Made by a program: the position numbers and the translations under genes
The notes under the pieces: model-generated
Told to the model about the DNA's origin: nothing
What the model saw: the letters and a program-made list of their open reading frames with translations, nothing else
Databases searched by the model: none
Shown here: positions 1 through 64,000 of the stretch, one piece after another
Position numbering within the stretch: position 1 is the stretch's first letter
Layout of the letters: the number at the start of each line of letters is the position of its first letter
Assembly (NCBI GenBank): GCA_965644295.1
Contig: CBFFRP010000445.1
Location: forward strand, 1 to 64,000
Source of the DNA: Paraphysomonas bandaiensis
Taxonomy: Eukaryota > Protista > Chrysophyceae
Direction of reading: 5' to 3'
Length of the DNA stretch: 64,000 bases

Positions 1-162
1 TACATACATACATACATACATACATACATACATACATACATACATACATACATACATACATACATACATACATACATACATACATACATACATACATACA
101 TACATACATACATACATACATACATACATACATACATACATACATACATACATACATACATA
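1..162. repeat. (TACA)n microsatellite, runs off window start
   Basis: Perfect tacatacata run from base 1 to about 162. Confidence 0.98.
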
Positions 163-510
163 CCTGCGTCGTACCTACATGCATACATACTATACAGACC
201 CATCCGTATACCGGTCAGCTGACCGTATCCAGGTAGTAGATCTCAATACAACCAGTGACGTTCCAACCGTCCTCCTTCTCATCATAGATATTTATGGTCA
301 GCAATCACAGCTCAATGTATACACACACCTTCATACCCATACATACATATACATACATACCATACATACCATACATACCATACATACGTGTATGCACATA
401 CATACACTCTATGCATACATACATACATACATCCTCTCATTAAGATCACAATTCATTCACTCTCATCATCTACACATACATATACATAAACGAATACAAA
501 ACAATCAAAA

Positions 511-3500
511 ATGAAACGTCAAGAATTATTTCAAGAAATTTGTAGTCAAGATTTTCTTCAATTTTCATTCTCTGGACGATCATATCAAGATCAACTTTAT
601 GATTCTATTGCAAAAACAAAACAACTAGCTGGTGTACAAGTGGAATTAATCACAATACAAGGAATACAACAATCAATACAATGTATATGGGTTACACATG
701 TATTTAGTTTTATGGGGGGAAGTTTAGGATGTGCTGAAGGAGAAAAAATTACACGTGCATTTGAATATGCTAAAGATCATCATATGCCTATATGTGTACA
801 ATGTAAAACAGGTGGGGCAAGAATGCAAGAAGGAACATCATCATTAATGCAAATGGCTAAAGTATGTATGTTTAAGGAATAGATATTATGATATATAACA
901 ATATATAGGTATCTGTAGCTGTTGAAGCATTGAAAAGAGAAGGTTTACCTTTTATATCTGTACTTTGTGATCCTACTTATGGGGGGGTGAGTGCTTCTTA
1001 TGCCATGCAAGCTGATGTTCGTATTGGTGTATCCGCTAGTGCACGCATTGGGTTTGCTGGCCCACAGGTCATCCTGAACACTATGTGTGAGGCCAACCAG
1101 GAGCGTTTCGATTCTGAATGCCCTGCTGATTTCCAGTCCGCGTCTTACGTAGCTCAGTACGGACAGCTTGACATGATTATGGAAGACGGGGAGGGTGGCA
1201 AGCCCCCTTCGCAGACTGAGATTGAAGACATGGTGGGACGGATTGCCTCTCTGCTTTGCGCAGGTGCGAAGGAGGTGTCTCCTAGAGATCCACGAGGAGA
1301 TGGTTACGTTCCTCCTTCAGAGGAGGATACTTCCGCTCCATTTAACTACACTCGTTCTCGTATGATCACCCGTCCCCAGACACAGGATATTGTTACCAGC
1401 GTGTTCGATAACTTTGTAGAACTCTATGGCGATGGCAAAGTTGGTCGGGATGCTTGCATCCGGGGCGGGATTGCATCTTTCGAAGGTCTGGGAGACTATC
1501 CTTGCGTTCTTATCGCCACCTTCAAGGGACATACACCCACGGGAATGCAAGACACAAACTATGGAATGGCTTCCCCTCATGGTTATCGGACCGCATTGCG
1601 TTTAATGCAGCTTGCTGAGAGGTTTGGACTTCCTGTGGTTACAATGGTCGACACTGTGGGCGCATGGCCAACATTTGACTGTGAGAGAGACGGCCAAAGC
1701 GAGGCAATCGCATCAAACCTTACAGCTATGGCTGGCCTACGTGTCCCTATTGTGACTCTCCTGGTGGGAGAAGGAGGATCTGGAGGAGCTCTAGGTATAG
1801 GAATGGGAAACTCTATTGGTATGTTGTCCGGAGGATACTTTGGAGTTATCTCTCCAGAGGGCGCTGCCAGCATCCTAGGTCGCTATAAGGACGATGCGCA
1901 CAAGGCGGAGCAGTTCCCTAAAGACTGTCAAGAGTTAGCCGTGGCTCAATGCATCTATGCAAACCAGCTTAAGGATATCGGCGTTGTTGATGAGATAATT
2001 TGGGAGAAATACAGTAAGGATGGCGAAGAAGAGACCCACGAAGCCTTTCCAGTACTCCGCTCCCGCATTAGGGCCTACCTCATTGATACCCTCGCTAACC
2101 TTATGCGAATGTCTCCTGAGGAACTTGTAGCTCAGAGATACAACAAGTTTAGGGCGATGGGTCTCTACGAAGAAATACTCTCCGAGGAGGATAGGAAGGC
2201 GGCAGTCGAGCTTGCATCCAAGCGAAGCGGTGGTGAGGCTGCTGCGGCGAAGAGGAAGGCTGCGAGACTTGGAGCCAACCAGAGCATCGGTGCCAGCAAG
2301 TTGATACAACACATTGCGGAGGAGACAATGGGGGGCACATGGTCTAGATACCGGAAGCTTTGTCCTGCCGATTGCCCAACCGAGGCGCCACATACTCCTG
2401 TCCGTCAGGTTCCAGAGGCTGCCGTTGAGGGTTTCGAGAATGCGAAGAGCGTACTTGACGCCAACGGGCCTGAGGCTCTTGCTGTATGGGCACGCAAGCA
2501 GTCTAAAGTGCTAGTTACTGACACCACAATGAGAGATGCTCACCAGAGCTTGCTCGCCACCAGAGTTCGCACAGAGGACCTCGTGAAGGGTGCGCGCTGC
2601 GCCAGTGACTGCCTCAAGTCTGCTTTTTCTCTGGAGTGCTGGGGTGGGGCTACTTTTGATGTATCCATGAGGTTCAGTATTTCATTTTTGTGACGATAAA
2701 TATCTAACATTACGTCAGATTTCTCGACGAGTGCCCCTGGAAGCGACTACGGGAAATCAGAGCCGCTTGTCCCAATGTATGTCTGCAGATGCTCGTAAGA
2801 GGCTCGAATGCTGTTGGTTATACCTCATATCCGGACAACGTGGTCGCGGAGTTCATCCGCCTGGCGGCAGTGAACGGCATGGATGTATTCCGTATTTTTG
2901 ATTGTTTCAACGATGTGGACAGTATGAAGGTCAGCATCGATGCAGTGCGCGCCGCCAACAAGGTCGCTGAAGTGTGCCTCTGCTACACTGGGAACCTTCT
3001 CACGTCGAAGATATACGACGTGAACTACTACAGGGAGGTCGCGAGACTAGCGGTAGAGGCTGGTGCTCACATCATCGGTATAAGTGCCTGCTACGTAGGT
3101 ATATCTCATCCGTCTGATTTTTTATATTCAGGTATCAAGGATATGGCTGGATTACTTCGTCCCCAGGAGGCAGGTCCCCTGCTTGAAGCAATCCGCTCTG
3201 TAATTCCGGAGACGATGCCGATCCACTTTCATACGCACTCTACATCATCTGGAGCAATAGCTACCTGCATGGAAATGGCTCGACAAGGGTGTGATATTGT
3301 GGATACTTGCACTGCAGCAATGGCTGACGGTACATCTCAGCCATCTATGAATGCCTTCGTGGCCATGATGGAGGGTGCTGACAATGCTACCGGCATGAGC
3401 TACCTCGATCTCGAGGGGTATGACATGTACTGGGCGAGGGTGCGCAGTATGTATAAGCCTTTCGAGAGCGGTATGCTCAGTGGAAGCGCAAGGGTGTATG

Positions 3501-4588
3501 AACACCAAATCCCAGGTGGCCAGTATAGCAACTTATTGGTACAGTGCCACAGCATGGGCCTGTGGGACAGATGGGAGGAGGTATTGGATGCGTACAGAGA
3601 CAGCAACCGGGTGCTAGGTGATATAATCAAGGTTACACCCTCCTCTAAGTGCGTTGGAGACTTAGCGCTGTACCTGGTCACCAGGAATCTTTCAGCTGCC
3701 GACCTGCTAGACACTTCGAAGGCATCCTCTATCGACTTCCCAGAATCTGTTGTCGGCCTTTTGAGAGGCGACCTTGGATTTCCTCATAAGTAAGTGCCTT
3801 AGTGGATATGTCATGCTTAACACGAACTGATATTTTTTGTGTTTAGGGGGTTCCCGGAGTCTGTTGAGAAGGCTGTTTTGAGAGGAGCTCCTAAGAGGAC
3901 TGTGCGTGCTGGAATTACATTGCCCCCTGAAGATCTTGAGGCAAACATTGCAGCTCTCAGCGCTCAATGGGGAGTTCCTATTTCAGAGGAAGAGGGCATG
4001 AGCTCCCTGATGTATCCTAAAGTGTTCTCTGACTACATGAAGAGGCAGCAGAGCAAAGGTGGAGAACTTCTGCGTCATCTTCCATCTCCTGTCTACTTCT
4101 ATGGCATGGTCCCTGGACAGTCGTTCACTATGACTGCCCCCTCTTCCCTTCTCATGACCAAAGAGGGAGAGGCTCCGTTACTACTTCCCAGTGGTGCGGG
4201 GCCGGTGGAGGCCACTGGATACACTCAAGTTTCCATCAAGCTGGAGCGTATTACTCCCCTAAAGGGCGGAATGCGGGATCTAATATTTTCCGTTAATGGC
4301 ATGAAGCAAGTGGCCACTGTCAGAGATACCTCTGGTGCCTTTGTTTTTGATGGGCCAATGGTTAATTCCTCTGACCCCAAACAACTAGGTAGTCCTATGC
4401 CTGGTGTAGTAGAGAAGGTTCTGGTTGAGGCAGGCCAGACTGTGTCTGCTGGAGAAACCCTCTGCACAGTGAGTGCAATGAAGATGGAGGTTAAAGTGAC
4501 AGCACCTTCTGATGGAGTCGTGAGTAGCCTCAGTGTTGAGGTTGGAACCCGTGTTGTGGAAGGTGCTCTTTTGGTGACCATGCAATAG
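511..4588 (+). CDS. Biotin-dependent fusion protein: acyl-CoA carboxyltransferase beta (AccD-like) + alpha (AccA-like) + pyruvate carboxyltransferase (PycB/OadA-like) + biotinyl domain; no biotin carboxylase domain; putative single-chain transcarboxylase
   Basis: Five exons join in frame: 511-861, 909-2671, 2719-3077, 3132-3789, 3847-4588 (all GT-AG). AccD motifs [33 protein letters not shown]. AccA motifs [37 protein letters not shown]. Pyruvate CT motifs [34 protein letters not shown]. Biotinyl motif SAMKME. Confidence 0.93.
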
Positions 4589-4852
4589 CTGTACTGCTCT
4601 ACTAGTGAGTTTTGAGATGTACCAAACATTTTTAATGTTTAAATGCACCACTCAAATTAAAAACATGAGGATTTTTCTGGAATATGATAATATTTGCGCG
4701 TTTGCATTTTTTTTCAAGAACGTCATTGCGTTTATACCCACATACACATGACACACACGAGATTATATAAGTATGACTTTCACTAATGATGATAACTAGG
4801 AGATACATGTAATTGATAGACACACTTAGTAGGTAGTGATTACAATGACAAT

Positions 4853-4924
4853 AAATATACGAGGGGAGAGAGTAGGCGGGGATCAATCCTTTCCCCCCGC
4901 CCTACTCTCTCCCTTCGTATTTTT
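4853..4924. other. Short GC-rich inverted repeat (~28-bp stem) between convergent gene ends
   Basis: aaatatacgaggggagagagtaggcgggg pairs with ccccccgccctactctctcccttcgtatttt around a short loop. Confidence 0.8.
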
Positions 4925-5442
4925 CGATACCACGCTGTCAATGTAGCGTTCACCAGGGCCTGGTGACAGTTTGGTAATGCCATCCACTATCATATTAGAA
5001 ATTAGAAATGACAAGTGCCTATTGCTAATAATCAGACAGTCACTACGTCACTACAATGCACTACGACTGGTTGGATGTTCATTGAAAAATTTATTGCAAT
5101 AAAAAAATAAGCTGGGAATTTACTCCACTATATAGTTGCAGACTAAGTGCTTACACGTGGAAAACATTAACAATAATTGCAATGACAGCATTTTCGATGA
5201 ATTATTTGTATTGACATCGATTCATAGAATACTACTAACACAGGCGCTCACTGGTGATTCCCAAACGTCAGGTCATTGTTCCTATTCACCTCATAAGCCC
5301 CAAAATACAAAACCTTTATAAAAAATGATTGAGACAGTTATCTTACTTGACTAGTAGTCCTACATAATTACTTCATATTCTAACACACAGCGAATCCTAC
5401 CAGTGAATGCTTTAAATGTAGTGTATCAATGCCTACAGCTTT

Positions 5443-6445
<1,003 letters not shown>

Positions 6446-7013
6446 TTATGTATGGATATATACACAGTGAGTGTATACAGAGAATGTACACGTATACAGC
6501 AGGTTTGGATGGATGTATGTATATGTATACGTTAAGTACTGCTGTTTATGTATAGACCTACACATAATATCTGTACCTATGGACTGTACATACACACACA
6601 CATAATCTAGCCTGTACCTATGGGCTGTACTACCACACACTTATACCTACACATGATCTCTCAAGCATATCTGTACCTATAGACTGTACTAACACACACT
6701 ATGTAGCACTGTGGCACGTACCATACTATGGTACCACACAATATACATGTACATTGTGTTTAACAATTTGCAAACTGAAAAAAATATCTAATATAATCTA
6801 AGAAATAACGGTCCCATATATAGCGTATGGTCGTATGTATATATATGTGTGTATGGATGTATAGAGATGTGTGTATGTGTATATGTATGCATGTATGTAT
6901 GTATGTACCTCTTAGTAGCATAGCATACTCCACATACATACATACACACTATCTCATACATCTCTATTCAATCTCTCATTCATTAACTCACTATATCTCA
7001 TCATTTTCTATCA

Positions 7014-8210
7014 ATGAATTCATCACAATCACCTCCTCCATCCCCCTCAAATCTCCATATAGGAGATACAAGCACACACACACATACACACACACATACA
7101 CATACAGACACTCATCAAACACTCTCATCCACTCAATCAACAAACTTACCACGATATTTAAATAAAACACTTTCATCACTTAGTTCTAATTCACAAAATA
7201 ATGAAACTGAAAGAATTAAACGTTCCTTTCAAACAGGAAATTATTATTCTATTAAGAAACTACCATCAAGATTACAGTGTGGTTTAATAGAAGAATCACG
7301 TAAACATCTTATTGCACAATCATTAGCAATGAAACCACAATATACATATAAAGCAAATACAATTAATCATTATTTTACACCATTATCATATGCACGTACA
7401 GAATATAATAAAATTGCTGAAAATGAACGGGAAGAAGCACAATTTCAACGGTTAACAACATTAAGTTTTTCAAGGAAACCATTTACATATGCATCTTCTC
7501 GTGTTCGTTTGAAGAATGAGGATATCTTCGGTAATGAGGAGTATAAGTATCCAGTATTAGGTCCTGGCCATGGTAAGGTTGATCTCTCAAATTATGTTCG
7601 TAAAGATTTTACGGACGCCGGTAAGATGATTCATGGACCCTTTTTTGTTGTCGGCCGGCGGCGAGGAGAACGGGAGGTGCCCAGGGATCAAGTGGAGATT
7701 TGGTCCAAAGAGATATTCGACCTACTATCTACAGACTGGGGACATCTGCGTTTTAGCATCCGTTTCACTGGAGACGATGAACTTGTGGTTTCGTTTGACA
7801 CAGCCCTGTTGGAGTCGGATGGGCAGATCAAGGACAGAGCTTTGGCTCGTTATATGGGCCATCTCGCACGCCACGGAGTGGCAGCCGAGCGAAGATTGCG
7901 TAAACGTGGCGACCGATGGCGGGTGCTTGAGTGGGAAGATGCGACTCCTGGAGGCTCTGAAGTGAAGCAGGTGCTGGTATTCTCATTTTACGCTCCCTGG
8001 TATACTGCAGGGCATGTGCCAGCTAGAAAAACAGCCGCCACTGCTGAGAGGACCCGCACAAGGAGAACGGCGAGAGCTCAACGAGAAAGCCTATCATCCC
8101 CAGTACTAGTGCCAACTTTATCGTTGTCCCAATCTCAACAGCCTCTTCCTGCCATACCTCAAGGAGACTCTCCGACCACCTCTCAGGAGCCATCCAGTCG
8201 ATCGAAGTAG
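7014..8210 (+). CDS. Hypothetical protein (398 aa, single ORF)
   Basis: Long open frame divergent from ARL1, with the AT-rich 5' to GC-balanced 3' gradient seen in other genes here; no family recognised. Confidence 0.7.
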   Translation: MNSSQSPPPSPSNLHIGDTSTHTHTHTHTHTDTHQTLSSTQSTNLPRYLNKTLSSLSSNSQNNETERIKRSFQTGNYYSIKKLPSRLQCGLIEESRKHLIAQSLAMKPQYTYKANTINHYFTPLSYARTEYNKIAENEREEAQFQRLTTLSFSRKPFTYASSRVRLKNEDIFGNEEYKYPVLGPGHGKVDLSNYVRKDFTDAGKMIHGPFFVVGRRRGEREVPRDQVEIWSKEIFDLLSTDWGHLRFSIRFTGDDELVVSFDTALLESDGQIKDRALARYMGHLARHGVAAERRLRKRGDRWRVLEWEDATPGGSEVKQVLVFSFYAPWYTAGHVPARKTAATAERTRTRRTARAQRESLSSPVLVPTLSLSQSQQPLPAIPQGDSPTTSQEPSSRSK

Positions 8211-8670
8211 CTATCTAATCTGTGCTTTTTGTATGATATCATTATATGTGCGTGTTGATGTTTGGTTTTAGCTCATAGCATCAAGAGTATCTATTATCAG
8301 CTGCGAAGGTATGCTTAAGATGACTGTGTTGTAGATTGGTAGCGGTATGCCTGAAGTAGAACTAATTAATTTTGCGGAATACTTAAATGCCTGACAAGTA
8401 CCATTATAGATTTTGCTTGCGCGTATATCACAGTTACATAATGCATATATTATATATGAAAACGAACAATTGAATTTACTGGTTTCTTGTTGATCTAAAT
8501 AGAAGAACTCTTCCCTTAAGTACGAGAAGCAGAATGTCAGTTATCTCTATACATATTACGGAAAGAATTGAATTTGATGACAGAGTTACATATAACAAGT
8601 TTGAAATGACTCGTCCCTATAAAAATAGGGATTGGCCTCGTCAAAATAGTAAATGACCAATAATTTAGAC

Positions 8671-10343
8671 CAGGGATAGGGAACAATATATTGCAATACT
8701 ATTGTTAGGTAGCGTTCCATCAATAGTATTGATGGATTTTTTAAACCGGCCCTACAATACTATTGCAATATATTGCAATATATTGTACAATATATTGCAA
8801 TATATTAGTATGACTAATCAGTAAGTAAACACATCCGTAGTTTTCATTTTTAGTACTTGCCATATTTTATAAGGTCTAAGGTCACTTGATAATCAAACCC
8901 ACTACTCTTAACTAATTAAAAGTTTCCTCATACTCATCCTCTGAGCCATCATCGGTGACATCATCATCACCATATTCATTCAATATTGATTGAAATATGC
9001 TTGCATCCGGCCACAACTGTCGGTTAGCTTTCAGAAACAACAGCATATTAAGTGTAGTAGGATGCATACGTTTGCGCAACACTGATATAATCAGTTTTGC
9101 TGCGCTGAACAGGCGTTCACACGTATTGGAAGTACATACTACATGACTCGTGCACCTGTACTTAGATATTTCAACTTTTCGCTTCTTAAGTTTTTGAGCT
9201 GATTGAAGAATTTTTTCCGCATAGCCAACTTCAGCTTCATCATCCTCTGTATTGTTGCAATAATCACTGTCTGAACGGAGATATATTCTAACAGCATCTT
9301 TCTCAGATCTTGTCAAGTCCAATTCTTCGCCTGCTTGGAGTTTTGCAATTCCATTCTCGAAATTCGGATCATTAACAATGGGACTGTTTTTCTGTAAAGC
9401 AGATAGTGGATACTTTGGCCTAAAGTCCCTCAATAAGCCATCAAATATGTTCCGGCATTCATAAAGATTCACTTGACTTGATCCTCCAGTTTGAAGCAAT
9501 TTCGAGACGCTTTCAAACTTCCTCAGGTCGTCTACAAGGGCGATTATTTCGGTATTCTGTCGAGGAGTAGGAATCATATCAGTAACTGCAAGCGGTAAGT
9601 CTTCAATTTTTAATACATGATCTTTTATACGCATCCACTTTACGAGAACCTGAAACATAGAAGACCATCTTGTGACATTTACCCTTTCTGGTAGCAGACT
9701 GGTTTGGCCACGTAGCAATGCAGCATTCTTAATCTGCTTCAACTTCCCCATTAGTAGGTCTACTTTGCGAATAAGAGGCCTAATGCCTTCGTCAGATCTT
9801 GTCACATCTCCTTGGTTATTCCTCTTCTCTTTGCTGCCAATGAGTTCATTGACAGCGAGATTTAGTCGGTGAGATGCACATCCAACTAGGGGTACACCTA
9901 ATATATATTATAACATTCGACAATTTCACACAAGTAATACGGTGTTACCAGAATCAGTAGCCAATTTTCTGTTTGTAGCATTGTCACTATAGGATATATA
10001 TACTATATTAAGAGAAGTACTGTACATACATGTGGAGAGGTGTAGAGTGCTGTTTGAGCTGGCGATACATAAAAAATAGAAAATAACATCAAAAATAGGC
10101 TTTTTTTCTTATTTTCCGGATATTTGTATACAGAGGCGTATATTTTGCACCATACAGTTGAGGATCTTCTCTTATATGACTATCATAATATTGATTGCAA
10201 TATATTGCAATAGTATTGTGAGCTCTATTAACAGAAACACTATTGATGGAATATTTGACCAGTCCACCAATCAATATATTTTACAATATATTGCAATATA
10301 TTGTACAATATATTGCAATACAATATATTGTTCCCTATCCCTG
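8671..10343 (-). mobile_element. hAT DNA transposon, internally deleted (non-autonomous)
   Basis: 23-bp TIR cagggatagggaacaatatattg at both ends; perfect 8-bp TSD ATTTAGAC (8663-8670 and 10344-10351); subterminal tattgcaata repeats. Confidence 0.95.
8912..9987 (-). pseudogene. hAT transposase, C-terminal part only
   Basis: VPLVGCASHRLNLAV (CxxH), NVTRWSS, TSNTCERLFSAAK...RKRMHPTTLNMLLFLKAN dimerisation motif; one intron near 9898-9948; N-terminus missing. Confidence 0.88.
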
Positions 10344-10577
10344 ATTTAGACCAATTATGAAAAATAGCGAACATTCGTTTGAAGGTGGAGTATGGCATTG
10401 GTTGCATGGTTCACCATTCACAAAAAAAGAAAATGCAGTTAAGGTCTTGTTTAGGTTACAGCCTTCCAGATAAAACTATAGTATTAGCACAACTACCATC
10501 TCGTGCATTCAAAGATATCACGTCATGACATGAGCGAGGGCACTTCAGAGTGCACAGACACGATCATATTCTTCAGT

Positions 10578-12401
10578 CTAGACGTCGCCAGTAGCCTTCT
10601 TCTTCTTAGACTTCTTCTTCTTCTTGTTCTCCGTGGCGAGAAGTGTCTGAATATCCTCAGGGAGAGTCTTATCCTCACTCACAGCCATACCCTCTGGTAG
10701 ACTCATGCCTGTGTGTAATATATCAGTATAAATGCCGTGTATTAGTGAAAATGAGGCACATCAATACCAGTAATTTTAGTGGTTCCAGAGGGGAGGAGAA
10801 GGACGGTAAATTTCACATGTACTACGTGGTCGTCCGCTCTCTCGTGCAGCACAGGGTAAGGGGCAATGAGCTCGTGCTGGACAAGTTCACGGACACCTAA
10901 CTTAGCCTGTCTCTCATCCTCAAGTGACCTGTACAACAATAAGTTGGACCATATTGCATTACACCACACTGCATACAGTGAAGGACAAAATAATACTAGA
11001 AAATTTCATTAAACGCCGCTACACTAATACCCACCTGAGGGAGAATGGAAGAGTGGGGAATTTCTTTGAAATTTCAGAGAACATGGCGCGGGAAGCCTTC
11101 ATCTTGAGGTTGTAAGTGCGATCGACATTGCGCTTGTACACAGTAGTTCTAGTGTCCTATCAGAATAAAAAATCATTACTGTTTGTCTTTCCTATGTGGG
11201 TCATACATAATAGCAATGTGTATGATACAATAGCGTAGCCCTACCATATCTCTGGGTTTCCCCTCTCCTGTAGACATAGCAACATCAACGGCGTACACTT
11301 CATTCGCCTCAAAAGTGCACTCTTCTGCTTTTTGTTCACCCTCCTCTCTGAGCATAATAACCTGTGTAAATACAATATCAAACCCCATATTGAACATATG
11401 CTAAAAGTAGGTACTTTGGATGCGTCAATGACATATCTCTTCATCTGGTGCATGACTGTGCCAGCAACGGCTTGGACACCGTAAGCATCTCCAACAGCTT
11501 TCACTCCCTCCGACACCTACATATCCATCAAATTAAGTACACTATATTGAATCGAATATATATATATAGACACTTAAAAGTATACTTATGGGAGCAGATC
11601 TTACTACGAACTTTACCTGTTTGTTGGTGTTGCCAGGTGTGATCAATCGAGCAGCAACTTCAGCAGCAATGTATGCAGCATTCAAGCAGTCCGCCTATCC
11701 CAATAACATAACTCTAAGGGATAAATAATCTTTGTCGGAAATATACCTGAGGGCCGGTGACAGTGACAGGAGCATCTCCAGGCACGATGACGGTGTGGGC
11801 TGCCACAGCAATGTAGCCGTCCACGTGGCACCCCAGGTCAATCTTCACGCTGTCACCAGCAGCAAGAACAACCTGTGGAGTATTGTACATGTCATGAGGA
11901 CATTACTTAATAGGCATAGTTTGAATTGCGTACTGGAGTGTCGGACTCAAGGGGGCTGAAGTGGCACAGGCACTCGTTCACAGACAAGCACACTGGGAAT
12001 GCAACACCTTTCTCCACTGGCTTACGTCCTTTCTTTGGACGATAAATTGCATCACATTTCTATCAATATATTAATATATCGAATGTATTGAATAGAATGT
12101 GAGTTACTTACAGTGACAATAGCAGCATCACCGGCCTTGCATATGTCCAGTACGGTCGCACCGGGCACACACTGTATACATACATATGAGTTGATGTATA
12201 AGATATGACAGTATCTCATATACGAGTGTAGAGTAGAGTAGAAGGGAGCTTATCGCTTACCATCGCAATAATTTCAGTCAGTGTGGAGTTGACAATCTTT
12301 GCTGCCTCCTGATACTTGGTAGTGACATCACTGTTAGCTAGAGTAGTATCCTCCTCCTTCTCCTCTTCACCAGAGATCTTCTGATCTTCAAATTCTGACA
12401 T
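10578..12401 (-). CDS. PA2G4: Proliferation-associated protein 2G4 / EBP1 (metallopeptidase M24 fold, non-catalytic)
   Basis: MSEFEDQK...NSDVTTKYQEAAKIVN; KGVAFPVCLSVN; VKIDLGCHVDGYIAVAAHT; YAVDVAMSTGEGK; YNLKMKASR; C-terminal lysine run; multi-exon. Confidence 0.9.
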
Positions 12402-13574
12402 TTTATTAAGAATATGTTGTGTATATTGTGATAGAAATGAATGATGAGAGATGTATGTATATATATATATGTGATATAGACCACTAATATATATACCATA
12501 CAATACATACGTATGTACACTACTGCTGTATGTATATGTATATGTATGTACGTATCTATATACTATGAACCATACGATATCTAGAGGGGGGAATATGCCA
12601 ATCAGACAAAAAAATCCCCCTTTTTCGTTATTTTAGAAAGGCAGGGTTTTGGGAAATACAGTATATTCTACCCATTCTTAGCTTAATATTAGACTATTTT
12701 TTGTCCTAAAATCCCGCTATTTGAGAATATATAGTATATTAATTCTTAAAAAACAGTATATAAATAAAAACCTGGGAATTTTTGCCGGGTCGCCCACTAA
12801 AATACTGTGATGACTCGCGATATAACGCGATTAGGGTTCATGAAAGGTTTTCAGCAAAAAAATTAACAGTTTTTATGTGAAAAGTATTAATTGTTTACTA
12901 TAAAAACTCTGAAATTGTCACTCAGATTGGTCGTAGCAGTGCAGTACAGTGCAGTGTGTGTATGATTCCATACATTAACAGACTCTCACATACCTGCATA
13001 TGTATATATATAAATGATTACACATGATAGAGTAAAGTATCTTCTATTAGATGATATCTCACCCATCTTATAAGGCATAGTCTCACAATACAGCATCTCT
13101 ACAGTTCGCTTGTAGTTTGCTTAGTAGTGACTGCTACTCTAGTTTGTACTCTCAGTATTAATATATAGATAGATATATCCTTTAAATCTACAGTTTACTG
13201 ATAAGTTCATTACGGGGGAGTATTAAGATTCATCTAACTATAAGATAGATATCACTAACTGAATTAATGATAGCATCTGTTGAGGATTCATGATCGTCAT
13301 TACAACGATCGTCATTATCAGTTACATATCTAATTATTCCATTGCGCGTGATAGTTATGTTCTCCGTATTATTCACTTTCTTATATTACTGTGTTCGTCA
13401 CTTCACATTCTAATAATCACAACATTCTTTGTATTACTACTAAGATTCCGCATATGCAGTAGCAGATACAGCATCTCTGCTATATGCTGCCACAAGAGAT
13501 TCAGTCGCTTTAATGCTTTAATGATCTGTGTCATATATATAAGCTGATAGGATCATATCATATATTAGATATAC

Positions 13575-14765
13575 CAGGGATAGGGAACAATTTATTGTAT
13601 TGCAATATATGATTGGTGGACTGGTCAAATAATCCATCAATATTGTTTGTGTTAAAAGAGCTCACAATACTATTGCAATATATTGCAATCAATGTTATGA
13701 TAGGCATATAAGTGAAGATTCTCAACTGTATGGTGCAAAATATACGCCTACGTATACAAATATCCGGAAAATACATAGGATGATGAAGCTGAAGTTGGCT
13801 ATGCGGAAAAATTCTTCAATCAGCTCAAAATCTTAAGAAACGGAAAGTTGAAATATTTAAGTATATTAAAAGTCTTTTTATTTAGCAATAGGCGTTGAGA
13901 CCTTGCATCAATTAGTGGCTAGAAGAATGCTAGTCATACTAGTTAGACCACTACCCGTAACTAATCAATACAAACTCTTTTATCCTACGAAAGCTGCTTG
14001 TGCGTCGCCGCAAGCACCAAGGTGCAACCACTTCCGTTCTTTTGGTGTGATATGAAATTCGCCTTTATCGTGTGTCCGTGGACTCACCGGCGCTTTTGAT
14101 CTGGGGGTCTTCCTTTGGGATGGGTCTCCATTGGTTTTGGAGGGGGCTCAGCATTTTGAATTAGGGTCCTGAGTGCACCTAGTTCCAGATGTGCGGGTTG
14201 AGAGTGGTGGTATTATCCTACTATTTAACGCTACGGAAGCTGCTTGTGCGTCGCCGCAAGCACCAAGGTGCGACCACTTCCGTTCTTAAAATATCTAAGT
14301 ACAGGTGCACGAGTCATGTAGTATGTACTTCCCATACATGTGAACGCCTGTTAAGCGCAGCAAAACTGGTTATATCAGTGTTGCGCAAACGTATGCATCC
14401 TACTACACTTAATATACTATTGTTTCTGAAAGCTAACCGACAGTTGTGGCCTGATGCAAGCATATTTCAATCAATATTAAATGAATATGGTGATGATGAT
14501 GTCACCGATGATGGCTCAGAGGATGAGTATGAGGAAACTTTTAATTAATTAAGAGTAGTGGGTTTGATTATCAAGTGACCTTAGACCTTGTAATGGCAAG
14601 TAGTAAAAATGGAAACTACGGATGTGTTTACTTACTGATTACTCATATACTAATATATTGCAATATATTGAAATAGTATTGTAGGGCCGGTTTAAAAAAT
14701 CCACCAATACTATTGATGGAACGCTATCTAACAATAGTATTGCAATATATTGTTCCCTATCCCTG
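13575..14765 (+). mobile_element. hAT element, second copy of the 8671 family, more deleted, opposite orientation
   Basis: Same cagggatagggaacaat TIRs; perfect 8-bp TSD AGATATAC (13567-13574 and 14766-14773); transposase 3' end at 14290-14548. Confidence 0.95.
13864..14288 (-). mobile_element. Retroelement-like insert nested in the hAT copy; same family as the arms of the 26.8-27.9 kb foldback
   Basis: Flanked by 13-bp duplication aaatat(t/c)taagta of transposase sequence; minus-strand 3' end has AATAAA; internal ~60-bp direct repeat (13981-14040 and 14213-14287). Confidence 0.7.
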
Positions 14766-15827
14766 AGATATACAGTACCGTATAATGATCACATAACTCT
14801 TCATATCTGCGCCGTGGTTCACTCGAATCATTAAATGACTTCACTCATACGAGGACGAGTGAGAGATCTACTTGAGAGAGAAACTGGTCGAGTGGGATAG
14901 TTAATTGCGATCTCATATGAGGGAGGAGCTCCTGACATGCATGTTAAGTTGTTGAGTTGCTTTGGTATCTGATTGTAATTAATAAGACTCATCTCATAAC
15001 ATTACACACACATACACACATATATATCTAAACAACACACATTCCGACAGTGTGGCTATAGCGTAGGCTCGCGTATACACCACATAAAACACCGAGTTTT
15101 TGCGCTGATTCTACCACCCACCTATCCGTGCGAGTAACAACGTAGCCAACCACATAGATAACGCACAGATTCTGTTGCCGGCCGTGTTCACCTTCGCTAA
15201 TATTACGCAAGATTTCTCATAGCTATGCATGTCTTTTATATATGTCATTCGCACAGATTCTAGTACGGCCATGACTACCTCTTCATCACCTAACAAAGAT
15301 TATGCGGAGCTTCTCGTGACAATGCATGACTCATTATAGGCATGGAATCTCAAGGTTTTGTCGTAATCCTACAAGGACTATGCAAGTATAGTTTAGATTT
15401 TAGATCTAGCTCGAGCTTGCTTGGCGTCGACACACAAAGAATACGCCAGAATTTTATTAACAATATATACATTATACATCACTTAATTTAATCAGCACTT
15501 GCGCTTTATTTTTATTTGGCCACGTTCTCGGAATGGGGTAATGCTGATGAATTTTTATTATAATTGTAGTAATCAACCGAAAGTAAAACTTACTTAATCT
15601 TCAGTTACTTACTTCTAAGCTTAAACATACCAAATATTGATAAACCCTAGCCCTGTCGCATCATTATTATAAAAACCACTCTCCAATAAATCCAAACCGA
15701 ATGCTGCCAACAATAATATTCCAAACAAAATCAATAAGTGACTTGCAATTATTACAGTAATTTACAGATAATCGACATGCTAATATAAATCAGCACCGTT
15801 GTCGGCTCATCCCCTAACTGCCATACA

Positions 15828-16676
15828 TTAACCAGGTAGTCTATGTAATATCGCAGACATGGTTTTTTGAACCTCCTCCATGTTACGTTGCAAACCATCC
15901 ATGTTGCGTTGCAAACCATCCATGTTGCGTTGCAAACCATCCATGTTGTGTTGTAACACACCAATGTCACCTCGTACACCCTCCATGTTGTGTTGCAGGG
16001 CTGCAATATCGCCTTGCATCTGCTGTATCTGAGGTAAACATGAGCTTGTATTATACCAAAGAATGTTATGAAAATAATATAGCAAATACCGTAGGCATGG
16101 GAGTAATAGCATTAACCCCACATAGATAAGCCATATGCGCTTGGCATTGATTGGCCACTACAGTGTACACAAGTGCAATCAGCTGATCTGATGCTTGTGG
16201 ACAGACTCTACGAATTCCTGAGAGTTTTATGATATAACAGTAACAAAAATCTGTTTATCTCACATACTTGAACAAAAGGCACTCTTAATAGTATCATCTG
16301 CATTGCTATATAGCGAGGTGTCCATTGTGATCATGTGGGTTCGCTGTGTGTCTACTGCGGCATGTAAGGCATTGATGTCAGCATCTGATAGTCTTCGAAA
16401 CATTCTCTCCGTATACTCTCCTGCAATCTGCGGACCTCTATCTCCATCTCTCTCATCTCCTCTCGCTCTACCTCTACGCATTCTTCTTCTCTTAAGTGGT
16501 GGGCTGCGTATAGTGTGACTCTGACTGGGAGGAACACACGCATGTCTCTGTCCAAGTGTCGAATCTATTGGCATACATGTGGATACTTCATAGTGACCCT
16601 TCAAGATACCAGGTTGAATTGAAGTCAAATCAATGACCTCCACAGCAACAAACTTCATCGTATAGAGAGACTTCAT
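15828..16676 (-). CDS. Array gene copy 1: three-exon ~245-aa protein with basic patch and C-terminal heptad (21-nt) coiled-coil repeat
   Basis: Exons 16676-16268, 16217-16090, 16028-15828 join in frame through two GT-AG introns; C-terminus (Q-H/R-NMDGL)n; true start codon uncertain. Confidence 0.65.
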
Positions 16677-16744
16677 CTAAAGAAGTATATACGCTTCTGT
16701 CCAAGACCACCCCACTTCACACTCAGTCAACGGACACTGCTGTA

Positions 16745-16842
16745 CGTATGTACATACATACATACATACATACATACATACATACATACATACATACATA
16801 CATACATACATACATACATACATACATACATACATACATACA
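16745..16842. repeat. (TACA)n microsatellite at unit 1/2 junction
   Basis: Perfect tandem tetranucleotide. Confidence 0.95.
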
Positions 16843-16849
16843 AACATTA

Positions 16850-17128
16850 TCAGACATTTGAAGGTGATAAAGAAGATATGAAACCTGTGGGTTTTGCGAC
16901 ATTTTTTAATGCTTTAAACTTGCGCCTTAATTGGTCGCTTTCTCTTGAGTAATTCACTTTCTCATTATAGAGGACAGTGAGGGCATCCCAATCGCTTTGC
17001 CCTAATGGAAGCAACTCCTCAACCAAATCTAGGAGTACAGAGACGTCCGCTGAGGAATATGAGGCACCTCTGCCTGATTTATCCTTCCTCATTTTCTTCT
17101 TTGTTACCTTAGTAATAGTATTTGCCAT
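16850..17128 (-). pseudogene. Myb/trihelix-like (DUF6818-like) domain fragment, unit 2
   Basis: GRGASYSSADVSVLLDLVEELLPLGQSDWDAL...RESDQLRRKFKALKNVAKPTG; downstream exon lost at the microsatellite. Confidence 0.6.
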
Positions 17129-17585
17129 TATATTCATTTGACCTCTATGAATAGTCATTTGTGTAGTGCAATTTATGTGCACAGTTTTGGAGGTCACACT
17201 TGTAGTATATGGTTGTAGTATACATGTATTTTCGAACATTTGTTACACACTTTGTGACACGTCACAAAATACTACAGAGGGGTTTTGGAAGTCACCCAGT
17301 GTATATGGTGGAATATCGATCTGGGGTATATATAGGAGATAGATATAGATATTGGAGGGTGTTTATAGAAATTGGGGGATGTACTGTATATACCATAGAC
17401 AGGGATATATAAGTATATGGGTGTATGGTATACATAGATAGAGATATACAGAGATGGAGAGGTGATGATATAGGGATGTGTATATGTGTATGTCGTTGCG
17501 CGTGATAGTTATGTTCTGCATATTATTCACTCTCTCACTTCACATTCTAATAATCACAACATTCTTCGTACTACAACTAAGCTTT

Positions 17586-17940
17586 CGCATATGCAGTAGC
17601 AGATACAGCATCTCTGCTATATGCCGCCTCAAGAGATTCAGTCGCTTTAATTATCTGTGTCATATATGAGCTGATAGGATCATATCATACACTAGTAGAT
17701 ACACAGTACCGTATAGAGATCACACAATTCTTCATGCCTGCGCCGTTTACTCGAATCATTAAATAACTTCACTCATACGAGGACGAGTGAGAGGTCCACT
17801 TGGGAGAGAAACTGGTCGAGTGGGATAGTTAATTTAAGCCTCCTCCTCAATTGTAGCCTCATGTGAGGGAGGAGCTCCTGACATGCATGTTAAGTTGTTG
17901 CTTTGGTATCTGATTGTGACTTATAAGACTCATCTCATAA
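17586..17940 (-). pseudogene. Captured VPS28 5' fragment (unit 2)
   Basis: Colinear match to VPS28 5'UTR, exon 1, intron and start of exon 2, with frameshifting indels. Confidence 0.9.
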
Positions 17941-18771
17941 CATTACACACACATACACACATATATATCTAAACAACACACATTCCGACAGTGTGGCTAT
18001 AGTGTAGGCTCGCGTATACACCACATAAAACACCGAGTTTTTGCGCTGATTCTACCACCCACCTATCCGTGCGTGTAACAACGTAGCCAACCACATAGAT
18101 AACGCACAGATTCTGTTGCCGGCCGTGTTCACCTTCGCTAATATTACGCAAGATTTCTCATAGCTATGCATGTCTTTTATATATGTCATTCGCACAGATT
18201 CTAGTAGGGCAATGATGTTTACCTCGCCATCACCTAACAAAGATTATGCGAAGCTTCTCGTGACAATGCATGACTCATTATAGGCATGGAATCTCAAGGT
18301 TTTGTCGTAATCCTACAAGGACTATGCAAGTATAGTTTAGATTTTAGATCTAGCTCGATCTTGCTTGGCGTCGACACACAAAGAATACGCCAGAATTTTA
18401 TTAACAATATATACATTATATATCACTTAATTTAATCAGCACTTGCGCTTTATTTTTATTTGGCCACGTTCTCGGAATGGGGTAATGCTGATGAATTTTT
18501 ATTATAATTGTAGTAATCAACCGAAAGTAAAACTTACTTAATCTTCAGTTACTTACTTCTAAGCTTAAACATACCAAATATTGATAAACCCTAGCCCTGT
18601 CACATCATTATTATAAAAACCACTCTCCAATAAATCCAAACCGAATGCTGCCAACAATAATATTCCAAACAAAATCAATAAGTGACTTGCAATTATTACA
18701 GTAATTTACAGATAACCGACATGCTAATATAAATCAGCACCGTTGTCGGCTCATCCCCTAACTGCCATACA

Positions 18772-19641
18772 TTAACCAGGTAGTCTATGTAATATCGCAG
18801 ACATGGTTTTTTGAACCTCCTCCATGTTACGTTGCAAACCATCCATGTTGCGTTGCAAACCATCCATGTTGCGTTGCAAACCATCCATGTTGTGTTGCAA
18901 ACCATCCATGTTGTGTTGTAACACACCAATGTCACCTCGTACACCCTCCATGTTGTGTTGCAGGGCTGCAATATCGCCTTGCATCTGCTGTATCTGAGGT
19001 AAACATGAGCTTGTATTATACCAAAGAATGTTATGATAATAATATAGCAAATACCGTAGGCATGGGAGTAATAGCATTAACCCCACATAGATAAGCCATA
19101 TGCGCTTGGCATTGATTGGCCACTATAGTGAACACAAGTGCAATCAGCTGATCTGATGCTTGTGGACAGACTCTACGAATTCCTGAGAGTTTTATGATAT
19201 AACAGTAACAAAAATCTGTTTATCTCACATACTTGAACAAAAGGCACTCTTAATAGTATCATCTGCATTGCTATATAGCGAGGTGTCCATTGTGATCATG
19301 TGGGTTCGCTGTGTGTCTACTGCGGCATGTAAGGCATTGATGTCAGCATCTGATAGTCTTCGAAACATTATCTCCGTATACTCTCCTGTAATCTGCGGAC
19401 CTCTATCTCCATCTCTCTCATCTCCTCTCGCTCTACCTCTACGCATTCTTCTTCTCTTAAGTGGTGGGCTGCGTATAGTGTGACTCTGACTGGGAGGAAC
19501 ACACGCATGTCTCTGTCCAAGTGTCGAATCTATTGGCATACATGTGGATACTTCATAGTGACCCTTCAAGATACCAGGTTGAATTGAAGTCAAATCAATG
19601 ACCTCCACAGCAACAAACTTCATCGTATAGAGAGACTTCAT
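18772..19641 (-). CDS. Array gene copy 2 (three exons, one extra heptad)
   Basis: Exons 19641-19233, 19182-19055, 18993-18772; splice sites and frame conserved. Confidence 0.65.
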
Positions 19642-19711
19642 CTAAAGAAGTATATACGCTTCTGTCCAAGACCACCCCACTTCACACTCAGTCAACGGAC
19701 ACTGCTGTACG

Positions 19712-20067
19712 TATGTACATACATACATACATACATACATACATACATACATACATACATACATACATACATACATACATACATACGTACATACATACAT
19801 ACATACATACATACATACATACATACATACATACATACATACATACATACATACATACATACATACATACCTACATACATACCTACATACATACATACAT
19901 ACATACATACATACATACATACATACATACATACATACATACATACATACATACATACATACATACATACATACATACATACATACATACATACATACAT
20001 ACATACATACATACATACATACATACATACATACATACATACATACATACATACATACATACATACA
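19712..20067. repeat. (TACA)n microsatellite at unit 2/3 junction
   Basis: About 350 bp tetranucleotide run. Confidence 0.97.
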
Positions 20068-20221
20068 TCCATCCGTATCGGCAGTCAGCATCTTAGTTTT
20101 CGGAAATATAACGAAGTAAATATTCTATATATTACTGCAATACAACTACGGCTGAAATACAGATAATTGTTGACTCAATATAAGAGGCATCTATGAACAA
20201 AAATGTACGAAGGATGCCGAT

Positions 20222-20627
20222 ATGTCTGCAGGTTCATCTGCTATCTCAGATTTCTCTTCAATAAGCGATCCAATGTCGGAAGCTGAATCAAGTAACGCGA
20301 AACCGCAATCGTCCATCTCCTCGCTTTGGATCTCCTGGAAAAACATTATCAGACATTTGAAGGTGATAAAGAAGATATGAAACCTGTGGGTTTTGCGACA
20401 TTTTTTAATGCTTTAAACTTGCGCCTTAATTGGTCGCTTTCTCTTGAGTAATTCACTTTCTCATTATAGAAGACAGTGAGGGCATCCCAATCGCTTTGCC
20501 CTAATGGAAGCAACTCCTCAACCAAATCTAGGAGTACAGAGACGTCCGCTGAGGAATATGAGGCACCTCTGCCTGATTTATCCTTCCTCATTTTCTTCTT
20601 TGTTACCTTAGTAATAGTATTTGCCAT
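20222..20627 (-). pseudogene. Myb/trihelix-like (DUF6818-like) fragment, unit 3
   Basis: Same ORF as 16850-17128; splicing gives KPTG-DP, after which the sequence appears deleted or frameshifted. Confidence 0.6.
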
Positions 20628-21084
20628 TATATTCATTTGACCTCTATGAATAGTCATTTGTGTAGTGCAATTTATGTGCACAGTTTTGGAGGTCACACTT
20701 GTAGTATATGGTTGTAGTATACATGTATTTTCGAACATTTGTTACACACTTTGTGACACGTCACAAAATACTACAGAGGGGTTTTGGAAGTCACCCAGTG
20801 TATATGGTGGAATATCGATCTGGGGTATATATAGGAGATAGATATAGATATTGGAGGGTGTTTATAGAAATTGGGGGATGTACTGTATATACCATAGACA
20901 GGGATATATAAGTATATGGGTGTATGGTATACATAGATAGAGATATACAGAGATGGAGAGGTGATGATATAGGGATGTGTATATGTGTATGTCGTTGCGC
21001 GTGATAGTTATGTTCTGCATATTATTCACTCTCTCACTTCACATTCTAATAATCACAACATTCTTCGTACTACAACTAAGCTTT

Positions 21085-21439
21085 CGCATATGCAGTAGCA
21101 GATACAGCATCTCTGCTATATGCCGCCTCAAGAGATTCAGTCGCTTTAATTATCTGTGTCATATATGAGCTGATAGGATCATATCATACACTAGTAGATA
21201 CACAGTACCGTATAGAGATCACACAATTCTTCATGCCTGCGCCGTTTACTCGAATCATTAAATAACTTCACTCATACGAGGACGAGTGAGAGGTCCACTT
21301 GGGAGAGAAACTGGTCGAGTGGGATAGTTAATTTAAGCCTCCTCCTCAATTGTAGCCTCATGTGAGGGAGGAGCTCCTGACATGCATGTTAAGTTGTTGC
21401 TTTGGTATCTGATTGTGACTTATAAGACTCATCTCATAA
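21085..21439 (-). pseudogene. Captured VPS28 5' fragment (unit 3)
   Basis: Essentially identical to the unit 2 copy. Confidence 0.9.
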
Positions 21440-22270
21440 CATTACACACACATACACACATATATATCTAAACAACACACATTCCGACAGTGTGGCTATA
21501 GTGTAGGCTCGCGTATACACCACATAAAACACCGAGTTTTTGCGCTGATTCTACCACCCACCTATCCGTGCGTGTAACAACGTAGCCAACCACATAGATA
21601 ACGCACAGATTCTGTTGCCGGCCGTGTTCACCTTCGCTAATATTACGCAAGATTTCTCATAGCTATGCATGTCTTTTATATATGTCATTCGCACAGATTC
21701 TAGTAGGGCAATGATGTTTACCTCGCCATCACCTAACAAAGATTATGCGAAGCTTCTCGTGACAATGCATGACTCATTATAGGCATGGAATCTCAAGGTT
21801 TTGTCGTAATCCTACAAGGACTATGCAAGTATAGTTTAGATTTTAGATCTAGCTCGATCTTGCTTGGCGTCGACACACAAAGAATACGCCAGAATTTTAT
21901 TAACAATATATACATTATATATCACTTAATTTAATCAGCACTTGCGCTTTATTTTTATTTGGCCACGTTCTCGGAATGGGGTAATGCTGATGAATTTTTA
22001 TTATAATTGTAGTAATCAACCGAAAGTAAAACTTACTTAATCTTCAGTTACTTACTTCTAAGCTTAAACATACCAAATATTGATAAACCCTAGCCCTGTC
22101 ACATCATTATTATAAAAACCACTCTCCAATAAATCCAAACCGAATGCTGCCAACAATAATATTCCAAACAAAATCAATAAGTGACTTGCAATTATTACAG
22201 TAATTTACAGATAACCGACATGCTAATATAAATCAGCACCGTTGTCGGCTCATCCCCTAACTGCCATACA

Positions 22271-23140
22271 TTAACCAGGTAGTCTATGTAATATCGCAGA
22301 CATGGTTTTTTGAACCTCCTCCATGTTACGTTGCAAACCATCCATGTTGCGTTGCAAACCATCCATGTTGCGTTGCAAACCATCCATGTTGTGTTGCAAA
22401 CCATCCATGTTGTGTTGTAACACACCAATGTCACCTCGTACACCCTCCATGTTGTGTTGCAGGGCTGCAATATCGCCTTGCATCTGCTGTATCTGAGGTA
22501 AACATGAGCTTGTATTATACCAAAGAATGTTATGATAATAATATAGCAAATACCGTAGGCATGGGAGTAATAGCATTAACCCCACATAGATAAGCCATAT
22601 GCGCTTGGCATTGATTGGCCACTATAGTGAACACAAGTGCAATCAGCTGATCTGATGCTTGTGGACAGACTCTACGAATTCCTGAGAGTTTTATGATATA
22701 ACAGTAACAAAAATCTGTTTATCTCACATACTTGAACAAAAGGCACTCTTAATAGTATCATCTGCATTGCTATATAGCGAGGTGTCCATTGTGATCATGT
22801 GGGTTCGCTGTGTGTCTACTGCGGCATGTAAGGCATTGATGTCAGCATCTGATAGTCTTCGAAACATTATCTCCGTATACTCTCCTGCAATCTGCGGACC
22901 TCTATCTCCATCTCTCTCATCTCCTCTCGCTCTACGTCTACGCATTCTTCTTCTCTTAAGTGGTGGGCTGCGTATAGTGTGACTCTGACTGGGAGGAACA
23001 CACGCATGTCTCTGTCCAAGTGTCGAATCTATTGGCATACATGTGGATACTTCATAGTGACCCTTCAAGATACCAGGTTGAATTGAAGTCAAATCAATGA
23101 CCTCCACAGCAACAAACTTCATCGTATAGAGAGACTTCAT
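22271..23140 (-). CDS. Array gene copy 3 (three exons)
   Basis: Exons 23140-22732, 22681-22554, 22492-22271; splice sites and frame conserved. Confidence 0.65.
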
Positions 23141-23210
23141 CTAAAGAAGTATATACGCTTCTGTCCAAGACCACCCCACTTCACACTCAGTCAACGGACA
23201 CTGCTGTACG

Positions 23211-23977
23211 TATGTACATACATACATACATACATACATACATACATACATACATACATACATACATACATACATACATACATACATACATACATACATA
23301 CATACATACATACATACATACATACATACATACATACATACATACATACATACATACATACATACATACATACATACATACATACATACATACATACATA
23401 CATACATACATACATACATACATACATACATACATACATACATACATACATACATACATACATACATACGTACATACATACATACATACATACATACATA
23501 CGTACATACATACATACATACATACATACATACATACATACATACATACATACATACATACATACATACATACGTACATGGGAATGGAGCAGTAGTCGTC
23601 AGAACACGATATCTATTCTATTCCTACACGTTGATTTGGAACACTCTACATGTCTGTATGTTTATGATACTGTACAGCAGTACTGTGTATGAGTGCATAG
23701 GTTTCAGTTGTGTAGTCTAGTCTACTACATACATACATACATACATACATACATACATACATACATACATACATGCATACATACATACATACATACATAC
23801 ATACATACATACATACATACATACATACATACATACATACATACATACATACATACATACATACATACATACATGCATACATACATACATACATACATAC
23901 ATACATACATACATACATACATACATACATACATACATACATACATACATACATACATACATACATACATACATACA
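23211..23977. repeat. Two (TACA)n microsatellites (23211-23575 and 23724-23977)
   Basis: Tetranucleotide runs. Confidence 0.97.
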
Positions 23978-24102
23978 TGCATGTTACTCTTGTCTAGATA
24001 GATGCATATGTCTGCTATATATACACATACACATACACAACTAGATCACACTGATCTCACTATATAAACACATCAAATAATTCATTAAATTCATCTTTAA
24101 TT

Positions 24103-26522
24103 ATGAAAGCAGGACGTAAGAAAGATAGTTGTTTATCAGAGATTCAACGTATGGAGAAACAAAGAGATGAGAGACGACGTCATATGGAAGAACGTAAAGT
24201 ACAAAGAGCCGCAGAAGAAGCACGTAATAGAGCGAATGGTAATCCTGGTGATGTTGATTTTCAAAGAATGATACAACAGTTTCGTGAAGAGAAGGTAACG
24301 GACACATACATACATATGCAGAGATGTAGATGTAGAGATGGGTATGTATATATGGGTATATGTGTATAGAGGGGTTTGTATATGGAGGTATGTATATATA
24401 TGTGTATGTATGTGGGGGTATGAATGTAGAGGGTGTGTATGTATGTGGGGGTATATGTATGGAGGTGTATATGAAGAATATATAGAGATGTATATGTGGG
24501 TATATATATAAAGGGGTATGCATGTGGGGGTATGTATATACAGATATATAATAGATATAGGGGGATATGTAAAGAGAGATATAGGAGGATATACTGTATA
24601 TAGGTACATGTAGAAATTGGGGGATGCATATGCCATTGACAGGGATATATAAGTATATGGGTGTATGGTATATATAGATAGAGATATACAGAGATGGAGA
24701 GGTGATGATATAGGGATGTGTATGGGTGAACAGTTGATATTCAATAGTATATCCACTATATCTATGTACTTATCTATATGTGTGCATGTTACACATACAC
24801 ACCTCCATATATACTCTTCTAATGAGTGGATGTGTAGTTGGCACCTGAAGAGCCTCATGCGGCTCCTGGAGAGATGAAAATCTGTATCTGCGTACGTAAG
24901 CGTCCGATAAACTCCAAAGAAATAAAAAAGAAGGATCATGATTCGGTTACATGCTGCAATCCTGCTGTAGTTGTGCACGATTGTAAGCTAAAGGTTGACG
25001 GGATTACCAAATACCTGGACAACAACATGTTCCGCATGGATCACACCTTTCATGAGGATGACACGACGGATGACATTTACATGTATGCCGTACAGCCTCT
25101 GGCGGAGTTTGTTCTAGATGGTGGTCGGGCTACAGTTTTTGCATGTAAGCATATTTTTCTTTCAACCTTTTATGTCTGGGTGGTGTATCTTGTTTATGAT
25201 TATATATATGTATTCCGCTTTGTGAGATTGTGTGCTACCTGCTCACCCTTGTCCCTTCAGACGGCCAGACTGGTAGCGGCAAAACATACACTATGGTAGG
25301 CATTCAGCGATTTATGGCCGAGGATCTATTCCACCTACTCGAGTCAGACTCCCAGTATCAGGCTGGAAAACTCCAGGTGGGAGTATCTTTCTTCGAAATA
25401 TATGGAGGACGCTGCCAGGACCTACTCAACCACCGACACAGACTGGAGATACGAGAGGATGGTGGCGGGGAAGTGCAGGTTGCTGGGCTGGAGGAGGTGG
25501 TCGCACAGGACGCATCTGGTATGCTGTCGATCATCGACATGGGAAACCGAAATAGAACCACGCATGCAACGGAGAGCAACGACGTGTCGTCACGGTCCCA
25601 TGCCATTTGCCAGATAAGCTTGCGAAACAACCATGGAAAATTAGTAGGTAAGCTAAGTCTGATTGATCTAGCGGGATCAGAGAGAGGTGCCGACACAAAG
25701 AGTCACAACAGGCAAAGGCGCATGGAAGGGGCGGAGATAAATAAAAGCTTGCTCGCATTGAAGGAATGTATTCGGGCGTTGGACTGCAACTCAACTCATG
25801 TCCCGTATAGGGCCTCTAAACTGACACTGGTTCTTAAAGACTCGTTTACTAATAAGAACTCCAGAACCGTCATGATCGTGAATGTATCACCGGCGGCTTC
25901 ATCGGCAGACCACACTCTTAACACATTGCGGTATGCTGATAGGGTTAAGGAGCGCTCCAAGAACCCACCTGCAGCTCCTGCTCCCGCTGCAGCACCTCCC
26001 GTGGCTCCTAGACGGGCACCCGTAAAGGCTCGGCAGGAACATGCCTATGACCAAGAGGAAGAGGAAAGCAAAGCAGCGCGCCAGGACAGAGATGACGATA
26101 TCCACCGGATGCATATGAGTATCAGACATGATCATCACCAGATGCACCGGCAGCATCCACCCCAGGACAAGTTGGAGGTAGAAAGGGAGGAGGAGGAAGA
26201 AGAAGATTCTGAGGCGGTGGAAGATTTACACAGGACAGTGGAGGATCTGTTTGCCGAAGAAGACATGCTGCTCAACATACATATGAATGTCATTCAGGAG
26301 AATGCAGAGTTGCTCACTGAAGAAGGCCGCTTACTACAGCAGATCCAAGGAGACGAAATTGTTGACTATGATATTGATGCCTATGCACATCGTCTAGATG
26401 AGATCCTACAACGCAAGCAGCAGCTGATTTCGCTTCTTCAAAGACGATTGACCGCATTTCGCTCTCATCTTCAGAGAGAAGAAGCTGTCAGCCGTAAAAT
26501 ACATCATATGCCCGCCTACTAG
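24103..26522 (+). CDS. Kinesin-13 family (KIF2/MCAK/KIF24-like) microtubule depolymerase
   Basis: Exons 24103-24294, 24838-25144, 25261-26522; KICICVRKRP, KLKVDGITKYL (KVD finger), FAYGQTGSGKT, SSRSHA, LIDLAGSER, SLLALKECIRAL. Confidence 0.93.
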
Positions 26523-26777
26523 GTAATCACTTCAACGAACAGACTCCTGTGTTCTTAATCAATAAGTGTAGACGTGTAGCCCACACTATTCCTAGTTAGG
26601 AGAACTGTTTTGTGCTTCTTGCTCTCTGTCCGCTAGCGTAATGTATAAATTATGTTGCTGGCTCTATCCCGTGTGGGAGAATGGTCTATGTTATGTGATT
26701 CTCCATATCTTTTCCCACTCGATAGAATACATCTTATATCCAGATAGACATGTCTTGTAGCATTAAGAACCTTACCA

Positions 26778-27886
26778 ATATATTGAAAGTCTTATTATTA
26801 GCAATAGGCGTTAAAAACCTGCACCAACTTAGTAGCTAGATGAATGCTAGTCAAACTAGATAGACCTCTACCTGTAACTATTTAACGCTACGGAAGCTGC
26901 TTGTGCGTCGCCGCAAGCACCAAGGTGTGACCACTTCCGCTCTGAGTTCTTAAGGTGAACATCCCGGATGCTTGACTTCAGCAGGCAGCCCAATACCCCG
27001 GTTACCCTTCTGGTGGGCCCTGTCCCGGATGCCTGTTTATTCGTCAGGGCCCAATGACGTCTACACAATTGACACTTATTGATGTCTCTTGTACCACACA
27101 AGCATTCGGCTATGAGTGGGCAGAAGACTATCTGCTGACTATGTTTGCGGCTCACGTTAGTTTCCCAGAGAGAATCTCTCCGGTACTTATCCCCCAGAAC
27201 ACCACAAAAAAGTTGAGGGAGAACCTTACCTGAAATAAATTCGACTCTACCATTCACAATGTGAACCCTCTAGTCAGATATTACTATCATATGATGTACA
27301 AGAAGACATATTGATGATAGTACTGTTTTGACGAAGATCTACCCGATGAGGAGAGGTTATATGGTTTCACTCCCTCAACAAAGTCGGACTCGCACCTTTT
27401 CGTGGTGTTCTGGGGGATAAGTACCGGAGAGATTCTCTCTGGGAAACTAACGTGAGCCGCAAACATGGTCAGCAGATATTCTTCTGCCCACGCATATAGC
27501 CGAATGCTTGTGTGGTACAAGGGACACCAATAAGTGTCACTTGTGTAGACGTCTTTGGGCCCTGACGAATAAACAGGCATCCGGGAATGGGCCCACCTCA
27601 AGGGCATCCGGGACAGGGCCCACCAGAAGGGTAACCGGGGTATTGGGCTGCCTGCTGAAGTCAAGCATCCGGGATGTTCACCTTAAGAACTCAGAGCGGA
27701 AGTGGTCACACCTTGGTGCTTGCGGCGACGCACAAGCAGCTTCCGTAGCGTTAAATAGTAGGATAAAAAAAGTGTGTACTGATTAGTTACAGGTAGAGGT
27801 CTATCTAGTTTATCTAGCATTCATCTAGCTACTAAGTTGGTGCAGGTTTTTAACGCCTATTGCTAATAATAAGACTTTCAATATAT
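26778..27886. mobile_element. Foldback element: two ~430-480-bp inverted arms around a ~190-bp spacer
   Basis: 26778-27208 is the near reverse complement of 27403-27886; arm ends match the 13864-14288 insert. Confidence 0.85.
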
Positions 27887-27929
27887 ATGGTTTCACTGCT
27901 GCCGATTGGTTTGGTTGTCATGTGATCTT

Positions 27930-28108
27930 AATGACTAATACTAAAAATGGAATCTACGGATGTGTTTACTTACTGATTAGTCTTTCTAATATATTGTAAT
28001 ATATTGTATAATTGTATTGTTGAGCCTGTTTAAAATCTCCATCAATAGTATTGATAGAACGCTATATCTAACAATAGTATTATTACAATATATTGTTTCC
28101 TAGCCCTG
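27930..28108 (+). mobile_element. Diverged solo 3' end of the hAT family
   Basis: ctacggatgtgtttacttactgatta...caatatattgtttcctagccctg matches 14600-14765. Confidence 0.8.
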
Positions 28109-28521
28109 ATTCACATAATATACATCCTCGTGAAATAGCTTGCCTTCTTGGAAATACTGCCCCACAAAGGATGTCTGGGCACAACCACCCACTTTTGTTA
28201 TACTGTTTTAGTTAATGTCATTTGTAAGCCTTTAGTAGAGGGTAGTATAAAACTAATTTAGCTAGAAATTAAAAAACACTCATAAGTATCGACCCTAGGC
28301 TTGAATTTAATATTCCGCATTGTTGAGTTTTGCCATTTGTGAGCAGTTAAAAGCTGTAGTTTCTAAGATATTTGTAATTATAACCCTTACTCAAAAAATA
28401 CGGAAGTAGCTAACAGTGTTATGACAGAAGTAGTTAACCGTATTATGAGAACAAATGATATGATAGCTATTATAGTACTGAAACTGAAATTATTATTAAG
28501 TAGTTCTTAATCATACTGAAG

Positions 28522-28649
28522 CAGGGCCTGGTAACCAATACCCAGTAACGGTAGTCCAGTTCCCGGCAATTATAATGGCATCAGTGAAAAATGTCCCGGC
28601 AATTATAATGGCCATTAATGCCATTACCATTAACGGTTACCAGGCCCTG
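28522..28649. mobile_element. hAT-type MITE (128 bp)
   Basis: 15-bp TIR cagggcctggtaacc; perfect 8-bp TSD TACTGAAG; internal direct repeat tcccggcaattataatggc. Confidence 0.92.
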
Positions 28650-28984
28650 TACTGAAGTATGTAGACTTAGAAAAGTGTAATCGAATTGTCAAGAAATAAT
28701 GACAAGAAAATTATTTAGTGGCGATCGAACTGAAGTTGATTCACTCATTGTTCGCTCTACAAGTGAAATTTGATTCGAAGAATGATTCACTCTTTGCAAA
28801 TATATTTACAGTGGTTCTATTGACTGTTATCAAAAAACAAACATATTCTTACTAACAGTAATTAAGAAACAACTGTGCTAAAAATATTCTCGTGAAGCAA
28901 GAATTTTAATGAATTTAAACCCAGGCGTCACGTGCAGATGTGCGGTGATGCTAAGCATATATATATCAGTAGACAAGGAAACTA

Positions 28985-31568
28985 TCACTGAGAATCTACA
29001 GTCAATCTCAGGTCTGCAACTACAGCGTAATGATCGGAGGCCCATATCGGACTATCCATATCTAACATTCCTAGTCCTTCGCGTGAGCCAACCCGGTGCG
29101 CTATGACAACAAAAAAGTTAACACTAAAAATTCGGGAAAAAGTGACTATTCTTACCGGTATCCAACGTCGTGGCTTGGCCAGCTATATGTGAGGACTCGA
29201 CCACTGCTTTCCATTTTACTGAGCGATCTGCAGCCGTTGTTGAGTTGCGCACCAAAATAAAGTCGATGCGCTTTTCGGGTTGGCAAGACGGATAAGTAAA
29301 GCCTTCCGAAGTATGACGCTCTGCTGATGAGTTCACCCATGCATCAACATATCCACAAGAAATATCACTCTCTTCGACATCCTTACGGGTATCGGTCAGA
29401 AATTCATAAGAGTACTCATCCGCTTCAGCATTGAAATCACCGGTGAGCACCTATTCATATTTGTAGCGCATTGGCAAGATAGTTATACATGCATGCGTAG
29501 GCAAAAAAATGGCACCTGTACATCTCCACTGCAGTCAAACTGCGAATGATTTCCAATGGCATGAACTGATCGCCGTCGTCCCATCTCCGATAGACTACAC
29601 GTACAGGAATATATCAATACTGTGTCATATAAAAGTGTAACTTGAAAATGACCTAAGGTGAGTGGTCATAACATCAATGGTTGGGTGATGCTTATGAGCT
29701 CCATGCACCTCAATTTGCCCGTGAAGTAACGCTCTATGATGATCATCACTACCGAAACAACACCGATTACAGAAAGACACGTACATTGGATAATCGATAG
29801 TCAATAAGTGCAATAAGTTTATAAGGAAGGACCCAAAAGCTATAATCAAGAATACCCCACCTTTTGTCATCATAGTCTCTAGGCAAAAACAATGTCTTGG
29901 AGCTTTTAATCGTAAGCCACGGTCGTTGGGACTCATCTATACTATTTTTGCCACCCATCTTTTGCAGTAAAGTCGGGCTTTTTACCATCAGGGCAACGCC
30001 TTCTTCTATGCGTTGACCCATTCGAGATCTGACACCACAAAATTGTTGGGTATCGTTACTAAATTCAAGTGTGTTAAGCTACTTTAAGTCGTACCTGTCA
30101 TACATGGACATTGCAGGCTGAAAGACAAATTGATATTTATTGACAACGTCTTTGACAGATAAATCCGTTCGTTCAGATCTCTGTACGCACTCCACACCGT
30201 CCATTTCACAAACAACAGCTTCGGAGCTGTCTGCCTCTGAACCACTCTGCAGTTGGTCAAGGGCAAGCAACAAGTGGTGCATCTGCGATCCCGATGGAAC
30301 AGTGTACCGATGACTGGAAGAGTTAGCAGCAGCATCTTTTGACGACACAAACGTGTTATCCAGGCGAACCTCCTATTTTAACAGGGCACAGTTGGAAAAA
30401 CTACATTGTACTGTGCAAAAAACAGCAATACACTAAAACACTACACAAGTACGGCACAAACTTATGATGAAAATACAGCAGAGCTATAGCATGACGGAAG
30501 GTTTAAACCTGTAGTGTAATAATGTCAGGGTCTTCCTTTAATATGACCTCTGCAAGATGCCTGGAAACTCATGAGGTGACAACAGAGAGATAGACGAATA
30601 GCATACCTGAGTCTGGAGCTATACCATTCCCACCTCTTATTCCTATATCACATATAACTCTCAGGCATTGTACAGTAGTATCAACGTTATGTAGTGCAAT
30701 ACAGATGTCATATATGTGTACAATATGCAAGATACTGGCAACAGGCCTATGCATCTATCTGTATAAGTAGAGATGTGTTGCATACTTGTCATGCACCAGC
30801 CAACTCGGTGGATTATTATGCCATATATTGTAAGTCATAACTCTGAGTTTAATGTCTTCAATGGTGTCTTCAATGGTGTCTTCAATGGTGTCTTCACTGA
30901 TGTCTTTACTAGCATCTGTATCTGTGTATGCCTCTACAGGATCTTCATATCCAGTTCTTCGCTTCAATGGACCCCATGTATGCTCAGATACAGTTGGTGT
31001 ATTATATAAATCAGTTGTAACAACCATCTTATGCATTTGTATACTTTCATTATGCTCTAATTCTAATTTTATTAAGTATTGACGGCCTAATTTAAGCTTA
31101 TGTGTATCATACTTCACAAACTCTCTCCTATTAACACACATATAGATGACAGTTACAGTATTCTCATCAAATACATACGTATTCTTACCTATATTGATCA
31201 TATAATCCAATAACAACCTCCATAGGGATTGTATGTGTCATTGTAACATATAGATCATACATCCATATATGAATTGTATGTATGGATGTTTTCATATGAA
31301 GTTCATGATATAAAATTTCATATACAGTATTCTCTATAGGATGAAATAACGATGTATTATATCCTGTATATACAGCTAATACACCACCATATGCTATTGA
31401 ACTCTCATTAATTCCTATGGACTGACTAGCATTCCAGTGATTTTGTAAATGTCCATTAAAGATACCATGAAAAGTATCATGCATAACTTGACCTGTTAAA
31501 TACCATTGCATATGACCATTACAATATGAGAATATACATATTAGAATATAATAATAAATGAATTTCAT
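28985..31568 (-). CDS. Endonuclease/exonuclease/phosphatase (EEP) family protein with N-terminal signal peptide
   Basis: MKFIYYYILICIFSYCNG signal-like start; RVMTYNIW, LQEVR, THL, GDFNA, KRIDFIL, ASDHYAVVADL motifs across about 9 exons. Confidence 0.82.
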
Positions 31569-31989
31569 GATATTTTTGATGAAATGATGGAACTTAATGA
31601 ATGAACTCAATGAATGTTGATACTCTACTCATTATACGTATGGACAGTCTGCATTTTTTATTTTTTCGGGAATAAATTGAAGCAAATATTCTCTATATTA
31701 CTGTAATACAACTACGGCTGGAATACAGAGAATTATTGTCTCAATATATGAGGCATCTTGGAACAAAAATATACACAGGGATGCTGATACGTCTGTGTGT
31801 GTGACTAGGGGGGGGTATATGAACCAAGCAAAAAACTCCGGGATTTTTAAGAGGTATAATGTATTTTTATGATCCATATATATCAAAAAGGGCGATTTTT
31901 GTCACCCATATGAATAATACACCATACATCCCCAATATGGGATATAATAAGACATGTACAGCAGTACCATATGGAGGATCTATTCGACA

Positions 31990-32230
31990 TCATGATTGGC
32001 TGCAAGTAGCCGTCTTTTCATGATGCAGTTCTTTGATTGGATAGAGTATTAACCACTCATATTGTAGAATCTGATATGAGGATGATATGATTGGTTAATT
32101 CCCTCATAACAGAACAAATATTCAATCTGCTGCTCTTGATGTTACTTAAATGTATAAGAAACATTCTGATTGGCTAAAGAATTAACTAATCATATCACTG
32201 TATTCATAAATACGACATGGTTATTGGCTA
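31990..32230 (+). promoter_or_regulatory. Cluster of five inverted CCAAT (ATTGG) boxes upstream of the desaturase
   Basis: ATTGG at about 31995, 32036, 32090, 32169 and 32223, all in the same orientation. Confidence 0.5.
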
Positions 32231-32438
32231 AAAACCTCATGACGCATGTTGAGTTGAACGGTTTCGTCATTATAAGATTAATGGTGGGGCTCATAGCTGA
32301 CGAATGGCAATGAGATCTAACGATATACATACAGATACTGCAATCTCATGATGGAACACATATAAATCATATAATATATTCGATTAGAAGTAGCTGCATT
32401 ACTCTATTACTTGTGCATATCTATTTGACTGCACAAAC

Positions 32439-34054
32439 ATGGGCAAAGGAGGTGAATCCACTCAAGTTCCAACTAAAAAAGCTATACATGCTGATAATGT
32501 AGAGAAAACTTATAAATTATCTGATCTCTCTACAGAGGAACTAAAGAAGTGGTCAAAAGCTTATGGGACACCAGTGGGAGATCGTGTTACTATGTTGAAG
32601 GAACTGGTGAGTTACATACATACACATACATATACATACTCATATGTATACATATGAGAATCTGTCATATATTTTATATGCAATTTTGAAATAGATTTTC
32701 ATTATTATCTTTAGAATCCATTGGCTGATGGTATTCTTGATCCTTATCGTCCGGCCAATCTTCCTTTGGAACCCCCTAAGTTTACGCTCAAGACTATCAA
32801 AGACGCTATTCCCCGTCACTGTTTTGAGCGCAACCTCTTGACTTCGTTCTCCCATCTTTTCGTGGACCTCGTCTACATCGCGGCCATGTTTTATGCTTCC
32901 ACCTACATCTCCATGGCACCTGTGTGGGCGCGATTTATTCTGTGGCCTGTGTACTGGTATGCCCAAGGCTCTGTTATGACTGGGGTATGGGTGATAGCAC
33001 ACGAGTGCGGTCATCAGTCGTTTTCGGATTACGAGTGGGTCAACAACACAGTTGGGTCTATTTGCCACTCTCTTCTTCTGGTACCATACCATTCTTGGAG
33101 AATTACACATGGAAAGCATCACAATAACACTGGTATGAATTCTTGTGTTATGTATCGTATTCTTCTAATCGGTATATGAAGGGTCTTGCGAAAATGACGA
33201 AGTTTTCTGCCCCTCCACTCGCTCAGATTGGGCCAACGAAATGCTCAGAGAAACTCCAATCTCTCAGTTCGTAGGTACACTCTTTCGGTTAACATGTATT
33301 CGTTACCTCATCTTATCGCATCAGGAATTTTTCTCATGCTCACCGTTGGTTGGATGCCCGGCTATCTGATTTGGAATGCTACTGGACCGGCTAAATACAG
33401 AGGAAAGAACGCCAATCATTTCTCTCCTACTGCTGTCTTCTTTTCTGAATCAGACTACTGGTTGATTGTACAGAGTGATATCTGCTTTTTCTCCGCCGTC
33501 GTTCTTTTGGCCGCAACGATATATCACTTCGGTAAGACTGCAGGCACATGTTTTAGTGCTCCTTCTAACTGTTGTTGCTTTGTGAATGTAGGATTCGTGA
33601 ATGTGTGGTGCTATTACTTGGTTCCATATATGGTTGTAAACTACCATTTGGTGCTTATTACCTACCTCCAGCACACTGACGTGTACATGCCACACTTCAG
33701 AAACAAGGTAGGGTATAGCATATCCCTATTGGGCCCTATATCATGTTACTTACTCTTTGTCAATTGTAGGAGTGGAACTGGCTCCGTGGTGCCCTGTGTA
33801 CCGTGGATCGCTCTTTTGGGCGTCTATTGGACAGGACCTTCCACCATATAGTGGATACGCATGTGTGCCACCACCTGTTTTCGAAGATGCCGTTTTACCA
33901 TGCAGAGGAGGCCACAATTCACATCAAGAAAGTGTTAGGCCCATACTATATGAAGGACGATACCTCAATTGCGCACGCTCTCTACAGATCTTTCTCTTGC
34001 TGTCAATATGTGGAAGACACGGGTGATATCGTGTTCTTCAAAAACATTAAGTAA
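32439..34054 (+). CDS. FAD2: Delta-12 (omega-6) fatty acid desaturase
   Basis: MGKGG start; PKFTLKTIKDAIPRHCFER; His boxes HECGH, HGKHH, HVCHH; LVPYHSWRITH; six exons. Confidence 0.92.
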
Positions 34055-34726
34055 AGTGAGTATATGTATTGTAGCCGCGTATATTAAAGTGAGTAGAGAT
34101 GCAGCTGAAGTTTTTTCCTCTATATAATCATCTTCTTTTCGAATTTTGTGTTCTATTCTCTTCTAGTGTTATTGTAAAGGAAATCCTACAATCCACCTAG
34201 TTCGCAAATTCTTTTATTAAGTCGAGTTGACGGTAGATTATAGCTGAAGTCGGAAAAGTAAGGAGATGGAGAGCTATAATTCATCACACATAGTGTGGCA
34301 TCGCTAGCAAGAATGAATTTATCATATGTAGCTACATGATTAACGTACTCATTCTCGTCTTTGAATAAAGACAATTAGATCATTAATTAACTCATGTATT
34401 ATGTATTCTTAAACTAGTGGTCATAATGCGACTACCTTGAAATACATCTTTTAATTGCTTCCACATAAGCAAATCTTAACATAGTGGATACTGCAGTGAG
34501 GTTAAAAGCTTTAAAGAAAAATAAAATTCTGATAACTAGGTAGGGATTATTATTCAGTTGTTGTGGCTTGAAAACAACCCTTTAGTCAATGCAAATCATA
34601 TTTCTAATAACACCTAAACTATTAGATTATTCCTCCGTCCTAAGATTATTATTATCAAGAGTACGTTGAAAACCAACACTACTTCTGGATATTAAAATTG
34701 CCCCTGTCTAGAGGTTACTCTGTCAC

Positions 34727-36284
34727 CTAAAGCCTCGATTTGAATCTGGGGGTACGCTGCACTTCCGCCTGCACAAATCGGCTCAATCACTGCATATAAC
34801 ACGTTCTCTTCGCCATACCTTAATGATACCATGAGGCTCATCGATGGGGTAGAATATATCAGGTTTTCCAGTATGGTCCGCATTCTTGATTCCATATTTC
34901 TCAAGAGGGAAGACAAGGTTGTGAATATTCGGCATGTATATGCTAACCTACACCGCAATTCACCGTTACTAGCTCCGAACTTCTGCTTAAAATAGTAAAT
35001 CTACGTGTCTGCTACAATACCTTGTTGATACTGGGCTGTTGCTGGATGACCTTTTCTGCCATGATGTACAGGGTTTCCTGCACTGACTTGCTGTAAACTC
35101 CTGTGTCAGCAGGTCCGACAATAGTGTTCAAGAGAGAAGTCTCCACGTCGTTGTAGATCTACGGTTTCACATATCAAACGCATAGCAAGCACACATTTGC
35201 AAGCACCTTGTCAAAAGGGGTGGATGGGTTAGCCACTGCAGATGCATCGTACTCCCACTCCGCCTCTGTCAATACAGCATTAGTATATACCTCCGTCACA
35301 TTCACTTCCAGAGAGGATAGCACGTACACAAGTCAGTGAACCGATTGCATATACTTAATAGTACTGTGAGGGAATAATAACATACCAATGGAAGTAGCCA
35401 GAATACGGTCAGAATCTTCAGGTAGCGACGTGTACTGGCACTTGTGGAAGTTGGTGAAACCTATAATCGTAAAAAAGATTATAACCACTGTCGACCGTAC
35501 AACAACGTATATTTATATTATGTTCTCGTGACGGCAGTACCTGACTGTGTGGTCTTGAGAACCGTCAGTCCACGAACGCCAGAGCGAACAGAGAAAGCAA
35601 AGCCCCCTGTAGACAATACCACATCACTGGACTATACATACAGCATGAGGATTATGTTGCACTCACTTCCAGGTGAAGAAGCAGTGCCAGTTACAACTGT
35701 GTAAGGCACACTGGGTCCCACCCTCTTGAAGGCATGAGAATGGGGTCTCATTCGACCATTAGAGTCTGGGCAGACCACTCGCTCCCATGAATCTCTCTTG
35801 ATATTAACAGAGACCTATGATCCATCGTATCAATAAGAAAAGCCATATCACTCCATCAGTACATACAAACCTTATTGACGATATCAGGATACTCTGTCAT
35901 AAAGTGACGTGCGACAATGATTCCAAATTGTTCGATTGATTGAAAACTATTTTTTTTTCCCAAACAGTAAATTGTATTTTTACATGTGTCGGTTGGCACC
36001 ACATTCGAGTTATCACCCGTTAAAAATGCAGATGACATATTGGGTCCCTGTATATAATTACTTACAACTATACAGTGTGTATATATAACACGTACCTCAA
36101 GAAGGACCTCTACTGATACTTGAATAATGTTATGGTTACCTGTACGGGGGCACCGGATGACCTGTAATATATATCCATATATATGGAATGTGATAAATTG
36201 GAATGTTTATTGCAATAAATGTTGTACCTTAACCATCCTTACACGGCCTTTGCCATGTGTGTTAAATCCAAGTCGAATAGACAT
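34727..36284 (-). CDS. UOX: Urate oxidase (uricase), peroxisomal
   Basis: HGKGRVRMVK, GDNSNVVPTDTCKNT, LTVLKTTQS, YSKSVQETLY, LPNIH, PIDEPHGIIK; spliced last exon AEVQRTPRFKSRL* (PTS1). Confidence 0.92.
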
Positions 36285-37335
36285 TGTTTAGTTAGTTAAT
36301 TTTTGCAAAATAAGTTATATATGTTGTGATCTAGCTTGACTGGTGCATGAATTGCAATGTTATATAGTCACATCTCTCTACATACATGCATATACTGCAA
36401 CTGTATGTGTTTCCACTGCAACATAACCACATACACATACATACATACATACGTATACATACACATACATACATCCACTTCAAGTATGTGTATACTGCAA
36501 GGTGTACCATACATACATAGACGCTGTATACACTATACATCATTTTACTGCAAATTTACAGGACGAAGTATAAAAATATGGATATTTTGGTTATAATAAT
36601 CTAAATACTACACATTTTACAACCCAAAAATCCAGATTTTCGAATCATGCATGTTGTCCTCTGCACCACACCACTGCACAGAAAGGCACAACAGCGTAAA
36701 ATACGCCGATTTCTATGATTTAAAATGACAAAAAACGAAAATTACATTGATTTCTAGGGTTTATTTAAAAAATCTCCTATTTCTTCTCCGAAAAGTGTTG
36801 TATGCAGCAGTCTATCATCATGTTGCGTATGTACCACAAAAAGCAGTTTTTTGTGTTTTTTTGTAGTGTAGAGTATACAGCAGTGTATGTACCGCGTATG
36901 GTATGGTGTCGTAGTGTTGTGCATGCACACACAAGCGGCATATACATATGCATACACAGCTACACCAGCATACATGCATATATATACATACACCAACAGC
37001 ATATACACAGCAGTACCAGCAAAAAATGTATACAGCAGTGTATGCATACACCAGCACTACATACATCTGCATACACCAGCAGCATATACACAGCAGTGTA
37101 TGCATACACCAGCAGCCTACACATACATACATCTACAGCATACATACATACATACATATTATACCATCATGCAGCCCTCTACACACATATATACACACAT
37201 ATACTCACATCAAACCCTTCGATCACCTTCATACATTGCAATCACCTTAATACACACTCATTAGACATGCTGCTCTACACCATATCATCTCAATAGCTCT
37301 CTATCTAAGCCTCTCATAGAATCCCAATACATCAA

Positions 37336-40300
37336 ATGGAGAATCCCAATAAAACAACGAAAGGGGCGATGGATAAGACAACATATGAAGATTTAGAGAT
37401 TATAGGACATGGTTTAAACATAGATATTGTAAGTTATATACACAGACTGTATGGATGTTATATACACAGACTGTATGGATGTTATATATATACAGACTGT
37501 ATGGATGTTATATACACAGACTGTATGGATGTTATATATACACAGACTGTATAGCTGATATATATACACAGACTGTATGGATGTTATATATATACAGACT
37601 GTATGGATGTTATATATACACAGACTGTATAGTTGTTATATATATACGCAGTATGGATGTTATATATACACAGACTGTATAGAAGTTATATATACACAGA
37701 GACTGTATAGCTGATATATATACACAGACTGTATGGATGTTATATATACGCAGTATGGATGTTATATATACACAGACTGTATAGCTGATATATATATTTA
37801 ACCTTTAAGTTTTAGACGGATCGTAATATAAAGATGTTAGCTGCTAGCAAAATACGGCAGGTAGTACATTATAGAATGATAATATTCGGTTTAATATCCA
37901 ATTATATGTATAGTTACTTGTATCGAATAATAATTTGTTGATACAAGAGATTTTACGTCGTAATTGGATTCCTCTGTTGTTAAGTTGGTTGGTGGAAGGG
38001 GCGGAATTACCTCTACAGATTGGAGCCTTATGGGCTCTAACTAACATCGCTGCTGGCCCTCCAGAACATACACATACACTCATACGCCATGGATCTATTC
38101 CAATCCTCCTGGGCCTACTCACTTCAGATAATGACGAAATTCTTGAGCAGTCCGTGTGGGTATTAGGGAATATAGCCGGCGAAGGTGTGTCTTCTCGTGA
38201 TGCAATTCTGGCGGCTGGGACCGTCAACCCACTAGGTACGAAATGTGTATTATCGTCTTTTCGTAATCTGCCCTAAATATGTTTGTGTTATGTAGTGGAG
38301 TGTCTAAGCGAGCACCCGAATTCTCAGCCCCTGATGAAGATTGGAGCTTGGGCTCTGTCTAATATATGTGATGGTCAGCCCAGAAGACTGGTTGACATCT
38401 CCAACCTAGCCCCCTTATTGGCCACGGTGCGGATTATATATATGTCTTTGTATATTGTTAACTTGTTGGTGGTATAGATGCTGCACCAGACAGACCCCGA
38501 AGTTCTCAGTCACACTTGTTGGGCGCTTTCCCACCTTTGCGATGGGCCGCCCACTCACCTACGAACTATGCTTAACAGCATGCCCACACTTTGCGCAAGA
38601 CTCGTGGAGCTCCTTTCCCATAGGAGCTGGAAGATAGTAAAGCCTGCTCTACGGACTATTGGGAATATAGTGTGTGCAGAGAATGATGTGAGCTAACTAC
38701 ACAATATTTGCTAGCAATAAGTGGTGTTCATATATGTGTGCATGTATGTATGTGGTGTGGACTGATGAGTTAGTTGTGGCGCCGTAGTATAGTGGGTGGT
38801 TTTATTTGATATTATGAACAGGTCGATTACACAGAAATCGTGACGGAAGCGGGGGCTGTTCAGAGTCTATGTGGCTTGGTTTCTCACAGCAACCGCGATA
38901 TACAGAAAGAGGCGTGTTGGACCCTCTCTAATATTGCAGCTGGTAAGTCAGTCGTCTGCCGTTTACGGTTAATAAATTGTACGATATTTAATGGGTTGCA
39001 CAGGGACTGTTTGTCAAATCCAGCGCGTGATCGATAGTGGAATTATGAGTCAGATAGTTGAGATAGCGAGAGCACCGGACACTGATCACGAGGTATGTTT
39101 TTTATGTGGCTTTTAGCATAACGTGTGATGGCCCATTAATGTCCTGTAGTTTATGTATTGCAAAATAATATATATGTAAATATATATGGCTTGTAGGTTC
39201 GTAGTGAGGCCTCTTGGGTAGTGTTAAATGCCTCTAGCTGTGGAAGTGATAAGCAAATCGAGCAACTTATAGAAACAGGGTATGAGTGAGCTAACCAGTG
39301 TTCCCATTCTCTCTGACTTGTGGATGATTATGTTACAGGAGCGTTGGGGTACTTAATGATATGTTAAGCGATAGTTCAATGCGTCTAATGGCACTAGAGG
39401 GCATCGAAAGGGTGCTTGCTATTGGTGACTCTAAGGTGCAACGGCGCATAGACGGCAACAAGACGTTGAAAGGCAACCCTTATGCCTACTTGCTGTCTGT
39501 GGAGAACATTGAGTCCCTGTATAACGTCAACAAAACAACAACCCTCGGAAAGCGACTCGGTAAAATATTTAGGGAACATTTTCTGGCTTGCGCCATATGT
39601 AGTAAGTACTACCACAAAGAGTCCGAGACTTTGAAATATTGCGAGGAATGCAAAGGCCATGTGTGCAGTAACTGTGACTGCCGACGGTACCATCTAAGTT
39701 ATCAGGAGGTAGTTTGGGGAGAGATTGAGAGCCTTGAGGACAATATGAAAAATGCAAAGAAAGCAAGTAAGAAGCAGAAGAAGAAAAAGCAAAAAGCGAA
39801 ACAAAAAGGCAAGAAAACTGCTAATGATATAGAACGGGATGATGAGAAGGAGGAAGATAAGAAAGATTGTAAAGCAGACGAGAGTGTAGTGAGTGGTCGA
39901 TCTGAAAATCCTGCGAAGCTTGAGGTGAAGTCCGCTCCGAGTGAAGTGATTGAAAAGGAGGTATCCAAACCAACCACGCCTGGTGGTGTGTGGGGAAATC
40001 CCCCAAGTATATTGAGATCTACAGCCCTTGCTGCACCAGTACAAGAAGAGGAATTCACAGCGGTCAGAGGTAGAAGGAAGGGGTCTAAATCCAGTAGCAG
40101 TACACGTGAACGGAATGAATCTCAAGGTAGTACCCGGTCACCTGGTATATCTCTAGTAGATGCATTTCCCCCGTATCCACAAGGTCCTGGGAACTCCAGC
40201 ACCTTATCAACAGCACCCTCAAATAGCACACCGGGAGGGCGATATGCGGACGTTTTGCTGAATGCACACTCTGAGCCAGTGCCGAGTAACCAATCTCCTA

Positions 40301-41499
40301 TGGATTTTCCTCCTCTTGCAGCCCCCTCGCCGACCACACAGAAACAATCCTCGACTAGTGTTAGCTCTGCCACGACATCTGCTGTAAAGAAGTCCCGATC
40401 TCAACTCAAGAAGGAGAGTAAAGCCCTCAAGAGTGCGCAGGCAGCCAGTGAAGCTGCTGCAATGTCGTATGCAACTATAGCCGCAGCTGCACGGTCAGCT
40501 GCATTAAATTCTTCTAGTCAGACGTCCCCGATTCACTCTCACAGCAAGTCGCCAGTCGCTCAAGCTCAAAGCAAGTCCATACCCCAGTCTGCTGGTCAAG
40601 GTCAGGTCAAGGGGGGTTCAGACCTCCAGGTGCAGGATAAAGATATAACACCCCTTCCTCAACCGGCTAAGATCGATTCGCACCCTGCAGTTCCGCCAGG
40701 GAGCAGAGCGACCCCCTCTCAACTGAAGTCCACGAGAGGTACTGCCCAACCAGAGATAGCCGCCCCTAGTAAACCTTCCCAGAAGTCATCCACTGCAGAA
40801 GCTGAGCCACAACCTCTTTCCGAGCCCCAGAATAAGGTTAACCAAAGCACACGATCTTTAGTAGCACAGATTGCATCCCCAGCTGTTCAAGACAATGATT
40901 TGGGAGGGCAGTCACAGGTCAGATGTGATAAGAGTGTAAATATAGCCGAGAGTCCGAGCGGCGTTACTGCGCCATCTCAGGCAGTTCCTGAGGAGCCAAA
41001 TGCTCCCACTTCTGTCTGTCCTCCTGATACTGATGCTCCACATGTGATTCCATATTTGGGACTCGGCGATGACTCTTCCTTTTCGCTTGGACATCTTCCA
41101 ATGTCTGCCGCACCTACTGTAGAACCTTTGAGCAATCTACTGCCCAACCCTTCCACTTCTTACACTTCCAGCCACGCCCCAGATATGACTATACCGATAA
41201 CTAATCAGACCCCTGCATACACGTTGAGCAGAAGCCCATTGGTTTCACCGGAAAACCATCCGAGTGGCCCGCACGCCACGCCATCTGCGACTGCCCCCAT
41301 GCAGAGCAGTAGCATGTATGTAGATAGCAGCTATGACGATGACCAGGACTACTTACACACCCGACACGCAGAGATGCTTCTCGGCGACGATGATGATGAT
41401 ATTCGATACAGTGGCTCAGAATCCGCTGAGTTAGTTGAGTTTTTGCAAGAAACGGGGTCAATAGTGGCATTAGCTGAAAAACTTGGATTTAGAAAGTAG
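37336..41499 (+). CDS. Importin-alpha-like ARM-repeat protein with C-terminal Cys/His cluster and long low-complexity tail
   Basis: ARM motifs WALTNIAAG, EQSVWVLGNIAGE, WALSNIC, PALRTIGNIV, KEACWTLSNIAAG; last exon 39339-41499 with CAICSK...CEECKGHVCSNCDCRRYH. Confidence 0.85.
37433..37795. repeat. ~25-bp minisatellite (tatatacacagactgtatggatgt) in importin intron 1
   Basis: Over a dozen degenerate copies. Confidence 0.92.
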
Positions 41500-41648
41500 A
41501 TCATACATATAGTTTTCATAATAATATATATATATTATAATACATAATTAGGTAATCTGGATCTCTGGGTGCACGGAACAATTTGAGTGTGTGTTATTTT
41601 CACGTTCTCAATATCTATTGGCATATACTCATAGTGTGTTTACAGCAC

Positions 41649-41676
41649 CAGGGCCTGATAACCATTAATGGCCCTG
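41649..41676. mobile_element. 28-bp remnant of the cagggcctg MITE family
   Basis: cagggcctgataaccattaatggccctg, flanked by tacagcac / tacagccc (7/8 TSD). Confidence 0.55.
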
Positions 41677-41959
41677 TACAGCCCTGTATATATTGTATAT
41701 AAGAGCAGTGAAAGTCCTCGTCATTGAATAATATGCCGATCAGGTTTGCATAATAATTGTAGTTTGGACAGCAAATCATAATTGCAAGTGTAATCGACTA
41801 CAGCTTCAATTAATTGATAAAAAAATACTGTCAATTTGACACTGGTGGCAAGGTATAATTGAAGTGCGTATATTGGTTATTACACATAATCAAAAGCAAA
41901 ACAAACTACATATATGTATCTAATTAAAGGTTAAAGTTACAATAGATCCATTAACATTA

Positions 41960-43500
41960 ACGCTTCTCTACAAGGCGACCAAAAAGCATCTTGGCCTCTG
42001 TCGTGGTAAAAGACTTTAGATTGCCTGTGCATCGCTATACAGAAAGGCACTCCGACTGGGGTATATGGCTATCGCACCGAAAAGAATATACCTCTCCCTC
42101 CAACATAACGAACTAGAGGCATGGAACGCTTCTCTGACTAGGCCCAGGAACAGCAGTGGGGCACCCTCCAGAAAACAGTTATCCTAGTAGGCACAGCCAA
42201 GAATTTTGTCCCAGACAATAGTACCAAGTCCTGCACTCTAAGATTCCGTGAATGGAGTGCAGAAGTGGGCCGGCGAGCACATTTTCACTGCGGAAATGTT
42301 GAACCTCGTCGACCTCTCCGCTCTGGTTGTCTCATTCTGGTGGTGCGGCGATCGTGTGGCTACCACCGGAGTGCGCTTGGGAATAATGTGGTCGTACTAA
42401 ACAACTTCTTATGCGTACGAACTACGAGAGTAGTTGTCACAGCACTCATACTATCCTCACATGCTCCTGTCCACATCCCTACTACTGCAAGGCTGTATGC
42501 ATGAGAACTGGGGAAGCACTCTCCACACGATGACGCGCACTTGAACATCATGCTAACGGAATCTTCCTCGAGAGTATCGCAACGACCACAACGTGCACCA
42601 CAAGAGGACCATTAATTGGGTCCGCTCACACGCCTGTGATGGATCTCAATGGACTTATAAAGACAAAGGAATTCACATAGTAGATGCGGTTGCAGGGGGT
42701 GTAAATGGTTGGAGATTGACCGCATGATGTTAGGCCGCAACAATTACACTTTCTGTAAAATTGATGTTGGCAGAGTCATGGAACGTATAATATACTCATA
42801 TACTCACGTCCGGAATATGGCACTGGTGTCTGTCCGGAACACGCCGGCTGTATCTTACCCACACCCCATGATCACTGATTTCCAATCTCTTTACGATTAA
42901 TGGACTTAAGAGAATTACACTTCCCTCCGTGACCAACTCTACGGTCATAATCTGGATCGTGCATCTGGATACTGGAAGGATGGCGGCGCCTTACTTCCGC
43001 AAGAACTGGCCCTAGCTGGCTGCGGCAGAACTAAGGTCAAGGACTGTTCATAACTAAGACAAAACGCACACTCAATACAGCTCTGACATGGGACAAATCC
43101 TATAGAAATGGTAGGAATTTATAGGGCCGAAATAAAAACTCGAACATATGGTGTGTCTTGATTGCCCACACGTCTCCATCTCTCAGATACAATAATGCCG
43201 TGGGCGAGAATCCGCCTTTCAGAGAAACTCCTAATTGACACAACCCTACCACCTTGGAAATTTTCCAGTAGAGCCTGGAGTACCTCACTTCCGCGGGTTA
43301 AACGATTCTGGACAGGAACTATTACCGAGGCTCCCCCTCAATTCAGGTGGACTACTATACGTGCCTTTGATAAAGCAGTTGTTATCCTCCTTCAACCGCT
43401 TTACAATGCAGCCAAAAACGTAGTGGGCGTCACGCTGCCAACCCTAAGGGGCCACGTCGACTCCCCTCTAGATCCATTTTTAATTTTTAATGTCAAAAAT
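41960..43500 (+). mobile_element. Probable decayed retroelement-derived or pseudogene sequence
   Basis: GC-richer block of broken, Trp-rich reading frames without introns; no diagnostic RT or EN motif recognised. Confidence 0.3.
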
Positions 43501-44306
43501 TAAGTCTGAATAAATGGCACTTTATGTTAGAGATTGACGTGGTTCCTTGATCACAGTCCTACAACATCATAATTTCAATATATTATATTCAGTCAATACT
43601 GTGCTACTACAAAAAAATATAATTTAATATGGCAGCGGATGGAAATATGACGAATGTAGCCTCAGGCTCAAAGGTCACAAAGGAACGTCATATAAATTTA
43701 GTAAGGACAAATAGGAGTGTCCAACAGATACACAATATCTTGCGTGTTGTGGTTAAAGTGTATACTGGCCCTCATACTATCACGCAATTATGATTAATAA
43801 TATTAAAGTGACTGCGCACATACACCGCTACCTCATATCTCTTGTATATATGACCATATTGCATAGTAGTTGCGTACGATACGCCAGATGAAGCATTGCT
43901 TGCTTTTTCACTTGTTCACCACCAACTTATTGCTTTCAGTTGTTGCAACTATTGATAAGACCCAATGTATTTCTCATAATTGTACTGTCTACTTTGACCG
44001 ATTAATCGTTATTTATGCCTGAGAGGCAGGCATTGACACCGAAACTTATCAAGCGCATGGGGACTGGGGACATGATATTATAAGTATTTTCAACTGACTG
44101 ACACGATAACAAAAAAACAAAAAAACTTAAAAATAGCACGAGTTCTAAAAACTGTTTATTAAATCAGCACATCATGACTATATTTTGGAACAGATTAATA
44201 TTCCGCAACAATTTCTAGCAGCCAGGTTGGTAAAGCATCCATTTGTTCCAGCATTGAAAAACTATGGACACACAAATAACACAGTGCATGTACCAATCTT
44301 TTTTGA

Positions 44307-47300
44307 CTACTTATAGTTCTCCTCGTAGGGCTTGGCACTGGCTACAATGGGAGAGGCGGTAGAGTCGGTATATCCCCCCGCTGAAACAGTCTTTTGGTAC
44401 TCCACTTCATACTGGATCTGTGCAGACATACTGCAACATACACTGTCAAAAACGACTATTATACAGAAATAAAAGGCTCCTACCAGCCCATCATGCTATA
44501 AAAAACAAGATCAGCGATGCACTGGATGAGTCTTGCTAGCTCTCGTAGCTCAGATATGAAAATAGCTAGGATGTTGCAGATGCAGGATAGAATCTGCACT
44601 AAACTGAAGTCACAAGATATCTCCAATACCAAAGCAAGAACTTACAGCAATTACTGAAACGGATGAGCTTATTGTCGCATGGATCGTAGCCGAGGGCGTG
44701 CTTGTCCATGAGGTACATCCTGCTGGTAGACATGGATGGTCCTACACAGCAGAAAGCCTCCAGACACAAGCAAAACTCAGGACATGATTGTTCGCCAACT
44801 TGTCCAGGTTTGCAACAGCAGCACCCACTAATGTACCCCTGACAGCACACATACCTGATCCATATTATAAATACATATAAACAGGACGGGACGGGAGGGA
44901 CCTACTTGCTCATGTCGTTATCTAACACAGCAGTTCTTGCCTGATATGCGGCGCAACAAGGGCAGAAACACGAGGCGATACAACAGGGCTGACTATAAAC
45001 ACAAGAGGTTATAACATGTATATATATAGTGATGAGAGTATGCAGAGTGGTGTGTGTGTGTACAGCAGTCAGTCAGTGAGTGTGTGTGTGAGTGTATGTG
45101 TGTGTCTATGCAGAGTGGTGTGTGAGTGTACAGCAGTCAGTCAGTCAGTCAGTGTGTGTGTGAGTGTATGTGTAAGCAGTCAGTGTGTGTGTATAGCAGT
45201 CAGTGTATGTGTGTGTGTATGCAGAGTGGTGTGTGTGTGTACAGCAGTCAGTCAGTCAGTCAGTTAGTGTGTGTGTGTGAGTGTATGTGTGTAAGCAGTC
45301 AGTGTATGTGTGTGTGTAAGCAGTCAGTGTGTGTGTGTGTATAACAGTCAGTCAGTCAGTCAGTCAGTGTGTGTGTGTGAGTGTATGTGTGTGTGTGTAA
45401 GCAGTCAGTGTATGTGTGTGTATAGCAGTCAGTGTGTGTGTGTATAGCAGTCAGTCAGTCAGTCAGTCAGTCAGTGTGTGTGTGTGAGTGTATGTGTGTG
45501 TGTAAGCAGTCAGTGTATGTGTGTGTATAGCAGTCAGTGTGTGTGTGTATAGCAGTCAGTCAGTCAGTCAGTGTGTGTGTGTGAGTGTATGTATGTGTGT
45601 AAGCAGCCAGTGTATGTGTGTGTGTATAGCAGTCAGTGTATGTGTGTGTGTATAGCAGTCAGAGTGGTGTGTGTGTATAGCAGTCAGTGTGTGTGTGTGT
45701 ATAGCAGTCAGTCAGTCAGTCAGTCAGTGTGTGTGTGTGAGTGTATGTGTGTGTGTAAGCAGTCAGTGTATGTGTGGGTGTATAGCAGTCAGAGTGGTGT
45801 GTGTGTATAGCAGTCAGTGTGTGTGTGTGTATAGCAGTCAGAGTGGTGTGTGTGTATAGCAGTCAGTGTGTGTGTGTGTATAGCAGTCAGTCAGTCAGTC
45901 AGTCAGTCAGTCAGTCAGTGTGTGTGTGTGAGTGTATGTGTGTGTGTAAGCAGTCAGTGTATGTGTGTGTGTATAGCAGTCAGAGTGGTGTGTGTGTATA
46001 GAAGTCAGTGTGTGTGTGTGTGTATAGCAGTCAGAGTGGTGTGTGTGTATAGCAGTCAGTCAGTCAGTCAGCCAGTCAGTCAGTGTGTGTGAGTGTATGT
46101 GTGTGTGTATAGCAGTCAGTGTGGTGTGCGTGTATAGCAGTCAGTGTGTATAGCAGTGTGTGTCAGTGTGTATAGCAGTCAGTGTGTGTGTGTGTAAGCA
46201 GTCAGTCAGTGTGTGTATGAAGAGTGGTGTGAGTGTGTGTGTGTGTGTGTATAGCAGTCAGAGTGGTGTGTGTGTGTGTGTGTGTGTATGCAGAGTGTGT
46301 GTGTGTATAGCAGTCAGAGTGGTGTGTGTGTGTGTGTGTGTGTGTATGCAGAGTGTGTGTGTGTGTGTACAGCAGTCAGTCAGTCAGTCAGTCAGAGTGT
46401 GTGTGTGTATAGCAGTCAGAGTGGTGTGTGTGTGTGTGTAGAGTGGTGTGAGTGTGTGTGTGTGTATAGCAGTCAGTGTGTGTGTGTGTGTGTATAGCAG
46501 TCAGAGTGGTGTGTGTGTGTGTGTGTGTGTATGCAGAGTGTGTGTGTGTGTACAGCAGTCAGTGTGTGTGTGTGTGTGTGTACAGCAGTCAGTCAGTCAG
46601 TCAGTCAGAGTGTGTGTGTGTATAGCAGTCAGAGTGGTGTGTGTGTCTAGCAGTCAGAGTGGTGTGTGTGTGTGTATAGCAGTCAGTCAGTCAGTCAGTC
46701 AGTCAGTCAGTGTGTGTGTGTGAGTGTATGTGTGTGTGTAAGCAGTCAGTGTATGTGTGTGTGTATAGCAGTCAGAGTGGTGTGTGTGTATAGAAGTCAG
46801 TGTGTGTGTGTGTATAGCAGTCAGAGTGGTGTGTGTGTATAGCAGTCAGTCAGTCAGTCAGCCAGTCAGTCAGTGTGTGTGAGTGTATGTGTGTGTGTAT
46901 AGCAGTCAGTGTGGTGTGCGTGTATAGCAGTCAGTGTGTATAGCAGTGTGTGTCAGTGTGTATAGCAGTCAGTGTGTGTGTGTGTAAGCAGTCAGTCAGT
47001 GTGTGTATGAAGAGTGGTGTGAGTGTGTGTGTGTGTGTGTATAGCAGTCAGAGTGGTGTGTGTGTGTGTGTGTGTGTATGCAGAGTGTGTGTGTGTGTAT
47101 AGCAGTCAGAGTGGTGTGTGTGTGTGTGTGTGTGTGTATGCAGAGTGTGTGTGTGTGTGTACAGCAGTCAGTCAGTCAGTCAGTCAGAGTGTGTGTGTGT
47201 ATAGCAGTCAGAGTGGTGTGTGTGTGTGTGTAGAGTGGTGTGAGTGTGTGTGTGTGTATAGCAGTCAGTGTGTGTGTGTGTGTGTATAGCAGTCAGAGTG

Positions 47301-47971
47301 GTGTGTGTGTGTGTGTGTGTATGCAGAGTGTGTGTGTGTGTACAGCAGTCAGTGTGTGTGTGTGTGTGTGTACAGCAGTCAGTCAGTCAGTCAGTCAGAG
47401 TGTGTGTGTGTATAGCAGTCAGAGTGGTGTGTGTGTGTGTAGAGTGGTGTGAGTGTGTGTGTGTGTATAGCAGTCAGTGTGTGTGTGTGTGTGTATAGCA
47501 GTCAGAGTGGTGTGTGTGTGTGTGTGTGTGTATGCAGAGTGTGTGTGTGTGTGTGTGTACAGCAGTCAGTGTGTGTGTGTGTGTGTGTACAGCAGTCAGT
47601 CAGTCAGTCAGTCAGTCAGAGTGTGTGTGTGTATAGCAGTCAGAGTGGTGTGTGTGTGTGTAGAGTGGTGTGAGTGTGTGTGTGTGTATAGCAGTCAGTG
47701 TGTGTGTGTGTGTGTGTATGCAGAGTGTGTGTGTGTGTACAGCAGTCAGTCAGTCAGTCAGTCAGTCAGTCAGTCAGAGTGTGTGTGTGTCTAGCAGTCA
47801 GCGTGTGTATGTGTGTGTCTAGCAGTCAGAGTGGTGTGTGTGTGTGTGTGTGTGTGTGTTGTACCCTTTAGTGACTGCATCCATCAAGCTGATTTGAAAC
47901 TTCTTCTCACGAAGAGATTTGGGATCATCGTCTACGGGCTCACCACTGAAGCAAAGAAGACAACACACCAT
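44307..47971 (-). CDS. PLAC8-like Cys-rich membrane protein with a 2.9-kb first intron
   Basis: Exon 1 47971-47865 (MVCCLLCFSGEP...) splices in frame to 44992 (GQPCCIASCFCPCCAAYQAR); CPEFCLCLEAFCC, DPCDNKLIRFSNC, GCMSAQ; stop at 44307. Confidence 0.82.
45040..47860. repeat. Compound (GT)n/(CAGT)n/tatagcagtcag satellite with higher-order blocks, filling PLAC8 intron 1
   Basis: Directly visible; block near 45880-46640 recurs near 46670-47430. Confidence 0.95.
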
Positions 47972-48296
47972 GTTTGCAGATTGATTGTTGTTACTTTAAG
48001 AGATGTGTGTATATGTGTGTATATGTATATGTGTGTATATATGTGTGTATGTATGTGTATATATATGTGTGTATATACTCCTCACACTGCTGTCTGCAAT
48101 CTGCAGACACCACACCACAACAAAGTATAAAAACTAGAGTTTATATACAGCAACACCAAAATATCCCTTATTTTCTCATTTTTTCCAGACCTTTCTAGAG
48201 ATCCGCATGATATGCCCACCATATCCATCATATCTATAGACATACCTACTGTACCTACATGTACCTAACCTACCTACATAAAGTACCTACCTACTC

Positions 48297-48360
48297 TACA
48301 TACATACATACATACATACATACATACATACATACATACATACATACATACATACATACA

Positions 48361-48394
<34 letters not shown>

Positions 48395-48430
48395 CGTACA
48401 TACATACATACATACATACATACGTACATA
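48297..48430. repeat. (TACA)n microsatellite
   Basis: Tetranucleotide run abutting the inverted array-gene copy. Confidence 0.95.
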
Positions 48431-48850
48431 CGTACATACGTACAGCAGTGTCCGTTGACTGAGTGTGAAGTGGGGTGGTCTTGGACAGAAGCGTATATAC
48501 TTCTTTAGATGAAGTCTCTCTATACGATGAAGTTTGTTGCTGTGGAGGTCATTGATTTGACTTCAATTCAACCTGGTATCTTGAAGGGTCACTATGAAGT
48601 ATCCACATGTATGCCAATAGATTCGACACTTGGACAGAGACATGCGTGTGTTCCTCCCAGTCAGAGTCACACTATACGCAGCCCACCACTTAAGAGAAGA
48701 AGAATGCGTAGAGGTAGAGCGAGAGGAGATGAGAGAGATGGAGATAGAGGTCCGCAGATTGCAGGAGAGTATACGGAGATAATGTTTCGAAGACTATCAG
48801 ATGCTGACATCAATGCCTTACATGCCGCAGTAGACACACAGCGAACCCAC

Positions 48851-49165
48851 ATGATCACTATGGACACCTCGCTATATAGCAGTGCACATATTCGTAGCGT
48901 CTGTTCACAAGCATCAGATCAGCTGATTGCACTTGTGTTCACTATAGTGGCCAATCAATGTCAAGCGCATATCAGTTTTCTATGTGGAATTAATGCTATT
49001 ACCTCCACCGACGGCAATAGCATTAACCCCACATAGATAAGCCATATGCGCTTGACATTGATTGGCCACTATAGTGAACACAAGTGCAATCAGCTGATCT
49101 GATGCTTGTGAACAGACGCTACGAATATGTGCACTGCTATATAGCGAGGTGTCCATAGTGATCAT
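48851..49165. other. Long hairpin: 122-bp perfect arms plus imperfect inner stem, about 15-nt loop
   Basis: 48851-48972 is the reverse complement of 49044-49165; inner tctatgtgg..ttaatgctatt pairs with aatagcattaa..ccacataga. Confidence 0.93.
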
Positions 49166-49267
49166 ATGGGTGTGCCGTAAATAGGGGATGAGCCGACAAC
49201 GATGCTGAATTATAATCAATAAGCATGTCTTACTGCATCAATTGCAAGTCACTTATTGATTTTGTTT

Positions 49268-49587
49268 GGAATATATCAGTGCCTTACACGCCTTAATAGA
49301 CACACACCGAATATGTTGTAACGCACCAATATCATGTCGCATCTCCTCAGTAACACCAACGTAACGTTGAGGAGATGCGAAATGCTATTGGTGCGTTACA
49401 ACACAACATGGATGAGGTTCAAAAACCGGAATATATCAGTGCCTTACACGCCTTAATAGACACACACCGAATATGTTGTAACGCACCAATATCATGTCGC
49501 ATCTCCTCAGTAACACCAGCGTAACGTTGAGGAGATGCGAAATGCTATTGGTGCGTTACAACGCAACATGGAGGAGGCTAAAAAACG
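49268..49587. repeat. 160-bp tandem duplication, each copy containing a ~90-nt hairpin
   Basis: tgttgtaacgcaccaata..tcgcatctcctca / tgaggagatgcga..tattggtgcgttacaaca at 49314-49403 and about 49474-49562. Confidence 0.9.
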
Positions 49588-50621
49588 CAATACTATATAC
49601 ACTGCCCGGTTAATGTATGGCAGTTAGGGGATGAGCCGACAATGGTGCTGAATTATAATTTATAAGCCATTAGCATGTTGGTTTTCTGTAAATTACTGCA
49701 ATAATTTCAAGTCACTTATTGATTGGCAGCATTCGGTTCGGATTTATTGAAGAGTGGATTTTATAATAAGAATGTGATGATTAAACCAAGTAATGTATAG
49801 ATTTTTATTAAAATTCCGGCGTATTCTTTGTGTATCGGCGCCAAGCAAGCTCTAGCTAGATCTAAACTCTAAACTATACTTGCATAGTCATATGACATTA
49901 CGAGAAACCCCGCGCATTTTCTAGGGAAGGGGGGGGCGGCCAATACCACGCTAGTCCTATAATGAGGCTTTAATGGGCACGACAAACTCCGTGTAATTAC
50001 AAAGAGGATGAGTCTTGCATAACTGTGAGAAATCCTGCGTAATCTTAGCGAAGGTGAACGCGGGTAGGGCGGAAACAGAATCTGCGCGTGATCTATGTGG
50101 TTCGCTACGTTGGTACATGCACTGATAGGCATCAGCTCTTATTACAGATAGAAGGAGCATATTTCTTTCCACTGGAGGAACGAAGAAGTGAAATATTATT
50201 GTGTACGTAAGAGTTGATATTCATGCATCCATGAGAAATGTGATCGATGAACATAAGCATGCGGTAGATGCGTACAGGCTCATGTGTATATTGTTATTAT
50301 TGCGTTAGTTTGTTAATGAATAATATAAAATTAATTTGGACGTGACCATTGAGGGATTATCATATTATCATCATAGCCTTTTGTCTTGTGACATATTCGC
50401 AAAAGTCTACAAATTGTGTTTGTCTAAATGAATCGTAGTAGTCGTCAAACAATTCAGAAGCGAAGGTGTACAGACCAATATCCGGAACATTAAAATTAAC
50501 TGTTACCTTCACAGAATGCTGTATTCTGGTTCGGTACGTCACATATTCTGTAATTTCTCGCTCCACCACGAAAACATTTCATCAATGCAGTAACTACATT
50601 TATATTTGTCATCTATATCTT

Positions 50622-51336
50622 CTATATCTTCTCGTTACTGGCGCCTATAATGACCACGAGAGCCAAAGCATTAGCAAATACATGCACACAAAAGAGGTGT
50701 ACTGCCACTACGCGTTTGTAAACCATATCTCTTTCCGGAGTGAATGGCTCCGTTGGATTAAGAGAGAGGCAAGAGCAGGAAGAACCAGTTTCGTTAGTCT
50801 CTCTTATGCATAGTTCTGGGTCAGTCACCACGTCAGCATTAGAGGCGCTACTATTAATCTCTTTCATTTTGTTTTCATATTCATTCGTCGATTCATTGCT
50901 CTTGTGTGCAGAGGGCATATAAGGCTTGCGTTTAGTCTGATAATAATACATCGTCTAGAACAAGATTATCAATATGACAACATATATATCAAACTATACT
51001 TACTTCATTTGTAATAAATATAACACCTATTATCCCAAGACCACCAAACCATATATATATATATATAGTTTCTAAACTACTTGCAACATAACTACCATAT
51101 ACAATAGCAGTAAACACTGCAATATAATCCATATATCTAGCAATACGAGTAAAACGTGGTTTATACCAATGCCATACAGATGTTCCATATACAAGAATTA
51201 ATACAATGAATAGACCATAACGTTTATATATCAGTCCAATAATTGCAGATATTAATAATAAATGAGAGCTAATGACTAATGGTCGTGCAAGATGATCTGG
51301 TATAATGACATCATCATTATCATGTTGTTGATACAT
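50622..51336 (-). CDS. Hypothetical multi-pass membrane protein
   Basis: Exons 51336-51004 and 50954-50622 in frame; about 5 hydrophobic segments; TSVWHWYKP...RYMDY. Confidence 0.7.
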
Positions 51337-52660
51337 GATAATATATGTAGTTATTCTATATAGATGAGTATGAGATGTGTATGTATGTATGTAGAGTTCG
51401 TGATGTTTAATAGAGTGAGAGTCCAGTCATGTACATGTATGTACAGTTCATATGAGATTGTGGGGTTCTAGATTTGTATTACTCTGTATAATATGGTTTT
51501 AGGGAATGAGAAAAGTGAAAAATAAGGGGATTCTAGAGAAGAGAGTGCGAAAATATAAGGTTTTGCGGGTATTTATGTATATTCGTAGGTGTGCAGGTAC
51601 AATATGTGGGAAATGATATAAAGTGGAGGGTCGGCGGCCACACCCCGAGAGGAGCGGTCACCAAAGTTTTTTGGAGACTCCATACCAAATGGTGTCATCC
51701 GGGGTGAGATATTCAGAGTTGAATTTATTGTACTCAACTGGTAGATTGTAGCTATTTATATACTGTTCAATATACCCAAAGTAAAACGTGGTTTATACCA
51801 ATGCCATACAGATGTTCCATATACAAGAATTAATACAATGAATAGACCATAACGTTTATATATCAGTCCAATAATTGCAGATATTAATAATAAATGAGAG
51901 CTAATGACTAATGGTCGTGCAAGATGATCTGGTATAATGACATCATCATTATCATGTTGTTGATACATGATAATATATGTAGTTATTCTATATAGATGAG
52001 TATGAGATGTGTATGTATGTATGTAGAGTTCGTGATGTTTAATAGAGTGAGAGTCCAGTCATGTACATGTATGTACAGTTCATATGAGATTGTGGGGTTC
52101 TAGATTTGTATTACTCTGTATAATATGGTTTTAGGGAATGAGAAAAGTGAAAAATAAGGGGATTCTAGAGAAGAGAGTGCGAAAATATAAGGTTTTGCGG
52201 GTATTTATGTATATTCGTAGGTGTGCAGGTACAATATGTGGGAAATGATATAAAGTGGAGGGTCGGCGGCCACACCCCGAGAGGAGCGGTCACCAAAGTT
52301 TTTTGGAGACTCCATACCAAATGGTGTCATCCGGGGTGAGATATTCAGAGTTGAATTTATTGTACTCAACTGGTAGATTGTAGCTATTTATATACTGTTC
52401 AATATACCCAAAATATAAAAAATATGTACTGTATGCATTTATGTATATCCGTAGGTGTGTAGGTACAATACGTGGGAAATGATATAAAGTGGAGGGTCGG
52501 CGGCCACACCCCGAGAGGAGCGGTCACCTAAGTTTTTTGGAGACTCCGTACCAAATGGTGTCATCCGGGGTGAGATATTCAGAGTTGAATTTATTGTACT
52601 CATCTGGTAGATTGTAGCTACTTATATACTGTTTAACATACCCAAAATATAAAAAATATG
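51149..52660. repeat. 632-bp tandem duplication of the membrane gene 5' end and promoter, plus a third partial copy
   Basis: 51149-51780 repeats at 51781-52412; about 52440-52660 repeats the distal part; produces truncated ORF 51756-51968. Confidence 0.93.
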
Positions 52661-52671
52661 TATGTATGTAC

Positions 52672-52702
<31 letters not shown>

Positions 52703-52832
52703 TGTATGTATGTATGTATGTATGTATGTATGTATGTATGTATGTATGTATGTATGTATGTATGTATGTATGTATGTATGTATGTATGTATGTATGTATG
52801 TATGTATGTATGTATGTATGTATGTATGTATG

Positions 52833-52860
<28 letters not shown>
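52657..52860. repeat. (TATG)n microsatellite
   Basis: Tetranucleotide run. Confidence 0.97.
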
Positions 52861-52863
<3 letters not shown>

Positions 52864-52983
52864 TTCAAATGTTCGTACAGTAGTATGGTGTGGTGTGGTA
52901 TGTGTATGTGTGTATCTGTTGGGATGGTTGTATGTATCAGTCATATTCATCCTCCTCTTCAGATACATTAATACCATAACATA

Positions 52984-55900
52984 ATGAAGAAGCGTCGTGC
53001 AGTAGATATCCTACGGTCTCATATAGATGAGTCCTCTGCTAACAGTTTGCCTGTTAAGTCCACTTATATGGAGATCGCATTACAGCATGAGTGTCCTGCA
53101 TATACGAATGATGTAAGAGATAATACACACCCCTCTATACATACACACCCCTCTATACATACACACCCCTCTATACATACACCCCTCTATATGCATATCC
53201 CTCACTGTACATACACACCCCTCTATACATACACACCCCTCTATACATACACACCCCTCTATACATACACCCCTCTATATGCATATCCCTCACTGTACAT
53301 ACACACCCCTCTATACATACACACCCCTCTATATGCAATGCATACACACCCCTCCATATGCATACACACCCCTCTATACATACACACCCCTCTATATGCA
53401 TATCCCTCACTGTACATACACACCCCTCTATACATACACACCCCTCTATATGCAATGCATACACACCCCTCTATATGCAATGCATACACACCCCTCTATA
53501 CATACACACCCCTCTATATGCATATCCCTCACTGTACATACACACCCCTATACATACACACCCCTCTATATGCAATGCATACACACCCCTCTATACATAC
53601 ACACCCCTCTATATGCAATGCATACACACCCCTCTGTACATACACACCCCTCTAGACATACACACCCCTCTAGACATACACACCCCTCTATATATACAGA
53701 CCCCTCTGTACATACACACCCCTCTATACATACACACCCCTCTATATGCATACACACCCCTCTATATGCATACACACCCCTCTGTACATACACACCCCTC
53801 TGTACATACACACCCCTCTAGACATACACACCCCTCTATATGCATACACACCCCTCTATACATACACACCCCTCTATACATACACACCCCTCTGTACATA
53901 CACACCCCTCTAGACATACACACCCCTCTATATGCATACACACCCCTCTATACATACACACCCCTCTATACATACACACCCCTCTGTACATACACACCCC
54001 TCTAGACATACACACCCCTCTATACATACACCCCTCTATATGCATATCCCTCACTGTACATACACAACCCTCTATATGCATACACACCCCTCTTTATGCA
54101 TATCACTGTACATATACACCCCTCTATATGCATATCCCTCACTGTACATACACACCCCTCTATACACACACCCCTCTATACATACACACCCCTCTATATG
54201 CATACACACCCCTCTATACATACACACCCCTCTATATGCATACACACCCCTCTGTACATACACACCCCTCTAGACATACACACCCCTCTTTATGCATATC
54301 CCTGTACATATACACCCCTCTATATGCATATCACTGTACATATACACCCCTCTATATGCATATCCCTCACTGTACATACACACCCCTCTATACATACACA
54401 CCCCTCTATATGCATACACACCCCTCTATACATACACACCCCTCTATGTACATACACACCCCTCTATACATACACACCCCTCTTTATGCATATGACTGTA
54501 CATATACACCCCTCTATATGCATATCACTGTACATACACACCCCTCTATGTGCATATTACTATATACATAAGTTGCTATACACAGGAGTACATATACATA
54601 TTACTACATACACTTTACTGTACATACACCTTACTATTTTTATGTCAAAGAAGTATATGTATATATCATTACGTATACAGTGATACATGAAACTAATTTA
54701 TGATTTAGCTACAGGAAAAATTACGAAACTCAATTGATGATTTGAAGTTTAATAAACGACTCGATACTGTTTTCTATAAGAAAGAAAACATTCCTAATTA
54801 TGAGGTATCACTTAGCATTGTGTGAATAGTTTATAAGGTTTTATTATAGGAAGTTGGAGCTCTTACCACTCATATGGGGGATAGGCCATCAGCTAATTAT
54901 CAGGTTTGTTATTGTATTGTTAGTAAACTGTTCTCACATATGCTGTTAGGACTTTATGAAGATTGCTGATGCCATGCCTTCATCTGTCAAGTCTCGTTTC
55001 TTTACCGCCTCTCTATTCGATGCGGTGAGTACAATTTTAATTTGAATTCTTCTTCGGCATGTTACTTCTATTTTCTTCACAGTTGCCTAGGGACAGTGAT
55101 ACAGCTGTCGACTCCGAGGAATTTCTTAAGTAAGTAGCTTCCTAGTATTGCACTTTTTTTGTCGAATACTGATACATGGATTGTATGTTTCTCACGTTAC
55201 TGTCGACGAGCGCAGTGGTATGCGTTACAAAGATGTGTCTTGTATAGCGTGTGATGTTGTGGTGATAAGAGTGTTGTCAGATTTGTACAGCGGAGTGTTG
55301 ATGTGGAGACGGTATATGTTGAGCTGGCCTCATACGCTGCCACATTCCTTGAGTCCGTTCCGGTTCCGTCAGCTTCTTTCAGATCATCGTCAGGTTCTGT
55401 GCTGGCTTTCTCTGAGAGCGGGCAACAAGGTGCATGTGAGCCCTATATCACTGAACCTGAGCTCGAAAGATTTGTATTCGACTCCGTTAACCACGTGCCT
55501 CTTCTGGTCGAAGCGGATATGCACGAATCATTTTTGCCTTTCTACGTCTTCACAGCTGTTAGAAAGCTTTTGTTTTTCTTGGATCCACAGAGAACGAGGA
55601 GGGTCAGCATACGGAAATTAGCACATAGTCAGGTCTATATGTAACACACAGCTAGTGCTAACACTACTACTATGTTGTATGGACTACAGAATATAAAATA
55701 TGCGACGTATGTGGTTTAAACAGCAGTTCTATCTTTCACAGGAGATGGATGAATTCCTTTGGCTCCAACGGCTAGACCAGTACAGAGATACATATGACCC
55801 CGCATCTTTTTCCCAGGAAGTAGCCGGCAATTGGTTCTCCGCTCAGAATGCCATTCGCCTCTATGACATGTATGTGGCATTGGACAAGGATGGCAATGGA

Positions 55901-56790
55901 ATGCTCAGCCAGGTAGAACTGCTGTCGGTCGTAATGGATATACTTTGTTACGGTTTTAAAACAGGATGAGTTGTTGAACTTTCAAGGAGACAACTCTCGA
56001 AGGTGCTCTGTACAGTTGACACCACTGGTCATATCCCGTATATTTCAAGAGAATATCACTTACGAGGTAAAGTAGTGTTATGCCGAGTGTATCACTGTTT
56101 TGAATCTGAATGAGTAAATTATATATGCTGAGTGAGTCAATCACCAGTCCCCTCTTAATGTGGTACTGGTGCAGCCTGCTGAAATGGACTTCAAGACTTT
56201 CTTGGATTTGGTCCTAGTGGTGGAGAACAGGGACCACTTGGAATCTCTACGGGTACGTTGTGTATATATTGTATGTGTACTTTCTTGCTACATGTCGGTG
56301 CTTAGTCATTTGTATTCACAGTATCTTTGGAGAGTGGTGGATGTAAACAAAGATGGTATCCTTTCACCCAGCACGGTGGAAATCTTTTATCGCGATATTA
56401 GAGCGGTTAGTGTCCAATCTTGTTTTCTACCTATATTTTTCGGGTAATTAGTGATTTCCGATGCTTCAGATGTTGTTGAAGGCGGGTTATGACAGTGCTC
56501 CTTTACTTAGAGATGTGGGAGATGAAGTAATGGACATGCTGGGTATCGCTCCTCTTCCCGACTGCGGAGCTTCATTCAAACAGCTCACAGAGTCTGGCCA
56601 GGCCAGCACAGTGTTATCAATGCTAGTGGATGTGCATAAGTTCTTTGCATACGATAATAGAGAGAACCCGCCTGTGGAGGATGAGGAAGACGGGGGAGTG
56701 GTTGATGCCCCTGCTGAAGGAACGGATAAGCCGAAGATAAACATACCGTCATCAGACTCGGAGGATGACGATCCATATGACTTCTACTGA
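52984..56790 (+). CDS. PPP2R3C: Protein phosphatase 2A regulatory subunit B'' gamma-like (EF-hand)
   Basis: FLPFYVFTAVRKLLFFLDP, NWFSAQNAIRLYDMYVALDKDGNGMLS, EMDFKTFLDLVLVVEN, FFAYDNRE; exon 1 52984-53112, intron 1 about 53113-54708. Confidence 0.85.
53122..54550. repeat. ~18-bp minisatellite (tacatacacacccctcta) in PP2A B'' intron 1
   Basis: Dozens of degenerate copies. Confidence 0.95.
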
Positions 56791-57451
56791 GTTACTTTAC
56801 ATCCATATTCTACTGAGTAGATGTATATATAGTTTATGTTGCATTGTGTTGCTGTGTAGTGACGTTGTTGTCGCGGCAAGTAGCTGTCAGTTGATCATTA
56901 TGCGTATATGTAATCCATAACGAGTACTGTATGATTTTGCCGTAACTGAATAATACAGTAGTAGAAAACAATATTATATATATAACCTTAATGAAATGAT
57001 ATGAAATAGGTTTGTGAAACGAAATATACTGACTGCATAAGTTCTTGATAAATGAGCTCGTAAAATATTGGTTAGTAGTGGTGGCAACGTAGCAACATCA
57101 ATATTATGGATTATGGACGACAATAACTATTTTAAAAAAATGTTATCAATTGAGTAATGTGTAAATTAAGCATTAAGCGGAGTTCAGGTTATTATTTCAA
57201 TGTTTAATGGGATCGACTAATATAGATATATTCACAACTCAAAAACTAATCAGCTATTCAGATCGGGAATGTTAGAATTCGACATTACAATATTACAATG
57301 ACGACAACCTTGCTCTAAATTTAATCTTGCTTTGTCGCATACAATGTACTTTCAACTTTCAAGTAAGATTTATAATTAATAATCTCAACTCTTCACAACA
57401 TATTTATGTAACACCTGGTGAACATCTGTTCTCAGAAGCATTTGTTTATCC

Positions 57452-58267
57452 CAGGCTTGCGAACAAACTGAGCACCTCCATATACCGATCATCTAGATAC
57501 ATAGCATAATATAATGTGATAGAATATTCAACTGCTCTGAAATATTCAAGTGTAGTAGTGTAAATGACGTTATAAGTGTATCCGTTAGGTAACAGTATCA
57601 GAGGAAGAGAATACCTTATTAATACAGAGGATCTGTGGTGTGTATGTACAACAGTAACGGACTAGAATGATTTGGATAGCCATACTTATCATTCTTATTT
57701 ATTCAACAGGATGGCATCGAATGAACAAATTTGATGATTTAATTTGTCAGTACCCTGGGATGAACTTTTATCTGGGTGCAGACTCGGAAATCGTTCAAAA
57801 TGCAGATTCGGGAGAGTATTAGTCAAATTTCAGCGCGGTAGGGAATAATAACTGATAAATGATGTACCTGCACGAAGGTGAACTTGATGAAGAGAAAGAT
57901 AAGAAGGAGGAAGACGAAGAAGCCATTCGTTTACTTATATACAACCGAAAGCGCCAAATGGCACGCATCAAACTACCAACACGATATCGTTGCATGAAGT
58001 AATTGTATAGCACTACCAATGTTTGTGAGAGGTTGAGCAGAGCTAAGATTGTTACAACTACATTTTTGCAAGCGAATGACACCTAGACACTTGAAAGGTT
58101 GATGTTTCTGCGTGAAAATATTGATGTTTCTTTGGGATGAGATTATAGTTCATAAAGTTAATCTAAAATCTATCAATAGAATTAAAGGCAATTAATTGGA
58201 GGCTTGATTAATAATTGCAATTATTATTGTTGGACACCTGTCACCAATTAATTGTTTCGCAAGCCTG
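57452..58267 (+). mobile_element. Old hAT element of a different family, with decayed transposase 3' end
   Basis: TIR caggcttgcgaa / ttcgcaagcctg; degenerate TSD gtttatcc/gtcaatcc; broken frame TTNVCERL-SRAK...KRMTPRHLE-LMFLREN. Confidence 0.72.
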
Positions 58268-58626
58268 GTCAATCCTATAGCATATATAGTAACACACCAG
58301 CTGAATTTACTTCCTTTGTAACTTTATTAACCCGTTGCACTTCTGAGTTGATTTCACCAATTTTACACTATTAACTCACGCACTTCAATTACACAATATA
58401 CATCGCCTCATACTGTAGAGCTCAACACCTCTAAGCAAGCAATTCATGCACTACTTAACAGTCACATCCAAATTAATTTTATATTATTCATTAACAAACT
58501 AATGCAATAATAACAATATACACATGAGCCCGTACACAACTACCGCACGCTTATATTCATCGACCGCATTTCTCATGGAAGCGTATGAAGACGCATCAAT
58601 ACCAACTCTTACGTACACAAAAATAA

Positions 58627-59404
58627 TCACTTCTTCGTTCCTCCAGTGGAAAGAAATCTGTGGAAGGCACTATATGCTCCTTCTAAGTCGAATATTAGTT
58701 GTCTTGCTTCCTCGTCATCTATCGTGTCTGATGCTCGCAATTCATTCAGTTTCTGAAGCCATAGACGGAGTTTGACTAGACCCTCAAAATCACTAGCCAG
58801 GCCCTGCACCCTCGTCAAGGATGACATCAAGTCAGATATAAGAGGTTGCACTTCGTCCACAGCACGTTGATCTAGCTTTAATGCATCCATTGTTGTTATG
58901 AAATACTGCACAGTTTCAGCCACTACGACATTTTCGCCTCTGTCATCATGAGAGACATGCATTACAGTGGCAGGTACACCAGCTCTAAGCAGACGATCAT
59001 ATGCACGAGGACAATCCACATCAAACTCTCGCATAAATACTTCCGCACTAGTAATCATTCCACCTGTAATAAGAGCTGACTCCGTACTTTTAAACTGTTG
59101 TATTAAACGAGTACATGATTCCGCATATGCAGTAGCAGATACAGCATCTCTGCTATATGCCGCCTCAAGAGATTCAGTCGCTTTAATGATCTGTGTCATA
59201 TATGAGCTCATAGGATCATATCATACACTAGATACACAGTACCGTATAGAGATCACACAATTCTTCATGCCTGCGCCGTTCACTCGAATCATTAAATAAC
59301 TTCACTTCACTCATACGAGGACGAGTGAGAGATCCAGTTGATAGAGAAACTGATCGTGTGGGATAGTTGATTGCGGTCTCATATGAGGGAGGAGCTTCTG
59401 ACAT
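58627..59404 (-). CDS. VPS28: ESCRT-I subunit VPS28
   Basis: Exons 59404-59243 and 59190-58627; EVKLF...ELCDLYTIIKATESLEAAYSRD, CPRAYDRL, VAETVQYFITTMDALKL, RQLIFDLEGAYSAF. Confidence 0.95.
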
Positions 59405-59990
59405 GTTGATGTTTGGTGTCTGATTGTGATTATGAGACTCATCTGCCTCATAACACACACATGCCAGAGCAGAAGACCCAACACACTTACAGCACATAGA
59501 TATAGAAAAACAAGGAAAATATGGTACATAAAACCCGTTTTTCTAACCATAGAGTCAAATATCCCCACTTTATGACCTAAAAACATGTGTTTTTGAATTT
59601 TTGGTTTTGTCTACGTAACAACATACATATACACACTGCTTGCACAAGTAGGAATTCCTAACAGTTTCAGAAAAACTCCAACAATAAAGTTTTTATAGTA
59701 AAAAGCATGGATTTTTATTAAAAAAAGGCTACTTTTGTGCTTAAAACCTACATATATCATGATTTTTCCCTGTCGTGGCCCTCATCGTGAGTATGTTTTT
59801 TCTTGAAACTGAAAATTCTCGATATCCATTAAAGATTTTCCCAAACTAAAGAAAACATTTCTTTCCAATATTCCGGAAATATCCAGCACATGTGCCATTA
59901 TCATCTTGCCATCTTCCGAGTGCATATATCACTTATATCACATTCATCACTCATATCACTCATAACATACTTAAGTAATAATATCCAAGC

Positions 59991-61050
59991 ATGAACCAGT
60001 TGACACTTGTACAGAAAAAAGAACGAGCATATCTGAGTGATGCCTGCACTCTTGAGGTGCTCATGGCGTCCCCCAATCTAGCTAAAATTGAGAGTGGAAT
60101 GAGAGAGACCTCAATTAAGCTTGCCATAGCTAATACCACATCGAATCCGAACAAGGATAAAATTGAATACAAAGCTCTGGCAAAGATTCTAGCCGAGATA
60201 AGCGGCAATGGAAATGATAACGACTCAATTGCAAATATAGAGCAAGTCATTTTGAAGGTTTGCAAAAAGTTCTTATGTATACTAACTAATAAAAAACTAC
60301 CTGTACGTACTCCAGGTTCTACACGAAAATTCGAACTATAGATCATTCGAGCCAAATGGAGGGAAAATCCGATTCAAGCGTAATGTTTACAGTGTAGCAA
60401 AGAAGTACAAAGTCTACGTGCCATTGGAAAAATTGCATACATGTCTTGTAGCAATGGGAAATATTCACCCGGATCCAAGAATAAAAGCGTATATTGAATG
60501 TCATCATGAACTGGCAGTTCATTATCGTGACATAGTTCGTAGTATTAGTGCGTTTGACGAAGATCGTCGACAGAAACAGACTCTACTGTTCGAAACAAGG
60601 TCGAATAGGCAGAGTACTATCCGTGATAATGAACTATCTGTTCAAGCTGGAGTAGGTGCAAATTCGGATAAATACCTTTTGAGTAAGGTCGCCCCCGGGC
60701 CTGGAAGCCAGAAGTCGAAGATTGCATTAGCTCGCAACAACGGTAAACCAGTGAGAGGATCGGCAATGTCCAACTTAAATCCGACTGAAGCAGGCTTAGT
60801 TGCTGGAATTCTAGCACGTACGACAGCAAATATTAAAGCCCACTCTGAGGAATTGGAAACTCTGCCTTTGTCCCAAAGAAAGAGGCGTTTCTATGAAATA
60901 TCCAAAGAAACAATAGATGGGTTCGGGTGTTTAACTTATGCTGGATTGAGTGCAGAGGAAAATCTGAAGAGGGTATATGACCCAGTTACGGCCGCCACTC
61001 TTACTTATTTTGAACCATCTATGGATTTACTTGAAGCAGAGTATGCTTGA
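59991..61050 (+). CDS. Hypothetical protein (~333 aa, two exons)
   Basis: Intron 60258-60315 (GT...tactaac...CAG) joins the two track ORFs in frame. Confidence 0.6.
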
Positions 61051-61379
61051 AGCAAGACATAATATTCGCTCACTTCATTCTGAGAGAGAGTTGGATGAAT
61101 GTGCAGCCATTACAGGAGTATAATACTGAGCAGTATTGCTTGGCTCCTATTTTCGCTATACTTCTATTTTTGAAATATGATATACAAGTTATTACTACTA
61201 CTATTTTATAGTTTTAAGATTTTAGGGGTTGGAATTTTACAAATTAAAACAAAAATTTAAGTTTAAAACATGTCCTTGAATACAAACGTGCTCTTCATAC
61301 GTGTGCCTTGCTTCTACTTTCAATCCATCATTTCTCACTATTCTTCAAAATAAATAAGCAACGATTGTCTAACTCGATC

Positions 61380-61883
61380 GTACTTGTGTCATTCCACAAT
61401 ACCGATGCCAGTTTTTTTGGCTAGTAAACTTGATACTTATCTAAACTACATGATACGTTATTGCTACGTTTGAAATTAAGTGTTGCAACGGAATGTCGAA
61501 ATTTTACTTTACTAAGAATAGATTCAGTATCTTGAGCCACGCGTTCAATAGTTTCCGTCAGCTGTGGCCTCACGCCATTTCCTGTTCGTGCACCAGTACG
61601 ATCGGCCTGATAATGCACATTCTATTCGATTGTTTTGTTGTTGTATTTCTCAGCGATCTACAAGTAATATAATGACTGTTCTATAACCGAAAAAACAACA
61701 CATAATCCCTCATCTAAACAAACTTTTGTCAGGGGGGTTTCATGGGACCATACTTATTGATTTCACTAATTGCTCCGCATAGTTCCAGAGTTCAGTTAAT
61801 TCACGAACCATATCATCCGCGAGTACTTCATAAGTAGTTTCGTAAAGAAAAGTATAATTATCTCCCTTTTACACTTAAAACAT
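61380..61883 (-). pseudogene. Degraded CFAP298 (C21orf59/FBB18)-like fragment
   Basis: GDNYTFLYETTYEVLADDMVRELTELWN, KYGPMKPP, HYQADRTGARTGNGVRPQLTETIERVAQDTESILSK; stops and frameshifts. Confidence 0.55.
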
Positions 61884-62382
61884 GATGATATTTATTTAGT
61901 TTATATATGCATCTTCAGCTGTGCGTCTTGAGTCCCCCTTTAGCTATATATATATATGTATATGTACCACTATATATGCATAAGGTCATTTTCTGTTACA
62001 ATACCCCTAAAATCTCAACCATCCCCTCCACCAAAACTGTAAAAATCCAATTTCAGTTCCGTGATAAGGATTTTCGGGTAAGGATTTTTGATGCCTATAT
62101 AAGACTCCACACATAACATATGCACATCACATCATCATGACTTAAAACGTATTGGTATTCAAGATGTTTCATTATTCTGATACAGAGAGCTTAGTAGATG
62201 CATGATTGTGACTCGGAGATCGAATCTATACAACCCCAACAAGAGAATGAAAAAGATCTGTGCCTCCGATCTCGAAGATACCCTCCTGGGGCCTTATGCT
62301 GGGAAGAGAACGTTGACTAAGCCAATTTACATCCAGATACTCTAGAAGTGGAAATTAAATTATGCTGTATATGTATGTATAA

Positions 62383-62769
62383 GGGCCCGTTCGGTTCATC
62401 CAATGGATTTTTGTGCTGGATTTGCATTCGCTGGATTTTTGAGAAATTCCACTGGTTGAAAATGCACTGTATTTGGGTAATCCAGCAAATGGGCATAGCA
62501 CTTACTACCGAACGATTGCCACATCCGGTATACGTGTATTTAACGCATATACTGTATGTATAATCGTGATTCAAAAATCCAGCACTTCTCAAAAATCCAG
62601 TGAATCGTCTTTCGACTCAAAACACGAAACTAATTTCGCTGGATTTTTTCCAGCAAATGAGCATATTTTGCTTTTTTGCGTTCGGTAAGATTTTCCAAAT
62701 TCCAGTGGATGGACGAAATCCAGCGAATTTGAGCAAATCCAGCACTTTTTTGGTCTACCGAACGCACCC
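62383..62769. mobile_element. PIF/Harbinger (Tourist-like) MITE
   Basis: TIR gggcccgttcggt / accgaacgcaccc; 3-bp TSD TAA; subterminal gctggattt/aaatccagc repeats. Confidence 0.8.
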
Positions 62770-63255
62770 TAAATCTATATGTACATGTATATGTACTGCT
62801 GTATATGTATAAATCTATATGTACATGTATATGTACTGCTGTATATGTATAAATCTATATGTACATGTATATGTACTGCTGTATATGTATGTATAAATCT
62901 ATATGTACATGTATATGTACTGCTGTATATGTATGTATAAATCTATATGTACATGTATATGTACTGCTGTATATGTATAAATGGATATGTACATGTGTAT
63001 GTACTGCTGTATATGTATAAATCTATATGTACATGTGTATGTACTGCTGTATATGTATAAATGGATATGTACATGTGTATGTACTGCTGTATATGTATAA
63101 ATGGATATGTACATGTGTATGTACTGCTGTATATGTATAAATCTATATGTACATGTGTATGTACTGCTGTATATGTACATGTGTATGTACTGCTGTATAT
63201 GTATAAATCTATATCTACATGTATATGTACTGCTGTATATGTACATGTATATGTA
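62770..63255. repeat. ~40-bp minisatellite (aatctatatgtacatgtatatgtactgctgtatatgtata)
   Basis: About 12 copies. Confidence 0.95.
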
Positions 63256-63562
63256 TTATTAGAACAAAAAGACAGATCACACACTCTGGACTGCAGAGTA
63301 CACACATATCTAAAAAAAATACAATCCTTTAAATAACCCTGTTTTGAGTTCACGGTCACCTCTAAATATTGTGGGTTTCTAGCAGAGAATACTAGTATGC
63401 CAAGATATTGGATATTTTTGCAGAAGTAATGGCGGAAAGACAGAGAGGACATGTGCCACCCACGCAGATAGATAAACCACAAGAGGACCAGAAGAACATC
63501 ATCTCTCAGGAGGTTAAAACCCAGTCGAACTAACACACAGCCTTATCTGTGCTGACGTTTGT

Positions 63563-64000
63563 ATGTCATCCCTTCTTACTTTCACTGCGGAAATATCTGG
63601 AAATGCTGGAGGCGTTATGTTTGTGGTCGGCTCCTACTTCTTTTACCCCAAGTACGATACAGCGTGCGGGGTCAACTCCTGCTCAATGTATGGAGCCATG
63701 CTGTATGTATTGGGCAGCATATGCTTCTTTTTTACGTCTTGTGTTAATTTCTACAAAATTAATGCCATTTCCTGCGAGGACTTTTCTCTCACTTTGAATG
63801 CGGCGCTCTACTTAGTAGCCAATTTTTTATTCATAATTGGATCTGTTTTATTCATTCCGATTGGACAAGTATATCAGCCTACTGCGGGAATAAGCCTGTT
63901 TATGATTGGTTCTCTCATATGCATGATTGCTCCGATATTCAACATTCACAGGGCACGTAAACAGCGTCAAATTAATACCGACTACCTGACATATGTTGTG
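63563..64000 (+). CDS. Partial multi-pass membrane protein with YrhK-like G-x-x-F-x-x-G-S repeats (runs off window)
   Basis: Open frame to window end, absent from ORF track: GGVMFVVGSYFFYP, GAMLYVLGSICF, NFLFIIGSVLFIP, GISLFMIGSL; start uncertain. Confidence 0.6.
   Translation, partial: MSSLLTFTAEISGNAGGVMFVVGSYFFYPKYDTACGVNSCSMYGAMLYVLGSICFFFTSCVNFYKINAISCEDFSLTLNAALYLVANFLFIIGSVLFIPIGQVYQPTAGISLFMIGSLICMIAPIFNIHRARKQRQINTDYLTYVV

Follow-up and report, generated by a model that had tools for sequence, protein, structure and literature searches.

A fold-back derivative of a tandemly amplified gene in Paraphysomonas bandaiensis as a candidate endogenous hairpin-RNA locus

Introduction

Does a rearranged gene copy in the genome of Paraphysomonas, a marine golden-alga flagellate, produce hairpin RNAs against the gene from which it descends, or is it an inert remnant of rearrangement? 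In Drosophila and in plants, hairpin-RNA loci born from their own targets are well documented and keep in check genes that are young, amplified and in some cases selfish. Here, we analyzed such a copy within 64,000 nucleotides of Paraphysomonas bandaiensis DNA (the window; positions 1 to 64,000 of contig CBFFRP010000445.1, hereafter C445). The locus contains three fold-backs, and its sequence makes it a credible candidate for a locus of the hairpin-RNA (hpRNA) type.

Results

The putative target is a small gene repeated three times in tandem at 15.8-23.1 kb on the minus strand. Copy 1 (15828-16676) has three exons, separated by introns of 50 and 61 nt; copies 2 and 3 lie at 18772-19641 and 22271-23140. 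The array-type gene is expressed, a spliced mRNA for a protein of 238 aa (P0002) being present in the MMETSP Paraphysomonas transcriptome. Pfam analysis of pieces of the array protein gave nothing above threshold, with coiled-coil noise on exon 3 alone, and a query of the ESM Atlas with P0002 returned no usable structural neighbour. Its three copies are a young tandem amplification; the gene is an orphan, evolves fast (dN/dS 0.4-0.9) and varies in its number of heptads. Many members of the family are already broken: the member on C298 has lost its start codon, that on C432 is frameshifted and that on C66 has lost its N-terminus.

A sequence-only reading of the window had placed an inverted copy of this gene, rearranged into fold-backs, about 25 kb from the array. 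Both the distance (23.3 kb to 48.4 kb) and the inverted orientation were confirmed. A (TACA)n microsatellite (48297-48444, no strand assigned) lies directly upstream. It is followed on the plus strand, which carries all features of the locus described below, by a promoter-proximal and 5'UTR-like region (48445-48508) and by a copy of exon 1 that lacks the final 30 nt (48509-48889, 98-99% identity to the array). The near-identity of the 5' part and upstream end to the array, also claimed earlier, was confirmed: positions 48421-48889, matching array upstream sequence and exon 1, are 98.3% identical, and the 74 nt preceding the start codon of the array gene recur at the fold-back locus with 100% identity. 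Positions 48890-49002 are the counterpart of array exon 2. A TACA or TGTA microsatellite occurs upstream of every family member, in either polarity. An inversion between flanking inverted microsatellites was considered as the cause of the flipped TACA polarity and rejected, both on logic and because the two polarities are found among family members.

Self-comparison of the locus revealed a long fold-back (48838-49178) with two 166-nt arms that are 93% complementary. The left arm (48838-49003) is in sense orientation and consists of exon 2 preceded by the terminal 52 nt of the exon 1 copy. After a gap of 9 nt (49004-49012), the right arm (49013-49178) runs antisense to the array mRNA and carries the exon 1-end and exon 2 segments in inverted order (49016-49126 and 49127-49171). 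Perfect arms of 122 bp, drawn from exon 2 and the end of exon 1, had been described correctly (48851-48972 with 49044-49165), whereas the hairpin measures approximately 341 nt and not 315 nt. The arms are imperfect at the base and near the loop, where about 30 nt of each arm next to the gap are only partly paired in the fold, and the centre is asymmetric. The RNA folding that had been suggested as a check yielded a minimum free energy of -286.2 kcal/mol, compared to a shuffle mean of -93.4 (z -34.7). Stability and structure of the long fold-back are far beyond chance, and its near-perfect stem and short loop, formed on one strand, are of the kind expected for an hpRNA locus.

Both arms lack the identical 80 nt, namely the final 30 nt of exon 1 and the 50-nt intron 1, an in-frame loss whose junction in the left arm lies at 48889/48890. 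The arms are indeed exonic and intron 1 is gone, as the earlier reading had it, but a clean intron deletion did not hold up, since 30 nt of exon were lost as well. The loss is a genomic deletion and not the trace of a cDNA, and it is older than the palindrome. A processed pseudogene (retrocopy) was rejected, because the 80-nt loss combines exon and intron with boundaries that, as far as examined (BLAST placement, 2-nt slide), fit no GT-AG, and because the upstream non-transcribed flank and the microsatellite have been retained. Likewise, the locus does not qualify as a foldback transposon or MITE: its arms are gene exons, and the 62.6-Mb assembly contains only two copies of the palindrome.

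The 3' half is built differently. A displaced 3'UTR fragment of the family (49182-49274, 77% identity to the array), of which a second duplicate lies at 49625-49724, is followed by two tandem units of 160 nt. Unit 1 (49268-49426) contains a 37-nt piece resembling the end of exon 1 (49275-49311) and then antisense and sense exon-3-like arms that form a hairpin (49314-49403). Unit 2 (49428-49586) is 97% identical to unit 1 and contains the hairpin 49475-49562. Each hairpin is about 90 nt long, with a nearly perfect stem of about 36 bp and a minimum free energy of about -57 kcal/mol (z about -10). Their relation to exon 3 had been recognized before; the exon-3-related part and the 3'UTR match the array at only about 76-79%, and no perfect 21-mer is common to the small hairpins and the array. 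The 3' arm shares approximately 79% identity with exon 3 of the array and includes a patch of 28 nt at 96%, and 21-mers that begin at 49314 and at 49474, in the 5' arms, pair near-perfectly with that exon (1 mismatch and 1 G:U). Fold-backs of about 70-300 nt with two target-like arms are what an origin of miRNAs by inverted duplication produces, and the small hairpins have this form. An Rfam search gave merely sub-threshold, generic miRNA-hairpin matches and no known RNA family. The remainder comprises the end of exon 3 and the 3'UTR (49556-49777), which match the array at only 76% identity and form the old part of the locus, and a portion (49774-50117, no strand assigned) of a dispersed repeat of about 500 nt. 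This repeat has dozens of copies genome-wide and is also found downstream of the array and of the C288 and C298 genes.

The locus is a paralogue of the array gene that no longer encodes the family protein and has kept the upstream region and the 5' half, with three fold-backs. It is a mosaic of two ages, the 5' half being 97-100% identical to the array and the 3' half about 76%. The 5' half nests inside the clade of the array and C298, and the 3'UTR (77% to the array) diverges more than that of any other family member.

Short-spacer palindromes are a recognised class of assembly artefact, and a chimeric or missed-adapter read could in principle have created the long fold-back. We give this explanation almost no credence. 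The whole fold-back locus is also present on contig C301, at 98% identity and with the same asymmetric centre; the palindromes differ at 7 positions across 341 nt. This recurrence indicates that the palindrome is no assembly artefact, and the imperfect arms, as well as the continuation of the locus into older rearranged sequence, speak against it too. At 48905/49111, a paired double change (C-G to T-A) leaves the arms matched, and two further differences break stem pairing. No array is present near the hairpin locus on C301. The two contigs also share an open frame of 175 aa (48509-49036), which begins in the exon 1 copy and extends into the palindrome. It might encode a shortened, N-terminal product that lacks the coiled coil and could, for instance, act as a dominant-negative partner of the array protein. 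Although the frame is open on both contigs, such a role is very improbable: 7 of the 8 nucleotide differences within it are non-synonymous, which argues that there is no protein constraint, and its C-terminus is read from the palindrome loop.

Searches of a public protein collection with three open frames of the locus recovered no product of it. The 175-aa frame matched nothing beyond the array-type MMETSP cluster and a single Tara scaffold (L029), with no exact record; the right-arm frame and the frame spanning the tandem units gave no candidates. L029 joins C301-type hairpin sequence to array-copy-1 sequence through only about 39 shared nt; it carries the 80-nt deletion, retains intron 2 and is possibly chimeric. 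Its value as a clean evolutionary intermediate was downgraded, as a 39-nt join is compatible with a de Bruijn chimera. In scans of JGI metagenomes, the pattern for the palindrome centre was unmatched, and so was the control pattern from exon 2, which deprives the blank of weight.

Production of small RNAs from a hairpin depends on the machinery encoded in the same genome. The presence of Dicer and Argonaute, another check that had been proposed, was established: we identified a Dicer-like open frame of 1679 aa on C377 (Helicase_C, Dicer_dimer and two RNase III domains), two Argonaute genes (ArgoN-PAZ-Piwi) and two RdRP loci. The arms of the long fold-back derive from, and are complementary to, an expressed protein-coding gene of the same organism. 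The complementarity expected of the antisense arm was borne out, with 34/146, 56/146 and 56/146 of its 21-mers pairing perfectly with array copies 1, 2 and 3, respectively. The pattern of arm mismatches is less suggestive. On the sense strand, there is 1 G.U against 7 A.C, and the antisense strand folds better (-302 versus -285 kcal/mol), so there is no signature of RNA-level selection on the sense strand.

Fold-back mutation is common in this genome and recurrent in the array gene family. Each of the three subfamilies has a cognate fold-back derivative (C445/C301, C432 and C218). The arms on C432 are about 930 nt long and 99% matched, and the fold-back on C218 comprises 230 nt; on the gene-sense strand, the arm mismatches of the C218 hairpin are 10 G.U versus 1 A.C. 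Three strong fold-backs were found in approximately 190 kb of non-family DNA, a sample that was not random. Compared to this local background, about 0.25-0.8 independent events would be expected in the approximately 15 kb of family sequence, where 4 were counted; the expectation is rough, given the non-random sample. Fold-back duplication at the DNA level, through template switching, is their most likely origin in the locus studied here.

Discussion

We propose that the locus is an endogenous hpRNA/endo-siRNA locus derived from its own target and silencing the array mRNAs, and we put the probability of this reading at roughly 0.45. The retained array-type promoter would drive transcription of the locus, and its RNA would fold into the 341-nt hairpin with the 122-bp perfect stem and into two hairpins of about 36 bp. 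The Dicer-like enzyme could then process these stems to small RNAs about 21 nt in length. Right-arm strands loaded into Argonaute would pair perfectly with the exon 1 end and exon 2 of array mRNAs and lower their level; such silencing might also carry a selective value. The stem-breaking changes between C445 and C301, the unfavourable mismatch pattern on the sense strand, the absence of a locus product from the matches in the public protein collection and the hairpin locus on C301 with no array all count against this proposal, and mutation alone could account for the structure.

There is a considerable chance, if short of an even one, that the locus is instead a decaying pseudogene, situated in a region that is prone to rearrangement and flanked by microsatellites, and leaves the array unaffected. 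Template switching during replication would then have left its scars in the form of the fold-backs, the 80-nt deletion, the two tandem units of 160 nt and the displaced piece of 3'UTR, and the near-identity of the 5' half would reflect ordinary gene conversion with an array 25 kb distant. Fold-backs are frequent in the genome, hence a purely mutational origin without selection would suffice. Relaxed protein constraint, stem changes that show no G.U bias on the sense strand, the broken family members and the lack of a locus product among the matches in the public protein collection are all consistent with such decay. However, siRNAs would be the default expectation where a perfect stem of 122 bp follows an intact copy of an active promoter and the cell has Dicer, Argonaute and RdRP. 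The excess of fold-back events in the family over the rough, non-randomly sampled expectation is likewise not foreseen by mere decay, and the part of the locus that was recently refreshed is the hairpin that matches the target.

The earlier reading had gone further and suggested a possible driver/suppressor system. In its strong form, the array would be a selfish amplifying element and the hairpin locus its selected, linked RNAi suppressor, an arms race like that of Dox and Nmy/Tmy in Drosophila simulans. The concept is established in Drosophila (PMC10292708; PMC10317233). The young, tandemly amplified and fast-evolving orphan array would fit it, as would a hairpin derivative of matching age in each subfamily and a hairpin locus that looks old yet has recently been refreshed with array-type sequence. 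Nevertheless, we found no support for it and regard it as unlikely: the array protein shows no sign of drive, toxicity or mobility and has neither a Pfam family nor an informative structural neighbour, the C301 hairpin has no linked array, and every objection to the hpRNA proposal applies here as well. A related idea, a recurrent conflict between the gene family and RNAi in which each subfamily acquires its own hairpin antidote locus and the one on C445 is an old suppressor re-armed by gene conversion with the new array, is similarly improbable; if true, it would give Dox and Nmy/Tmy a counterpart in a free-living protist.

For the preferred reading, a silencing hpRNA locus, the family offers a compact and directly testable case: the array of three copies is expressed, a hairpin copy linked to it has the same promoter, and other subfamilies contribute two more hairpins of differing ages. 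If silencing is absent, the locus still documents how frequently genes are remodelled by fold-back duplication in this genome. To our knowledge, no target-derived endogenous hairpin-RNA locus has been described in a chrysophyte, and literature searches on such loci, which were not aimed at chrysophytes, returned no chrysophyte case.

Young plant MIRNA genes reportedly arise via inverted duplication of their target genes. The small hairpins resemble them as fold-backs of about 90 nt with both arms related to a target exon, and one arm contains a 21-mer with plant-like complementarity. In contrast to young MIRNA genes, the stems of about 36 bp are nearly perfect and hence more siRNA-like, and they are conserved on two contigs only. 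In maize, inverted duplications of the Mu killer type silence transposons. Mu killer, too, is a fold-back duplicate of a repeated sequence, acting as a heritable silencing trigger for a whole family; the Paraphysomonas target is a small, cellular-looking gene and not a transposase, and the locus is a candidate silencer of it.

Further parallels are the inverted repeats of Phytophthora (e.g. pin-IR2758), which per Mb give rise to more small RNAs than any other source and yield 21-nt RNAs, as do several gene families (PMC3804510). Both hosts are stramenopiles and both genomes contain inverted repeats predicted to form hairpin RNAs, although the gene families differ and small RNAs were sequenced in Phytophthora, whereas genome sequence is considered here. 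Another close parallel is with the Drosophila hpRNA/endo-siRNA loci, such as Nmy and Tmy, whose targets in D. simulans are the Dox family (PMC10292708, PMC10317233). As in these, a long inverted repeat with near-perfect arms has originated from its own target gene, the target belongs to a young, amplified and fast-evolving family, hairpin units are tandemly duplicated, and hairpins have arisen repeatedly for different subfamilies. Unlike Nmy and Tmy, the Paraphysomonas locus resides in a unicellular chrysophyte, is known from its sequence and faces a target with no sign of selfishness; and it retains the promoter and exon 1 of that target and shares a contig with the array, at a distance of 25 kb.

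Array gene, protein and family

The assembly searched comprised 62.6 Mb in 669 contigs, with the window on contig C445. Queries were single exons, the open frame at 48509-49036 as found, or P0002, a 238-aa protein from a public Paraphysomonas (MMETSP) transcript; array exons were joined only for translation and for comparison with P0002. The three tandem array copies are minus-strand genes whose start codons are at 16676, 19641 and 23140, and the gene-strand sequence yields a model of three exons separated by GT-AG introns of 50 and 61 nt. P0002 agrees with this model over both exon junctions and differs from the window copies in a few residues and in heptad number; the number of LQxNMDG 7-residue repeats also varies among the array copies. 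Over 94% of the query, the spliced product matches the MMETSP transcript at 88% identity; a cluster mate of that transcript carries taxon id 36769, Paraphysomonas. Paraphysomonas is a colourless chrysophyte. Marine metagenome contigs (Tara and others) contain the array unit at 97-99.6% identity, indicating an oceanic habitat for this species or one very closely related to it. No Pfam family matched the array protein, the ESM Atlas search gave no usable neighbour and a word-indexed protein search returned only two clusters; judged by these searches the protein is an apparent orphan. It has a C-terminal coiled coil and a basic KRRRM-type stretch, likely a nuclear localisation signal by prediction.

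A 129-aa ORF with a DUF6818/Myb-SANT-like match (E 1.4e-8) lies between the array copies on the minus strand (16850-17239 and 20349-20738), just upstream of the microsatellites that belong to copies 1 and 2. In a wild metagenome contig (ERZ27287676), an array-type gene unit is joined directly to sequence from 58.8-59.2 kb of the window (contig positions 1862-2323 against window 58770-59231, 99.6% identity). This junction may point to another gene arrangement in natural populations, perhaps an ancestral one with a single copy.

Own-genome searches recovered about a dozen family loci in three subfamilies. Subfamily A contains the three array copies and C298, subfamily B two copies on C288 and one on C424, and subfamily C the member on C66. 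For exon 1, dN/dS is 0.4-0.57 between subfamilies (dS about 0.65); for the array against C298, a member whose start codon is gone, it is 0.9. Thus, the family protein is real but fast-evolving, and several members are dead. Between subfamilies, intron 2 (18994-19054 and paralogues) is 93% identical, the 3'UTR (18600-18771 and paralogues) 84-85% and the coding exons 74-80%; the far stronger conservation of intron 2 and the 3'UTR might come from patchy gene conversion or from a non-coding element that is itself conserved. A long TACA or TGTA microsatellite precedes every family member, in either polarity relative to the gene (48297-48444, 19716-20072 and 23215-23982 in the window; also loci L023, L025, L026 and L046).

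Structure of the hairpin locus

The sequence-only reading had described a rearranged array-gene copy with one long and two small fold-backs, and block-mapping against the array recovered all of this structure. Upstream sequence and exon 1 (48421-48889, 98.3% identity to the array) are followed, across an 80-nt gap relative to the array at junction 48889/48890, by exon 2 (48890-49002, 90-92%). Beyond a loop (49004-49012), exon 2 and 45 nt of exon 1 recur inverted, without the same 80 nt (49016-49171, 91-97%). Then come a displaced 3'UTR fragment (49182-49274, 77%), two hairpin units (49268-49586), the exon 3 end with 3'UTR (49556-49777, 76%) and ~340 nt of a dispersed ~500-nt repeat (49774-50117). 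The long hairpin has arms of 166 nt, which include the 122-bp perfect run (dG -286 kcal/mol, z -34.7). The two ~90-nt exon-3-related hairpins (dG about -57, z about -10) sit inside two tandem 160-nt units. In each unit, a 37-nt piece resembling the exon 1 end precedes two exon-3-like arms, the first antisense and the second sense, with a loop between them.

The ~500-nt repeat is non-coding and has dozens of copies (about 50 other places in the genome, 70-85% identical), downstream of most family genes and elsewhere alone, and is perhaps akin to MITEs or SINEs. On the minus strand, converging on the hairpin locus, is a duplicated membrane-protein-like ORF fragment (50989-51336 and 51756-51968) within 632-nt and 234-nt tandem repeats. 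Read-through from these fragments could transcribe the palindrome in antisense.

Intron 1 is indeed missing from the long arm, as had been noticed, but the in-frame loss took the final 30 nt of exon 1 along with the 50-nt intron. At the boundaries examined (BLAST placement and a 2-nt slide) no GT-AG splice site fits, and the upstream flank is kept; this is a genomic deletion and does not stem from a cDNA. Since C288, C424 and C298 retain the segment, its loss is a derived state. In Tara scaffold L029 the same deletion precedes an exon 2, intron 2 and exon 3 of normal form, and this scaffold could be an unfolded ancestor of the hairpin locus. However, it matches the C301 hairpin copy in its 5' part (99.6%), the C301 right arm in exon 2 (100%) and array copy 1 in its 3' part (99.4%), with only ~39 nt, read by eye, common to both sources at the join; it is therefore possibly a short-read assembly chimera. 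Chimeric or not, L029 shows that a lineage with the 80-nt deletion occurs in a wild sample.

The near-identity to the array that had been noticed for the 5' part and upstream end holds. Upstream region, exon 1 and exon 2 are 97-100% identical to the array (C298 there, 84-91%), whereas the 3'UTR has diverged to 77%; C298, C288 and C424 have 84-85%. A young 5' half, of the age of the array amplification, is thus joined to an old 3' half. The old half, which holds the small hairpins, has long been free of constraint, and the two halves meet at the long palindrome. Gene conversion or recombination may recently have written array-type sequence over an old derivative; alternatively, a young 5' half became fused to an old remnant. 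For the small hairpins, divergence is about 6-8% between arms, 3% between the two units and 1.6% between C445 and C301, placing the fold-back before the unit duplication and the latter before the contig split.

A second copy on C301

The palindrome might have been a chimeric-read artefact. The whole 1.7-kb locus is present again at 98% identity on C301, a 38-kb contig, with the same asymmetric palindrome centre and both hairpin units, and we conclude that it is not an artefact. The segment common to C445 and C301 spans only about 3.3-4.5 kb, bounded by microsatellites, and the rest of C301 shows no relation to the window beyond a few repeats and has no array. C301 is thus either a segmental duplicate or another haplotype that has been strongly rearranged. 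Microsatellite polarity differs between the two otherwise identical loci.

The 341-nt hairpin differs at seven positions between the contigs. Two form a matched pair, 48905/49111, which is C-G in C301, the array and L029 and T-A in C445, most simply explained by arm-to-arm gene conversion. Of the others, one creates a G.U pair, two break pairs and two fall in the imperfect centre. In the 175-aa frame (48509-49036), seven of the eight nucleotide differences change the protein, so the frame is not maintained as protein.

Fold-backs in the family and the genome

The structural claim was not only confirmed but also extended: each of the three subfamilies has a fold-back derivative (C445/C301, C432 and C218), and these seem to be of different ages. 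In subfamily A, the C445/C301 locus is 97-100% identical to the nearest gene in its 5' half. In subfamily B, C432 bears a near-perfect 1.9-kb tail-to-tail palindrome of a whole frameshifted member (L024 5191-6102 and 6191-7125; arms ~930 nt, 99% alike; 88-nt centre; dG -1773 kcal/mol). Both arms keep the family upstream region; identity to the tandem gene pair on C288 is 85-86%, with 270 of 940 21-mers perfect. In subfamily C, C218 bears an old 230-nt hairpin built from exon 2 of a C66-like member (L045 3851-4080), 77-85% identical to C66. On the gene-sense strand its arm mismatches are 10 G.U against 1 A.C, and the sense fold (-129 kcal/mol) is 21 kcal/mol better than the antisense (-108), a bias consistent with that strand being under RNA-level constraint or subject to transcription-linked mutation. 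For the long hairpin of C445 the sense-strand bias is reversed (1 G.U against 7 A.C), leaving selection on a sense RNA unsupported.

Three strong fold-backs were found in ~190 kb of non-family DNA, a small, non-random sample. An inverted repeat at 26774-27213 and 27394-27891 (arms ~440-500 nt, 86%; spacer 181 nt) is probably either a fold-back or a transposon-like repeat, with related copies on C301 at 16112-16370 and 35457-35969. C301 also has a 971-nt palindrome, 96% self-complementary and unrelated to the family (6745-7715). On C288, a gene-like 139-aa ORF is duplicated in inverted orientation (L025 3833-4343 and 4614-5125; 93%, 271-nt spacer), 1.5 kb from the tandem family pair. Against this small, non-random background, four independent events in ~15 kb of family sequence amount to roughly a 5- to 15-fold excess.

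Silencing potential

The right arm, which is antisense, offers 146 possible 21-mers; perfect complementarity is seen for 34 of them against array copy 1, for 56 against copy 2 and for 56 against copy 3, and for none against other paralogues. The small hairpins have no perfect 21-mer in common with any family member; those that begin at 49314 and 49474 can pair with exon 3 of the array, each at the cost of a single mismatch and a single G:U. RNAi machinery is encoded in the genome: a 1679-aa Dicer-like ORF (Helicase_C, Dicer dimerisation domain, two RNase III domains), two Argonautes, each with ArgoN, PAZ and Piwi, and RdRP genes on two contigs. In another stramenopile, Phytophthora, no source gives more small RNA per Mb than inverted repeats, and the products are 21-nt RNAs (PMC3804510).

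At the level of sequence, the hairpin locus has all the properties of an hpRNA-type silencer directed at the array, and the genome appears equipped to process such an RNA. That it yields siRNAs affecting the array is our leading, still tentative reading (probability roughly 0.45). It may instead be an inert scar, a serious contender because fold-back duplication is a common mutation in this genome. Within the siRNA reading is nested the stronger proposal of the sequence-only reading, a selected suppressor in a gene-versus-host conflict, which we consider unlikely. To our knowledge, no hpRNA-type locus of such origin has been described in chrysophytes. The kind of system is already known, and the hairpin locus would be a new member of it in a new lineage.
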